Virus record (IMG/VR): IMGVR_UViG_3300037439_000104
Location: 1-51,401 of that record
Direction: 5' to 3' (one strand)
DNA from: a virus
Taxonomy: Duplodnaviria > Caudoviricetes
DNA: 51,401 nucleotides
Part shown: in pieces, positions 1-51,401 of the stretch
Layout of the letters: every line of letters starts with the position of its first letter
How positions within the stretch are numbered: the stretch's first letter is position 1
Notes under the pieces: model-generated
Databases searched by the model: none
The model's input: only the letters and a program-made list of their open reading frames with translations
Told to the model about the DNA's origin: nothing
Made by a program: the position numbers and the translations under genes

Positions 1-180
1 GTGCTCGACGCGGTCCGATCCGGGCACCAGAAGCCGGGGCAGATCGGCGACGCCACCAAGTACTCCGACCGGCAGGTGTACAACCTGCTCGGCGTGCTGA
101 TGGAGGCAGGTTTTGTCCGCCACGTCGTGCCTGACGGCGGGAAGCTCGGCTACTACGTGCCGGTGGAGCAGGCCGCCTGA
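1..180 (+). CDS. C-terminal fragment of a protein ending in a winged-helix-like domain (possibly TraB/FtsK-like transfer protein; 5' part outside window)
   Basis: Frame 1 reads VLDAVRSGHQKPGQIGDATKYSDRQVYNLLGVLMEAGFVRHVVPDGGKLGYYVPVEQAA-TGA(180); HTH/wing pattern; followed by a terminator hairpin. TraB identity is contextual inference only. Confidence 0.5.
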   Translation: MLDAVRSGHQKPGQIGDATKYSDRQVYNLLGVLMEAGFVRHVVPDGGKLGYYVPVEQAA

Positions 181-195
181 CTCCACGCACGACGA

Positions 196-232
196 AGCGC
201 CCCGCCCCGGATGACCCGGAAGGCGGGGCGCT
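196..232. terminator. Stem-loop between convergent genes
   Basis: AGCGCCCCGCC (196-206) / GGCGGGGCGCT (222-232) perfect 11-bp inverted repeat. Confidence 0.7.
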
Positions 233-240
233 CTCGTTGC

Positions 241-462
241 TCAACCCAGACGCACGTACAGCCCGCCGCGGCGCACCGACTCCAGCAGCCCGGCGGTGAC
301 CATCTCGCGGGTGGCGTCGCGAATCGTCTGCTCACTCACCTCGTACTCGGCGGCGAGCTGGGCGCGGGACGGGATGCGGGTGCCCGGACGCCACTCCCCG
401 GCGCGGATCCGGCGGGTGAGGTCGTCGATGACACGCTGCTTTTTGGTGTCGTCTGCGGGCAC
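241..462 (-). CDS. Small GntR-family winged-helix regulator (HTH only; Kor-like)
   Basis: IRAGEWRPGTRIPSRAQLAAEYEVSEQTIRDA...GLLESVRRGGLYV is the GntR HTH signature; AAGGAG RBS upstream of GTG. Confidence 0.9.
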   Translation of the reverse strand: MPADDTKKQRVIDDLTRRIRAGEWRPGTRIPSRAQLAAEYEVSEQTIRDATREMVTAGLLESVRRGGLYVRLG

Positions 463-539
463 GGCGGTGGGGCTCCTTGGCAGGATTCCGTCACCTCACC
501 ACGCCGATCATGCGGGGTCCAACATGGCTGGTCAGCGGG

Positions 540-568
540 TTGACTTGGTATACCAAGGCCGGCAAGAT
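540..568 (+). promoter_or_regulatory. Putative promoter with a GntR-type palindromic operator
   Basis: TTGACT (540-545)-N17-CAAGAT (563-568); perfect palindrome CTTGGTATACCAAG at 544-557 of the TGGT..ACCA GntR type, upstream of the divergent gntR. Confidence 0.65.
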
Positions 569-574
569 GCCCGA

Positions 575-690
575 TGTGGTCGGGGTTCCTTGGCAGGGTT
601 CCCGCCACACGGGTTCCGGAGCCGGCTGGCTGGTTACCGTGTCGGCCCCGGGCCCACCCCTCGCTACGGGCGGCGGTCCGCGACATTGAG
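575..690 (+). ncRNA. Candidate antisense small RNA (3' end uncertain)
   Basis: Starts just after the promoter; 582-602 repeats 469-489 at 19/21, so it is complementary to the gntR mRNA RBS hairpin; no convincing ORF. Confidence 0.4.
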
Positions 691-796
691 TCCGGGCCGT
701 CGTTCCGTTTGGACAACCAGCGCCGCCAAGCAGTCCACTGTCCGGCCTACTCGGCGGATCGTGATCAGCTGCTCGCGGTCAGTACGGTGCCGGGTC

Positions 797-1336
797 ATGA
801 GCCAGCCACCCGTCAGCCCCGGCCCACCGCCCTACGACCCGCTCGCCGGCCAGTCCTACATGGCGCCCCCGGCCAGCTCAGCGCCGCCGTACCCGGGCCC
901 GTACCCGGCGCCGGGCGCCTACCCGCAGCGGCCACCGGTGAAGCGGAGCTTCTGGTCCAGCCCCGGCGGCATCTTCGCGATCATCGGCATCATCGTCGGG
1001 TCCGTGGTCGTGGTCTGCGTGGGTGTCGCCGTCGTCGGCGCGGTCGCCGGCAACTCGGCGGCGTCGAAGATGGACGCCTCGGTCGTGTCGTGCACGTTCA
1101 CCCCGGGTCCGCTGAGCAGCGCGACGGTCGGTATCCAGGTGAAGAACAACGGGGACTCGACGCGGACCGCCAAGGTGGCTATCGAGTACCGGGACGGCAG
1201 CGGGAACCGGATCGACACCGACACCGCGTACGTGCGGAACGTCCGGCCGGGTGACACGGCGCGGGTGGAGGAGACGACGCTGCTGGACGCCGAGGTGACC
1301 AGCGCCGGGTCGTGCAAGGTCGTGGGCGTGAGCTGA
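797..1336 (+). CDS. Membrane-anchored protein: Pro-rich N-terminus, one TM helix, Ig-like (FxLYD-like) extracellular domain
   Basis: ATG 797 within ORF 296-1336; hydrophobic GGIFAIIGIIVGSVVVVCVGVAVVGAVAG; VAIEYRDGSGNRID...NVRPGDT. Confidence 0.7.
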   Translation: MSQPPVSPGPPPYDPLAGQSYMAPPASSAPPYPGPYPAPGAYPQRPPVKRSFWSSPGGIFAIIGIIVGSVVVVCVGVAVVGAVAGNSAASKMDASVVSCTFTPGPLSSATVGIQVKNNGDSTRTAKVAIEYRDGSGNRIDTDTAYVRNVRPGDTARVEETTLLDAEVTSAGSCKVVGVS

Positions 1337-1357
1337 CTGTCGTCCAGGTGACAGCAG

Positions 1358-1406
1358 AAACCTTAAGGTTTGTCTTGTGATCATGGACGTCGAAACCTTA
1401 AGGTTT
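1358..1406. promoter_or_regulatory. Two perfect palindromic operators upstream of the Phd-like gene
   Basis: AAACCTTAAGGTTT at 1358-1371 and 1393-1406. Confidence 0.75.
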
Positions 1407-1411
1407 AGGGC

Positions 1412-1777
1412 ATGAGCAGCAAAGAGGTTGGCATCGAAGAGGCCCGGAAGCGGCTTGGTGACCTGGTCACCGCCGTCCAGCAGGGAACCGATGTCGTGCT
1501 CACCCGCAACGGCAAGCCCGCCGCCCGCATCGTCGCCATCAAGGAGCCCACTGTGTACACCGTCGAGATCCAGGCCAGCAACGCCGAAGGCACGATCTGG
1601 CAGGCACTGGCGCCGGCCGAGACCGTGGAGAGCACCGACTCAGCAGATCAGGTGGCCGCCGACGTGGCGCAAAACCAGAACATCGCCGAGGGCGACAACT
1701 GGCGGGTGGTGGTTTGGGAAGGCGACAACGCGGACACCGGGGTGGATCCGGTTGCCGTCTACGAGCCCGTCGACTGA
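1412..1777 (+). CDS. Phd/YefM-family antitoxin-like DNA-binding domain fused to an extra acidic C-terminal domain
   Basis: VGIEEARKRLGDLVTAVQQGTDVVLTRNGKPAARIV is the Phd/YefM motif; about 75 extra aa follow. Confidence 0.75.
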   Translation: MSSKEVGIEEARKRLGDLVTAVQQGTDVVLTRNGKPAARIVAIKEPTVYTVEIQASNAEGTIWQALAPAETVESTDSADQVAADVAQNQNIAEGDNWRVVVWEGDNADTGVDPVAVYEPVD

Positions 1778-1807
1778 CCCACCCTCTCTATCCGGACGGA
1801 GCATCCA

Positions 1808-2047
1808 ATGAGCAGCAGCCTCGAACGCCAGGACGCGTCAGCGCACATGCCGCTCGGCGTGTTCCTCCACGGCGAACTGGTAGGCACCGTCACTGACCAG
1901 CGACGGGACCCGCACGGCTACGAGGCCGTGCGCCGGATCGCAGCCGAGCGAGGCATCGAGATCCGCGGCTTCGAGGTGTTGACGCTGTGCCACCTGCACC
2001 CGACCGTATCGGCCGTTGACTGCTTGGACTGCGAGCCGGTCGACTGA
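1808..2047 (+). CDS. Hypothetical protein with CxxH/CxxC at the C-terminus
   Basis: GGAG RBS, ATG 1808; ends EPVD-stop like the preceding gene. Confidence 0.6.
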   Translation: MSSSLERQDASAHMPLGVFLHGELVGTVTDQRRDPHGYEAVRRIAAERGIEIRGFEVLTLCHLHPTVSAVDCLDCEPVD

Positions 2048-2053
2048 CCCCAG

Positions 2054-2103
2054 ACACACAGCGCCCCCGCCGCCGGCGAACCGGAAGCGGGGGCGCTGTG
2101 TGT
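2054..2103. terminator. Long stem-loop where accessory genes and the lysis operon converge
   Basis: ACACACAGCGCCCCCGC / GCGGGGGCGCTGTGTGT 17-bp inverted repeat. Confidence 0.8.
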
Positions 2104-2121
2104 TGCGAGAGCGGGCGGGAA

Positions 2122-2379
2122 CTACCGCTGGGCCGCCGGCAGGTCCGGGCGCGGGGTGTGCTTCGCCACGTACCCGGCGACCAGGCCGATCGCGGCCGGG
2201 ATGATCGGGGCGACGAGCACCTCGACGACGTCGGGCAGGCCGGTCACGAGGTTGGTGTCGGATACGCCGTTGAGCACGGCGAGCAGCGCGACGAGGCCGA
2301 GGTACGACCACGTCGCGGCGGCCTTGACCTTGCTCTCGATGGTCGGCGCGGGCGCCGGATTGCTGTCGAACTCGGACAT
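2122..2379 (-). CDS. Holin-like two-TM membrane protein
   Basis: IESKVKAAAT...two hydrophobic segments...GYVAKHTPR; end of the lysis cassette. Confidence 0.7.
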   Translation of the reverse strand: MSEFDSNPAPAPTIESKVKAAATWSYLGLVALLAVLNGVSDTNLVTGLPDVVEVLVAPIIPAAIGLVAGYVAKHTPRPDLPAAQR

Positions 2380-2438
2380 GGGGTACCCCTCCTCAGGGGC
2401 TTGTTGGGACCGACCCCAAGGGCCCTGGGGTCGGCGAC

Positions 2439-2639
2439 TCAGAGTCCGTACCGACGCCAGGGACCGACGGCGCGCTTATGCGACGGGGTCGCGTCGGGGG
2501 ACCAGTACAGGACCGGTCGGTGGCCGTCCAGCCAAGTCCAACCGATGCCGAGATACCCAAACCGGGCAAAGCGGCCGAGCGCGATATCGAGCTGGGTGCG
2601 CTTGTGCCATCGGTACCGGCGGAAGATCGGATACCTCAT
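2439..2639 (-). CDS. Small basic hypothetical protein
   Basis: AAGGAG RBS before ATG 2639 (MRYPIFRRYRWH...). Confidence 0.5.
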   Translation of the reverse strand: MRYPIFRRYRWHKRTQLDIALGRFARFGYLGIGWTWLDGHRPVLYWSPDATPSHKRAVGPWRRYGL

Positions 2640-2682
2640 AGCTACTACTCCTTGGCGAGGGCGGCGGAGATAGGTTGACCAG

Positions 2683-2895
2683 GTGGTCAGGGGCGAATGG
2701 GCGTGGGTGCGCGGCCAGCGCATCTGGCGCGAGGCAGTCCCACCGCCGCACGCCCCGGGTCACCGGTGGCTCGTCGGCTGGGGCACCTGCCCGAAGGGAT
2801 GCCGCACCATGGGCCGGCTCCGGAAGTGCGGCGAGCAGGGCTGCGACAAGGTGCTCTTCGACCCCGACCACCAGTGCGCTACGGCCGACCGTTGA
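2683..2895 (+). CDS. Small Cys-rich hypothetical protein, antisense to the lysis operon
   Basis: 70 aa ORF with five Cys; overlaps the 3' end of 2879-3271. Confidence 0.4.
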   Translation: MVRGEWAWVRGQRIWREAVPPPHAPGHRWLVGWGTCPKGCRTMGRLRKCGEQGCDKVLFDPDHQCATADR

Positions 2896-3271
2896 CCTCG
2901 CCTGAGCCGGGCGCCGAGTGGACCATCTCTCGGAGCTCCGGCGAGGCGGTCGGGTCGGCCAGGATCTTCTCCCGCAGCCGCAGCATCAGCCGGGTCAGGT
3001 CCCGTAGGGCGTCCCGGATCCGGTCCAGCTCGTGATCCCTGGCCGCAGCCCTCCGGCGGTCCGCCTTGGCCTCGGTCTCCAGTTCGGCGATCCGGGCCTT
3101 GAGCGGGGTGACCAGGCTGATCGCCGCGTCGGAGATGACGTCGGCCGCGTCCGCCTTGAGCTTCCTGCGCTGCACCAGCACCGTGGCCGCCGCGACCACG
3201 CCACCGGTGCCGCCGATCAGGCCGATCACCGACAGCAAGACCTGCAACCAGACCGGGGCCGCCGCGGTCAT
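2879..3271 (-). CDS. Lysis-region protein (N-terminal TM + coiled coil)
   Basis: Hydrophobic N-terminus, heptad-like C-terminus; ATGA-coupled to the upstream gene. Confidence 0.65.
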   Translation of the reverse strand: MTAAAPVWLQVLLSVIGLIGGTGGVVAAATVLVQRRKLKADAADVISDAAISLVTPLKARIAELETEAKADRRRAAARDHELDRIRDALRDLTRLMLRLREKILADPTASPELREMVHSAPGSGEVNGRP

Positions 3272-3696
3272 GACTGGCCTTCCGTCGCGTCGTTAGCGCG
3301 GGCCAGGCGCCGGAGATCGCGGACGATCAGGGACGCCCGCCACCACGACGCAATGCCGATCCCTCCAATGAACGAGCCGGCGACCAGCGCCTGCCATCCA
3401 GAGATCGCGGCCAGGGCGATGGCGTACATGACCGTCGCGGTGCCGAGCACCACCAGGGCGCTGAGTTCGGCACCGACCCCGACCAGCGGCAGTCGCGGCC
3501 AGAAGATCCCCGCCAGCCCGACCAGTCCGGCCACGATCAGCGCCACCTTCCAGGTGTCCTGGAGCAGCGGCGGCATCGCCTCAACGATCGACCTGGGTCG
3601 CTCGTCAGCGACGAGCAGAGCAACCCCGGCAGTTACCGAGGCCGTCAGGATGGCCACCTCGAAGGGGTGCCGGCCGGCGACCTGGATACGGCGCAC
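3268..3696 (-). CDS. Four-TM membrane protein (holin-like)
   Basis: Four hydrophobic segments; directly downstream of the endolysin. Confidence 0.65.
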   Translation of the reverse strand: MRRIQVAGRHPFEVAILTASVTAGVALLVADERPRSIVEAMPPLLQDTWKVALIVAGLVGLAGIFWPRLPLVGVGAELSALVVLGTATVMYAIALAAISGWQALVAGSFIGGIGIASWWRASLIVRDLRRLARANDATEGQS

Positions 3697-3699
3697 TGG

Positions 3700-4566
3700 T
3701 CAGCCCTGGTTGTCCACGCTGCCGAGGACCGTCCGGAATGCCGCCTCGACGTCCTCGCGGGACACCGGACCCTCGTCGGGCAGTTCGGCCAGGATCGCGT
3801 CCCGGACGCCGGTCAGCGCGCTGCGGGTCTTCTCGCCCTCCTCGCGGATCGTGGCGTTGATCGCCTCAACGTCCAGCTCGTCGGCGACGGACGCCAGGAT
3901 CGCATCCAGCTTCGCCGGGACGAACCGCAGCGGGTCGAGGATCTGGCCGGCGGTGACACCCGTCTTGCCGACCAGCATGTTGTGTACGGCCCGCTTGATG
4001 ACGGTCTCGTCCGCCTTGGTCAGGGGCATGTCGTTGTCCTCTCCGTAGATCCGGGCCACCGGGTCGTAGTCGTCGCCGACGGTGCTGGTCTCGAATCCGG
4101 TTGTGCCGGACTGATGGATGTGCCCCCGGTCGCCGCTGGAGCGCCGGGCGTGGTTCGGCTTCCAGGAGTCCTGGTAGCAGGGGCCGCCGTTGTTCCGCTC
4201 CGGCTCCCAGTTCTGGTACTTCAACCACCGGATGCCCGGCACGCCGGCGTTGCGGTCGTTGACCATCTGCGCACCGAGCCTCTGCAAAGACGGCAGTGGT
4301 TGACCGGTGAGCTTCGACTTGCCCCCAGCCTTCGGCGGCATGATGTCGATCGCGTAGCCAATGCCGAACTTCGCCTTCCCGGGCCAGCCGGTATCGGAGA
4401 ACGGGGTGTGGTCCTCGGGTGGTTCGTGCTCGAGGTGGTCCTGGTTGCCGATGTCGTAGACGGTGTATCCGTGCGCCTTGAGTCGGTCCCGAAGTTTGGC
4501 CGCCGGCCGCATCAGGGTGAACGGCGAACCCCGGCCGATCCAGTTGAGCCGGTCCTGCTTCCCCAT
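3700..4566 (-). CDS. Putative endolysin (Zn-peptidase-like)
   Basis: DH...YAIDI...HIHQS metal-ligand pattern; helical C-terminal tail; upstream of membrane lysis genes. Confidence 0.6.
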   Translation of the reverse strand: MGKQDRLNWIGRGSPFTLMRPAAKLRDRLKAHGYTVYDIGNQDHLEHEPPEDHTPFSDTGWPGKAKFGIGYAIDIMPPKAGGKSKLTGQPLPSLQRLGAQMVNDRNAGVPGIRWLKYQNWEPERNNGGPCYQDSWKPNHARRSSGDRGHIHQSGTTGFETSTVGDDYDPVARIYGEDNDMPLTKADETVIKRAVHNMLVGKTGVTAGQILDPLRFVPAKLDAILASVADELDVEAINATIREEGEKTRSALTGVRDAILAELPDEGPVSREDVEAAFRTVLGSVDNQG

Positions 4567-5588
4567 CACACACCTCCGCAGGTGGCCCAGGCGCGGGCCG
4601 CGTAGTAGGCGATCTGCGCCAGCCGCCGGCCGTCGGAGCTCGACGAGTCCGCGAACGCCTCGAGTTCACCGCGCCACTGGTCGGACAGCTCGCACCAGAG
4701 GGTTGTGGTGCCGTCCGCGGACATCGACCCGGGCCGTGGCGGCAGACCAGGCAGCCGGAGGTGCGCAATGGGGGCTGCCGCGTTGTCCGTCGGGGCGTTG
4801 GTCATGTGCCAGTACGCGACCTCGCGGCCGATCGGATACGCCAGGTGGTACATGCTCTCGGCGCTGTAGCTGTTGTGGTCCGCGTCCTGCATCGACGGCG
4901 TGTCCATGTACCGCCACCAGCGGGCCGCCGGCAGGTACGCGAAGGTCTCCCGCCTGGTGATGTCCACGACGAGCACGGCCAGGCCGCCGGCACCGACCCC
5001 TGCAGCGGCGGCGTCGAGTAGGAACCGCGCAGCGCCGGCTGAGACGTTGTGCACGCACAGGGCGGCGGCGTTGTCGTTGGAGTGCCGGGAGTAGGCGATG
5101 CACTGGCCGTACGGGCTGTTCGCCGAGACGATCCGAGGCGTCGACATCAGCAGGGTGACGATGCTCTTGACCTCGGAGAACGGGATGATCCCCGCCTTGA
5201 AACCATCCAGCAGGATCGGCCCAACGTGGTCGGCCAAGGTGACGGTGTACGTCGTCGATGAGGGGTTCACCGACCCGTTGCCGGCGAAGTCGTAGGCGAA
5301 GCCCAGGCCGTACCCGCCGTCGGGGTTCTGGAGCGACCGCAGCTTGTCGAGCATCACGCCCACCTGGGCGTCCTCCCAGCCGAACAGCTGGGCACGAGCT
5401 CCGGCGATGTACGAGTAGGCGTGCGCGGTCTGGTTGTCCTGGTCGACGGCCGCGAAGTCGGCGAGGGCCTGTTCCGCGAGGCCGCGCCACCAGGTAGGCC
5501 GGTCCACGGCGGCGGCCGGGGTTGGGCTGGACATGACGAGGACCGCGGTGAGGACCGTGGCCGTGAGGGATCGGGGGGTGCGTCTCAT
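4566..5588 (-). CDS. Secreted-type protein, possible (alpha/alpha)-barrel enzyme
   Basis: Sec-like signal MRRTPRSLTATVLTAVLVMSSPTPAAA; LQNPDGGYG repeat-like motif. Confidence 0.55.
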   Translation of the reverse strand: MRRTPRSLTATVLTAVLVMSSPTPAAAVDRPTWWRGLAEQALADFAAVDQDNQTAHAYSYIAGARAQLFGWEDAQVGVMLDKLRSLQNPDGGYGLGFAYDFAGNGSVNPSSTTYTVTLADHVGPILLDGFKAGIIPFSEVKSIVTLLMSTPRIVSANSPYGQCIAYSRHSNDNAAALCVHNVSAGAARFLLDAAAAGVGAGGLAVLVVDITRRETFAYLPAARWWRYMDTPSMQDADHNSYSAESMYHLAYPIGREVAYWHMTNAPTDNAAAPIAHLRLPGLPPRPGSMSADGTTTLWCELSDQWRGELEAFADSSSSDGRRLAQIAYYAARAWATCGGV

Positions 5589-6133
5589 AAGGGGATCACC
5601 AGCAATTCGCGGTCGGTGAACGTAGCCGTGCCACCGGTCGGGGTCGTGTACTTCGCCGTGAACGTGTTACTGCCGGGCGTCAGGCCGTTCTCGAACGCCA
5701 CCGTCGAGGATCGGTTCGCCTGCGACGCGGTACCACTCCTGTGCCGCAACGCCTTCGAGTTGTCGGCTGCGATCGATGACGCACCGGTCACGGCGTAGCC
5801 CATGATCGCGCCGCCACCGCCGGTGCCGTTCTCCATCGAGGCGGAGATGACCACGATCGCGGCCGAGCCGGTGACGAGGGGGCCGACGGTCGGTCCGACC
5901 GTTGACAGGTCACCGAAACTGTTGACCGAGGTTGTGGTCTGACCGGTCGCGACTCGGGCCACCGTCGGCGTCCGGGCGACAATCGCGTTCAGCCCGGTCG
6001 ACACGAAAAGTTGGCCGGCGACGGTCGCCTTCGCCGGCGCGGTCTCGTTGAGGTTGTCTCGCACGCTCGCGTTCCACTGCGCCGCGGTCAATGCGGTGTT
6101 GGCGACGGCGGTCAGCGGGGACGTCCACGCCAT
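5585..6133 (-). CDS. Minor tail protein
   Basis: MAWTSPLTAV..LTAAQWNASVRDNL N-terminus typical of actinophage minor tail proteins; beta-rich. Confidence 0.7.
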   Translation of the reverse strand: MAWTSPLTAVANTALTAAQWNASVRDNLNETAPAKATVAGQLFVSTGLNAIVARTPTVARVATGQTTTSVNSFGDLSTVGPTVGPLVTGSAAIVVISASMENGTGGGGAIMGYAVTGASSIAADNSKALRHRSGTASQANRSSTVAFENGLTPGSNTFTAKYTTPTGGTATFTDRELLVIPL

Positions 6134-6134
6134 G

Positions 6135-6461
6135 TCAGCTCACCCCATGCTCGTTGCTCTCGGCGATCAGGTCCGCCACCGTCTGCCCAGTCGGATGCCC
6201 GGTGGCGTACGCCTGGCGATGCCCCGGTGGGGCCCAGTTGCGAGTAGCCGGTGCCGGGCGTTGTGTCAGGACTTGCCAGATGTCGTCGGCGTTAGCCGGC
6301 CAGTCGATCTCGGTCACGATCTGGCAGCCGAACTCGCCACCGCAGTGGTATGTCGCCTGTCCGGGCGCGAGAGCAAGCGCGCTGGAACATCCGTCGCGGG
6401 GACAGTCGGCCACCCACCGGCCGAAGTTGACGTACGCCCTGGCCGTGGTGGTGAGCAGCAT
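6135..6461 (-). CDS. Tail-associated small Zn-ribbon protein
   Basis: GRWVADCP..C...C...C...TRNW; position in the tail cluster. Confidence 0.6.
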   Translation of the reverse strand: MLLTTTARAYVNFGRWVADCPRDGCSSALALAPGQATYHCGGEFGCQIVTEIDWPANADDIWQVLTQRPAPATRNWAPPGHRQAYATGHPTGQTVADLIAESNEHGVS

Positions 6462-6469
6462 CAGACCTC

Positions 6470-8017
6470 TCAGGTGGCGAACAAGCCGACGTCGAACTGG
6501 CCCTGCGTCGGGTGGTCGAAGACGAAAATCCGGCCCTGGTCATCGAGGCCGGTACCGCCGAATCGCCCGTCGTTGAACCCGAGCCCGGCGGCGTCGAAGG
6601 TGAAGACGCCATCGACCGGCGTGGGGATCTGCTCGCACCCGAACGTGGTCTGCAGGTCGTCGAGGACCGTGTGTTCGATCCGTTCGATCCAGAAGTCGGC
6701 GTCGATGCCGGTTTCGGTGTCCGCGATCCGAACCCGGTCGGAGAGGTCGCAGACCAACTGCTGCTGCAGCCGCTCGTAGACGCCACCGCGCAGGGTGATG
6801 TGGACCGTCGGCAGCCGCCGTGCCCGTTGCCCAAGAATCAGGGCAGCGATCGCCCGCGCGTCCTCGACGTGCGCGAACACGGGATCCCGGCCGGACGGCC
6901 ACGACCGGCGTCCGATCGGCGACATGGCTGAGGCCGTGTCCTCGGCGTGGATCTGGACCGTCGTCTGAGTGACGAGCGGATAGGCGCGGACGCTCATGTC
7001 GGCGACGACCGCCGGGCCGCCGAACGCCTGCACCCGTACGGTGGTCGCCTGCCCGGAGGTACGGGAGAGAGACACCTGCACCGTGCCGGAGAGCAGCTGA
7101 TAGTCGATAACCGGCTCAGGTACAACCGCACCGAGGAACGGGGTACTCGCCTGTGCCGACAGCTCGATCGTCTCTCCGTCGCTGATCGGCTGCGGCCCCT
7201 GCATCGACCACACGGTGGCGAGCTGCCCAGACGGATGCCGGACCGGCACCGAGAACCGGACGTCGTTCACGACTTCTTTCCAGCCGTGGTCGTACACCAT
7301 GTCCGAGTAGCAGGGCTCGGGGCCGCCGGAGCGGAACGTAGCCTGCGCTTCCTGGCTCCGGAAGTAGAACATTCGGTGATGCCGGTCGCGGAAGCAGATC
7401 CGGCCAAAGCTGTCGACGTCGACCCTGCATCCGGGACCCTCCGAGTCGACGAGCGCCTGCAGCGCTGACCCGGCGTCCTGGTCCTCGACCCACCACCACG
7501 GCAGGACACTGACGCCCGGGTCCAGGTCGAGGCGCGCGGTCGACCAGCCGGCGGCGTCCAGCAACAGCTTGATTGCCTCGCCGGTCCGGATCCCGGAGTA
7601 GAGGGGTGTGGAGACCTTGACGCCTCGGAGCCGGGTCACCGCGTCGGTCAGGGTGATCATCACCGACCGGTCTTCGTGGTCCGGCAGAACCTTGTAGTCC
7701 TCCAGATGGAGGGAGGCCACTCCGTAGTGGGCGCCGTCGTGGTCGGCGTTGATCTGCACCTCACGGCCGGGCAGGACCTGACCGGCGAGGGGGGAGTCCA
7801 AGTTCTCTGGCGAGTAGTCCCGGGAGCCGTTGTCCAGCTCGAACTGACCATTGGCGCCGGCCATCGGACTGAACGCGCGCGCCTGGTCACGACCGCGGGA
7901 CAAGGTGACCCGGGTACCGCGGTTGAAGATTCGGCTGGCGATGTCGGCCCGGGGTGCGTTGAAGTCGCGGTCAGCGGCCCAGTCGACCCGGATCTCCCAT
8001 TCGGGGGTTTCCGTCAT
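6470..8017 (-). CDS. Minor tail (tail tip) protein
   Basis: 515 aa directly after tape measure, ATGA overlap; RGRD..LDN..RDYSPEN motif. Confidence 0.75.
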   Translation of the reverse strand: MTETPEWEIRVDWAADRDFNAPRADIASRIFNRGTRVTLSRGRDQARAFSPMAGANGQFELDNGSRDYSPENLDSPLAGQVLPGREVQINADHDGAHYGVASLHLEDYKVLPDHEDRSVMITLTDAVTRLRGVKVSTPLYSGIRTGEAIKLLLDAAGWSTARLDLDPGVSVLPWWWVEDQDAGSALQALVDSEGPGCRVDVDSFGRICFRDRHHRMFYFRSQEAQATFRSGGPEPCYSDMVYDHGWKEVVNDVRFSVPVRHPSGQLATVWSMQGPQPISDGETIELSAQASTPFLGAVVPEPVIDYQLLSGTVQVSLSRTSGQATTVRVQAFGGPAVVADMSVRAYPLVTQTTVQIHAEDTASAMSPIGRRSWPSGRDPVFAHVEDARAIAALILGQRARRLPTVHITLRGGVYERLQQQLVCDLSDRVRIADTETGIDADFWIERIEHTVLDDLQTTFGCEQIPTPVDGVFTFDAAGLGFNDGRFGGTGLDDQGRIFVFDHPTQGQFDVGLFAT

Positions 8018-10101
8018 GCCCGCCCCCGCATCTTCGCCTCATCGAGCAGGCCGACGAGCCAGTCCAACGCCTGGCTGCGGTTGCCGTAGAAGCCGCCTCC
8101 AGCGTTGATCGTGTAGTGGTGGTTGTGGACCACGGCTTGGCCGCCGCCGGAGCCGCCGGGGACGACTTGGGCGCCGTACCACCGCGCCGCGCCGTTAAGG
8201 ATGTCCATCGACCGGCTGTAGTCGCCGTTACGGGGGACGAACGCCTCGCCACCGGTGCCCGGCTCGGCGATCATGTATCGGCCCGGATTGCGGGGCGTGT
8301 AGTACGCGGCCTCGTTGAGCAGCCCTTCCTGGGCCCGCTCGTAGATGCCGCCGTGCCGCTGGTTCTTCCGCAGGGCAGCGATCGTGCCGCTGACGTTGGC
8401 GTACCCCGTCAGCCGCATGGCGACGTGAACGTCCTTGCGGTTCGGAATGCTGGCAATCGCGGCTTTGACAGCCGCTGAACCGGACTCGGTGACGTTGGTC
8501 TTGACGTTCTTCGGCACCTTGAGCCACTGCGCGGCCAGTGCGTTGGCCTCGGTCTTCGTGTAGCCGGCGGCGATCGCCGCGTCGTACAACTGCTTCCGGT
8601 TCCGGCCATGAGCGGCGGCTGCCTGGTCGGCGGACACCCCAGTCTTGTCCATCGCCGTCGTGGTGGTGTTCAGCGACTGGGCCAGGCCGAGCAGCGTCTC
8701 CTGCTCCCGACTCGACACCTTCCGCTTGCCGTCAACCGCGTCGGCCGCTTCCTTCGTCGCCGACTTCAACCGCAGTTGGGCCTCGGCCAGGGCCAGGTTG
8801 TTGTCGACGATGCCACCGACCATGTCCGCGAGCGACGTGTACTCGAACTTGACCCGCTCCACCGCACTGGCGGTCCCGTCGGCGGCGGTCTTCACCCGGT
8901 CGAAGGCGCCCGGGACGGTGTCGCCCATGCTGCTGGCGGCACTGGACCCGTCGTTCATGGCGTCCTTCAGTTCGTGCAGCCGGTCCCGGTTGTCCTTGAT
9001 CTTTTCTCCGCCGGGGAGGAAGTCGAAGGTGAAGTTGTCCGCCGCGACCGAGTAGGCGGCAGCCGCGGTGAGAATCCCGCGGTACATGTCCGCGAGGACG
9101 ACAACGAACTCACCGCCAGCCCGGATCCCCTGCTCCAGCATCATCGAGAGGGCTGCTACCGCCGACGCGCCCTCGCCGGACTCATCGGAAATAAGGGTCA
9201 AGCTGTCGCCGATCGCGTCACCGATTCGACCCATCCCCGTCTCGATCTCACGGACGACGGGGCCGGCCACCGACACCAGGTCCTCGAAGCCGTCGATGAT
9301 TGGGCGAATGAAGTTGGCCGCACCACGACTCAAGGGCTCAACGAAGGTGGCAGCCTGGTCGAAAATGCTCTCCAGTTCGCTGCCGGCGTCGTGAATCTCG
9401 CGGCGCAGGATGCCGATCCCGCGCTGCGTTGCCGGGATCATCGCCAGGGCGCTGACCTCCAGGGTGCTACGGAAGACCTCGCCCAGCTCAGCAGCCGAGG
9501 CGGCGACCCGGGAGTCCCTGCTGACCACCGCGATTCCGCCGATGACGCCACCAGCACCGGCGCCGCCGATCACCGCACCGGCGAGCCCGGCGCCGACGAT
9601 CGGAGCGATCGTTGCCACGACCGCAGCGCCAACTACCAGCGCCGCGGGGTGCAACATCGTCTTGCCGGTCGCCTGGAAACTGGCCGCGAAACCTTGCGCG
9701 GTCGACACGCCGAGGGTGGCGCCGATCTCCATGCCCTGCGGCGCCACGTCCCCAGGGTCGATCAGCTTCCGTCCACGGGTCGCCTGCCGCAGCTCAGCCT
9801 GCTGAGCCTTGATCTGCTTGGCCAGGTCACCCCCAGCGTCGCCGGCCAGAGCCTGCTTGATGGCGAGCTCCTGAAGTGACCGGCTCAACTCGTCGATCTG
9901 CCGATCCAGCGCCCCGGCGGCACGGGCAGCCTCGGACATGCCCCCGGCCGCGTTGTCCATCGCCGTAGCAGTCTTGTCGCCCTGCCTCGCTGCGTCGGCC
10001 AGTTCTTCGCCGAGGTCCTTGGTACTGCGTTCCGCCTGGTCAGCGCCCTTAACGTAGTCGGCGACCTCCAGCGCCAACCCGACCTTCACCGTCCGCGCCA
10101 T
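8014..10101 (-). CDS. Tape measure protein
   Basis: 695 aa Ala/Gly-rich helical protein with a hydrophobic segment and C-terminal AEPGTGGEAFVP; follows the tail chaperones. Confidence 0.9.
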   Translation of the reverse strand: MARTVKVGLALEVADYVKGADQAERSTKDLGEELADAARQGDKTATAMDNAAGGMSEAARAAGALDRQIDELSRSLQELAIKQALAGDAGGDLAKQIKAQQAELRQATRGRKLIDPGDVAPQGMEIGATLGVSTAQGFAASFQATGKTMLHPAALVVGAAVVATIAPIVGAGLAGAVIGGAGAGGVIGGIAVVSRDSRVAASAAELGEVFRSTLEVSALAMIPATQRGIGILRREIHDAGSELESIFDQAATFVEPLSRGAANFIRPIIDGFEDLVSVAGPVVREIETGMGRIGDAIGDSLTLISDESGEGASAVAALSMMLEQGIRAGGEFVVVLADMYRGILTAAAAYSVAADNFTFDFLPGGEKIKDNRDRLHELKDAMNDGSSAASSMGDTVPGAFDRVKTAADGTASAVERVKFEYTSLADMVGGIVDNNLALAEAQLRLKSATKEAADAVDGKRKVSSREQETLLGLAQSLNTTTTAMDKTGVSADQAAAAHGRNRKQLYDAAIAAGYTKTEANALAAQWLKVPKNVKTNVTESGSAAVKAAIASIPNRKDVHVAMRLTGYANVSGTIAALRKNQRHGGIYERAQEGLLNEAAYYTPRNPGRYMIAEPGTGGEAFVPRNGDYSRSMDILNGAARWYGAQVVPGGSGGGQAVVHNHHYTINAGGGFYGNRSQALDWLVGLLDEAKMRGRA

Positions 10102-10498
10102 CAGTCACCTCCTCCCGCTCGACCGTCCACGACAGGGCATCGGGCCGCTCCCGCTTGCTGCCCTCCTGCGCCAGCAGCAGCCGATCCGCGCGGTAGCAGC
10201 GCCGCGGCGGCGGCACCCGCCACTGGCCGCGCGACTTCGGCCCGCACTCGTCTTTGAGGCCGCCGCAGGCTGGGCAGAGGCGGGTGTTGCGGTAGTAGGT
10301 GAGGGCGAGGATCAGCGCCCGGTCTCGGTCGGTCCACGCCGCTTCCTGCACCGACCGGACCAGTTGCCCATCGGCGTACTCGTAGGTGGTCGCCAGCGCC
10401 CGGCCGTCGAGGATGGATGGCGGCACCCCGAGCCGCTCGGCCGCCGTAACCGCCGCTAGGAGCTCGGGGTCGGCAGCGAGCTGGGCCGCGAGAAAGGG
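10049..10498 (-). CDS. Tail assembly chaperone -1 frameshift extension (gpGT-like)
   Basis: Slippery heptamer C CCT TTC (+ strand GAAAGGG 10492-10498); the -1 frame reads PFLAAQLAADPELL... open to 10049. Confidence 0.75.
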   Translation of the reverse strand, partial: PFLAAQLAADPELLAAVTAAERLGVPPSILDGRALATTYEYADGQLVRSVQEAAWTDRDRALILALTYYRNTRLCPACGGLKDECGPKSRGQWRVPPPRRCYRADRLLLAQEGSKRERPDALSWTVEREEVTDGADGEGRVGAGGRRLR

Positions 10499-11034
10499 AC
10501 GTCCACGTCCCGCCGGTTCAGCGTCCAGGCGGCCGACGACAGGGTCTGCCACTGGCCATCAGAGATCCGCTCGTCAAGGAGCATGTCGAGGTCAGCGGAC
10601 GGCAGCGACTCCACCGTGTCGCCTTCCTCAACTCCGACCACACAGGCGCGTAGCAAGGCGTCGAAGAACGTCTCAATGTTGACACCGACGGCCTGGTCAA
10701 CGTCGAGCACGTCGCCTGATTCGGTCTTCCGGGGCGGGTGTTCGTGCCGGAGTGCCCGGAACGCCGGACGCGACAGCGCCCGCAGCCGGACCGGCAGGAT
10801 GCTGTCCCGCATCTCGGCGGCCAGCGCGTCAATCCGCCCCCGTGCGGCCCGGGTCGGGTCCTCGGCTGCCAACCGACGTCCTCTGGCCCGGCCGGTCTCG
10901 GCGTCCTGTTCGGCCTGCTCCAGGTCCCGCTGCGCCTTCTCGTACGCGGCTTGGAGATTTCCATCGAGGCACAGCGGCACGGTGGCCATCGGCAGGGTGT
11001 CGCCCCGCCTGATCAGGTCGGTTGCCTTGCTCAT
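10456..11034 (-). CDS. Tail assembly chaperone (gpG-like)
   Basis: Between major tail and tape measure; ends just after the slippery site. Confidence 0.8.
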   Translation of the reverse strand: MSKATDLIRRGDTLPMATVPLCLDGNLQAAYEKAQRDLEQAEQDAETGRARGRRLAAEDPTRAARGRIDALAAEMRDSILPVRLRALSRPAFRALRHEHPPRKTESGDVLDVDQAVGVNIETFFDALLRACVVGVEEGDTVESLPSADLDMLLDERISDGQWQTLSSAAWTLNRRDVDVPFSRPSSLPTPSS

Positions 11035-11064
11035 GTCCGGTCCTTCGCCCGGCCCAAAGTAGGG

Positions 11065-11100
11065 CGAGAGGACGGCCCGGACCGGTGGGCCGTCCTCTCG
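11065..11100 (-). terminator. Stem-loop after the major tail gene
   Basis: CGAGAGGACGGCCC / GGGCCGTCCTCTCG 14-bp perfect stem. Confidence 0.65.
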
Positions 11101-11110
11101 GTCAGGGGTG

Positions 11111-11593
11111 CTACGCGGCGACGAGCGCCCGCAGCTCCGGCTGGTCGATGATCTTCACCGGGACCTCGTACCGCTCTTCGGTGTCCGCCTCCGGGTCCAG
11201 CCAGGCGACTTCGCCGCAGCGGGCCGGCCACACCTGGGGCTTCTGGCCGGCCGCCCACGCATCGGAGGCGAGCAGCGATCGGCGGATGACCACGAACCCG
11301 GACAGCCGGTAGATCAGGGTGTCGTAGATCGTGTCGACGCCGTCCTGCTTGTACAGGCGGAGCAGGGTGTCCTCGGCCGTCACGCTGCCCACGTCAACGG
11401 TGTTGAACGTCGAGTCGAGTTTCCGGTTCGGCACGTTGTTCGTGCCGGGGCGGAACCCGGACAGTCCGTCGTCGGTCATGAAGCTGTGCAGCAGCATTCC
11501 TGCGTTCAGTTCGGCCACCGTCGGGGCGGCCTTGTTGGCGATGCTGCTCACCCAGGCAACCCGGGTTCGGCCATCGCTGATGATGTCGGCCAT
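11111..11593 (-). CDS. Major tail (tube) protein
   Basis: DGRTRVAWVSSIANKAAPTVAELNAG motif typical of actinophage tail tube proteins; synteny. Confidence 0.8.
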   Translation of the reverse strand: MADIISDGRTRVAWVSSIANKAAPTVAELNAGMLLHSFMTDDGLSGFRPGTNNVPNRKLDSTFNTVDVGSVTAEDTLLRLYKQDGVDTIYDTLIYRLSGFVVIRRSLLASDAWAAGQKPQVWPARCGEVAWLDPEADTEERYEVPVKIIDQPELRALVAA

Positions 11594-11596
11594 GGC

Positions 11597-11926
11597 CTAC
11601 GACTCCCTCTTCGTCTGGCGGCCGGTGGCCGTCCTGGTGATCTCAGGCGCGGCCTCAGCGGGCTGATCGGTCAGCCGGGGGTCCTTGGTTAGGTCGATCG
11701 GCTCCGTTGGGGCACCCGGCTTCCAGCCCAGCGCCATCCACTGTTCGACAACGCCGGCCGGGAACTGTGCCTGCCCGCCGCTGGCCTCGTGGTGCAGCCA
11801 GACCATCGTCTTGTGGGTCGGCTCATTCGTGGCCGGCTGCCAGCCGCGTACCCGCCACGGATCTACGGCGTCCTGTTCGATCAGCGCGTACGAGCCGTCG
11901 GTGGGGTTGGTCATCCATGCGCCCAT
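11597..11926 (-). CDS. Hypothetical virion-cluster protein
   Basis: 109 aa tightly packed ORF with an internal WxxxGW repeat. Confidence 0.6.
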   Translation of the reverse strand: MGAWMTNPTDGSYALIEQDAVDPWRVRGWQPATNEPTHKTMVWLHHEASGGQAQFPAGVVEQWMALGWKPGAPTEPIDLTKDPRLTDQPAEAAPEITRTATGRQTKRES

Positions 11927-11927
11927 G

Positions 11928-12284
11928 TCAGTACCTCTCGACTCGGACTGTGAAACTGGCGTGCGTGGTCGAGGCGCCGATCTTCACCGCGCCGGTCGCC
12001 GGGTCCACGCTGGCCGAGCCGACCCAGACCTTCCGACTCTGACCGGTCGGCACCACGTACGTGGCATAGCCAGTTGCGACCGGATTGCCCGCCGGGGTTC
12101 GACCTGGGTCACCAACCCGCAGGTCGAGGCTGCCGCCGGAGGCGTTGGCCACCTCGACGACCACGCCGCGAGCACCGACGTCCGAGCCGGCGATCGTGTC
12201 GCCACCGGTCCACGCGGTGAGCTGGGTTGGGGCCGCCGGTGTGACGCCGGCCGCCGTGACGGTCTGGACGGTGAGCAGCGCCAT
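11928..12284 (-). CDS. Hypothetical structural protein
   Basis: 118 aa beta-rich ORF; AAGGGG RBS. Confidence 0.6.
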   Translation of the reverse strand: MALLTVQTVTAAGVTPAAPTQLTAWTGGDTIAGSDVGARGVVVEVANASGGSLDLRVGDPGRTPAGNPVATGYATYVVPTGQSRKVWVGSASVDPATGAVKIGASTTHASFTVRVERY

Positions 12285-12317
12285 GCCGGCGGCCCCTTCC
12301 TCGTACGTTGATGCAGG

Positions 12318-12731
12318 TCAGGCCGGGATACTCGACAGCCTGTAAATGTCCACCTTGTCCATCACCAGGCGACCCGTCGTCTCATCGCGCTGAGCAGGCT
12401 GGCCGTCGGTGCGGCGGATCGGAAAGCAGGACCGGCCGGGAATCGTTGGGATCACGCCGAGCAGTGCGCCACGCACCCGGTCGGCGACCATGCGGGCCGC
12501 CGTGCCGTTGCTGCCCACGCTGTGGCAGTACGCGTCGGTGACGTGCCGGCGGGCCTGGTGCGTCAGGTGGGTAGATGGCGAGTCGATCGGATCAGCGTCG
12601 GCGAAGTACACGACGACGTACGGCGGCGCGGTGAGCTGCGGAACCGCACCGTCGTACACCACCAGCGGCGGCGGGTCATCCACCGCGTTGAGCAGGGTCA
12701 GGAACGCGGCGGCGTGCGCTGCATCGGTCAC
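12318..12731 (-). CDS. Tail terminator/completion protein
   Basis: VYDGAVP...PPYVVV motif; GTGA overlap at 12728-12731. Confidence 0.7.
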   Translation of the reverse strand: MTDAAHAAAFLTLLNAVDDPPPLVVYDGAVPQLTAPPYVVVYFADADPIDSPSTHLTHQARRHVTDAYCHSVGSNGTAARMVADRVRGALLGVIPTIPGRSCFPIRRTDGQPAQRDETTGRLVMDKVDIYRLSSIPA

Positions 12732-13120
12732 AGCGCCTCCAGCACGTCCACGCCCAACTGCTCGACGTATCGCTCGAACTTCGGTGCCTCGGCGTCCAGC
12801 TCCGGCGCCAGACCCGGGCGGGGCGCTGACGTCGGTGATCCATATTCGGGGATCCACGCGAGTTTGCCCTGAAGGCGGGACCGGTCAGCACCGATCTCCG
12901 CCGAGATGACCGAACCGGAGCGAGTCACGTCGTAAGTAACCGCGGCGGGAAGGTGCGGCAGGTGCGCCAAGCCGCGCCAACGGCGCTGGGTACCCCTCTT
13001 GATGTTGAGCGCACCCTGCCCGACGACCTTCTTGGCCTCGCGTATCGTCTCGTCAGGCAGCTCGCCGAGCGCGGCCTGGAGCGCCGCGAGGCCCGTTGCT
13101 CGCACTGTCACCCGGCTCAT
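12728..13120 (-). CDS. HK97 gp10-like neck protein
   Basis: PEYGSPTSAPRPGLAP motif; synteny. Confidence 0.7.
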   Translation of the reverse strand: MSRVTVRATGLAALQAALGELPDETIREAKKVVGQGALNIKRGTQRRWRGLAHLPHLPAAVTYDVTRSGSVISAEIGADRSRLQGKLAWIPEYGSPTSAPRPGLAPELDAEAPKFERYVEQLGVDVLEAL

Positions 13121-13515
13121 GACGTCCGCTCCACCACTCCGACCCGCCGGGCGGTCGCATGCGACTTGTGGGCCAGGTCTTTGACCAGGAACACCCGGCC
13201 GGGCAGATCCGGGTCGTGGGCCGAGGTGTCGATGGTGATCTCATCCTCGGTCCGCAGGCCGACCACGCTCGTCGGTAGCTGCACCTCCAGCCGGAGCATC
13301 AGGGCGTAGTCCTCGCCCGCGTCCTGCGGCGACGCCGACGGCATCTGCTGCTGCACCCGGCATGGGCCGGTGTACAGCACGTCGTAGGTCGGGGTCACCA
13401 CTCCGCCCGGCCCTGTCGTGTCGCCGGTGACTCGCCGGATCGTGCAGGTCTCAGCCTCCGCCCGCAGCTCGGCGGCGAACGCCCGGCCCCGGGCCAACAC
13501 CTCGGCCGCCGACAT
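13117..13515 (-). CDS. Head-tail joining (head closure) protein
   Basis: CTIRRVTG...LYTGPCRVQ motif; TGATG coupling. Confidence 0.7.
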   Translation of the reverse strand: MSAAEVLARGRAFAAELRAEAETCTIRRVTGDTTGPGGVVTPTYDVLYTGPCRVQQQMPSASPQDAGEDYALMLRLEVQLPTSVVGLRTEDEITIDTSAHDPDLPGRVFLVKDLAHKSHATARRVGVVERTS

Positions 13516-13937
13516 CAACACCACCTCGACCGGCGGTACAGCACCGGTACACACGGCGGCGTCGGTGCGGCCGGCCGGATCGTGAACGCCCCGGTCGGCT
13601 CCAGGCCGAACATGCGGCGAATCCGGTCGATCTCGCCATCGGTCAATTCGGCCGGGCCCAGGGACTCCACCGCGAAGGTATCCGTCTCGGTGTAGTCGTC
13701 GATCTGCCGGGACGTCGACCGCCGCCCGCCCGGGTGGTCAATCATCCGGCGGGCCAGGGAGAGCGCGATTCCCTTGAGCGCCGACACATCGGCCAGTGCG
13801 TCGTACTTGGCCGCGCCGACCTCGCCTCGGATCTCGGCGGTGACCAGGGCCAGCACCAGATCGGCGGTCGCCGTTTCCACCGTCACCGGTGGCGGGTACG
13901 CCTCCAACTCAGTCTTGGCGAACAGGGCGGGAGCCAC
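13515..13937 (-). CDS. Head-tail adaptor
   Basis: RMIDHPGG..S.QIDDYT...ELTDGE...GAFTIRP motif. Confidence 0.75.
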   Translation of the reverse strand: MAPALFAKTELEAYPPPVTVETATADLVLALVTAEIRGEVGAAKYDALADVSALKGIALSLARRMIDHPGGRRSTSRQIDDYTETDTFAVESLGPAELTDGEIDRIRRMFGLEPTGAFTIRPAAPTPPCVPVLYRRSRWC

Positions 13938-14004
13938 GTCGACCTCCGAGAGGGTTGATCCGGCCGGGCAGCCGGGGAGTTGTGGCCACCCGGCCGGAGG
14001 CTTG

Positions 14005-14421
14005 CTACTCGGTGGGTACGCCGGCCGAGGTCAGCGTGTCGATGCAGTCCTCGCGGGACGCGTCGTCGGCCACCTCGACCTGATGCTTCCGGCAGTACTC
14101 CCGCCACGCGGGTGCTCCAGAGCCGGGCCCACCCTTCGGCGGGGGACCGTCGCCGGACGGCTCGGCGGGCTTGGCCGGAGCCGCGTCCGCCGAGCTTTCG
14201 TTGAGCGCCTCCAGTTCGGCGAGTTGGGCCCGCAGTCGGCGAGCCTTCTCGGTCCGTTCCCGCGATTCGTCGTACGGGTACGGGACCTTGCCGTCGACCC
14301 ACGCCTTCGGGTTGAAGATCTTCCGAGCGGCCCACTCCGGCAGATCGTCGCCAGGGCCGAAGACGTGCATCGCCTCGTGCTCGTCCGCCACGTGCACGTA
14401 CGTGGCCAGCTTCCCGGTCAC
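14005..14421 (-). CDS. Capsid-associated hypothetical protein
   Basis: FGPGDDLPEWAARKIFNP; C-terminal WREY..ASREDCI; GTGA overlap with capsid. Confidence 0.65.
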   Translation of the reverse strand: MTGKLATYVHVADEHEAMHVFGPGDDLPEWAARKIFNPKAWVDGKVPYPYDESRERTEKARRLRAQLAELEALNESSADAAPAKPAEPSGDGPPPKGGPGSGAPAWREYCRKHQVEVADDASREDCIDTLTSAGVPTE

Positions 14422-15458
14422 GGCGCCACGTCCGCGACGAAGCTCAGGTCCGGGTTCGCCAGGACCGGCAGACCGATACCGGCCGCCTTCGTCCAGATCG
14501 CGATCGGGTCCTCGGTCAAGTAGGCGCCGGCCACGATCCCCGGCCGCTCGCCCTCCTCCAGGCCGTACCGGGGGTCGAGGGACTCGGCGGTGGTGCCCCA
14601 CAGCGCCGCGCCCAGTTCGGTGCCGTCGAAGCTGTCCGGGTCGACCGGTGCCGGCAGGTACAGGAACTTGTCGACCGGGATCGGACGTGTCGGCGACCCG
14701 GCGACGTTGATCTGCTCGTCGACGATGTACCAGGGCGGCAGGCCGTGGTCGTCGAGGATGCCCCGGAGCTGCGCCTGCGACACCCGCGACGGGGAGCCGA
14801 GCGTCGAGCCAACCAGGTTGCGGACCTCGGCGTTACGCAGCAGGTACGTCAGCACCGTGTCCGAGAAGACCATCGCGCCCGGCGGCACACCGTTCGTGGT
14901 CCGGTACGTCGACCGCCACGACAGCATGTCCGCCAGCGGCGTCGCCGTCGCGATCGTCGACCACGGGGTACCCGCGGACACCGTATGCGAGCCGGACCGG
15001 CCGTAGCTGACGGTCGCGATCACGCCGTTTTCGTTGATGGTGACGGACCCGTTGACCAGGGCGTCACCCCGGGCCAGTTCCATCCGGGCCGACACGGCGC
15101 GGGTCATCCGCTCGGCGTCGGTGAGGATGTTGCTGCGGATCGCGTCCGCTCCGGCAGACCGCTGGCGGAGCCGGTCGTACTCGCCGAGCCGGATCTTCCG
15201 GCTGATCGGCGGGAGCTCACCGGACACACGGGTCAGGCCGGGCCGGCTGCCGATCGGGGACTCGGCGTCAAAGGCCCGGAACGTTGCGGCCTCGATCAGG
15301 CCCTCGCCGCCTCGGGTGAACCGGTACTCCAGGTCGTCGATGGGCCGGTTCGGCAGCCACGCGGCGAGCTGGAACTGGTTCTCGGGCAGGTTCAGTTGCG
15401 CTTCCCGGACGTAGCCGGTCAGCTCGACGGGCTCGATGTAATCGGCGTTGAGCAGCAT
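14418..15458 (-). CDS. Major capsid protein (lambda gpE-like family)
   Basis: 346 aa; RAFDAESPIG, ELPPISRK, DPIAIWTKAAGIGLPVL motifs; follows the decoration protein. Confidence 0.85.
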   Translation of the reverse strand: MLLNADYIEPVELTGYVREAQLNLPENQFQLAAWLPNRPIDDLEYRFTRGGEGLIEAATFRAFDAESPIGSRPGLTRVSGELPPISRKIRLGEYDRLRQRSAGADAIRSNILTDAERMTRAVSARMELARGDALVNGSVTINENGVIATVSYGRSGSHTVSAGTPWSTIATATPLADMLSWRSTYRTTNGVPPGAMVFSDTVLTYLLRNAEVRNLVGSTLGSPSRVSQAQLRGILDDHGLPPWYIVDEQINVAGSPTRPIPVDKFLYLPAPVDPDSFDGTELGAALWGTTAESLDPRYGLEEGERPGIVAGAYLTEDPIAIWTKAAGIGLPVLANPDLSFVADVAP

Positions 15459-15474
15459 GGTCGACTACCTCCTC

Positions 15475-15864
15475 TCACACGAACCGGACGCGGCCGGCGA
15501 CGTCGACCTTGCCGGCGGAATCCACGGCGATCGGCAGGCGGGCCTCGACGACCTTGCCGTGCCAGAACAAGGCGCCCTGCGGGTCCTGGGTGTTGTCGCT
15601 GGGCGCGTCGACCGTGCACAGCAGAAAGCCGACCAGGGTCTCGGTACCGTCGGACAGGGCGTTGTTGTACGGGCCGTACTTGCCCGAGGCGGTGATCTTC
15701 CCGAGCGGCAGGCCGGACGGAAAGTAGCCGTTGGGATAGTGGGTGCCCGCGGTGAATGCGCTGGTGTCGAGCGTGATCGAGTCGCCCGAACTGGTGCCGT
15801 GGGCTGACCCCAGCCACCGCTGGTCCTCGTTCTGGAAGGTTTCGGTTACGGGGTTGAGGTTCAT
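15475..15864 (-). CDS. Head decoration protein
   Basis: PSGLPLGKITASGKYGPY...LVGFL motif between scaffold and capsid. Confidence 0.8.
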   Translation of the reverse strand: MNLNPVTETFQNEDQRWLGSAHGTSSGDSITLDTSAFTAGTHYPNGYFPSGLPLGKITASGKYGPYNNALSDGTETLVGFLLCTVDAPSDNTQDPQGALFWHGKVVEARLPIAVDSAGKVDVAGRVRFV

Positions 15865-15876
15865 GCCCTCGCACTC

Positions 15877-16467
15877 CTACGTAGTGGTGGTCTTCGGTTT
15901 GTGTCGCTCCGCGTACAGCGACCGGCCCGCGTCCAAGGACGACGTCCGCTCACCCGGGCGCGGGCCCTGCGCCGGATCCGGCCGGGGGCCGTTCCTGCGG
16001 GGTTCCTCGACAGGTGGCGTCGGAAGTCCCGCCAGCAGTTCATCCGCGTCGGCCGCCAACTCCTCCTTGGTCGCCCCAACCAGCCGCTTCGCCAGCACCG
16101 GGGTCAGGCCCTTCTCGGACTTGTCGGCCAGCACCTCGGCTCGCCACCGCTCCAGTCGCTCATCGGCGAGTGCCTGCTCCTGTGTGGCGAACCGCTCGTT
16201 GAGCTGCTCCAACTCGGTCCTCCCGTCGGCGGGCTTACCGCCGCCGAGCGCTGCCAGCAGAGGGCGCAGCGGAGCGAACTCCTGCTCCAGCCGTTTCCGG
16301 GCCTCCCGTTCCTCCTGCAACGCCCGAAGGCCCGCAGGCCCGAGCGGCTCGTTCCCCGGATCCGGTGGCGGAGTTGGGGTGGGTGCCGGGTCGCCCGGCG
16401 GGTTCGGCTGCGGTGTGGGTGGCGCCGGATCGCCCGGCGTCGGTACAGGTGGGGCAGGCTGAGTCAT
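15877..16467 (-). CDS. Scaffolding protein
   Basis: Pro-rich N-terminus, LGPAGLRALQEER, RLVGATKEELAADADEL, PRPDPAQG. Confidence 0.85.
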   Translation of the reverse strand: MTQPAPPVPTPGDPAPPTPQPNPPGDPAPTPTPPPDPGNEPLGPAGLRALQEEREARKRLEQEFAPLRPLLAALGGGKPADGRTELEQLNERFATQEQALADERLERWRAEVLADKSEKGLTPVLAKRLVGATKEELAADADELLAGLPTPPVEEPRRNGPRPDPAQGPRPGERTSSLDAGRSLYAERHKPKTTTT

Positions 16468-16508
16468 CGCAACTCTTCCGTGGGTGTGGTGACCGGCATC
16501 GCGCCTGG

Positions 16509-17573
16509 TCAGGTGATGTACCCGAACCGCCGTAGCAGGCGGACGGCTTCCTCTCGATCGCCGTTCGCGATCTCCAGAATCGATTCCGGCATGAGCCGGG
16601 GCGGGCGGGCCGAGCGGTACCGGTCACCGGCCCGGCGTACCCCGGTCTCCCGGGCGCCGAGCCGCACACCGGCCCGGCCGCGCACCGTCACGCCGTCCGT
16701 GGTGACGTACAACTGCCGGCCGAAGACGTCGGTGCGCTCCAGGTGTCCACGGGTTCGGCCGCCGCGCAAAGTCCGTGCCTCCTCGACCGTCAGTCGGGCA
16801 CTGGCCGGAGTCAGCCCGAGCGCGCCGCGGCGGGCGCTGACTACCTGGCTGATGTCGGCGCCGAGCCGGATGCTCTCCGCGCCCGCCCGGGTGAACGCCT
16901 TGTCCTGTTCCGCCTCGGTCAGGCTGCGAAAGTAGGCCATCGGGTCGGTGCGGATGTCGTCGGCGGTGTCCTCACCTGCGGGAACGTGCACGCAGTTGCA
17001 CATCGGATGGCGGTCGAATCCCTTGTTCCACTCGTACCTGCGGCCAGCCAGCACCACGCACCGAGAGCAGGACCCGCCGACCAGCATCCGTACATAGCCG
17101 CGCGCCGCCGGACGGACAGTCAGCGCGACCTGGTCGGCTACCCGACCAGCATCCGCCACCTGCGTACCGACGATCATCTCCAGCGTCGCGTACCCACTGG
17201 CCAGGGCATCGTCCACCTCAGTGCCCGACTGGATAGCCGCCAGGGTGGTAACCGCCGGGCGATACAGCAGCGAGGCGAGATCACGCCCGTCGGAGGCGAT
17301 CCCGGACAACGACGACACGTTCAGCCGTCCCTCGCGGCCGGGTGAGATGCCCTGCTCAACCAGCACCGCGTCGAGGTACCCGTCCGCACCCCGCGCGGCG
17401 GCAACCTGGGTCGCGCTGGTCATCGTCACCAGCTCGGGCAATTGGCCAGTCCACGACTCGGCGATTCGGGCCGGATCCACCGCCCGCCACAGCCGGCGGG
17501 CGATCGAAGCGAGCGCCCCGATCAGGGCGCCCCGGGCTGAGTAGTGCAGCCGGGCGACCTGCTCAGCCGACAC
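16509..17573 (-). CDS. MuF-like minor head/maturation protein
   Basis: YVRML..SCSRCVVLAG...FDRHPMCNC motif after portal; GTG 17573. Confidence 0.8.
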   Translation of the reverse strand: MSAEQVARLHYSARGALIGALASIARRLWRAVDPARIAESWTGQLPELVTMTSATQVAAARGADGYLDAVLVEQGISPGREGRLNVSSLSGIASDGRDLASLLYRPAVTTLAAIQSGTEVDDALASGYATLEMIVGTQVADAGRVADQVALTVRPAARGYVRMLVGGSCSRCVVLAGRRYEWNKGFDRHPMCNCVHVPAGEDTADDIRTDPMAYFRSLTEAEQDKAFTRAGAESIRLGADISQVVSARRGALGLTPASARLTVEEARTLRGGRTRGHLERTDVFGRQLYVTTDGVTVRGRAGVRLGARETGVRRAGDRYRSARPPRLMPESILEIANGDREEAVRLLRRFGYIT

Positions 17574-19008
17574 CGGCCGGCTCCGGCTCCGGGGCCGGCT
17601 CGATCGGCGTGCCACCGGCCAGCGCGCGGGCGATCGTTGCGGACGGGTTCCGGGCCGCCTCAGCGGCGTCTTCCTCCTCCATCCGCTGGATCTCCTCCGG
17701 CGAGTAGCCGAGATCGATCCGAGCCTGCCGCAGCGTGGTGATGCCCTGCTGCCGCTTCTTCACCGCGGCGTCCGCCGCCTGGGCGACCGTCGGAGTCGAC
17801 GCGTCCCGCCACACCACTTTGAGCCGCCGTGCCCGTCGGTCCCATTTCTCGCCGTCGCGGATCCGCAGCGCAATGGCCATCAGGCGGCGCCAGTCCGACC
17901 CGAGGCCGGTCTGCTTGCGTTCCACCCGCTTCACCATCTGCGCCTCGCTGGATCGGATGGCGTCCGCGCTGGCCGGATTGTCGGTGTTGAACGACATGTA
18001 GTGCGGCGGCAGCGCCGCGAGCTGGGCCGCGAGCTGGGCCAGCACCCTGATCGTGTTGTGGAAGACGGCCAGGTCCGACTCCGGGAACTGGCCGACGGCG
18101 ACCTCGCCGGGCTTCTTGCGGTGTGCCCAGAGCCGGCCGGCGATCTGCTCGAAGGGCGAGATCGGGTTGCCGTTCTCGTCTTCGAAGTCTTCCTTGCTCA
18201 TGCCGAGCGCCCACCGGCGTGGCATGGCGTGGAACTCGCCGGACACCATCATGTCGGTGGCCATCTTGTTGGCCGCGTCCGCCAGCGGGATCACCGAGGC
18301 GAACTCCGACCGGCCGTCGTGCTTGAGCATCCGGGCCCGGTTGACCAGTGGCACCACCGGCACCACGCCGAGGCCGTGGTCGTCGACGTCCTGCTCGACC
18401 CAGCGGCGCGACTTGGCGTAGTGCCGGGTCGAGTCCGGCAGGTACAGGGTGGCCCGCTGCACCTTGTCGGCGTCCTTCCACCGCTTCAACGCGGCGACCG
18501 GGCGGCGGGTGCGCGGGTCCTGCTCGGTGATGCACTGCGTCGGGTGCTCGACTGTGATCAGGGGCGAGTCGGTGTCCTCGTCGAACGGGTCAATGCCGGA
18601 ATCGTCGGGGCCCTCCTCCAGGGCGCCCCGGGCTCCGACGATGGCGTACGCGCGTCCCAGGGTGATGCTCTCCAGGTGCGCCTGCTGGGACTGGCGGTCC
18701 ATGTCGTTGTCCTGCCAGATCCGCCACACGTCGGCGTCGGACTGGTCGACCTCGACCCCGTTGCTGGTCGACCCGGGGAACCGGAATCCGGTCAGGTCCA
18801 GGCGGGCCTCGTAGGCGTCGGCGACCATCTCCGGCCAGTTGATGACCAGCTCCGACAGCCGCTCCCCGAATTCCTCCTTCAACTCCAGGGCCAGAAACCG
18901 CAACGGCTGCCGGCCCTCGTAGTAAGCGTCCATCCTCCGCAGGGGCGACTGCTGCTTGAGCAGTTTGCCGTCGAGGTGAATCAAGGTCTCTTCCGGTGTC
19001 ATCGGCAC
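17563..19008 (-). CDS. Portal protein (SPP1 gp6-like)
   Basis: YYEGRQPL, INWPEMVAD, IWQDNDMD, PASADAIRS, WRDASTPT motifs. Confidence 0.9.
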   Translation of the reverse strand: MPMTPEETLIHLDGKLLKQQSPLRRMDAYYEGRQPLRFLALELKEEFGERLSELVINWPEMVADAYEARLDLTGFRFPGSTSNGVEVDQSDADVWRIWQDNDMDRQSQQAHLESITLGRAYAIVGARGALEEGPDDSGIDPFDEDTDSPLITVEHPTQCITEQDPRTRRPVAALKRWKDADKVQRATLYLPDSTRHYAKSRRWVEQDVDDHGLGVVPVVPLVNRARMLKHDGRSEFASVIPLADAANKMATDMMVSGEFHAMPRRWALGMSKEDFEDENGNPISPFEQIAGRLWAHRKKPGEVAVGQFPESDLAVFHNTIRVLAQLAAQLAALPPHYMSFNTDNPASADAIRSSEAQMVKRVERKQTGLGSDWRRLMAIALRIRDGEKWDRRARRLKVVWRDASTPTVAQAADAAVKKRQQGITTLRQARIDLGYSPEEIQRMEEEDAAEAARNPSATIARALAGGTPIEPAPEPEPAGVG

Positions 19009-19010
19009 CG

Positions 19011-20624
19011 CTACGACCTCCTCCCACCTCGGGTTCGACCTCGGAAGACGACCATCTTGGAACTGACCTCCGGCCACAGCCCGGCGGCGGTCACGTCGCC
19101 GGCCGCCTCGTGGCAGATCACCGAGGTGACTGAACAGTCGATCTTCTGGGTCGGGCTGGCCTTCTTGAGCACGTACCGCCGGCCCGGCCGGGCCGCCTTC
19201 CGCGTGTTCCGAACGTGCGCGGCGGTGATGCGGCACCCGTCGTGCGTGAACCCGGAGTCGGCCTTCACGACGTCGGTGACAAGCCGTTCTGCGGCGGCGT
19301 GCATCTGCGTCGCCCGGTAGGTCTCCCAGCGGATGACCCGCTTCTCCCCGTACTGCGCCGAGAACTCGTCCACCTCGGTCTCCCAGTACGGCGGGTCGAG
19401 GTACGCCCGGACCACCTGGTAGCGGGCCATCACCTCGTCGAACGCCGCCCGGACCTCAAGCCTCGGCACCTGGCCGTCATGGTTGGCGGGGTTCCACACG
19501 CACGGCAGCTTGTCGTCCCCGTACGTCGGGGTGAACTGGTAGCCGTCCTCGGTCTCACACCGGATCGCCGTCCAGTCGTCGACGTCAGAGCCGTCGAATG
19601 CCATGACGACCGCGGTCCCGTCGGGTACCTCCCGTGGCTGCGCCCGGGCATCCCACTTCTCCCCGTCCAGCCAAGATCCGGAGCCGGCGTCGGGGATGTT
19701 CCAGTAGTAGCGGATCGCCTGGCCAGGGTCCTTCTCGGCGATCTCGACCGCTTCGGCGTCAATCCGGTCCATGTTGACCCAGGGCTTGATGCCGAGGCTG
19801 CCACGGGTCATCGAATCCCCGTACGCCGCCCGCAGCGCTCGGCGTCGTTCGGCCTTGTTCGCCAGCGACGGGCGGGGCGGGATCCGGTGGTCGCGGTAGA
19901 TGTCTCGGGCGGTGGCTTCGGATGTCCGCTGGGCTACGGACTGCTCCGACGGATCCCACGCGTTCGTGGTCTCGATCGCACGGCCACCGGTTCCGGAGAG
20001 GTTCCGGCGCTGGTTGTTGGCCAACGTCCAGCCGCCGTTGGACTCGACCCAGCAGTGGGTTTCGTCCTGCACCGAGAAGGTGATCCGCTGTCCCAACCTC
20101 GCCCGGCCGGATGAGGTGACCGGCTCGATCAGCCCGCCGTTGGGCAGGTTGATCCGGGTCGCCCCGGTGTCCGGGATGAGGTCGGCGAGCGGCCCTTCGG
20201 TGATCATCGGAATGAGCGCCCGGTAGACGTTGTCCGTCTGATCCTCGGACGTCGCCGTGACCTGGATCCACGGAGTCACCCACGGCCGGCCGACGGGCTC
20301 CCCGCTCGCGTCCCAGCCGGCGAACCGCACGTCTCCGTCAGCTTCTGCGCAGATCATCGCCGCCGACAGCGGCCCCTTGCCCCACTTCTGCGGCCGGACG
20401 AGCTGCGACCGGCGGAACGACCACGCGGACTGCCAACCTTCCTCGGTGGCGTTCGACAGCAGTCGGTAGTGCCAGACGAGGAACGTCCACATCTCATCAG
20501 TGAGCTTGAAGGGTTCCCCGAGGTGGTCGTTGTCGGGAATGACGCAGTGCTCTTCGATCCACTCGCCGATGGACCAACCGAGGGTGGGGAACTCACCGGG
20601 GTGACTAGGCCCCCGCCACGGCAC
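19011..20624 (-). CDS. terL: Terminase large subunit
   Basis: Walker-A-like RPQKWGKG, QDETH Walker B, FDGS..DDWTA nuclease motif, KIDC. Confidence 0.9.
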   Translation of the reverse strand: MPWRGPSHPGEFPTLGWSIGEWIEEHCVIPDNDHLGEPFKLTDEMWTFLVWHYRLLSNATEEGWQSAWSFRRSQLVRPQKWGKGPLSAAMICAEADGDVRFAGWDASGEPVGRPWVTPWIQVTATSEDQTDNVYRALIPMITEGPLADLIPDTGATRINLPNGGLIEPVTSSGRARLGQRITFSVQDETHCWVESNGGWTLANNQRRNLSGTGGRAIETTNAWDPSEQSVAQRTSEATARDIYRDHRIPPRPSLANKAERRRALRAAYGDSMTRGSLGIKPWVNMDRIDAEAVEIAEKDPGQAIRYYWNIPDAGSGSWLDGEKWDARAQPREVPDGTAVVMAFDGSDVDDWTAIRCETEDGYQFTPTYGDDKLPCVWNPANHDGQVPRLEVRAAFDEVMARYQVVRAYLDPPYWETEVDEFSAQYGEKRVIRWETYRATQMHAAAERLVTDVVKADSGFTHDGCRITAAHVRNTRKAARPGRRYVLKKASPTQKIDCSVTSVICHEAAGDVTAAGLWPEVSSKMVVFRGRTRGGRRS

Positions 20625-21207
20625 CGGGGTCTACCACCCTCAGACGTTGCCGCGGTGACGGCTTCGGCTCGGCCGCCTTGGCTTCGCGTTGCTGCGCCAC
20701 CTGGTCAGTAACGACCTCCCACCGGAGCCGGAGCATCGCCATCGGCGACAAACCGAGCCGGTCCGACCATTGCCGGGCCTCACGCGCGGAGTCGAGATCA
20801 CCGAGTTCGGCCAGCACCTTGTGCCGTACGTACTGGGCGACGTCGCGGGTCCAGCCGAGTCGCTCCCACTGGGCTGCCTGCGGCAGGCCCCACAACTCCC
20901 GCCACAGGGACGCTTCCAACGCCTTCTGCTCCGCGAGCTGCCGGTTCAGGATCTCTAGCCGCTCTCTCGCCCCGTCGAGGCGACGCTCGACCGGCTTGCC
21001 CTCGGACATCTCGTACTCAAGGTGCTCCACCTTGGCTGCGGCCAAGTCCCGGCGAGCGGACATCACCACGTCTGGGATCAGCGGCCACCTCGGCGGCGGG
21101 CCCTTGCGCCCCTCGGCGGGCAGCTTGGTCGTCGCTACCGTCGCGTTCCGACGACGACGCTGGTCGTCCGGCTTCGGGGGTGGGCCCATTCCGGCCATGG
21201 TCATCAC
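20605..21207 (-). CDS. terS: Terminase small subunit
   Basis: GMGPPPKP..RRRRN N-terminus; RLGLSPMAMLRLRW P27-like motif; directly upstream of terL. Confidence 0.8.
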   Translation of the reverse strand: MMTMAGMGPPPKPDDQRRRRNATVATTKLPAEGRKGPPPRWPLIPDVVMSARRDLAAAKVEHLEYEMSEGKPVERRLDGARERLEILNRQLAEQKALEASLWRELWGLPQAAQWERLGWTRDVAQYVRHKVLAELGDLDSAREARQWSDRLGLSPMAMLRLRWEVVTDQVAQQREAKAAEPKPSPRQRLRVVDPGAVAGA

Positions 21208-21356
21208 ACCTCTCGCGGCGTCGCACCGCGGTCCGGTTCGTCGTCACATCGCGTGACGATTCGCATGATCAGGTCTTCCCAGACCCGTACAGGCGCCGAG
21301 CGCCCTCACCCGGGGTCCGCTGGCCTGGGGCCTAGGGGTCTCCTCCCCACCCCATG

Positions 21357-21713
21357 TCACTCAGAGTGAGATCGTTGCCAGCCTCGGTTGCACCGCTCGT
21401 GTGCCGGACCGCGCCATCCGCGTCTGTCGTCCGTGTGGTCCAGGTCCCATGGCTGGTCAGCGGCGATGGCCCGTGTCGGCATGACGCACGTCGTGGCGTG
21501 GCAGTCAACCTCGCCCCGCTCTACCTTCGGCTTCCACTCGGCACGCAGTCGGTCGTGCTCGGCGGTGTACCCGCGCTGCTGTCGTCGTCCTCGTGCCGCG
21601 TCGGCGGTCCGGCTGCACCGATGGCAGCGCCCGCCCTCCGTCAGCTCGGGGCAGGATCCGGGGTGCGCGGCGCATCCGACGCAGGGGCAGACGCGCATTG
21701 CTCGCGGCACCAC
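21357..21713 (-). CDS. HNH endonuclease (packaging-associated)
   Basis: RGY..EH, WDLDH...GPAHERCNR; canonical position before terS. Confidence 0.75.
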   Translation of the reverse strand: MVPRAMRVCPCVGCAAHPGSCPELTEGGRCHRCSRTADAARGRRQQRGYTAEHDRLRAEWKPKVERGEVDCHATTCVMPTRAIAADQPWDLDHTDDRRGWRGPAHERCNRGWQRSHSE

Positions 21714-21998
21714 GCCTCCAATGCGGCACGAACCCCCGTTGACCCATACCCCCGAGGTACCACACCGGGAAGTCGGGCCGTCTCCGTGGCGCTCAGGCCG
21801 TTGTGCCTGCTCACGGCTTGGTCATCCACCGTTGTTGCAGGTGGCGCGGCCGGACCCTCGCCCGACCCGGCCGCGCACCACCAACCCGCACCATCTCCAC
21901 CAGCGCCGACTGGACCCGGAGACGACAACAGCCCGGGAACCGTGGGGTTCGACCGGGCTTGGAGACAGACCACCTACTCGCGATGTGATCAAAGCGTA

Positions 21999-22247
21999 TC
22001 AGGCCGGTTGCAGGACGTCGGCTCGACGAGGCGCACCGAGACCGCCGAGGCGCTTCTCCCGCTCAATCTCGCCCGCACGGATGAGCGGGTACCTGACCTG
22101 ACGGCGGCCGGCGGCATCCTTCATCCGGGCAGCGGGCAGGCCATCGCGGCGGGCGTAGTTGCGGATGACGTGCGGCAGGACCCCGAGCGCCTTGGCCACC
22201 TCGGCGGCGGTGCCGTACATCTGCCCGTCCTTCGGGTTCCGGATCAT
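21999..22247 (-). CDS. Small HTH protein (possible late regulator)
   Basis: GTAAEVAKALGVLPHVIRNYARR; ATGA overlap at 22244-22247. Confidence 0.65.
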   Translation of the reverse strand: MIRNPKDGQMYGTAAEVAKALGVLPHVIRNYARRDGLPAARMKDAAGRRQVRYPLIRAGEIEREKRLGGLGAPRRADVLQPA

Positions 22248-22960
22248 GCCGCCTCCGACCAGAAACCTGGGCACGCCGCGAGCACCCTGCCGCCGGCCTG
22301 ACTGGCTGAGTCCCAGATGTGCACCGCGCCCTCCACCTGCACCAGCATCCCGCAGCCGCACCCCTGCCCGGAGCAGCGGCACTCGGTACCGCACGTCACC
22401 ACCCAGTCGACCGGGTCGGGGGCGGCGGTGCGGACGTACAGCGGGCGCCGCTCGCACTTCGGGCACTGGGCGCCGGGCAGCACGTGCTCGTCGGGGTCGA
22501 GATGCAGCGCGGTGCGGATCTCCTTGTCGAGCCCGGCGAGCCAGCCGGTCACGGTGCCGGCGGTACCCGGCTGCATGTCGGGCAGGGCGTTGCGGAGTCG
22601 GTCGAGCGGGTCGCCGGCCGCGAGCGGGGTCATCTGGTCGGCGAGCCACCGCAGGGTGTCGGTGGTGCTCGCGGCGAGCTTGCCGGCCCAGCCGGCGGGG
22701 ATGTCTCGGGTGGCGGCGTCGATGCTGCCGAGGATGGTCCGCCCGACAGGGTCTCCGTGTCCGCCGGGTGAGCGGCCGGTCATTGGACGCCAGGCTTGGA
22801 TGTTGGCGGCGGCGGCTGTGGTGATCGCGTCGGTGCGGCGCTGGGCGGCCTCTCGGTCGGCGACGTCGTCGAGCTGCTGCCGGGCCCGGCGGAGGCTCCA
22901 CGCACAGGCGATGGCGTGCAGGGTGTTCGGGTGGCGAGGTGTGGCGGTGTGGCCGGTCAT
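22244..22960 (-). CDS. Hypothetical protein with C-terminal Zn ribbon
   Basis: CPKC...CxxxCxCxxxxCxC cluster. Confidence 0.65.
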   Translation of the reverse strand: MTGHTATPRHPNTLHAIACAWSLRRARQQLDDVADREAAQRRTDAITTAAAANIQAWRPMTGRSPGGHGDPVGRTILGSIDAATRDIPAGWAGKLAASTTDTLRWLADQMTPLAAGDPLDRLRNALPDMQPGTAGTVTGWLAGLDKEIRTALHLDPDEHVLPGAQCPKCERRPLYVRTAAPDPVDWVVTCGTECRCSGQGCGCGMLVQVEGAVHIWDSASQAGGRVLAACPGFWSEAA

Positions 22961-23061
22961 GACGATGCGGTCCCCTCGGTAGGCTGGCCTTGATCCACGG
23001 CGCGCTCCTACGGGGCGTGGGCGGCCTCCATGCGGTGCAGCGTGGAGGCCGCCGATCTGCG

Positions 23062-23328
23062 TCAGGGGGTCTGTGCGGGTTCGTCAGCGGGAAGAGCCCG
23101 ATCCATGCACTTGCGACAGAGCTGCTGCGACTCGACCAGCAGACTGAGCCAGAGATGCTCGGCGCAGAAGTAGCCACCGCAGCCCAGCTCGTCGCCACCC
23201 GGAGTGTCTCCGCACAGGTAGCCCAAGCCCCGGTCGATCTTCTCCTTGCACCCGCCCTCGTCGCAGGTGGCAGTGATGGCATAGCCGGCCTCACGGCCGT
23301 CGGCGAGGGTGTAGCGCGCGTAACCCAT
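23062..23328 (-). CDS. Cys-rich hypothetical protein
   Basis: AGY...CD..GC...IDRGLGYLCG...CGGYFCAEH. Confidence 0.7.
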   Translation of the reverse strand: MGYARYTLADGREAGYAITATCDEGGCKEKIDRGLGYLCGDTPGGDELGCGGYFCAEHLWLSLLVESQQLCRKCMDRALPADEPAQTP

Positions 23329-23355
23329 GATCTCGGTCCTCTCGGTGGTGGCCGC

Positions 23356-24348
23356 TCAGCGCGGCGCGGGGTCGTCGGTGCGGTCGAGGTGGCGCCCGAA
23401 CCGGCTCATCAGCCGGTAGGCGGCGGCGTTGGCCGGGTCGTACTGCGACCGGTCGTAGCCACGGGTGGTGTCGGTGGAGGCATGCCCGACGTCCCGGGCC
23501 ACGTCGTAGATCGGCACGCCTTCGTCGAGGGCGGCGGTCACGTAGGTCGCCCGGGTCGAGTGCGGGGTCAACTGGTCGACCACGGTGGTCGGTAGGCCGG
23601 CGGCGCGGGCGAGGCGGCGGAGCAGGAGCCGGACGGCCTTGCGGTCCATCCGGGCGCCCTTGGCGGTGGCGATGAGCGGACGCTGCTGGCCGGCACCAGC
23701 CTGGTCGGTGCGGACGACGGCCATGGCGGTGTCGGTCCGAGCGGCCAGGTACCCGTTGAGGCGGGCGACGACCGGCGGCACGAGGGTGACGGTCCGACCC
23801 TTGCCGCCCTTGCCGTGGACGTGGAGCACGGTGTGGCCCCGGTCGACGGCGATGTCGGCGGTGTTCGCGGCGAGCAGTTCACCGACCCGGATGCCGGTGT
23901 GGATGAGCAGCCAGACGATGGCGGCGGAGCGTGGGGTGTCGAGGTCGGCCCGGTCGAGCAGGGCGGCGGCGTGTTCGTCGGACAGCGCGGACGCGGGCCG
24001 GGGCGCCCGGGTGGGGCGTTCCTCCTTGGTGAGCTTGGCCGGGTTCCGCTGGGCCTGCTGGTTGCGGATCAGCCACTCGTAGAAGCTGGACACGGCGCCG
24101 AGCCGGCGGGCCTGGGTGGTGCCGGACTCGCCACGCTGGCCGAGGTGGCCAAGCCAGAGTTGGACGTGGGCGGGCCAGACGTCGAACGGGTCGAGGCCGT
24201 TGGCGTGGCACCAGTCGAGCCAGATCGGCAGATCGCGGCGGTAGGCGTCCTTGGTGTGCTCGCTCCGCTGACCCTTGGCCTCGACGAAGACCGCGACGAG
24301 CCGAGCGAGGCGGTCGCCCGGCTGCGCCACGGGTACGAGGTCGGTCAC
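23356..24348 (-). CDS. Second tyrosine recombinase (XerC/D-like)
   Basis: SAM-like N-terminus; TGIRVGEL, GKG, PHSTR, GHAS..TT..Y complete catalytic set. Confidence 0.9.
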   Translation of the reverse strand: MTDLVPVAQPGDRLARLVAVFVEAKGQRSEHTKDAYRRDLPIWLDWCHANGLDPFDVWPAHVQLWLGHLGQRGESGTTQARRLGAVSSFYEWLIRNQQAQRNPAKLTKEERPTRAPRPASALSDEHAAALLDRADLDTPRSAAIVWLLIHTGIRVGELLAANTADIAVDRGHTVLHVHGKGGKGRTVTLVPPVVARLNGYLAARTDTAMAVVRTDQAGAGQQRPLIATAKGARMDRKAVRLLLRRLARAAGLPTTVVDQLTPHSTRATYVTAALDEGVPIYDVARDVGHASTDTTRGYDRSQYDPANAAAYRLMSRFGRHLDRTDDPAPR

Positions 24349-24674
24349 GCCTGAGCCTTGGTGAAGAACTGACCGAAGGTGGCACGGTCGTAGCGGTCAA
24401 AGGTGCCACTGGTCCAGCGGACGACCCAGTCACCGAAATCGGCCTTGCGGCGTCCCCGGTCGGTGAAGATGGTCAGCCCTGCGACCACCAGGCCGCCCCC
24501 TCCTGTCGGGTTGGGGCTAAAGAACTGCTTCGAGTCGGCCCACTCCCAGACGGCTCGACCGTTTTCGTGGGTGAGCTGAACGGCCTGTACCTCCACGCCC
24601 GCGCTGTTGCGGTAGGTGCCGAGGTCGGGCATCGGCGGCACGTACCCGGGGGCGTAGTCGGCGATCTGGTTCAC
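24345..24674 (-). CDS. Hypothetical protein
   Basis: VQAVQLT...ADFGDWVVR common phage motif; GTG 24674. Confidence 0.6.
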   Translation of the reverse strand: MNQIADYAPGYVPPMPDLGTYRNSAGVEVQAVQLTHENGRAVWEWADSKQFFSPNPTGGGGLVVAGLTIFTDRGRRKADFGDWVVRWTSGTFDRYDRATFGQFFTKAQA

Positions 24675-24717
24675 GTCATCGTCCTCTCTAGATCGTTCCT
24701 TGCCGTCATAACGGGGC

Positions 24718-25131
24718 TTATGAGGGTGTCTGACCGAGGCTGGTATTCGACTGCGCACGCCACCACCTGACCTCTTCGACCAGCCGACCCATCACCGGCC
24801 GATAGTCGCCATCCGGGTGCGTGCAGCCCTGCGGCAGTCCGGCGTCGCAGCTTCCGCAGAGATCCAGCCAAGGCGAGACCTTTGCGAGATCGACGTAAGG
24901 CGCGTCGGGGCCCGGGGCGGCCACAGCCAGCCGCTCACGTTCGTCCTGGCGGATCATCTCGGCAACCGCGTCGTACGTAGCCCGCGCGTAGTGACCGCTC
25001 GGCTGTAGCCCGGCCCGTTCGTGGTGGGCGGTGGCAGCGGCCGTCGCCCGGTCACGCAGACGAACGGCAGCGGCGAACTTGCTGAGGTCTGACGAGTTCG
25101 GGGCAGTCGTGGAATCATGGGTCTCGCTCAT
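24718..25131 (-). CDS. Hypothetical protein
   Basis: GGAGG RBS; CGSCDAG..C motif. Confidence 0.6.
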   Translation of the reverse strand: MSETHDSTTAPNSSDLSKFAAAVRLRDRATAAATAHHERAGLQPSGHYARATYDAVAEMIRQDERERLAVAAPGPDAPYVDLAKVSPWLDLCGSCDAGLPQGCTHPDGDYRPVMGRLVEEVRWWRAQSNTSLGQTPS

Positions 25132-25185
25132 GTGTCCTCCGTTGGTCTTGGACGGTCATCGCAGTTATCGGCCTAGTCCGGTCGG

Positions 25186-25335
25186 TCACCGCGTCCAGTA
25201 CCTCCCGCAACGGGTGCACCAGAAGTGCTTCGCCCGGCCCACATCGACCAGCCGGCTAGCGATCCATGACGTGCTCGATCGGGTGTCGTGGTGGAAGCAG
25301 GCGCGACGCTTGCGCCAGGTCTTGATCAGCTTCAT
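25186..25335 (-). CDS. Small Zn-ribbon protein
   Basis: MKLIKTWRKRRACFHH...CTRCG; ATGA overlap. Confidence 0.5.
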   Translation of the reverse strand: MKLIKTWRKRRACFHHDTRSSTSWIASRLVDVGRAKHFWCTRCGRYWTR

Positions 25336-25652
25336 GACGCGGCCCGGAGGAACTCGGTGTCCGGCGCGACCGCCCAGGCGATCGAGTCCTGTCGGAACGC
25401 CTTCGCCTCCGTCGCCAGCTCGAACCTCAGCGCCTCGGCGTGGATCGGCGCGACGCGGACGCACCAGCACGCGTTCTGCCACGGGTCGGACGGCACCGAC
25501 AGCCACCGACCATAGATCTGCTGGACGTGATCGCGGATGTGCCCTTCAACGAGAGCGTGGAAGTGCGACCACTCGTTCTGCGTCAGCTTGTCGTCGCTGT
25601 TGCCGATGCTGATGTAGACGGTCAGGGTCTCGGGGGGCTGCTCGTTGCTCAC
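25332..25652 (-). CDS. Hypothetical protein
   Basis: ISIGNSDDKLTQ.EW...WQNACW...QDSIAW; AAGGAG RBS. Confidence 0.7.
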   Translation of the reverse strand: MSNEQPPETLTVYISIGNSDDKLTQNEWSHFHALVEGHIRDHVQQIYGRWLSVPSDPWQNACWCVRVAPIHAEALRFELATEAKAFRQDSIAWAVAPDTEFLRAAS

Positions 25653-25697
25653 TTCGATCTCCTTCTCTGGGTCTCGCGACCTTGGCCTTATCGGGAG

Positions 25698-25967
25698 TCA
25701 GACCGGCACATCGCGGGGGATGTTGTGCTCGGCCAGGAACTGTTCGCCGAGTTCGAGTAGCGCCTCACCGACCTCCTGCTCCAGCTCGTGCAGCGCGGCA
25801 GAGTGCTTCTCTGGGTCGGCACCGAGGTGTTCCATCAGCCCTGTCGCAACGACACGCATCGCGGTGAGTGGCCCCCACCCGACCATCGGAATCGAGGCGG
25901 GGCCCGTGCAGAACTGGTAGTCGGTGCATCGCCGCTGGAACCAGTGGTTGTGCTCTTCCCAGGCCAT
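25698..25967 (-). CDS. Hypothetical protein
   Basis: TAATG coupling to the resolvase gene. Confidence 0.55.
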   Translation of the reverse strand: MAWEEHNHWFQRRCTDYQFCTGPASIPMVGWGPLTAMRVVATGLMEHLGADPEKHSAALHELEQEVGEALLELGEQFLAEHNIPRDVPV

Positions 25968-26806
25968 TACGCCACCGCCTCGGGCAGCGCCACGTCGGCC
26001 ACCGGGTCATGCAGGCTGCGGTCGGTGCCGTACGGGGCGACCGGGGGCGCCGACGGCAGACCCAAATCGGCGATCGGGACCGGCCTGGCCGGGATGGGGT
26101 GCGAGTCCCAACCGCAGCCGGGGCACGGGCCGCCGTCAGCTCCGTGCAACTCGTGGCCGCAGTGGCCGGGGTCGCCGGGCTGCGGGTGGGTACCCCACGG
26201 GCTGATGGCCGGCGGATCGTCGAGGGACAGGACGGGGCGCACGGGCGGCACCGAGGTCTCCGGCCACGTCACCTTGCCCAGTGCCGTCACCTGGTGCTCA
26301 CCAAGCGGACCCAACGGGGCACCGAGGTGGGCATACCCCATCGCCATCAGGCCGGCGGCGTCCGCCTCGTCGAACCCACCCCGAAACCAGTCGAACCAGT
26401 CGTCGATCAGGTCTCGCATCAGGACCTTGTTGGCGGCACCGTTCGACGTCACGAACTGCTTCAAGGTCGACGGCGGCACGAGGGCGTACGGGATGGCTCG
26501 GCGCCACAGTCGGTCCCGGATGATCCACGAGAGGCCGGCGAGCTGTCGGTCGGTGTCGTGAGCGTCGTAGGCGAGGCCTTCCATCACGACGAGGTCGACG
26601 CCGGTCAGGTAGTCGTCGAGTTGGCTGGTGATGGCAGTGAGGCGCTGGTGGTTGTAGGCGGTCCGGAGTCGAGCGTCGTTGGTCTTGTCGTCCCGTTCGC
26701 GGTGGATCCGGGTGCGGTTGGCGGGTTCGATGGTGGCAGTCCATCCGGGTCCGGCGAGGCCGGTGCTGGTGAGGCTGAGGTCGATGCCCAGCACCTTGGC
26801 GGTCAT
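25967..26806 (-). CDS. RuvC-like Holliday junction resolvase with C-terminal extension
   Basis: VLGIDLSLTSTG, VVMEG, PPSTLKQFVTSNGAANK, DEADA. Confidence 0.85.
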   Translation of the reverse strand: MTAKVLGIDLSLTSTGLAGPGWTATIEPANRTRIHRERDDKTNDARLRTAYNHQRLTAITSQLDDYLTGVDLVVMEGLAYDAHDTDRQLAGLSWIIRDRLWRRAIPYALVPPSTLKQFVTSNGAANKVLMRDLIDDWFDWFRGGFDEADAAGLMAMGYAHLGAPLGPLGEHQVTALGKVTWPETSVPPVRPVLSLDDPPAISPWGTHPQPGDPGHCGHELHGADGGPCPGCGWDSHPIPARPVPIADLGLPSAPPVAPYGTDRSLHDPVADVALPEAVA

Positions 26807-26990
26807 CGCTGGCCGCCGTTCCGGACCGCGGTCGTAGCTGTCCATGGTCGTCTCCGTTCAGCGGGTCAGTCGGTTGGTGGGCGAGCGGTGGCTGCGGCGT
26901 AGTCGCTCGAGGGCCTCGGCGCGGCGTGCGGCGAGGTCGTCGAGGACCCGTTCGGCGATGGGCGCGAAGTGCTCCGGATCGTCGTCCGGA

Positions 26991-27201
26991 GGGTGGACAT
27001 CCGGGCCGGGGGGTGTACAGGTGTACTCGTACACCCCCTCCCCCCCATGGGGCTGGCTCGCGTGCGTAGCGTAGTCAGGGTTTTTTTTGTATTTTGATCT
27101 TTCTTTATAGAGGTCAGGGCCTGTTTCACTCTCAGTCACGATTTCGTCACTCCTTCCGTTTCGGCCTCTCGCGGGGTGTACATGTCCACCCCGTACACCC
27201 C
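26991..27201. other. Putative replication origin
   Basis: AT-rich tract 27081-27109 flanked by direct and inverted GGGTG(T/G)AC repeats, at the 3' end of the replication ATPase gene. Confidence 0.55.
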
Positions 27202-28710
27202 CGCCGGGCCAGGACTGACCCGTCGACATTCATCGATCTCCACCCACCGCAGAGCCTCGGCATGAGACAGCGCGGCGTCGAACGAATCGCGGTCTCGCTT
27301 GTGCGCCATCCGCCGCAGATCGGAACGCGACATCGGGCCCTTCTCGCGGATCTTCTTGCTGATCCACGCCGCCAGCCGCTCCACCGTCGAGTCGACACCG
27401 CGCTGCGCAAGGTGGATCGCGACCGCCTCCTGCTTGCGGCGCTCAATCAGCGCCAGCTCCTTCTTCGCCGACTCCTGCCGGCCGAACTCGATCAGCCGGT
27501 CCCGGACCGCACACGACGTGGCCCAGACCAGCCCGCCGAGATCCCAGTCCTCCTGCGTGACCTCAAACCGCTCATCGAGAAGGGCGAACAGGGCGGCGAG
27601 CTTGCACCGCATCAGCGGCACGTGGGAGTCCAGTTCGTCAACGATCACCAGGCCGCGCTGCCGGGCGAGCTGCTCACGGCGAAGCTGCGCCCGGAGGTCG
27701 GCGGGGAACGACACCACCGGCTCGATGCCGGCCGGCAGTTGACCGCACAGCGGTAGCCGCATCGGCGTCGGGAGCGGCACCGGCTCGTCGGGAATGGACG
27801 GGTCGATCGCCGACAGCCAGAGGAACCGCTGCGGCGTGCCGGGCCCGCCGTCGGCGAGCAGATCCTGCGCCACCTGCGGCTGGTAGCCGATGAGCAGGCC
27901 CATGCTGTACGAGCCGTCGGGTAGGAATCGGGTGGTCTCTTCCCGGGCGTTGGCCTGGCCGAGGGCGCCGCCGGTCCACGCGGTCCGGATCGCCATGCCG
28001 ACGGTCGTGCCCTGCCGCTCCTTCATCATCTTGGTGAGCGTCTGGCCTTCGTCGGCGTAGAAGAACGCGTTGTTCCGGGTCTGGGCGCGGACCTTCTCCG
28101 TCTTCGGCTCGCCCTTCCGGTCGAGTTCGCCGGTCTCGCGGACGAGCATGCCCATGTACGCCTCGGCCATCCCCTCGCCGGTGCCGAGTCCGATGCCGTC
28201 GCGGAACACGTCGTGGTCGGCGGTGCCGTCCTCTCGGGACAGGTACTGCGGGGGCAGGATGAGCCGGCCGGCAGCGCGCATCGCCTCGGTCTTGCCGGCA
28301 CCAGAGGGCCCGATCAGGTTGACGAACGTGTTCAGCGAGCCGGTCGGCCCGCGGCCGGAGTCAAACTTGACCTGGTGGTGAACCATGCCGGCGGCGCGGG
28401 CGAGCAGTGCGCCGAAGACCGCGTCGGCGGAGGTGACGGACGCCCAGGCGGCCTCACGGATGGTCTTGAACAGGGGCCGGGCGGCCCAGAACTCGTCAGG
28501 CAGGTTCACCAGCGGCACGGTGGCGGCACCGGCGGCAAGGGCCTGCTCGGCAACCTCGGCGGCGGGTTCGAACTGCTCCCAGCCGTCGGGCCACAGCTCA
28601 CTGTCGAACGCCACCGAGGCGGGTTCGGTCGGCTCCCGCGTCTCCGTGTCTTCCCACGCCTGCCAGTGCGGGTCGCCGGGTGGGAACGGGTTCTCGGTCA
28701 TTACGCTCAC
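27136..28710 (-). CDS. Replication ATPase/helicase-like protein (DUF3987/YfjI-like)
   Basis: Walker A GPSGAGKT, TGEGM, FYADEG, GGTPQRFLW; C-terminal wHTH. Confidence 0.7.
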   Translation of the reverse strand: MSVMTENPFPPGDPHWQAWEDTETREPTEPASVAFDSELWPDGWEQFEPAAEVAEQALAAGAATVPLVNLPDEFWAARPLFKTIREAAWASVTSADAVFGALLARAAGMVHHQVKFDSGRGPTGSLNTFVNLIGPSGAGKTEAMRAAGRLILPPQYLSREDGTADHDVFRDGIGLGTGEGMAEAYMGMLVRETGELDRKGEPKTEKVRAQTRNNAFFYADEGQTLTKMMKERQGTTVGMAIRTAWTGGALGQANAREETTRFLPDGSYSMGLLIGYQPQVAQDLLADGGPGTPQRFLWLSAIDPSIPDEPVPLPTPMRLPLCGQLPAGIEPVVSFPADLRAQLRREQLARQRGLVIVDELDSHVPLMRCKLAALFALLDERFEVTQEDWDLGGLVWATSCAVRDRLIEFGRQESAKKELALIERRKQEAVAIHLAQRGVDSTVERLAAWISKKIREKGPMSRSDLRRMAHKRDRDSFDAALSHAEALRWVEIDECRRVSPGPAGVYGVDMYTPREAETEGVTKS

Positions 28711-28988
28711 GCTGCGATCCCGAGGCGCCGGACCGGCTCGCCCGTTTCGAAGTCGACGGGCCCGCCGCTGTAGATCCGGTACGGCCGGCCGGCCCGCGCG
28801 GCGGCCACCTGGGCTGCCCGGTCCATCTCGGCGAGCCGGGCCTGCATCCGCTGCTCTCGGGTGGCGCAGGGCTCCGCCATCTCGAGCCACGTACCGTGGA
28901 GCTCGTTGACGTCCCGGTCGTACCGGCCGCGCTCGTAGGCGGCGAAGAGCAGGGCGTGGACCTCGTTGGCGCTGTATGTCTGGGTCAT
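28707..28988 (-). CDS. Hypothetical protein
   Basis: 93 aa, coupled to the replication gene. Confidence 0.55.
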   Translation of the reverse strand: MTQTYSANEVHALLFAAYERGRYDRDVNELHGTWLEMAEPCATREQRMQARLAEMDRAAQVAAARAGRPYRIYSGGPVDFETGEPVRRLGIAA

Positions 28989-29084
28989 CAGGTCCCCCCT
29001 GGGTCGGTGGTGGGTCGGGCGTTGGCCCCCTGCCGCGACGTGAGCGCGGGTGTGCCGGCCGGGTCCGGTCTCAGGGGTGGTGCT

Positions 29085-29585
29085 TCACCAGGGCGGTTCG
29101 TCGGTCCCGTCGCCGGGTTGGCCGAGCACCGAGTCAGCGGTCCGGTTGCTGCCGGACGATGCCGGAGCGGAAGTCGCCCACGGGTCATCGGCGCTGCCGC
29201 CGGGTGGAGCGGAGCCGACGCTGCCGCGCTGCATCTTTTGCACGTTGGCGGTCGCGTACTTCAGGGCCGGCCCAATGCCGTCGATCATCAGTTCGACGAC
29301 GGACCGCTTTTCGCCTTCCTTGGTCTCATACCGGCGGGTCTTCAACCGGCCGACGACGGTCACCTCGAGTCCGCGTTGCAGCGACTCGGCGACGTGCTCC
29401 GCCTCCTCCTTGAAGACGGTGCCGTCGACGAAGAACACGTCGCCGTCGACCCAGTTGCCGCTGTTGTCCTTCTTGCGGCTGTTGAACGCGAGCCGGACTT
29501 TGCAGATGGCGATGCCGGAGGCGGCGTAGCGGAGTTCGGGGTCGTCGGTGAGGCGGGCGACGCCGGAGATGACGGGGAGGCTCAT
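29085..29585 (-). CDS. ssb: Single-stranded DNA-binding protein
   Basis: LTDDPELRY, GRLKTRRYETKEGEKRS, C-terminal DEPPW. Confidence 0.95.
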   Translation of the reverse strand: MSLPVISGVARLTDDPELRYAASGIAICKVRLAFNSRKKDNSGNWVDGDVFFVDGTVFKEEAEHVAESLQRGLEVTVVGRLKTRRYETKEGEKRSVVELMIDGIGPALKYATANVQKMQRGSVGSAPPGGSADDPWATSAPASSGSNRTADSVLGQPGDGTDEPPW

Positions 29586-30376
29586 GCCGCACGCTCCCCG
29601 ACGATGACCTCATCGCGGAGCACCTCGGCCGGGGCGGGTGCCGGCTCAGCGGGCGGGGCGGAGTCGGGGCGGGCGTTCGCGGTCCGGAGCATCTCGCCCT
29701 GCGCGCGGGCCTGGTCGGTCAGGTACTCGTTGCTGGTCGGCACCCACTTCGCCAGCTCGTGGACCGCGGTCTTCAACCACATGGACCGGGGCCACTTCGT
29801 CCATGGCGAGTCGGCGCCGTTCCCTGACCGCGACGCGGCCTTGTGTTCGAGGACCTCTTCCTCGCCCATCTCCACCACCCGGGAGAGGGCGCCGCCGCGC
29901 ATCACGGCGTAGGCGTAGACGCCGACCATCCGACCGCGGGAGGTTTTGCCACCGAACCGGTCCCGCTTGTGCGACGGAACCTGCATGGTCGTCTCGTCGA
30001 AGTCGTAGGTGTCGTTCGAGTAAACGATCTCGGCTTTGACGGAGACGACGGCGCCGGCCCGGTACATGCGCTCGATTTCGCCCTTGTAGTCCTCGATGCC
30101 GGTGACCTTGTTGCCGAACGGCACGAAGTGGTAGGTGTCGCCGGGGCGGTGGCCGAGCTCGGCACATTCGAAGACGGCGGCGATGAACGATCCGGGGTTG
30201 CTGGCGGCGGCTTTGGCGAGGTTGTCATTGCCGCGCAGCAGGCCGATCATGGTTCGGTAGAGCTTGTCGGGGTTGACGTGGGACGGGGCGACCATGGCCA
30301 GGTCGTCGCGGTACTGCTCGACGAGGGCGGCGGGGCCGGTGTCGCGGCGGGCGACGGCGTTGGAGACGGTGCTCAC
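29582..30376 (-). CDS. recT: RecT-family recombinase
   Basis: YHFVPF..VTGIEDYKG, VYSNDTY, SPWTKW..MWLKT..LAKWVP. Confidence 0.9.
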   Translation of the reverse strand: MSTVSNAVARRDTGPAALVEQYRDDLAMVAPSHVNPDKLYRTMIGLLRGNDNLAKAAASNPGSFIAAVFECAELGHRPGDTYHFVPFGNKVTGIEDYKGEIERMYRAGAVVSVKAEIVYSNDTYDFDETTMQVPSHKRDRFGGKTSRGRMVGVYAYAVMRGGALSRVVEMGEEEVLEHKAASRSGNGADSPWTKWPRSMWLKTAVHELAKWVPTSNEYLTDQARAQGEMLRTANARPDSAPPAEPAPAPAEVLRDEVIVGERAA

Positions 30377-31341
30377 TTGGACTCCTTGCAGGGCATGAGC
30401 TTGTTGACGGTGGACGTGGTCGAGTAGTCGGCATAGACGTCAGGCAGCTCCGCCTTGAGGCGCTTCGTGTCGATGCGGGTGGTGTCGTAGACGGACCGCT
30501 GTGCGACCCGCTGCCCGCCGGCGACCGCGGTCTTGTAGTCGCCGAGCAGCGCCCGGATCCGGTTTTCGGCCTCGGCGAGCGCGGCCTGGGCGTCGGCTGC
30601 CAACTGGCGGCGGGTCCAGTACTGGTCGGCGAGGTTGAGCGGGATGGTGACAACGTCGTCGACCACGGTGGAGTGGAGCTGCTTCAACGCGGTCGTGGTG
30701 GCGACGGCCCCGTCAACGTCGGGCGGGGTGCCGGCCTCGAGACGGGCCATGAAGTCGGTGCCGGCGGCGGTGATGGTGTCGGCGTCCGCCGGGTCCCAGT
30801 CGACGACGTACTCCCGGTACGAGTTGCCGCCGGCGAGGACCGGTAGCCACGCCCGGCGGACACCCATGACGGTCATCTCTTGCTGGACCTGGGCGGCGTA
30901 GTGGGTGGGGATCTGCCCGGTGCCGGGGGCGCCCCAGCCTTCCCACGAGTGGGTGGTTTTGATCTGCATCACGGCGACCGGGTCCGTGCCGGCGACGGCG
31001 GTGATGAGACCGTCGGGGGTGGCGAGCATCCACCGGTGTTCTGGGTGCCGGTACAGGCCGCCGGGCTGGACTACGAACTCGGGATGCTGCTCGACGAACT
31101 TCTCGGCGATGGTCCGTTCATGCCGCAGCCCCCATTCCATGGCCTCGTTGACCTCGACGTCAGTGGCGAGTTGGCGGCGCCAGTAGTAGGAGAACGGGGA
31201 GTCCCACGGGCTGATGCCGAGGACGGCGGCGATGTCGGATGCGCCGATGCCCGTGCCGCGTTCGGCGAGCCAGCGACCCCGGTCGTCGCGGATCTGGTCG
31301 TCGGTGAGGATCAGCTCGGGTCGGTGGGTTGTGGTCGTCAT
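30373..31341 (-). CDS. YqaJ-like (lambda exonuclease family) recombinase partner
   Basis: WLAERGTGIGASDIAAVLGISPW, ATPDG, QIKT, YAAQVQ. Confidence 0.9.
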   Translation of the reverse strand: MTTTTHRPELILTDDQIRDDRGRWLAERGTGIGASDIAAVLGISPWDSPFSYYWRRQLATDVEVNEAMEWGLRHERTIAEKFVEQHPEFVVQPGGLYRHPEHRWMLATPDGLITAVAGTDPVAVMQIKTTHSWEGWGAPGTGQIPTHYAAQVQQEMTVMGVRRAWLPVLAGGNSYREYVVDWDPADADTITAAGTDFMARLEAGTPPDVDGAVATTTALKQLHSTVVDDVVTIPLNLADQYWTRRQLAADAQAALAEAENRIRALLGDYKTAVAGGQRVAQRSVYDTTRIDTKRLKAELPDVYADYSTTSTVNKLMPCKESK

Positions 31342-31694
31342 GCCGCTCTCCTTTCGTGGGTGATCTGGCGTCGGGCCGGGTTGGCGGGGGTGCAGCCGGG
31401 GTGCCGGTCGTGGCCGCCGGCCGCGGCGGCGGGGTCGAGCGGCGAACCGCATCCGGCGACGCGGGGGGTTCCGGCGGGCGCCGGGGCGTACGCGGGGTGG
31501 CAGGCGGCGCAGTTCCGGTCGTCGAGCCGGACCGGCCTGCCGGTCAGTGGGCTGATCGGTCTGGCGTTGCAGATGTGCGGGTAGGGCTGGTCGACGGGCA
31601 CGGCCCGGCGGAGCGCGGTGCTGGCGCCGAGCCACACCCCGGTGGGCGGGCCGCCGGCCGACTGATGCGCCGGCCGGACGGTCCGCTCGGTCAT
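31338..31694 (-). CDS. Hypothetical Cys-containing protein
   Basis: ATGA-coupled on both sides. Confidence 0.5.
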   Translation of the reverse strand: MTERTVRPAHQSAGGPPTGVWLGASTALRRAVPVDQPYPHICNARPISPLTGRPVRLDDRNCAACHPAYAPAPAGTPRVAGCGSPLDPAAAAGGHDRHPGCTPANPARRQITHERRAA

Positions 31695-31951
31695 GCCGGT
31701 ACCGCGGCGGCGACTTGGCGGGCGACGACCACGGCCGGGTCGACCTCCCACTCGCCAGTCAGCACCACGCGGCGGAGCCCGTCCCGGCGCTCGAAGTGGG
31801 CGGTGAATGAGTCGACGACCTTCACGGCGGCCTGCTCGACGTGCAGTGACGGCCCGTCGACGCCGCGGGAGATGGCGTCTTCCATCAGGTCCTGGACGTG
31901 GTGCTCGGCGCGGTGGGCGGCGGCCGGGTCGGTGCGTTCGGTGATCGACAT
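31691..31951 (-). CDS. Hypothetical protein
   Basis: GGAG RBS, 86 aa. Confidence 0.55.
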   Translation of the reverse strand: MSITERTDPAAAHRAEHHVQDLMEDAISRGVDGPSLHVEQAAVKVVDSFTAHFERRDGLRRVVLTGEWEVDPAVVVARQVAAAVPA

Positions 31952-31964
31952 CGGAGGTCTCCTG

Positions 31965-33107
31965 TCAGCGCAAACGGATGGGCATGATCACGTGCCGGTA
32001 CGCCTGCTCCGGGGCGTCGGATGGCGTGAGGACGACCGGTCGGAACGGGTCGGTGATCGAGATGACGGCGGCGGCGCTGTGCAGTCCCGCGAGCGCCTCA
32101 CCGAAGTACTGCGGGTTGACCCGGACGGTTAGTTCGGGACCGTCGTACTGGCAGTCGATGTCCTCGCCGGTCTGCGCGTCCCCGTCGCCGGCGACGGACA
32201 CCTGGCCGGCAGTGAAGGTCAGCGCGACGGATGCGGTCTTGTCCGCGCGAACCATCTCGGCCCGCTTGACCGCCAAGGTCAGCACAGCGGTGCTGACGGT
32301 GGCGGGCGTCTCGGAGTGAGGTGGGATGGTGCCGCGTACCCCGATCGGCCACTCCTCGGCGATGAGGCGGGTGACGACGGTCTGCCCGTCGTCGGTGGCG
32401 AACCCGATCACCCCGGACTCGGCGGCGTACCCGATCGTCAGGTTGCCGGGCCCGTCGAGCGTCCGCCCGATCTCGGCCAACGCCGGCGCGGGGATGGCTA
32501 GCGCCAGCTCCGTCGGCCCGGCTGGCTTCCACTCCAGTCGGCCGTCGGCGATCCGGTATCCGTCGCTGGCAACCATCTCCAGCTCGGCACCGAGTCCGAC
32601 GTAGACGCCGTGCAGCGCCTTCCGCCCGCTCTTGCCGGCCATGTCGGCGGCCGGCACGGCGCGGCCCACCAGGCGCCCGAAGTCGACCGCGTCGACCTGG
32701 CCCACCGGCGCCGGCATCGCGGGTAGCTCCGGATAGTCGACGACCAGCATCAGCGGCAGGGTCAGCTTGAGGCCGCCGCACTTCACGGTCAGCGCGACGT
32801 CCGTCATGGCCACGTCGACGGGCTTGTCGGGGAAGGTCTTCACCAGCTCGGCCAGCAGCCGCCCGGAGACGAGGGCCCGGCCGGGTGCCGCGTCGTCGAC
32901 GTCGATCCGGGCCTGGGCCGCGGTGTCGTAGTCGAACCCGGACGCGGTCAGCCGGCCGTCCTCGTCGACCTCGAGCAAGATGCCGCCCATCACCGGGGTG
33001 GTAGGCCGGTTCGGCACGTACTTGGCGATGCGGCTGATCAGCAGGGACAGGGCGCGTGGGTTGGCCCGGCAGGCCAATGCCGCGGTGCGGGGCAGGGTGG
33101 TGGTCAT
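31965..33107 (-). CDS. dnaN: DNA polymerase III beta sliding clamp (phage-encoded)
   Basis: PVMGGILLE, GRALVSGRLLAEL, DYPELP, ASDGYRI, NPQY, C-terminal IMPIRL. Confidence 0.9.
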   Translation of the reverse strand: MTTTLPRTAALACRANPRALSLLISRIAKYVPNRPTTPVMGGILLEVDEDGRLTASGFDYDTAAQARIDVDDAAPGRALVSGRLLAELVKTFPDKPVDVAMTDVALTVKCGGLKLTLPLMLVVDYPELPAMPAPVGQVDAVDFGRLVGRAVPAADMAGKSGRKALHGVYVGLGAELEMVASDGYRIADGRLEWKPAGPTELALAIPAPALAEIGRTLDGPGNLTIGYAAESGVIGFATDDGQTVVTRLIAEEWPIGVRGTIPPHSETPATVSTAVLTLAVKRAEMVRADKTASVALTFTAGQVSVAGDGDAQTGEDIDCQYDGPELTVRVNPQYFGEALAGLHSAAAVISITDPFRPVVLTPSDAPEQAYRHVIMPIRLR

Positions 33108-33304
33108 GACGGATCCTTCTCGGCGAGTAGGGCGCGGGCGAAGATGGCGGCTCGGCCGGTGGTGACGGCGGGTTCGACCCGCCGGGACTCCAGTGCGAGC
33201 CAGTCGGCGAGTGGCTCGCGGATCCGACTGGGCAGTTCGGCGGAGGTCCGAGCCGTCTCGGCGGCGGCCCGGAGTAGGTCAGGGGTGTGCCGGTGGGTGG
33301 TCAT
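33104..33304 (-). CDS. Hypothetical protein
   Basis: MTTHRHTPDLLRAAAE..., ATGA overlaps. Confidence 0.5.
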   Translation of the reverse strand: MTTHRHTPDLLRAAAETARTSAELPSRIREPLADWLALESRRVEPAVTTGRAAIFARALLAEKDPS

Positions 33305-34971
33305 GCCGTCCGCCTCGAAGTGGGTGCCTCGCCGGTCAGGGACTCGACGACGGCGGCGATGAGGTCCCGTGCGGCGGGCGGAGTGACGGCGTTTCCGAGC
33401 TGCCGGACCCGCTCCCGCTTGTTGCCGAGCACCACGTAGCCGGGCAGGAACGCCATCGCGGCCTGGATCTCGTGGGGCTCCAACATGCGGAAGGTGCAGT
33501 CCTCGACCGCGACTTGCGGGCCGAGCAGGGAGTAGGTGTCGACCGTCGGGATCGTGCCGATCGGGTCGCTTACAGGCTTGGCGGTCGCTCGGGTCGTGTA
33601 GTACGGCACCAGCAGGTGGTCCCACCGGATCAGTGACTGCATCGACGAGGCGGTCTGGGTTCGGATGGGCTCGTCAACCGGCGTGGACATCTGGCCCTGG
33701 TCGCCGCGTGCGGTGTTGTTTCGCATGACGAGTGCGTGGTGGTTTCCGGCCGCCGCGACGGTCGGCACCGGGTGATCGGCGGACCGGGCTACCCCGTTGT
33801 TTCGCAGCGGCACCACGAGCGCGTCCTGGAGTCGGGCGGTCTGGGTTCGGGCCGGGTCCGATGCCGGCCGGGCGGAGATCCCGTCGCGTCCTTCGACCGG
33901 CACCACCAGCGCCTCGGTGTCCCGGGTCGTCCGTGTCCGGAACGGCTCCGTGACCGGGGTGCCGGAGTCGTTCCACGTTCCTCCGGCGGGCACCAGCATC
34001 GGCGGCACCACAGAGCCGAGGTGATTACCCGAAGCGGTCAACGTCCGCAGCGGCTCCTCGATCGAGGTCGTGCGGGTGTCGGACGGGCCGCCTCGGTGCA
34101 CCGTGATGAACGGGGCGCTGGCGTACCGGCGCAGCCCGGCCTCGATCCGGGCGAGGGTCTTCGCGGCGAGCGGCCGGGTCCGATCCCCGATCCGGTCCCC
34201 AACGAGCGCCCAGTCGATCGCGGCGGCGGCGGGGAGCACGCCCGGGAACACCTCGCTGTTGCGGCACTGGGTGCGTGGGCACCGATACAGGTACTGCTGC
34301 CGGTAGCGGCCGTGCCGCCGGTCGGGGCGCTTCCACGCCTGCACGGCCCGGACGGACCGGTCACAGGTCGGGCACCACGCGGCGGGGCGGGTCCACGTCT
34401 CCAGGTCCGGCCGGCGGTTCCCCTTCCGCCACGCGACGACGTACAGCCGGTCGCGGGACTGCGGTGCGGGAGCGCCGACCTGCTGGGCGAACATCGAGTT
34501 GAGGTAAACGACCTGGTGGTCGTAGCCGAGGTTGTCCAGCCCGACTGCCCACGACGGCCAGAGAATCCAGTCTCGAACGTCGACGACGTTCTCGACGATG
34601 ATCGCGGCGTACCGGTGGACCTCGGCGAACCGCAGGACGTCGAACATCGTCGCCCGAGACCGCTCCGCCGCCTCGTCGGGCAGGACCTCATCGAACAGGT
34701 TCGGTTGCAGACTGTCCCGCTTCTGACCCTTCGCCTGGCTGTGGTTGGTGCACTCCGGCGAGGCCCAGAGGATGTCAGTGCTCGGGTAGCGGCGGGGGTC
34801 GGTCTGGGAGATGTCCGCGCAGTCGTGGTCGGCGCCCGGATGGTTCGTGTTGTGAGTGTCGACCGCCAGTCGCCAGTGGTTAGCGGCCATCCGGACGCGC
34901 ACGCCTGGAACCTGGATGGCGCCGGAGCTCGACCCGCCCGCTCCGCAGAACAGGTCGGTGATGGTGATCAC
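33301..34971 (-). CDS. DNA (cytosine-5) methyltransferase
   Basis: DLFCGAGG (motif I), SPECT (divergent PC), ENV, PQSRDR, QLGNAV. Confidence 0.9.
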   Translation of the reverse strand: MITITDLFCGAGGSSSGAIQVPGVRVRMAANHWRLAVDTHNTNHPGADHDCADISQTDPRRYPSTDILWASPECTNHSQAKGQKRDSLQPNLFDEVLPDEAAERSRATMFDVLRFAEVHRYAAIIVENVVDVRDWILWPSWAVGLDNLGYDHQVVYLNSMFAQQVGAPAPQSRDRLYVVAWRKGNRRPDLETWTRPAAWCPTCDRSVRAVQAWKRPDRRHGRYRQQYLYRCPRTQCRNSEVFPGVLPAAAAIDWALVGDRIGDRTRPLAAKTLARIEAGLRRYASAPFITVHRGGPSDTRTTSIEEPLRTLTASGNHLGSVVPPMLVPAGGTWNDSGTPVTEPFRTRTTRDTEALVVPVEGRDGISARPASDPARTQTARLQDALVVPLRNNGVARSADHPVPTVAAAGNHHALVMRNNTARGDQGQMSTPVDEPIRTQTASSMQSLIRWDHLLVPYYTTRATAKPVSDPIGTIPTVDTYSLLGPQVAVEDCTFRMLEPHEIQAAMAFLPGYVVLGNKRERVRQLGNAVTPPAARDLIAAVVESLTGEAPTSRRTA

Positions 34972-35879
34972 GCGGCGTCTCCCATCGCGTCGAAGAGACT
35001 GGGCAGGGCCATCTCGTGGTCGAGCGTCCGCAGGTTGTCGACCGCGGTTCGCCAGTACGAGGGCTTGAGTTCGATGCCGAGCCCGCGCCGGCCGACCTTC
35101 ACCGCGGTGTAGACCTCGGACCCGATGCCGGCGAACGGGCTCAGCACGAGCTCGCCCGGGTTCGACCACAGCCGGATGCAGCGTTCGATGAAATCGAGCT
35201 GCAGGGGGCAGATGTGCCGCTCGTCGGCGTCGTCCTTCGCCACCCGGGTGTTGAGCGTGTTGGTCTCCCGGATGCCCAGCCAGATCGGCCGGGCCCAGGC
35301 GATCCATTCCTCGTTGCTGACGTCCGACTTCACGGGCACCGGGTTGTCGCCGGGCTTGCGGAACTTGAGCAGGTAGTCGGGCAGCGCCGGCCGGAGCATG
35401 GAGGCGTCGCGGTCCTTGGTGACGAACAGCAGGCTGTGGCTCTTGGTGCGGATGGCCTGCGCCTGCGGGTCCTTGTCGACGGTCACCCGCCCGTCGAAGA
35501 TCCAGCCCTCGTCGACGAAGGCCCGAACCACCTCGCCGGAGAAGTCGGTCAGCCCGATCACGCCGTGCATGACCTTCTGCTGGGTGATGTCGGCGACGTG
35601 CACCGCGGCGATCCGGCCCGGCCGGGTGACCCGCAACTGCTCCCGGATCACGTAGCGGTAGTGATCGAGGAACTCGCCCCGGCTGCGGCTGTTGGACAGG
35701 TCGCGCGGGCTCGGTGAGTAGTTGTAGAGCTGGGCGAACGGTGGTGAGCAGACGGACATGTCGACGCTGTCGGCCTCGATCTCGGCGAGCCGTTCGCACG
35801 AGTCGCCGAGCAGCAGCCGCCACGTCGAGCCAGACTCTTCGGCGGTCAGGTAGGTGGCGTCGTAGGTTTCGGTGTTCAT
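34968..35879 (-). CDS. DNA amino-methyltransferase (N4/N6, beta class)
   Basis: CSPPF precedes HICPL...SPFAGIGS. Confidence 0.85.
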   Translation of the reverse strand: MNTETYDATYLTAEESGSTWRLLLGDSCERLAEIEADSVDMSVCSPPFAQLYNYSPSPRDLSNSRSRGEFLDHYRYVIREQLRVTRPGRIAAVHVADITQQKVMHGVIGLTDFSGEVVRAFVDEGWIFDGRVTVDKDPQAQAIRTKSHSLLFVTKDRDASMLRPALPDYLLKFRKPGDNPVPVKSDVSNEEWIAWARPIWLGIRETNTLNTRVAKDDADERHICPLQLDFIERCIRLWSNPGELVLSPFAGIGSEVYTAVKVGRRGLGIELKPSYWRTAVDNLRTLDHEMALPSLFDAMGDAA

Positions 35880-35897
35880 GTGGCGGCGCTCCAGTTG

Positions 35898-35936
35898 TTG
35901 ACGCGTGTAGATACACGCGCTAGTGTGTAGATACAC
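35898..35936 (+). promoter_or_regulatory. Promoter with two operators
   Basis: TTGACG (35898)-N17-TAGTGT (35921); GTGTAGATACAC at 35905-35916 and 35925-35936. Confidence 0.75.
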
Positions 35937-35953
35937 CTACAGGGGAGGGCGAC

Positions 35954-36181
35954 ATGCGAGGCGACATCGTTCAGGACCAGATCGGCTGGTTTTTCCGCGA
36001 CAACGGCGACGGCACCATGGATGACCTGAGCGGCAACGCCAAGGTCCAGAAGGTCACCGCCGAGGCCGCGAAGGGGCAGCCGGTTGTGCTCGTTCGCAAC
36101 GGCAAGGCCACCGGAAGCGGCGATGTGCTCGCATCCCGGGTCGCGGTCAAGCTGGCCGAGCGATACGCCCCGGTGGCCTGA
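35954..36181 (+). CDS. Small hypothetical protein, counter-oriented cassette gene 1
   Basis: GGAGG RBS; contains GQPVVLVRNGK resembling Phd/YefM. Confidence 0.65.
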   Translation: MRGDIVQDQIGWFFRDNGDGTMDDLSGNAKVQKVTAEAAKGQPVVLVRNGKATGSGDVLASRVAVKLAERYAPVA

Positions 36182-36182
36182 C

Positions 36183-36368
36183 GTGCCGCGCGGAACTACG
36201 CTGCGAGCGGTCCGCATCGGTGATCCGATGTGGGAGGCCCTTGCGGCAGGCGCCGACGCAGAAGGCACCGACCGGACCAAGTTCCTGCTGGCCGCCGCAC
36301 GCGAGAAACTGGCGCGGCTCGGCATCGAGGTGGTCGACGACATCACGCCGCCACCCCCGTCCGAGTAG
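36183..36368 (+). CDS. Ribbon-helix-helix regulator
   Basis: TTLRAVRIGDPMWEALAAGADAEGTDRTKFL is an RHH pattern; GTG 36183. Confidence 0.7.
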   Translation: MPRGTTLRAVRIGDPMWEALAAGADAEGTDRTKFLLAAAREKLARLGIEVVDDITPPPPSE

Positions 36369-38067
36369 CGTTCATTGCCGCCACCAACTCACCCGTGAAT
36401 CGAGCGGCCTCGCGCTCTTTGCGGGTGACGTTGGTGGCGATCTGGCCCTCCAGTTCCGACAGCACGATGTGCACGTCGACGGGGCGCGTCTGGCCGTACC
36501 GCCAGCAGCGGCGGATGGCCTGGTAGTAGGACTCGTACGAGTCGTTGAGCCCGACGAAGACCATCCGGGCGCAGTGCTGCCAGTTCATGCCGTGGGCATA
36601 GACATCGGGCTTGGTCACGAGGATGCGAACGTGGCCCTCGCGCCACGCCTGCTCCCGCTCAAGCTTTTTTCGCCAGGGCGTCTTGCCCTGAATGGAGACG
36701 CACTGTTCGCCGAACACCTCGGCGAGCGCGTCCTGCTCGTCGTTAAGTCCGCACCAGATCAGCCACTGGTCTTGGCACGCATGAGGTACTCGAACAGCGC
36801 CATCACCCGGATCGGGTCGTCGCCCAGATGTCCCAGCGCCAAGTTGCAGGACTGACAGAGAACACCACGGACCGTGCCCGTCTTGTGATCGTGGTCCACG
36901 TGCAACCGGCAGGTCGAGTCCGCTTCCGGATGCGCCCTGCAAACCGAGCAGCCCTGGTCGAGCATCAGCTCCAGCTCCGACCGATCCAGGCTGTACGTCG
37001 ACGCTCGGCGGGCCAACGGGTTTCGGCGACGGTAGTTCGCTACATCCGACTTCATCTGCTCTCGGTGCTCGGCCTCCTGTGCGTATCGCTCCCGCCGTCG
37101 GGCGTTGCGCTGATCTTTCGTCGCCTCCCGGTACGCCTTCACTCGATCCCTGTTCCGGGCGTACCAGTCCGCCATGTACTGGCGCTTCTGCTCGTCGGCA
37201 GTCATTGGCAATCTCCACAGCCCGGTCGACCCGGGCATCGAGCGTGGCCCGGCGTACCGCGGCCCGTCCGCCGACCCCGCCGAGCGTGGTGGCGAACAGT
37301 TGCCCTTCAGGCGCCGGCAGGTCGACGGGGATCAGCTGTGGGGTGATCCGCAGTTCCGGCAGTACGTAGCCGTCGTCGCTGTAGCCGATGTCCGACGGCC
37401 GGCGCAGGGCGACCGCCCAGGTGGACATCCACCGGAACATCGGCGCCCGCGCGTGACCCTTCGCCCGCCACCCGTCCTGGTCGTGGATGAAGTAGGTGGA
37501 GAGCATCTCTCGCCGCGTCGCCGTGCCGAGGAATTCGGCATGGTTGGCGAGCTCGGCGACGTCGTTGGGTGCCGGAGTTGCCGAGCAGCACAGCCGCCGG
37601 GGCACGCCGCCGAAGTGGGCAATCAGCTTGTCGCGGGTCTTCGACGTGACGTCCTTGAGGATCGAGGACTCGTCGAGCACCACGGCGCCGAGCCGGGTCG
37701 GGTCGAAGTGCTCGACCATCTCGTAGTTGGTGACCCAGATGCCGGGCCCGTCGACGGCCGCGCCGTCCCGGACGTACCGCGCGGTGATACCGATCCGCGC
37801 GGCCTCCTGCACGGTCTGCGCGCACACCGCCAGCGGCGCCACGAGCAGCGTGGTGTCGGCGGATAGCCGGGCCCACTCCAACTGCATCCGGGTCTTACCC
37901 AGGCCGGTGTCGGCCCAGATCGCGGCACGACCGGCGCGCACCGCCCAGGTGACGATCCGGGCCTGCCACGCGTGCAGGCTCGGGTGCACCAAGTCGACGT
38001 CGACCTCGATCCCGACCTGCCGGGCGGCGACCGCCTTGCGGGCGAGGAATTCCTGATAGCTGGTCAT
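36343..38067 (-). CDS. SNF2-like DEAD-box helicase carrying a ~144-codon insertion
   Basis: DTGLGKT, LDESS, SATPAPND, GMNWQ, QAIRRCWRYGQ; low-complexity insert between AVEIAN and DQWLIWC. Confidence 0.85.
   Translation of the reverse strand: MTSYQEFLARKAVAARQVGIEVDVDLVHPSLHAWQARIVTWAVRAGRAAIWADTGLGKTRMQLEWARLSADTTLLVAPLAVCAQTVQEAARIGITARYVRDGAAVDGPGIWVTNYEMVEHFDPTRLGAVVLDESSILKDVTSKTRDKLIAHFGGVPRRLCCSATPAPNDVAELANHAEFLGTATRREMLSTYFIHDQDGWRAKGHARAPMFRWMSTWAVALRRPSDIGYSDDGYVLPELRITPQLIPVDLPAPEGQLFATTLGGVGGRAAVRRATLDARVDRAVEIANDCRRAEAPVHGGLVRPEQGSSEGVPGGDERSAQRPTAGAIRTGGRAPRADEVGCSELPSPKPVGPPSVDVQPGSVGAGADARPGLLGLQGASGSGLDLPVARGPRSQDGHGPWCSLSVLQLGAGTSGRRPDPGDGAVRVPHACQDQWLIWCGLNDEQDALAEVFGEQCVSIQGKTPWRKKLEREQAWREGHVRILVTKPDVYAHGMNWQHCARMVFVGLNDSYESYYQAIRRCWRYGQTRPVDVHIVLSELEGQIATNVTRKEREAARFTGELVAAMNATRTGVAA
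36759..37205 (-). CDS. Endonuclease VII-family (HNH-like) homing endonuclease nested in another frame of the helicase
   Basis: CSVC...LHVDHDHKTGTVRGVLCQSCNLALG..GDD; GGAG-N7-ATG at 37205. Confidence 0.9.
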   Translation of the reverse strand: MTADEQKRQYMADWYARNRDRVKAYREATKDQRNARRRERYAQEAEHREQMKSDVANYRRRNPLARRASTYSLDRSELELMLDQGCSVCRAHPEADSTCRLHVDHDHKTGTVRGVLCQSCNLALGHLGDDPIRVMALFEYLMRAKTSG

Positions 38068-38672
38068 GCCGCGATCAGCCCCCGATCGCGCTGCCGCTTG
38101 ACGTAGCCCATCAGCGCGTTGTGGGTGCAGCCGATCGTCGTGGCGACGTCGGCCCACGCCACGCCGTCACGGCGCATCGCCTCGATCTGCTCGTGGTGCT
38201 CGGCGGGCCGGATCTGCGTGCCGAGCAGCGCAGCCTTTTGGCGGATGGCTTGGTCGGTGACGTAGTTCCGGATCGTGGCCCGGGTCAGGCCGGTCGCCCG
38301 GGAGATCTGGGAGTAGCTTTTGCGGGCTCGCCGCATCGTGTCGATCGTGGCGCGGTGGTCGGCGGCGGTGCGTGGACACATGCAGGTGGCGGGCCTGCCG
38401 GCGATCCGCTGGTGCCATGGGTGGCCGCACTGGTCGCAAACCTTGATTGGTTTGCCCCAGTCGTTGTGGGCGGTGCCGGCGACGATTACGCCGACGGGGT
38501 TCGGGTTTCGGTCGGGGCATTCGCCGGCGAACCGGCACGCGGTCCGGCACAGGAGGATGGCGGCGGCGTTGCCGGGGTTGCCGGTGGTCCACCATTCGGG
38601 GTCACGGACCTCGCAGGGGCGGAGTCCGGCGAGCGGGGCGCATCGCCCACGGGTCAGGGTCGGGGCGTTCAT
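38064..38672 (-). CDS. WhiB-like Cys-cluster protein with two C-terminal HTH motifs
   Basis: C...DPEWW...C..C...EC...GVIVAG; SYSQISRATGLT, WADVATTIG. Confidence 0.6.
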   Translation of the reverse strand: MNAPTLTRGRCAPLAGLRPCEVRDPEWWTTGNPGNAAAILLCRTACRFAGECPDRNPNPVGVIVAGTAHNDWGKPIKVCDQCGHPWHQRIAGRPATCMCPRTAADHRATIDTMRRARKSYSQISRATGLTRATIRNYVTDQAIRQKAALLGTQIRPAEHHEQIEAMRRDGVAWADVATTIGCTHNALMGYVKRQRDRGLIAA

Positions 38673-41600
38673 CGCGACACCTCGGCTTTCGGTTGGTGTG
38701 CGGCGACGAGGCGCTCGATGAACTGGTGCAGGTCGCTGGCGCGGCGGTTGGGTTCCCGGATCCAGGCCATGGCGTCGGCCCGTCGCCGTCCGGTGAGGTG
38801 GTCTTCAGCGAGTCCGAGGGCCATTCCTCGCAGGCGCCGGCTGGGGGTGTTCGGGGAGCCCTTCACCGAGTCACCTCCGTCGGGTCGAGCCGCCCGGTCA
38901 GCTCCAGTTCGCTGCCGGCGGGGATGAACGTGTTCGGCCCGGCGTTGCGCGCCCGGACCCACGGCGGCACGGCGCTCGGAGCGGCGACGGTGACGGTCTG
39001 CGGCGGGATGTCGACGGCGATCCCCCGGCTGTCGACGGCGATGACGCCACCGATCCGCTTGGTCTCGTCGACCTCGGGGGCCGCGTGCTGGGCGGCGTGA
39101 CGCGGCTCGTAGTCGCCAGCGGGGGCGATGAGCCGGCCGTCGTCGGCGGGGAGGTCGGCCAGCGGCGACCAGGTGGCGTCGGCGCCGGTGTGCTCCGGGT
39201 CGCGGTTCCGATGGAAGAGTGCGTCGAGTCGGGGCCAGCGCGAGGCGTTCATCGCGACACCCCGTCCATCTCGACCGTCGTGATCCGGCCGGCGGGAGCC
39301 TCGGGCTGCGCCGTGGTCTGCTGGGCCGGCGTCACCGGGGGCGGCAGCGTCTCCCCGGCCTTGGCCATGTCGTACTGCCGGATGGCCCAGACGATGGCGT
39401 GGCAGGCCCACAGGAACGGCCAGTCCCAGTCGTCGAGGTTCCACTCCCAGGTGTCGGAGCAGACGCCGGCCAGCTCCAGATCGCGCAGCAGGTCCCGGGC
39501 CTCGTCGGGGTGCGACAGTTCGCCGTCCTCGTCGCATCTGGCGATCAGTGCGCGGATCTCGGTGGCGTTTCGTGGCTGCACCGGCGCCGGCCGGGTCGCT
39601 CGCTCTAGCAGCGGGAGCCCGTCGTACACCTCCTTGGCCCGCGCGTAGTCGGCGACCTGGTCGGCGTAGCCCTCCGCGTACTCCTTGAGGCAGTCCTCGA
39701 TGTGCTCCTTGAGCACGTCCTCGCTGTACGTCCGGACGGACCGCCCGTGGTCGGACAGCTTCTCGGCCCAGTAGCCGGGGTTGATTCCGTGGCTGCTGCC
39801 GCCGCTGCGGAAGAACTCAAACATGTCGTCGAGTCGGGAGAAGATGTAGGCCCCGCCCATGTCGCCCTTGATGGCCAGGGAACCGGGCCAGGTGATGACC
39901 TCGAACCAGGCGTTCCACGACCGCTCCGGCCGGGCGCACCGGATGTGCCGGTACAGGCCGTCGTCGTGCAGGACGGTCATCACGTGGTCGGCGGTGTCGC
40001 GCTTGAAGCGGTCGGCGATCTCCTGCTCCAGGCTGACGGGCTTGATGTGCGGGGTCGTGGTCATCGCGGTGTCTCCAGTTCGGCGAGGGCGGCCGGGCGC
40101 ACGACGGCACCGGCCAGCGCGGTCAGTCCGCTCAGCCAGTGGGCGCGGTGGCGGGCGGCGCGGAGGGTGAAGTGGCGGCTGTGGACCGCCGTCGGGCGTC
40201 CGGGTTGCCGGATGGTCACGGCGTAGCGGCGGAGGATCACGCGGCGGCCCTCCGACCTTGTGCGATGTCGAACTCGGTCACCCGGGCGATCTGCCTGGCC
40301 CGCCACGCCTCAGTTGCTGCGTGGTGCTCGGCAGCGGTCGTCGGCCCGGTGGGGGTGGCGCGGTGTGCCGCAGCGGTGGCGGTGAGCCGGTTGATCAGCG
40401 GGCGGTTTCGCCACCAGCAGGCGAGGTATCCGGCGGTGAACATGGCGGCCAGGGCGACCGCGCAGAGGACGGCTACGAGGGCGGTCGTGGTGCTCATCGC
40501 CGCACCGCCGTTCCGAGGCCACAGACCTCTTCCCAGGCGTGCGACACGGCGACGGCCTGGCGCAGGATGCCGGCGATCTCCGGATGCGCGGCGAGTACCT
40601 CGGGCAGACCCTCCAGGACGATGACCAGCGCCAGCATTTGACCCTCGATCAGGTCGAACGCAGCGTCGGCCTGCGCCTCGGGAGCACCGTCGAGAGCCCG
40701 GAGGGCTAGCCGGTACCGGGTGACCTGTGCGTCGGTGGGTCGGAGTTGGGTGGCGTACGCGGGGTGGCGCGGCAGGATTGGCGCCGGGTCCTTGGGTCGC
40801 TGCGGGGTGGTGGTCATCGCGCACCGCCGAGACGCCACTGGTGCCCAGCCTCAACCCGGTCGACGTGACCCTCGTTCATCAGAACCGACTGGTAGATGAC
40901 CATTGCCCGGCTGGAGCACACCATCGCCTCGTCGTCGAGAGCGTTCGAACGGCCGGCGTTGCCGCGAACCTGGGCCTTGATGGCCTCGCGGCGGAGTCGC
41001 TGCCCACGCTTGGACAGGACCCGGGCCCAGCGGTGCTCAATGGCGAACCGGGCGCGTTGGCGCTCGATCCAGCCGGCGAGGTCCTGGGTCAGGTCGCAGC
41101 AGGCCGACCCGGGGTGCATGACCCGCTTCGGTCGCTTGATCGTCCGGGTGGTCACAACGTCGCTCCGATCTGGCGAGCCTCGGCCCGCCGGTACTCCTGC
41201 TCGGCGTCGACCTGGTGCCGCAGTTCGTCGGCGACCGGCGACCGGGGCAGCGCGGCGGGGTCCATGTGGCGCAGGCCGATGCGGTACCGCTCGACGAGGG
41301 CGGTCAGCGGGGCGGTCATGCCACACCGCCCTCGTCGTCCTGGCGGCGGATGATTTCCAGCGCGGCGCGGGACGACGAATTCCAGCCCCCGGTGAGCCGT
41401 ACTGGCACCAGGCCGGAGGCGACGTCACCCAGGTCGGGGGCGTCGATCAACGCGTTGATCAGCCGACCCACCTCGGCGTGCCGGGCAGTCGCAGCGCGGT
41501 GGGCGCGGTCGCGGGCGGGGCCGACGGCGGAGCCGATATCGATGCAGGCGGTGCCGTAGCTGACGACGGCGAGCCGGAGGGCTGCGATCTGGTCCCGGGT

Positions 41601-42156
41601 CGGCATCACGCACCGGCCTCGACGTCGTCGCCGAGCCGGTCGGAGCGCCGGCTCAGCCGCAGGGCATCGATGGTCTGTCGGATCTCTTCCAGCTTCGCCG
41701 CGTCAGTTCGGCTCGGCAGGTCGACGATGGCGCTGATGAGACCGACGACGTAGACGTAGTCCTGTCGCTGACCGGGTTCCGCGGCGTTGATCCGCCGGAG
41801 TTTGGTGACCAGTTCGGCGCGACGGTCCGGGGCGTTCATCGGACGCTCGTCAGGGAGTCGCCGTTGCGCAGCGCCGTGACGACTTGGTCGTGGCCGGCGA
41901 GTGCCTGAATGCGGGTCGTCCACCGCCACTGGTACTTGCCGTGGGCGTCACCGAAGATCATGGTCGCGAACAGCAGCGGCGGGCCTTCACTCCACTGGTG
42001 ATCAATGCCGAGGAAGACCGTCGATACCTCGACGTCCCCGACCTGGGTCCGGGCTACCCGGCGGGCATCGGTATTGGCCGAGAACCACTGGACCCACTGC
42101 TCGGGGTTGTCGACAGGTTGGACCTCGCCGCTATCAGTGAGGATGTAATGCTTCAT
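38669..42156 (-). CDS. Run of about 12 small translationally coupled early hypothetical genes (e.g. 38669-38866, 38863-39252, 39249-40064, 40237-40497, 40494-40817, 41316-41609, 41606-41839, 41836-42156)
   Basis: Successive ATGA/GTGA overlaps; no recognisable function. Confidence 0.6.
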
Positions 42157-42251
42157 GCGATACTCCCTGGGGTTGTTGGCGCTCCGCGTTGCCTTGGCTG
42201 GGGATGCGGGGCGCCGTTTCCATGTCCGGGCCGGGTGGCCGGGACCGGGGG

Positions 42252-42530
42252 TCAGGCGGCGGGGCGCTGGGTGGCCTTGCGGCGGCGCTGACGGGTCACC
42301 CGGTCACGGACCGAGGCGAGTGCATCGCTGCGCTCGGTCGTGACCGTGGTCAACTGGATCAGGGCGTCGAGCTGCTCGACGGTCAGGTACCGCTCGCGGC
42401 CGATGCGCACGTGGTCGAACCGGCGGGCTCGGGCCTGCTCGCGCAGGGTCCGCAGCGGGATGCCGATCTGCTCAGCCACCTCGGGAAGTGAGTGGAGACG
42501 GGGGAGTCCCGTCGGGGTCGGGTCGGTCAT
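42252..42530 (-). CDS. Excisionase-like HTH protein
   Basis: HSLPEVAEQIGIPLRTLR...VRIGRERYLT. Confidence 0.75.
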   Translation of the reverse strand: MTDPTPTGLPRLHSLPEVAEQIGIPLRTLREQARARRFDHVRIGRERYLTVEQLDALIQLTTVTTERSDALASVRDRVTRQRRRKATQRPAA

Positions 42531-42733
42531 CGCTCCTCCTCGGAGGCGGTGACGGTGTTGCGCTGGATGAATGCCTGGTAGCTGCGCAGTGGGATGCGCA
42601 CCGCTCCGTTTCGCCCAGGTGGCCCGGTCTTGACGGCCTCCAACTCCCCGGCGTCGATGTAGCGGCCGACGCTCCAGCGGGAGACCCGCAGCGCGGTGGC
42701 TACCTCATCGACGGTCAGGAATTCGGCTTCCAC
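42527..42733 (-). CDS. Excisionase/Cro-like HTH protein
   Basis: FLTVDEVATALRVSRWSVGRYIDAGELEA...VRIP. Confidence 0.85.
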   Translation of the reverse strand: MEAEFLTVDEVATALRVSRWSVGRYIDAGELEAVKTGPPGRNGAVRIPLRSYQAFIQRNTVTASEEER

Positions 42734-42901
42734 GTGGTCCTCCGACTTCTAGCGAGTCGTAGCGGGTTGTGCGTTCACTACGCTACAACACGAAAGAACA
42801 CGCGACAAGACGCTGCAAGGGCAGAACTTCAGATGCCGAGATGTGAGTACTCGGGACCCCGGCCTATGTCCGAAACGTGTTTCCGTGCTACAACCTGCTA
42901 C
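42734..42901. promoter_or_regulatory. Divergent lysis/lysogeny control region
   Basis: Between divergent cro-like and repressor genes; GCTACAAC at 42782 and 42887, GCTACA at 42897. Confidence 0.55.
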
Positions 42902-43300
42902 ATGGCTGACGGGTCCGATCGAGGCGTTGCGTACGACTTCTGGGTACGCGTGAAGCGCGAACAGGCGAGCCGTGGGTGGACCGACGAGGAACTACGCCGA
43001 CAGTCGGGCATCGCCCGGACGACAGTTGACCGACTGGAGAAGGGCAAGCGGGCACCCGCCGCAGCCACAGTCAACTCGTTGGCCACAGCCTTGGACGTCG
43101 ACCAGGACGAAGCACACCGTCTCGCACGACTGGTGCCGGATCTACCTCGATCGGGTGGAGTCAGCACCCGCGACGCTGTCCTACGCGACCCGAACTACAC
43201 CGAGACCCAGCGGCAGACGATGCTCGAACTGCTCGATGTGTTCGCTCGCGTCAACGAGCAGGCCGCCGATGCCGACGACCGCGACCGGAAGGCCGGCTAA
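42902..43300 (+). CDS. XRE-family immunity repressor
   Basis: RGWTDEELRRQSGIARTTVDRLEKGKRAP...LATALDV. Confidence 0.85.
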   Translation: MADGSDRGVAYDFWVRVKREQASRGWTDEELRRQSGIARTTVDRLEKGKRAPAAATVNSLATALDVDQDEAHRLARLVPDLPRSGGVSTRDAVLRDPNYTETQRQTMLELLDVFARVNEQAADADDRDRKAG

Positions 43301-44631
43301 CTCTCGCCGCGCCCCGACCGTCGAGCATCCGCCACCGCGTCGACCGCAAGCTCTTCCGCTTCCGGCATCAGGTCCCCGTAGATCTCGCTCGTCGTCGCGA
43401 GCTGCTGATGGCCGAGCCTGCGCGAGATCGCCAGGGGGGTCATCCGAGGATCGCTGAACAACCACATGGCGTGCGAGTGCCGAAGGTCGTGCCACGACGG
43501 CGCCGATCGGAGCACGTCTGGGCAGTCACAGTTGGAGGCGGCTCCAGCTGGCGGGCCGAAGTGCTGGGCGCAGCGGTTGGTGCCCGGCACGACCCGCGAA
43601 CCGCATGCCTGCCCGTTGGCCCGCTGCCCGCCGAAGTCCCGGCACCGACCCCGGGCCCCGGGCACCAACTCACCGCGGTCCGCCGGTGGATGGTCAGAGC
43701 ACCGTCGAGCACGCAGCAACGCTGGCTGCCACACTCGGTCATACATCCGGTCGTAGTCCAGGGCCTCGCCGTTGTCGTCCCGGAAGATGAACGTGTCCGG
43801 TGTGCCGCCGTCGACCAGGTCGAGCAGTGTCTTGTACAGGTCGGCGCCGATCGGCAGGGTCCGCTTGCTGCGGCCCTTCGTCGCCCCGAGGTACCGGGTG
43901 CCGTTCGCTTCCTTCCAGGCCCGCCAGACCCGGATCCGGGGGCCCCTGCCGGGTGTCGGCGCGGCGAGGTGCTTGGCGGCCAGCGCGGTGACCTCACCCC
44001 AGCGCATCCCGGTCTCGATGATGCAGTCGAGCAGCGGGTGCCACTGCTCGGCGAACTGGGCACGGAGCGTCTCGAAATGGCGTGGGGTGAGGTAGACGGC
44101 GTGGTGTTCGCCCGTGTCATCGTCGGCGCGTTGGTCCCGGACGAAGTCGGTGGCCCGGCAGGGGTTCAGGTCGATGTGTCCGTGTCTGGCGGCGGCTTCG
44201 AGCAGGGTGTGCAGCAGCGAGTAGTAGCGGGTGACGGTCTTGGGGCTGCCCATGACCGCGCTGAGTTGGTTGAGCCAGGTGCCGACGGTGACGGCGGTGA
44301 TCGTGGTCATCGGTATGTCGCCGAAGGTGGGCAGGATGTGATCGCGGAGCTGCTGCTCGTATCGGGCCCGGGTGCCGGGGGTGATGCGGGTCTTCGATGG
44401 CAGCCACTCGTCGGCCCACTGCCGCAGTGTCAGCCCGGCCGGTTCCTCGGGCTCCTCCACCACGCCCATGGCCTCGTAGACGTCGTCGGCGCTGATCTGG
44501 TGCCGGTGCCCTTCGGCGATGTCGCGGGCCTGCTCAGCGAGAGGTTCGGTGGGCCACGTGGTGTACTGCTTGCGACCCTCGTAACGCCAGATCACCCGGT
44601 ACGAGTCGCCGCGCTCCTCGATCGACGCCAT
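43297..44631 (-). CDS. int: Tyrosine integrase
   Basis: Arm-binding N-terminus; TGMRWGE, HDLRHSH, LGH...TT..Y; adjacent to the tRNA-derived att core. Confidence 0.95.
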   Translation of the reverse strand: MASIEERGDSYRVIWRYEGRKQYTTWPTEPLAEQARDIAEGHRHQISADDVYEAMGVVEEPEEPAGLTLRQWADEWLPSKTRITPGTRARYEQQLRDHILPTFGDIPMTTITAVTVGTWLNQLSAVMGSPKTVTRYYSLLHTLLEAAARHGHIDLNPCRATDFVRDQRADDDTGEHHAVYLTPRHFETLRAQFAEQWHPLLDCIIETGMRWGEVTALAAKHLAAPTPGRGPRIRVWRAWKEANGTRYLGATKGRSKRTLPIGADLYKTLLDLVDGGTPDTFIFRDDNGEALDYDRMYDRVWQPALLRARRCSDHPPADRGELVPGARGRCRDFGGQRANGQACGSRVVPGTNRCAQHFGPPAGAASNCDCPDVLRSAPSWHDLRHSHAMWLFSDPRMTPLAISRRLGHQQLATTSEIYGDLMPEAEELAVDAVADARRSGRGES

Positions 44632-44764
44632 GGATCTAGGCTATGGGGACAAGGGGACAACTGACATGCTCCGACCGGTCTCCGGGGTCACCGAACGTAC
44701 CGAACGCACATGGGTTTTCGAGGTCAGAGGATGTACCCGCAGGTCAGAGCAAGGGATTCCGATC

Positions 44765-44811
44765 GACTCATAATCCCTCGGTCGCGGGTTCGAGTCCCGC
44801 CCGCCCCACCA
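44765..44811 (+). tRNA. 3' half of a CAT-anticodon tRNA (Met/Ile2); att core, not a full gene
   Basis: CTCATAA loop, TCCCT, T-arm GCGGG-TTCGAGT-CCCGC, CCGCCCC-A-CCA; no 5' acceptor strand upstream. Confidence 0.9.
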
Positions 44812-44823
44812 CGCTTTACCAGC

Positions 44824-44862
44824 AGAAATGGCCCTCCAGACATCGATCGGAGGGCCATTTCT
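44824..44862. terminator. Terminator downstream of the tRNA 3' half
   Basis: AGAAATGGCCCTCC / GGAGGGCCATTTCT 14-bp stem. Confidence 0.85.
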
Positions 44863-44894
44863 CTGCGTGTGGGGACATTCTGGGGACAGTGGCC

Positions 44895-45188
44895 CTAACT
44901 GATCCGGCGCACTTTCGCGTTGGGCAGAGCCTCGGCGAGCCGGTCGACGGTGTCTTTCACGCCCTCGACGTACTGGCTTCCGTGCCTCTTGAACGCCCGG
45001 ACCACCGCAGCCCCGGTGAGCAGGTTGATCGAGAGGAAGCCCACCAGGATGGTGACCACGATGAAGACGTTGAACTTTGGTCCGCCCTGCACACCGGCGC
45101 CGTACGCGAGGGTGACGAGGGTTGTCAGCAGGATGAGGGTGATGACTCCGGCGATGCAGCCGGCGATGCTCCATGTGCGGGTGTTCAC
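44895..45188 (-). CDS. Two-TM membrane protein
   Basis: Two long hydrophobic segments; GTG 45188. Confidence 0.6.
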   Translation of the reverse strand: MNTRTWSIAGCIAGVITLILLTTLVTLAYGAGVQGGPKFNVFIVVTILVGFLSINLLTGAAVVRAFKRHGSQYVEGVKDTVDRLAEALPNAKVRRIS

Positions 45189-45315
45189 GATTTGGCTCCG
45201 ATTCCATCGGGGAGGGTGATGGTCGGAGGTGGGCTGGCTACACCTCCTGCCGGTATGCAGCGTCGTTGCGTGCATCCGGCACGGAGACCGCGTGGCAGAT
45301 CGCGGCCGGGCCCAG

Positions 45316-46281
45316 TCAGCCAGGCCCAGGCGGCCAGAGGGTGAGTCTGCTCGTTGGCAGCGCGTCGTTGTACCGATCGTGCATCGCTGCGTCGCGGCGG
45401 TAGTCGAGCACCCAGAGGCGTGTCGATGGGCCTGGGGCGACGAGGATCTGGTCGGAGGTCGGGGGTGGCGGGGTGGACGACAGTGGGTCGGGGTTCACCA
45501 CAGGCTCGTCCGGATCACACGGGGCGCCGAGCGGTACCAGTCCGGGACCGGCCAACCCACGGGGGAAGGCTAGCCGGTCCCGGATGCTGGCGCCGGTGCG
45601 ACTGTCGCGGCCTGTCCCGCTGTCGTCGTCCCGGCTGCCGCAGACCAGCCCGCCCGTGCGCAGGTCGGTCTGCGAGTCGTAGATGGTGAGGTCGCTGGTC
45701 CATGGTGCCGGCTGGTGCTCACCGCCGAATGTCGGGCTGGCCGCCTCGGTGGTCGGCGTACCGGGCTGCTCAACGACGGGCTCGGGCTCCGGGTCGTTGA
45801 TCGGCGTGGTGGGCGGTTCGGTGACCGGGGCCGGTGGTGGGTCGACGGGGAGCTGCGGGCTGCCGTCGTCTCCTCCCACCGGCCCCGGGATCACCACGTC
45901 CACGACGTCCTCGATCAGTTCTTCGATCGGACGTGGACGTTCCGGCTCTTCCGTCTGCTCAGGCTCGGGGTCGGGCTCTGGCGTCGGTTCGGCCGGGCGT
46001 TCAGGTGCTTCGTCTTCGGTGTCGTCGGGCGGCGGGTCCTGGTTGCCGCCGTCGCCCCGGCCGTTGTCCTCGTCGTCAGCTGGCGGGTCGGGTAGGACGC
46101 TGTCCAGCAGCTCGTCGAGCAGACCCCCCGGCCGCTCGCTTGGCCGCTCCTGCTCGATCCGGACCGGCACGTCGTCGGCCCAGGCCGTGCCGTGGTCGAG
46201 TCCCTCGGCGGCGACCCAGGCTGCGGCGCAGAACCCGGCGGCCAGGGCGAGGCGTTGAAGGGTACGGACAGTACGCTGCAC
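45316..46281 (-). CDS. Secreted Pro/Asp/Glu-rich protein
   Basis: Signal-like N-terminus ending AWA; PEPTPEPDPEP low complexity; GGAGG RBS. Confidence 0.65.
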   Translation of the reverse strand: MQRTVRTLQRLALAAGFCAAAWVAAEGLDHGTAWADDVPVRIEQERPSERPGGLLDELLDSVLPDPPADDEDNGRGDGGNQDPPPDDTEDEAPERPAEPTPEPDPEPEQTEEPERPRPIEELIEDVVDVVIPGPVGGDDGSPQLPVDPPPAPVTEPPTTPINDPEPEPVVEQPGTPTTEAASPTFGGEHQPAPWTSDLTIYDSQTDLRTGGLVCGSRDDDSGTGRDSRTGASIRDRLAFPRGLAGPGLVPLGAPCDPDEPVVNPDPLSSTPPPPTSDQILVAPGPSTRLWVLDYRRDAAMHDRYNDALPTSRLTLWPPGPG

Positions 46282-46575
46282 GTGGCCCTCCCGTGTAGGC
46301 CGTCAGCGCGGTGTCGGCGGGGTCTGGGCCACACCAGCGTGATCGCTTCTGGCCGATCACGTTACATCGCGGTTACCTACGCAGGTCAATGGCCTGGCGA
46401 CGTTCCTAAACGGACGTTCGAATTAGGACGCCCTTAGCACAACCGTTCGGTCGACAGTAGATCGACCCGCGCGGCTGACACCCGTTCGGGGGACAAGACA
46501 TCGACCCCGATAACAGGAACCCTCGACCACCGGAGTGATCGGGGGCGGGCGCGCAGCTGCGCGGAACCTGGCATC

Positions 46576-47415
46576 TCATGCTAGCAATCGGGCCCGGTCA
46601 CGGCTCGGTTCCTCAAGCCGTACGTAGACGACCGTGGCGTCGTCGGATTGCTTGTTGCGCGGCCAGCGAACACCTGTCGGATCGGACCGCTCGGCGTTTC
46701 TTACCTGGTCGATCAGACTCGACGGGCCGTACGTGTCCAGTGTGTCGAGTAGCCCGATCGGATTCATCAGGCCGAACGCGACTGCCCGAGCCGCGCCATC
46801 CGTAACGACAGCGAGGCGCGTAACGGTCTTACGAGGGAGCGTGCCGGTCAGTGCGTGCCTAGCCGCCGCCGGGTCCGTCTCGGCCACCCAGTACCCGCCG
46901 TGCCGGTTGCGGGCGGCCAGCTCAACTGGCTTCATTGCGGCCATCGCCGCGACCTTCTCGGGCGAGCCGATCGGGTGACGGTTCGCCTCGGCTCGCTCCT
47001 TCCGGGCTGTGTGGCTGACCCGACCATCGCTGATGGATCGGACTACGTCGCCAACATCGGCGATCACCGAGACGTCGCCCAGAACCAGGTACTCGACGTT
47101 GGCCTCTCCGACGCGGACGATCCCGGCAGCTGCGGACGGGGTGCCCGGGTGGCTGAGGTCGCAACCAGGATGCAGGGCAGCCACGTCGGCGATGGCGCCA
47201 GCGAGAGCAGTCGCCAACGGCACGTCGTGATCGCCAGCCCGACTGGCCACAGCGGCACCGAGTTTGGTGGCGTACCAGGCCACACCGTGGACGCAGCCGG
47301 TGTCAGTGCGGGCGGTTGCCCCGTCGAGCACGGCGACAACGTGAGGCGTGGTGGATACCCAGTCCTCGTTGTCCCGGCCGGGAGTTCCCGGTTCGCTGGC
47401 GAACACGACTCGCAT
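46576..47415 (-). CDS. PP2C-like phosphatase-domain protein
   Basis: NEDW, VLDGAT, LGD, TDGA, SDDAT metal-binding motifs. Confidence 0.8.
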   Translation of the reverse strand: MRVVFASEPGTPGRDNEDWVSTTPHVVAVLDGATARTDTGCVHGVAWYATKLGAAVASRAGDHDVPLATALAGAIADVAALHPGCDLSHPGTPSAAAGIVRVGEANVEYLVLGDVSVIADVGDVVRSISDGRVSHTARKERAEANRHPIGSPEKVAAMAAMKPVELAARNRHGGYWVAETDPAAARHALTGTLPRKTVTRLAVVTDGAARAVAFGLMNPIGLLDTLDTYGPSSLIDQVRNAERSDPTGVRWPRNKQSDDATVVYVRLEEPSRDRARLLA

Positions 47416-48288
47416 CAGCCGATCCCCTCGTGGCGGTGGATCGGAGTCACGGTGCCGGTCTTGATGATGTCGCCGGTCTTCGGGTCCGCCCGACACTCGA
47501 TCAGGACGGAGAACCGCCGGGTCGTCATGTCCTTGTAGAGGCGGTCGATGTTGGCCTCGATGTAGTGGGCGGCACCCTTGGTGCCCAGTGCATGGATTCC
47601 CGCCAGGTAGAGGAACGTGCCGCGCCCGTCAGGTCGGGGGAGTCGACCGATGTAGGCGTAGTCACCGTGCCCGCCGGTATCCAGCGGTGACCGGTACTCG
47701 CGATCCTCCATGCGGTCGAACAGGAACCGGCCGCTGTCGTCCTCGCCGAAGCCGAGGTGCAGGTCAGCCTCAAGGATCTGGCCGACGAACGGCAGGATTC
47801 GCGGACCGCCCAGGACGATGAGCCCGGGGCGGTTGAGGTTGACGTTTCCGGGCGGCGCTACGACCTCGACGGGTGCCGGTTTGAGGCCGAGGGTCCGGGC
47901 CAGTTCGGCGATCCGTTCGTAGGCTGCCATCGCTTCGCCGGACACCAGGGCTTTGGGCTGGCTGTCCCGTTTGCCGCTGTCCGGCTTCCCGCCAGCCGCG
48001 ATCGTGATGATGGTGCCGCCTCCGAGGAATGCCCGCTCCGGCCGAGGCCCTGCGGACAGCAGTTGACCCACCCGCGCCCTGGTCATGCCGAGCTTTTTGC
48101 CGATCTCGGTCTGTGACATTCCGGCCGTGATCATCTCTTCGAGGGCGGCGCGGCGTACCTGCGCAACATCGTTGATCAGAGTCTGGTGCTCGCTGATGAC
48201 GTCGTTGGCCCGCTTCGCTCGTTCGACGGGGTCGGCGATCTGCAAGAGGTCTCTCACCTCCGGATGCTGGGTCGTGGGGTCCATCATG
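47415..48288 (-). CDS. HTH (sigma-70 region 4-like) regulator with a C-terminal alpha/beta domain
   Basis: GMSQTEIGKKLGMTRARVGQL; TAGAAT 6 nt before ATG 48288 suggests a leaderless mRNA. Confidence 0.75.
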
Positions 48289-48294
48289 CGGGGC

Positions 48295-48372
48295 ATTCTA
48301 CAGTCCCCGCAAGCCCCCCTTGCGCATGGCAGGACCCGTCGTTACTGTGGGAATGGTCAAGCCCCACTTGCG
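48295..48372. promoter_or_regulatory. Divergent promoters with two operators
   Basis: CAAGCCCC(C/A)CTTGCG at 48310 and 48358; + strand TTGCGC (48320)-N17-TACTGT (48343). Confidence 0.7.
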
Positions 48373-48484
48373 ACCCGCAAGAGGTGGTAGCGCGAGTAGA
48401 TCGAAAAAGAACCCCCGCGCCGAGTCGAGTCTCGCCAGACATCTCGGTACGAGGGTTCCGAGCCAGCCCATGAGAGGGGCCAAC

Positions 48485-48772
48485 ATGCGTAAGTCTGCCA
48501 CGTCCGAGCGTCACCTGTCGGTTGTGCCCGTCACCCAGGCGAGCACCCCGTCCGCTGCTCCCAGCTTCGGCCCGATTCAGGCGGCCCGGCTCGGGTACCA
48601 GGCGTACACCCTGCTGCACACTGGCGCGGCCGAGAAGTCGACGCCGGCCCTGGCGGCCGCGCTGGACGTGACCGAACAGCAGGTGTTGGACGCCATCGCC
48701 GCCTACCTGTTCGTGATGACCGGGCACGACCTGTCCGAGGGCAGCGTCCTGTCGATGGCGTCGGTGGCGTGA
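48485..48772 (+). CDS. Hypothetical protein with wHTH-like segment
   Basis: GAGGGG RBS; STPALAAALDVTEQQV. Confidence 0.6.
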   Translation: MRKSATSERHLSVVPVTQASTPSAAPSFGPIQAARLGYQAYTLLHTGAAEKSTPALAAALDVTEQQVLDAIAAYLFVMTGHDLSEGSVLSMASVA

Positions 48773-49014
48773 TGCTGACGCAGACCCTGGCCCCCACCGC
48801 CCCCGAGTTCGTCCCCCGTGACGAGCTGCGCATCGGCGACGTCATCGACTTCTGGGGTGAGCCCCACGAGATCGAGCGGTTCGTGACCCCGTCCGGTCCT
48901 GCGGTCGCGGCGGGCGGGTTGTCCGGAGACCGGATCGCGCTCGCGGACGGCGGCACCTGGCAGATGACGCTGACCTCCCCCCGCGTGCCGGTGCTTCGCC
49001 GGGCGGTGGCGTGA
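48772..49014 (+). CDS. Hypothetical protein
   Basis: TGATG coupling; ELRIGDVI motif. Confidence 0.6.
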   Translation: MLTQTLAPTAPEFVPRDELRIGDVIDFWGEPHEIERFVTPSGPAVAAGGLSGDRIALADGGTWQMTLTSPRVPVLRRAVA

Positions 49015-49169
49015 TGCGTTGGCTGCTGCTCACTCTCGGCCTGACCCTCATCGGCGCTGCGGCCCCCGTGTCCGGCTGGCCCGGTACCGCGCTGGCGCTG
49101 GCCGGTGCGACCCTGCTCTTGGTCGCCTACTTCCGGGTCCGCCGGGATGTCCGCCAGGACGGACGCTGA
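49014..49169 (+). CDS. Small two-TM protein (Spd-like)
   Basis: MRWLLLTLGLTLIGAAAPVSGWPGTALALAGATLLLVAYFRVRRDVRQDGR; below the ORF-track cutoff. Confidence 0.55.
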   Translation: MRWLLLTLGLTLIGAAAPVSGWPGTALALAGATLLLVAYFRVRRDVRQDGR

Positions 49170-49171
49170 CC

Positions 49172-50392
49172 ATGAACCTCTCCGACATCGAACGGGCCAT
49201 CGCCCCCCGCGTCACCGAGATCGCCACCAAGCTGGCCGAGCGGCGGGCCCTGCGCGACGTGAACCACGTCGACCTTCGGGAGCGGCGCCGGCTCGATGTC
49301 GTGCAGCAGGACGCGCTCGCGGCGCTCGACGAACTGGCGGCCTCCCGCAAGCTCGCCCGCCGCGAGCGCGCACGGGATGAGTCGGAGGCCGCGAAGCTCG
49401 CCGAGTTGTACCGCCGGGCATCCCGCTCCGGCGCCCGCGCCCGGATCCGGGCTGACATCAACCGCTCCGCCGAGGTCCGTGCCCTGCGGGTCGAGGCGGT
49501 CCGGAAGGCTTCCCTGTGGATCGGGCTACCGGTCCTGATCGCGTTCGGGCTCTGGTCTACCGCCGGGGTGCAGAAGGGCGTCACTCACCTGCTCGACCTT
49601 CAGCCCGGTTCGGCCATGTGGTTGGCGGCGTGGCTGATGGAGCCGGCGCTGCTGACGATCGTGGCGCTGATCATCGTCGGCCGGGCGCTGCTCCAGTCGT
49701 CTGGTGGTGACACGGACTGGAGGGCGTGGGTCATCGAGGCCGGCGCCCTGCTCTCCTCCCTGGCGCTCAACATCGCCCCGAGCCTGTCGACCGGCGGTGA
49801 CCTGAAGGCAGCCGCCCTGGTTGCCGAGTCGGTTGGCCCGCTGGGCGCCGCGACGACCGCGTTCCTCATCGGCCTGTTCGCCGGGTACGTGGCGAAGGCC
49901 CGGCCGTGGGACGACGCACCGCGTCTGGCCGACCTGGACCTGGCCGTGGCGCAGGCTGACGCAGAGCGCGTCGCCGAGCTGCGTCAGGTTGGCGCGCCCA
50001 CTGACGCACTGTTGACGCACCCGGCTGACGCACCTCCGACGCACCCGGCTGACGCACCGGCGACGCAGGACGATGACGCACCGCGTCAACCCCGCCCGCC
50101 TGCGGTGACGCAGATTGACGCAGGCCCGTCCCGGCGCGTCAGGGAGGTCGTTATGCGCAGGCCGGTGAGTGCGTCACCGGTGGATGCCGAGCAGCGTGAC
50201 GCGGCCCTGCGTCAGGCGGTTGACGCAGTCCTGACGCACCAGGTGGCGATTCGCGCCGCAGCCCGTGACGCGGCCCTCCCGGAGCCGACCGTGCGTCGCG
50301 CCGTGGCCCGCGCCAAGGCCGAAGTGACGCAGCCCGAACAGACCAACGGCCACCAGTTCGAAACCCCCGACACCGACCGCGCCGCGGTCTGA
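49172..50392 (+). CDS. Spd(B2)-like membrane protein: coiled coil, four TMs, repeat linker, C-terminal HTH
   Basis: Architecture resembles Streptomyces plasmid/AICE spread proteins; AIRAAARDAALPEPTVRR HTH. Confidence 0.55.
   Translation: MNLSDIERAIAPRVTEIATKLAERRALRDVNHVDLRERRRLDVVQQDALAALDELAASRKLARRERARDESEAAKLAELYRRASRSGARARIRADINRSAEVRALRVEAVRKASLWIGLPVLIAFGLWSTAGVQKGVTHLLDLQPGSAMWLAAWLMEPALLTIVALIIVGRALLQSSGGDTDWRAWVIEAGALLSSLALNIAPSLSTGGDLKAAALVAESVGPLGAATTAFLIGLFAGYVAKARPWDDAPRLADLDLAVAQADAERVAELRQVGAPTDALLTHPADAPPTHPADAPATQDDDAPRQPRPPAVTQIDAGPSRRVREVVMRRPVSASPVDAEQRDAALRQAVDAVLTHQVAIRAAARDAALPEPTVRRAVARAKAEVTQPEQTNGHQFETPDTDRAAV
49913..50331. repeat. Dense field of TGACGC(A)/GCGTCA motifs
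   Basis: 18 hexamer copies counted by eye in ~420 bp on both strands, plus several GACGC. Confidence 0.85.
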
Positions 50393-50403
50393 GAGGACCT
50401 CCG

Positions 50404-50586
50404 ATGAAGACCAAGACCCTCGACGAACTGATCCGGGACTACGGCCGCGCGATGTTGATGACCGGCGTCCATCAGGGCAGCGGCAGCCGCTACGGCGCCC
50501 AGGCCGAGCGGATGACTGCCAACACGCTCTACGCCGAGATCGAGAATCGGCTGACCAGCGACGATGTTGACCGCGCTGCGGTCTGA
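50404..50586 (+). CDS. Cassette ORF 1, hypothetical
   Basis: GAGGA RBS adjoining the repeat; ends DRAAV like the upstream gene. Confidence 0.7.
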   Translation: MKTKTLDELIRDYGRAMLMTGVHQGSGSRYGAQAERMTANTLYAEIENRLTSDDVDRAAV

Positions 50587-50598
50587 GGAGGAGACGAC

Positions 50599-50784
50599 AT
50601 GCGCTACTTCGTCGCCTACGTGTTCTCGAACGGTCGAGGTGTTGGGCACGGCTGGTCCCAGGTGAACCGACCGACGCCGATCCGGGCCCAACACGACCTT
50701 GAGGAAATCACTGGTCAGATCGTCAGGAGTAACCCGGGCGTCACGTCTTTGACGATCACCAATTGGCAGCGTTTCGAGTCCTGA
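50599..50784 (+). CDS. Cassette ORF 2, hypothetical
   Basis: GGAGGAG RBS; stop codon inside the repeat. Confidence 0.7.
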   Translation: MRYFVAYVFSNGRGVGHGWSQVNRPTPIRAQHDLEEITGQIVRSNPGVTSLTITNWQRFES

Positions 50785-50829
50785 CCAGCCAAAACCCCGA
50801 CCGCGCTGCGGTCTGAGAAGGAGCACGAG

Positions 50830-51078
50830 ATGTACGGCGACAACTACGGCCCCCAGGTGCCGAGCGGCCAGACGGACTACCTGACCAAGGCCGCCGCCCT
50901 GCTGGACAAGGCGTCCGAGACGAACGAGAAGAAGCACCGGGACTACGCCGCCTGGCTCATTGAGGGCCGGGAGCGGATCGCCCGCCAGTACGCGGTCCTC
51001 GGCGCCATTCAGCGCGGCGTCCTGCCGCAGGAGATGGCCAAGGAGCTGTTCGACAGCGTCACCGAAACCGCCCGCTGA
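50830..51078 (+). CDS. Cassette ORF 3, hypothetical
   Basis: AAGGAG RBS; stop codon inside the repeat. Confidence 0.7.
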   Translation: MYGDNYGPQVPSGQTDYLTKAAALLDKASETNEKKHRDYAAWLIEGRERIARQYAVLGAIQRGVLPQEMAKELFDSVTETAR

Positions 51079-51126
51079 CCAGCCAAAACACCTAGTCGGA
51101 TCACCCCCGACGGACAGGAGAAGGAC

Positions 51127-51336
51127 ATGAACCCCGTGCTCAGCGCCACTGTCGCCAGCGACAACTGGCGGACCAGCCTCTACAACCGGGTGGCCGAGGT
51201 CATCGACGCCTACCGCGACCTGGGCGCCAACTCCACGCCCCCCTACGACGAGACCCCCGGTTATCAGGCCGCCAGTCAGCGTCTCGAAGCCGCGTTGCGG
51301 GCGCTGCCGTTCTGGCTCCGCTGGATCTTCTGCTGA
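51127..51336 (+). CDS. Cassette ORF 4, hypothetical
   Basis: AGGAG RBS; followed by the repeat. Confidence 0.7.
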   Translation: MNPVLSATVASDNWRTSLYNRVAEVIDAYRDLGANSTPPYDETPGYQAASQRLEAALRALPFWLRWIFC

Positions 51337-51364
51337 CACCCTGACCAGCCAAAACACCAGTCGC

Positions 51365-51401
51365 GGGGCGCGGCCCGACCTACCAAGAAGCGCCGCGCCC
51401 C
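51365..51401 (+). promoter_or_regulatory. GC-rich stem-loop with CCTACCAAG in the loop
   Basis: GGGGCGCGGC / GCCGCGCCCC 10-bp stem at the window end. Confidence 0.55.

Follow-up and report, generated by a model that had tools for sequence, protein, structure and literature searches.

A predicted antisense hairpin encoded divergently from a minimal GntR gene in an actinomycete phage and its relatives

The gntR locus and its phage setting

The stretch of DNA analysed here (the window; 51,401 nucleotides of an IMG/VR viral record) is 69% G+C and belongs to a temperate phage with head, portal, terminase and replication genes and two integrases; the integrase-like genes lie at 23356-24348 and 43297-44631. 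It appears to be a Micromonosporaceae-like prophage of a soil actinomycete. The nearest relatives of the locus described below lie in Plantactinospora solaniradicis (L005), Micromonosporaceae B7E4 (L006) and genome G237 (L028), in each case within a prophage-like region that has stretches in common with the window’s phage genes. In genome G001 about 4.7 kb separates the stretches that match the two ends of the window (1-180 and 51341-51401), and the window may thus be permuted and incomplete.

The gntR gene (241-462, minus strand, GTG start) sits past the putative lysis genes and adjoins the end of an FtsK/TraB-like gene. Positions 1-180 are the 3' end of this neighbour, a protein of 676-701 aa that is complete in L005 and L006; it carries a P-loop motif and was judged FtsK/TraB-like by eye, Pfam giving no match. 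The initial annotation had called the gene at 241-462 a GntR, and profile comparison agrees: the 73-aa product matches PF00392 with an E-value of 5.7e-18 (64.8 bits; cut-off 27), and its PDB relatives are the DNA-binding domains of AraR, YvoA, DasR and PdhR. It is a winged-helix-only regulator. The C-terminal effector domain that defines the FadR, HutC and MocR subfamilies is absent, the chain ending at residue 73, 2-3 residues past the Pfam domain. Homologues in Plantactinospora and Micromonosporaceae are 81-95% identical to it.

Several features lie nearby. The ORF at 788-1336 (plus strand) encodes a proline-rich, membrane-protein-like product to which no family could be assigned, all atlas matches falling below 0.9; it has a candidate leaderless promoter, with TACGGT 8 nt 5' of the ATG. 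At 1357-1406 a 15-nt sequence with a 14-bp palindrome occurs in two perfect copies 35 nt apart, which precede a Phd/YefM-like antitoxin gene (1412-1777) and are probably its operators; the next ORF (1808-2047) matches no Pfam family, hence no toxin is evident there. G+C-rich hairpins at 193-232 and 2056-2102, each between convergent genes, are probable bidirectional terminators.

A direct repeat and a predicted structured RNA

The gntR leader holds the first copy of a direct repeat (469-489, minus strand), which includes the Shine-Dalgarno sequence AAGGAG at 478-473, 10 nt 5' of the start codon. The second copy lies at 582-602. As first annotated, the two agree at 19 of 21 positions, and both mismatches (C to T and A to G) would become G-U pairs between plus-strand RNA and minus-strand mRNA, leaving all 21 nt paired. 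Their spacing is 113. No further copy occurs in the 51.4-kb window at up to 5 mismatches, and the segment’s score of 15 exceeds the highest value, 12, among 2000 dinucleotide shuffles. The predicted 21-nt duplex of 582-602 with the gntR leader has an energy of -45.4 kcal/mol, compared with -34.2 for the next-best non-self site in the window, and looser RNA-RNA pairing reaches from about 463 to 494. Cofolding, which had been proposed as a check, gives the complex a gain of 24-27 kcal/mol over the folded monomers. Folding also returns both of the hairpins initially described, that of the mRNA around copy 1 with a GCCA loop (on a 4-bp stem) and that around copy 2 with a UGGC loop. The contact between these loops envisaged at the outset suits the window’s clade; for most relatives, however, the mRNA is predicted to start at the seed itself.

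On the plus strand, three tandem hairpins are predicted in region 575-712 (z -2.74). Hairpin 1 (575-609), the putative antisense element, holds copy 2 and its loop at 591-594, a reading that draws on fold prediction and on loop exposure across the family described below. Hairpin 2 (611-655), a long G+C stem and a candidate terminator or stability element, recurs at the same place in relatives, and in another clade the corresponding helix has compensatory changes. A conserved single-stranded C-rich linker (656-665), kept in the window, L005 and L006 and similar in L073, leads to hairpin 3 (666-708), in which 4 of 17 consensus pairs have two-sided changes among 4 sequences and which is probably the 3' end of the RNA in the window’s clade; similarity of the window to L005 and L006 ends at 704-708. 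In the window-clade alignment hairpins 1 and 2 were mis-folded, and hairpin 3 alone found support. Rfam returned no match at gathering score on the window or in 38 source scans, and none of relevance on 200-900 at E-values up to 10. We also considered a leaderless peptide starting at ATG 574 and rejected it, the frame of the core differing between the window and L006 with no peptide shared; an ATG or GTG lies near the predicted RNA start in 12 of 46 loci, against a background of 16%.

Distribution of the module in Micromonosporaceae

To survey relatives we built a profile from 10 small GntRs, of which 9 had been chosen for a repeat at their loci, a choice that biases the proteins found; most clades recovered among the matches listed are not in the seed profile. 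It gave 823 matches in 260 of 401 Micromonosporaceae genomes, with 150 matches listed, and loci were taken from 30 returned and 100 more places among the matches listed, about 20 rows being passed over as apparent repeats of orthologues. From these, 181 GntR ORFs were recovered, 178 with a start codon, and 139 of at most 95 aa lie outside the viral loci L001-L025. A direct repeat was scored between the first 40 nt of the leader and the region 60-240 nt upstream, with a threshold of at least 10. It is present at 100 of the 139 small GntR loci (among the matches listed), against 2/139 in the inverted control and 1.0% of shuffles, with copy 1 over the ribosome-binding site and copy 2 82–135 nt away. 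In the viral loci L001-L025 the repeat accompanies 1 of the 18 long GntRs and none of the 20 short ones. Exact cores of at least 9 nt define 98 loci, from 69 genomes, the window and 2 contigs (among the matches listed); the non-redundant set consists of 58 loci less than 80% alike (57 in some tests). The five window-clade loci (the window, L005, L006, L028 and L073) all retain both copies; within each locus the copies agree in their core, which is GGCAGG in two loci and GGCGGG in the other three. Wherever a genome has at least two modules their cores differ (20/20), and the genes next to the modules vary, from those of prophages to housekeeping genes.

Beyond this family, a class-wide sample of 381 genomes yielded 20 longer GntRs from 18 genomes outside the bacterial-family sample, none with a repeat score of 10, and all 7 positives came from genomes of the bacterial-family sample; a wider range was therefore not found in the genomes searched. 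INPHARED phages and PLSDB plasmids held distant GntRs only, and viral pattern scans gave one chance match and one duplicate of L028.

The loci that miss the repeat include the second genes of tandem pairs, a clade with a bulge difference between the copies, truncated modules that lack copy 2, and locus L085. Tandem pairs of small GntR genes occur at L069, L103, L108, L148, L155 and L166, the antisense module usually standing on the first gene only. In L085 a natural deletion between the copies has left a single fused copy, and both promoters are gone. That these repeats do recombine, as L085 illustrates, would suit a functionless duplication relic whose copies are kept alike by gene conversion; identity, however, is limited to 10-16 nt over the Shine-Dalgarno and the mRNA start in at least 20 protein clades, and the diverging flanks still keep the hairpin, which makes such a relic very improbable. 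Four loci (L060, L136, L185 and L196) have an intact gntR gene, leader and promoter and lack copy 2, from which it follows that the RNA is not always needed. The same four loci count against a type I toxin-antitoxin system in which the RNA would be the antitoxin to a toxic small GntR, as does the protein, a plain winged-helix regulator; the compact cassettes, several per genome, in prophages as well as between housekeeping genes are what one would expect of such a system, to which we nonetheless give hardly any weight.

Divergent promoters and a candidate operator

The predicted promoter of the antisense RNA (540-568, plus strand) consists of a -35 element TTGACT at 540-545, a 17-nt spacer and a -10 element CAAGAT at 563-568, and would start transcription near 574-575. 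Promoter sequence and an associated palindrome (544-557) lie where the initial annotation had placed them; a strict sigma-70 scanner passed over 540-568, CAAGAT having only 3 of 6 consensus matches. Among the relatives, a σ70-like TTG-N16-18-xANNNT ends 6-32 nt 5' of copy 2 in 46 of 58 loci, compared with 0 of 58 control windows. The predicted gntR promoter (493-522, minus strand), the top-scoring such motif in the window, has TTGGAC at 522-517, an 18-nt spacer ending in TG-G and TGAGGT at 498-493, with a start expected near 486-487. On the gntR strand across the family a logo of 53 loci displays a conserved TTG-N18-TG-n-TCNAAT, read as an extended -10, which we infer to be the gntR promoter; the weights for this promoter were chosen manually on these very loci, and at -11 it has C or G rather than A. 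With C for A at -11 of their conserved extended -10, the family’s gntR promoters could depend on an activator protein or on an alternative sigma factor. An upstream ORF in the gntR leader was set aside in favour of the promoter, its frame and stop varying among loci.

The palindrome at 544-557 is a perfect one of 14 bp, lies in the spacer of the RNA promoter and overlaps its -35; it is single in the window with up to 3 mismatches allowed, and its flanks change symmetrically in L028. GntR operators are described as palindromic NyGTNxACNy sequences with TKGT/ACMA boxes (PMC4494728), and 544-557 fits both the consensus and the boxes. The palindrome core, GGTATACC, is present in 5/5 window-clade loci and 0/83 loci of other clades. 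Other recognition-helix groups have words of their own between the promoters: ATGCAT in 16 of 18 loci of one group (1 of 70 others) and ACCTACAA in 14 of 14 loci of another (0 of 74 others), while one group of 10 loci has no common inter-promoter word. These words follow the recognition helix, whereas the seeds follow it only partly, one helix type occurring with two seeds and one seed being used by two helix types. The palindrome is thus probably the operator of the window’s GntR. An operator that overlaps the -35 and spacer of a promoter is in a repressing position, and we lean towards repression of the RNA promoter by GntR through TTGGTATACCAA.

RNA pairing or DNA binding

Covariation of the two copies across homologous gntR loci, proposed at the outset as a check, is borne out on about 100 loci with 28 distinct cores: copy 1 of the 98 loci holds 28 distinct 9-mers, and copy 2 is identical in 86 of 98. 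Mapped on the GntR tree, seven variable positions require 54 changes when copy 1 is taken by itself, 53 for copy 2 and only 58 for the two together; most of the changes thus share a branch between the copies, in a set that was selected for identity, contains one mis-anchored row (L065) and is arranged on a rough tree of 70-aa proteins. Seeds and protein clades are largely co-inherited.

The copies could instead be DNA operator sites lying just past each divergent start and bound by GntR or another protein. Both copies occupy typical repressor positions, the cores mostly follow protein clades, the window’s core is itself near-palindromic, and direct repeats are bound by some GntR proteins (PMC4494728). 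Four lines of evidence nevertheless make DNA operators improbable. First, the mismatches between copies are biased towards G-U: among internal mismatches in the 58 non-redundant loci, 14 of 18 are G-U-compatible, 2 are A-C and 2 are transversions (p ~0.002, with some events shared by kin), although the corresponding test on first mismatches is not significant in non-redundant loci (32 vs 26, p 0.26). Second, the hairpin surrounds copy 2 only and is strand-biased. Across the family copy 2 forms a bulged hairpin that presents the seed in a 4-6-nt loop (unpaired score 8-9 on a scale of 0-9), whereas copy 1 has no fixed fold; mean fold energies are -18.0 kcal/mol for copy 2, -15.7 for the opposite strand and -10.2 for copy 1, and the RNA strand of copy 2 is more stably folded than the complementary strand in 42 of 57 loci, with 130 G-U pairs against 71. 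Third, the repeat ends within -1 to +2 nt of the predicted gntR start in 50 of 58 loci (10,000 permutations gave a mean of 30.8 and at most 43; r 0.83), an agreement that also holds in clades whose cores are 4-6 nt longer; that the repeat stops at the predicted mRNA start is as RNA pairing predicts, unlike a DNA operator. Fourth, helices and seeds cross over while separate spacer motifs follow the helix, as set out above. The σ70-like promoter that precedes copy 2 in 46 of 58 loci, and in none of the control windows, likewise favours RNA pairing.

The evidence from the stems is mixed. An arm of the stem pairs better with the partner from its own hairpin than with one swapped in from the same seed family (-13.8 vs -11.2, own better in 38 of 49), and copy-1 flanks show an own-versus-swapped effect that is smaller and of the same sign. 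RNAalifold across 50 hairpins of different families found no consensus fold, the bulge registers differing, and the alignment of family A9 has no two-sided changes and did not beat its shuffles; in another family alignment the covariation score was matched by 1 of 500 shuffles, the two-sided changes lying in hairpin 2, not hairpin 1. Duplexes average -36.0 for own pairs and -22.6 for cross-family pairs, the own target being better than all other-family targets in only 33 of 57 cases. Taken together, we hold with considerable confidence that RNA-RNA pairing is the function of the repeat.

Proposed mechanism

The best explanation, which we consider probable, is antisense control: a hairpin RNA encoded apart from gntR would capture the gntR mRNA by its 5' end and block translation. 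Transcription from the rightward promoter would yield a structured RNA of about 135 nt, whose first hairpin would show a short, GC-ending seed in its loop. The leftward gntR mRNA would have a leader of only about 24 nt, with its 5' end complementary to that loop. The loop would catch the mRNA 5' end, possibly after a first GCCA-UGGC loop contact in the window’s clade, and pairing would then spread through the bulged stem and bury the Shine-Dalgarno, preventing translation of gntR. Since the two RNAs come from non-overlapping DNA, their complementarity must persist as a co-evolving direct repeat. GntR, having no ligand-binding domain, would most likely bind the palindrome in the spacer of the RNA promoter and repress it, and mutual repression of GntR and RNA would form a double-negative loop. 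Whether that loop is bistable is a more tentative matter, and we place bistability at somewhat under an even chance. Transcription, start sites, pairing in cells, repression and GntR binding are all deduced here from sequence features. For L153 no RNA data set was listed among the sequencing runs searched; three runs with a small share of it were contigs and probably DNA, which is uninformative either way.

The claim of a non-overlapping antisense RNA acting on the gntR ribosome-binding site is supported by the covariation of the repeat; what has to be modified is its picture of a free-standing small RNA, since a Shine-Dalgarno and an ORF of at least 45 aa begin 60-140 nt past copy 2 in 28 of 57 non-redundant loci (17 of the ORFs Cys-rich). 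The RNA may thus double as an mRNA leader. This arrangement, together with the strong hairpin 2 between copy 2 and the ORF, would suit a trans-acting attenuator, in which the same pairing has its main output on the other transcript: gntR mRNA would open hairpin 1 and alter termination or translation of the small downstream gene. Such an output is compatible with antisense capture of gntR mRNA; as the main one it seems unlikely, because the window’s clade has no ORF of this kind after the hairpins and yet keeps the repeat in 5/5 loci, and because the gntR Shine-Dalgarno is always within the paired stretch. Antisense translational control by a switch that is general in the bacterial family is, on the comparative sequence evidence, the most likely reading.

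Comparison with known systems

IS10 RNA-OUT is transcribed in cis from DNA overlapping its target. Here, in contrast, the copies lie 113 nt apart and the transcripts would be divergent and non-overlapping, the complementarity is an imperfect, co-evolving direct repeat with more than 25 natural seed variants, and what is targeted is a transcription factor, itself the probable regulator of the RNA. The initial annotation had likened the locus to phage P1 C4 RNA, a comparison that stands for a separately encoded antisense acting on a ribosome-binding site and fails for the three-stem-loop fold with two recognition loops, which is absent, and for Rfam, which gave no match; IS10 RNA-OUT is closer. 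There the free 5' end of the mRNA is captured by a loop, and the ribosome-binding site comes to lie inside the duplex (PMC4737173), a geometry that 50 of 58 loci would have on predicted start sites. The same source reports that RNA-OUT specificity can be altered in the initiating bases and that engineers have built six orthogonal RNA-IN/OUT pairs (PMC4737173).

The likeness to C4 of P1 and P7 lies in a phage-borne antisense encoded apart from its target, occlusion of the ribosome-binding site and variable loops for specificity (PMC5320573). C4 has three stem-loops, two recognition loops (a' and b') and RNase P processing; the RNA predicted here has three tandem hairpins, one complementary loop and a divergent promoter, and C4 covariance models were not matched. 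P4 CI RNA and IsrK of Gifsy-1 are regulatory RNAs that derive from prophage transcripts, in each case from the 5' leader, and occur both as a small RNA and as an mRNA (PMC4825925); this likeness may hold for relatives with a downstream ORF. P4 CI, however, pairs with seqA and seqC of its own transcript and terminates transcription; the target here is a different, divergent transcript. The nearest protein context is KorSA of pSAM2, likewise a GntR-family repressor on an actinomycete mobile element; the word “antisense” does not occur in the review text on it (PMC2440964). The proteins here have 69-80 aa and no effector domain, and among the long GntRs of viral loci 1 of 18 has the repeat. The gntR-DTE RNA motif lies downstream of gntR genes; no mention of it by name was found in the literature searched, and Rfam 15 gave no match at gathering score. 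An earlier description of small-GntR antisense hairpins was not found in the literature at the level of titles and abstract openings, and supplements with motif screens or start-site tables could list them.

Implications

These observations suggest a family of small RNA–protein switches of gene expression, hitherto undescribed, with many matching seed “keys”. We put forward, tentatively and as a conjecture that could well be wrong, that Micromonosporaceae and their prophages hold a large undescribed family of minimal toggles in which an effector-less GntR opposes a divergent antisense hairpin; each module would have its own operator and seed and would coexist with others free of cross-talk, RNA pairing would replace ligand sensing, and the toggle would flip a small downstream gene in subsets of cells. 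To our knowledge, few small-RNA mechanisms are known in filamentous actinomycetes, and the modules suggest a way in which GntR proteins that have no sensing domain are controlled. With more than 25 seed variants they offer a natural case of antisense specificity diversifying across paralogs, and the family may give a ready-made orthogonal set for antibiotic-producing hosts. It also yields exact predictions for start sites, seed, operator and compensatory mutations.

Two minor observations concern other RNA elements. In the window, a second Shine-Dalgarno on the minus strand (2646-2660) has 9 nt in common with the gntR leader, lies 5' of a 66-aa ORF (2439-2639) among the putative lysis genes and pairs with a 16-nt probe of the antisense RNA at -23.7 kcal/mol; the matching place in related prophages has no seed, and 2646-2660 is a weak candidate for a second RNA target. 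In L011-L025, ten of which were scanned against Rfam with no match, the region 5' of the long GntR genes has a common TGGATATATCCA palindrome, then a conserved CTGAA word and a hairpin with TTCAG, the complement of CTGAA, in its loop; this arrangement could be a pseudoknotted non-coding RNA.

Follow-up and report, generated by a model that had tools for sequence, protein, structure and literature searches.

In the textbook account, homing endonucleases enter genes only through an intron, an intein or the splitting of the gene. Inteins carry a Hint domain and run from a first cysteine (C1) to the junction His-Asn|Cys+1, that is, a terminal His-Asn/Gln before Cys, Ser or Thr, and the target of the homing endonuclease F-CphI is psbA. 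A paper of 2025 (Arsenault, Gosselin, Gogarten; PMC11855218) proposed a fourth way, the read-through loop, from a few phages and, as far as its accessible text goes, without a selection test. The same text describes the ShiLan domain and the insertion of Pacc40 gp60 as hidden-HNH insertions, with about ten mycobacteriophage cases (PMC11855218). Out-of-frame Endo VII-like nucleases have also been published inside terminase inteins, according to the available portion of another report (10.1101/2025.01.02.630785). Genes-in-pieces made by free-standing homing endonucleases include mobE in Aeh1 nrdA and mobA in T4 gene 39/60 (PMC2988022; 10.1101/2022.08.31.505936; both as excerpted). F-CphI, in the accessible sections of Fang et al. 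2018 (PMC6083498), is a DHHRN homing endonuclease with the Endo VII motif in the C-terminal part of a small protein. A literature search, from whose coverage most subscription journals were missing, returned no paper on an Endo VII gene at the helicase site described here.

The window, i.e., the whole stretch of 51,401 nt that was analysed, encodes integrases, portal, terminase, major head and tail proteins, RecE/RecT and a RuvC-like resolvase, and looks like the genome of a temperate, high-GC, tailed phage. The resolvase is separate from the nuclease described below and was counted in favour of the homing reading. The host is probably an actinobacterium, because the names of the near helicase relatives, the sole basis of this placement, point there. 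A gene for a SNF2-like (SF2) phage helicase/ATPase lies on the minus strand at 36343..38067 and was assigned by PHROG 62 and 16, Pfam, the fold model and Foldseek; its ORF, 38067-36343 (-), has 574 codons without a stop and stays open through an insertion. In Pfam, Helicase_C is over the cut-off and SNF2-rel_dom just below it. The protein has two RecA domains, Walker A, DE, motif VI and a SNF2-type fold, and its model matches CSB, Mot1, Chd1 and ISWI in Foldseek, whereas phmmer with an empty helicase against the PDB gave no match. Downstream lies, as context only, a gene for an N4/N6-type DNA methyltransferase (34968..35879, minus strand; PHROG 67 and the methylase part of PHROG 16); such a methyltransferase is the usual partner of this helicase family and is fused to the helicase in some phages. 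A Logan contig from run X1 spans 36488-38600 with 0 differences; it possibly comes from the same sample and so is not independent.

Inside the helicase gene, the +1 frame of the minus strand encodes an Endo VII-motif (DHHRN) nuclease of 148 aa (36759..37205), assigned by PHROG 2914, Pfam and motif alignment. The protein matches PHROG 2914, endonuclease VII, at E 2e-23 and Pfam Endonuclease_7 at 69.8 bits (cut-off 23.6). Together with the ORFs, these matches confirm what a preliminary description of this DNA had proposed, namely an endonuclease VII gene hidden in an alternative frame within the open helicase. Residues 1-70 form a basic N-terminal part and the catalytic domain is C-terminal, with residues 84-143 of 148 in the match. 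The catalytic core, aligned to T4 Endo VII and Hpy99I, comprises C86xxC89, D104-H105-x-H107, R113 and C117xxC120-N121 (36843..36950, minus strand). The signals around the gene are as first described: helicase codons GTG GAG supply a GGAG motif (37213..37216, minus strand), a putative Shine-Dalgarno (SD) sequence 7 nt upstream of the nuclease ATG, the ATG spans host AAT GAC, and the TGA falls within host codons CTG ATC. A search for a sigma-70 promoter for the nuclease found 0, which is uninformative at 70% GC. The GC content by codon position is 0.70/0.51/0.91 in the 5' part of the helicase. For the insert it is 0.82/0.66/0.45 when codons are counted in the host frame and 0.64/0.46/0.81 when they are counted in the nuclease frame. 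The inserted DNA is therefore coded in the nuclease frame. Moreover, in 10 element pairs the identity is 51-66% in the nuclease frame vs 29-42% in the host frame; judged from sequence, the nuclease frame is under purifying selection.

Comparison with empty alleles and the AlphaFold2 model bounds the insertion by N288 and W435, between which 438 nt (36766..37203, minus strand) stand where the commonest empty allele has 18 nt, so that the net insertion is 420 nt. Of 80 viral loci with the helicase 5' half, 77 are empty, 2 have an Endo VII gene in this position and 1 is without the 3' half. The preliminary description had taken the 432 nt from GAC to GAC as the insertion, and alignment to the 77 empty alleles shows this boundary to be 12 nt off: the empty alleles are longer than the cut version by 12 nt (60 alleles), 9 nt (4) or 6 nt (13), and by 0 nt in none. 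The repeat TGCCAA(T)GAC reported at both edges is present (TGCCAATGAC at 37210 and TGCCAAGAC at 36777), but it fails as a signal, with any 6-mer common to both edges found in only 4 of 50 non-split elements, each time a different one, which is the chance level. In AlphaFold2 (84-row alignment), the helicase core is confident and residues 292-428 have pLDDT < 50; helix 276-288 precedes the insert, and strand 435-439, the first one of the second RecA domain, follows it. In the helicase frame, the insert is predicted to be a disordered loop. By the general layout of the RecA fold, this helix-to-strand loop would face away from the ATP cleft.

The element belongs to a family found at one helicase site. 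Stop-blind DNA pattern scans, helicase-seeded scans and GenBank phages yielded 82 loci with a full nuclease at this site, which cluster into 57 elements at 90% identity of the nuclease. Among the 82 are the present locus, two GenBank phages and duplicate contigs, all merged by the 90% clustering; the count of 57 was made after dropping L299, whose junction is false, remnants in which the gap is < 300 nt, and 10 loci without the 5' half. Most loci come from patterns requiring the C-N motif of the nuclease at 62-92 nt upstream of W-x-x-W-C, which leaves decayed alleles under-represented. In the protein database, about 20 helicases of 540-625 aa have such inserts among the best 120 hits; they are open by construction and were excluded from stop counts. 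A protein search with the host-frame insert alone found only the present locus and P0002 among 2867 candidates. Carrier records name genomes of Actinomycetota, Pseudomonadota and Bacillota, besides many further viral and metagenome contigs, and the +2-frame form is present in two Gordonia phages, as Malisha gp71 and Squiddly gp64, where the only annotation is 'DNA helicase'. The catalytic D, H, H, R and N and both CxxC pairs are intact in 57/57 elements. On the helicase side, 42/57 inserted elements match the patterns for Walker A, DE and motif VI alike, and most others fail through contig-end cuts or Walker B variation; helicase activity of the inserted alleles is suggested by these intact motifs.

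The 57 elements fall into 49 fused ones, with an insert of 3n length and no host-frame stop, 7 split ones and 1 (L303) with a single stop. The nuclease lies at +1 in 32 fused elements and at +2 in 17, and two element lineages (+1 at the present locus, +2 in P0016) occur among helicases 80-94% identical. Shrunken remnants (L214, L331, L334, P0072) all remain in frame. For the stop expectation, the nuclease protein was held fixed and synonymous codons were redrawn at the element's own GC3. The 49 fused elements have 0 host-frame stops vs 271 expected, a zero that is circular, because 'fused' is defined as stop-free, so that the argument lies in the two-class pattern (49/7/1) and the controls. 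In the same DNA, the unused third frame has 334 stops vs 383 expected, and it is open in 0/32 elements at +1 and 0/17 at +2. Free-standing Endo VII-like ORFs, a further control, are open in 1/59 and 1/59 in the two shifted frames. Open alleles expected by chance number 0.47, vs 49 seen, the 49 sharing ancestry and not being independent draws; for the present allele alone, synonymous resampling gives P = 0.024 for an open host frame. As these sequence statistics show, selection keeps the insert 3n long and the helicase frame free of stops. Stop avoidance across homologs, a check named in the preliminary description, was thus found. A high-GC accident was considered as the origin of the open frame and rejected on the stop statistics and controls; open frames also occur in inserts of 38-50% GC (L218, L333, L337). 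L303, with a single TAA in the host frame and no rescue start, is unlike both the fused and the split class. Since selection keeps the frame open, ribosomes must translate through the insert as part of the helicase; with RNA splicing or bypass, an open frame would be unnecessary, and both are therefore disfavoured.

In the split elements (L202, L231, L335, L360, L217, L296 and L327), the helicase 5' half ends a few codons into the insert, and the 3' half has a purine-rich SD of its own and starts at an ATG (CTG in L296) that lies 3-4 codons upstream of the conserved W. An SD and start within 12 codons of the second half occur in 6/7 split vs 0/50 non-split elements, or in 7/7 vs 1/50 with CTG allowed; at the present locus there is no SD and start near W435, i.e., it does not have the two-ORF form. 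Walker A, DE and motif VI are kept in 7/7 split alleles, and their inserts are AT-rich (36-48% GC). On the nuclease tree, a quick and unrooted one, split alleles stand in several places, and four form one clade within the +1 fused group; split alleles would derive from fused ones under strong mutation pressure towards stops, as far as an unrooted tree can tell. Recoded stop codons were considered behind the stops in L202, L231 and L217 and rejected, as the stops are of all three types and the flanks are free of them. Host-frame stops in homologous insertions had been named beforehand as a refuting observation. They do occur, but in 7/57 elements they go along with a new start for the second half, and stops paired in this way with a start codon strengthen the loop reading instead of refuting it. 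Because the second half has its own ribosome-binding site and start, precise removal of the insert is not needed. By analogy with Aeh1 nrdA and T4 gene 39/60, the split halves would reassemble; as the gene layout of these relatives shows, the insertion site tolerates a real chain break.

Downstream of the insertion, about 50 helicase codons (444-493; 36589..36738, minus strand) are of a different sequence type that travels with the element, and by identity mosaic, signature and trees they form a candidate co-conversion tract. The present helicase is 94% identical to the nearest empty allele (P0004) over the first 262 aa; the identity drops to 35% in residues 444-493 and is 87% again in the 75 aa that follow. 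Over residues 444-493 its maximum identity to any of 97 empty proteins is 39%. In contrast, P0002, which has the same element, is 80% identical over residues 444-493 and only 73% in the 5' part. A two-residue signature of the tract (Q and W) is found in 53/57 inserted vs 4/108 distinct empty alleles. On unrooted FastTree trees of 220 rows, the label 'inserted' takes 33 changes on the 5'-half tree (18 of them forced by starred branches) vs 5 on the tract tree, which has few columns. L311 has the insertion with a tract of the empty type, and the tract type occurs without this insertion in 4/108 empties and in Pacc40. On the helicase tree, the distribution is patchy among close host alleles. When a free-standing homing nuclease cuts at a distance, the repair tract is expected to span the cut and the insertion site, according to the accessible part of the source (PMC2988022), and the tract mosaic and the tree contrast fit this pattern, which leads to a homing-type reading. 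The mosaic is a candidate signature of homing-type co-conversion, and the tract may remove the cut site. The mosaic may reflect gain with co-conversion or loss by recombination in neighbours, the unrooted trees being compatible with either. Structural co-adaptation of the tract to the loop may be an alternative account of their linkage. The mosaic tract and the patchy tree are indirect pointers to homing activity of the nuclease here, by which it would cut the empty allele, spare the carrier and be inherited preferentially.

The best explanation, which we hold at a probability of roughly 75%, is a homing endonuclease that, without intron or intein, is read through as a disordered loop at a break-tolerant site and carries a replacement tract. 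The Endo VII/DHHRN nuclease gene sits at one fixed site, in a predicted loop that leads directly into the first strand of RecA domain 2. The helicase frame would be read straight through, giving a protein of about 574 aa with a disordered loop of about 140 residues, and the nuclease would be made from the same mRNA by internal initiation at GGAG-N7-ATG. The nuclease would then cut a helicase allele that is empty close to the site, probably within the ~50 codons that follow it, and repair from the carrier would copy the nuclease gene along with the carrier's version of those codons, which would be without the target.

In the clade of the present locus, several host-frame residues of the loop are conserved. 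The candidate clasp ligands, all on the minus strand, are Cys290 (37198..37200; 17/20 rows), Cys402 (36862..36864; 18/20 rows) and His429-Ala-Cys431 (36775..36783; His in 18/21 rows, Cys in 17/20 rows), in rows that are related to each other. Cys290, Cys402 and Cys431 are kept although a change at the nuclease's free third base would give Arg, Gly or Ser, and position 401, the free one beside Cys402, is variable (R 12, W 4, G 4 in 20 rows). In five DNA alleles, 4/140 third positions hold T in at least 4 rows, and three of those four make Cys290, Cys402 and Cys431. P0072 has lost about 90 loop residues and keeps all four clasp residues in a remnant of 47 residues; in P0020, P0038 and P0100, both end cysteines are lost together. 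With Cys at both ends in 5/49 fused elements, the clasp is not general, and AlphaFold2 places C402 in the disordered part. The conservation indicates selection in the junk frame. Its simplest reading is possibly zinc binding, in which C290, C402, H429 and C431 would hold the base of the loop together in this clade; we incline somewhat against it. If true, a new protein structure would have been born in a junk frame, neutralising the parasite's cost by stapling the loop so that the helicase folds. The Cys at the start of the loop and the His-Ala-Cys at its end resemble the C1...His-Asn|Cys+1 layout of inteins. In a still more tentative view, the element would be built to do what an intein does but without splicing, homing with its own replacement piece of the host domain, using either frame, switching between loop and split forms and, in this clade, having a de novo zinc clasp.

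The preliminary description had left a choice between a non-splicing selfish loop and removal of the insert by bypass or RNA processing. The former is upheld by stop avoidance, disorder and movement as a unit, but the latter gains no support, given the 12-nt offset, the chance codons, no stop after the take-off codon and the lack of an RNA fold. Were the insert removed by RNA splicing, or by a ribosome hopping between matched codons (GAC/GAC or TGC/TGC), the codon pairs would be in place here, in L084 and in L338, and bypass cassettes of the T4 type do ride on a homing element, some of them using GAC (10.1101/2022.08.31.505936, accessible text). However, matched codons restoring an empty-like length occur in 27/49 elements vs 35.7 by shuffling, with none common to different clades, and a GAC-GAC hop would give a product shorter than all 77 empty alleles. 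In most known bypass cassettes, as the available sections of the same source present them, a stop follows the take-off codon and a stem-loop is conserved; here TGC follows GAC in place of a stop, and the search for a take-off stem-loop gave no significant fold at the insert edges. RNA folding against shuffles gave z = 0.44 for the insert, and the four values for insert and edges are 0.44, -1.10, -0.07 and -1.36. Rfam returned 6 matches at E <= 5, none of them an intron and all far below the gathering score, and no group I/II intron core was found by Rfam in the insert, which the ORF fills. Removal at the RNA level would not select for an open frame, and we consider this account very improbable. 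Excision at the protein level, by an unknown reaction using the start Cys and the terminal His-Ala-Cys, is equally hard to credit. It would make use of C290 and H429-A-C431, conserved in this clade where the nuclease frame leaves the base free, and removal from C290 to A430 would give a spacing seen in 4/77 empty alleles. On the other hand, there is no terminal Asn/Gln, Pfam finds no Hint family match, no fold is predicted in the loop, the paired end cysteines are confined to the five fused elements mentioned above, and unrelated loops, rich in S/T/P and arising from the other frame, work at this site as well. That the insert has neither intron structure nor an intein His-Asn end, as noted at the outset, is consistent with Rfam, Pfam, the model and the His-Ala-Cys end.

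Less improbable, though still unlikely, is a variant in which the helicase is read through and the loop is then nicked or trimmed by host proteases, leaving two associated halves as in the split alleles. The loop is G/E/S/R-rich or S/T/P-rich and predicted to be disordered, and 7/57 elements are naturally split at the same site; the conserved Cys/His residues that this clade has at the base of the loop would be equally in keeping with a loop that stays intact and stapled. A domesticated nuclease that no longer homes, or never did, and is inherited with the helicase for the benefit of the phage, the mosaic being ordinary recombination, would explain the purifying selection on the nuclease frame, and no near-identical element pair was found in very different helicases. 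Endo VII-motif proteins do include resolvases and restriction enzymes, by the accessible account (PMC6083498). Against domestication stand the patchy helicase tree, the two element lineages among helicases 80-94% identical and the decayed remnants; moreover, the catalytic domain is C-terminal as in the published description of F-CphI, and not N-terminal as in the T4 resolvase. We regard this account, too, as having little chance of being right.

If the homing endonuclease is indeed read through as a loop, the family supplies a selection test for this lifestyle and shows it to be widespread, and it links the read-through loop to the split-gene route at one and the same site. The lifestyle is directly testable in the cultured phages Malisha and Squiddly. 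The family also offers dozens of candidates for small, site-specific nucleases whose target region is predicted, a gene class missed by annotation, and a natural experiment in how overprinted frames gain function.

Among known systems, the ShiLan and Pacc40 insertions share with the present one a nuclease ORF that is out of frame and takes up an in-frame insertion without stops, the absence of intron and intein features, a loop predicted to be disordered and a patchy distribution, as far as the accessible text describes them (PMC11855218). The earlier statement that no EndoVII/SNF2 case was known needs partial correction, because Pacc40 gp60, which bears the published insertion, is a helicase of this family (5' halves 40% identical); it holds in that the site and the nuclease differ. 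The Pacc40 site is ~50 residues further upstream, between RPSD and GYDLPP, the RecA2 site of Pacc40 is empty, and tblastn of the present nuclease against Pacc40 gp60 gave no match at E 0.01. The ShiLan and Pacc40 nucleases are HNH-type, the former at a methylase site and the latter at the Pacc40 linker site, unlike the Endo VII/DHHRN nuclease here. In its accessible sections, the paper on them found no RBS, whereas an SD is present here; it mentions neither a test of stop avoidance nor a second frame, a split form or a replaced tract of some length (PMC11855218). The intein-borne Endo VII genes, of which the Angelicage terminase was checked, are the same nuclease family overprinted in a shifted frame while the host frame stays open, as far as the published portion goes; in those terminases the intein removes the insert, and there is no splicing domain here. 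F-CphI, by its published description, likewise has conserved D, H, H, R and N and a C-terminal catalytic part; it is free-standing, whereas the nuclease here is embedded in a helicase and its activity is predicted. In the accessible accounts of mobE and mobA, a nuclease gene that has neither intron nor intein divides another gene into two ORFs, a layout shared by the 7 split alleles; unlike in those systems, 49/57 alleles here remain one ORF. The mobE and mobA elements, in the same accounts, add tails of ~44 aa, and mobA also a bypass cassette, whereas the split alleles here add few residues. The tract resembles the replacement copy of adjacent host sequence (HomR) that mobA brings, by the available text (10.1101/2022.08.31.505936), and is ~150 nt long vs 55-75 nt described for the mobE and mobA systems. 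An out-of-frame nuclease in a read-through insertion is already known; new here are the duality of loop and split forms and the tract that travels with the element.

An Endo VII-motif nuclease gene at this helicase site is also carried by cultured phages. Two Gordonia phages, Malisha (gp71; L234) and Squiddly (gp64; L235), have an element in the +2 frame relative to the helicase at the same insertion site as that of the window, and both products are named merely 'DNA helicase' in their GenBank annotation. In-frame shrinkage of the element is seen across a series comprising loci L180, L214, L331 and L334 and the protein P0072. The L214 copy looks like the L180 element after a deletion of 333 nt. 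In L334, 93 nt are left and the tract, the ~50 downstream helicase codons that travel with the element, is retained; the remnant in L331 is 63 nt and is accompanied by a tract of the type found in empty alleles.

Locus L303 has a 546-nt +2-frame element with a single TAA in the helicase frame and without a rescue start, which could represent a recent pseudogene, a sequencing error, or read-through. In L301, the 3' half of the helicase ends ~52 residues past the conserved tryptophan (W435 in the window) and is followed by different sequence, so that the tract may carry another insertion at its distal end. The 623-aa protein P0030 contains a +1-type insert of the usual length, and its ~50 extra residues relative to its peers lie outside the insert.

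A related Endo VII gene is free-standing in L001 (3001-3447), immediately behind a distant helicase of the same family and ahead of the methylase of that helicase. This layout may be the ancestral arrangement. Helicase and methylase are adjacent or fused in relatives, whereas in the window they are separated by a 75-aa ORF (35954-36181, + strand, opposite to the helicase) and a short neighboring ORF. A short repeat, TGTATCTACAC, lies at ~35900-35935 between the helicase and the methylase region, which consists of two tandem DNA methyltransferase genes (33301-35879, - strand). The second methyltransferase has 549 aa, and its PHROG match spans a far shorter stretch of the profile. Two distinct genes of the tyrosine integrase family (23356-24348 and 43297-44631, - strand) are present in this single phage record.

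The hidden-HNH insertion of Pacc40 gp60 (L362:3102-7127), published as a 'methylase' insertion (PMC11855218), separates RPSD from GYDLPP within the helicase domain of the same helicase family. In its RecA2 segment, Pacc40 gp60 has the type of tract that moves together with the Endo VII element, although the RecA2 site used by that element is empty. In the Angelicage terminase (L236:1305-1838), an Endo VII gene lies out of frame within an intein, in agreement with the published description (bioRxiv 10.1101/2025.01.02.630785), and the host frame of this intein is S/T/A-rich, resembling the +2 loops of the helicase-site elements.
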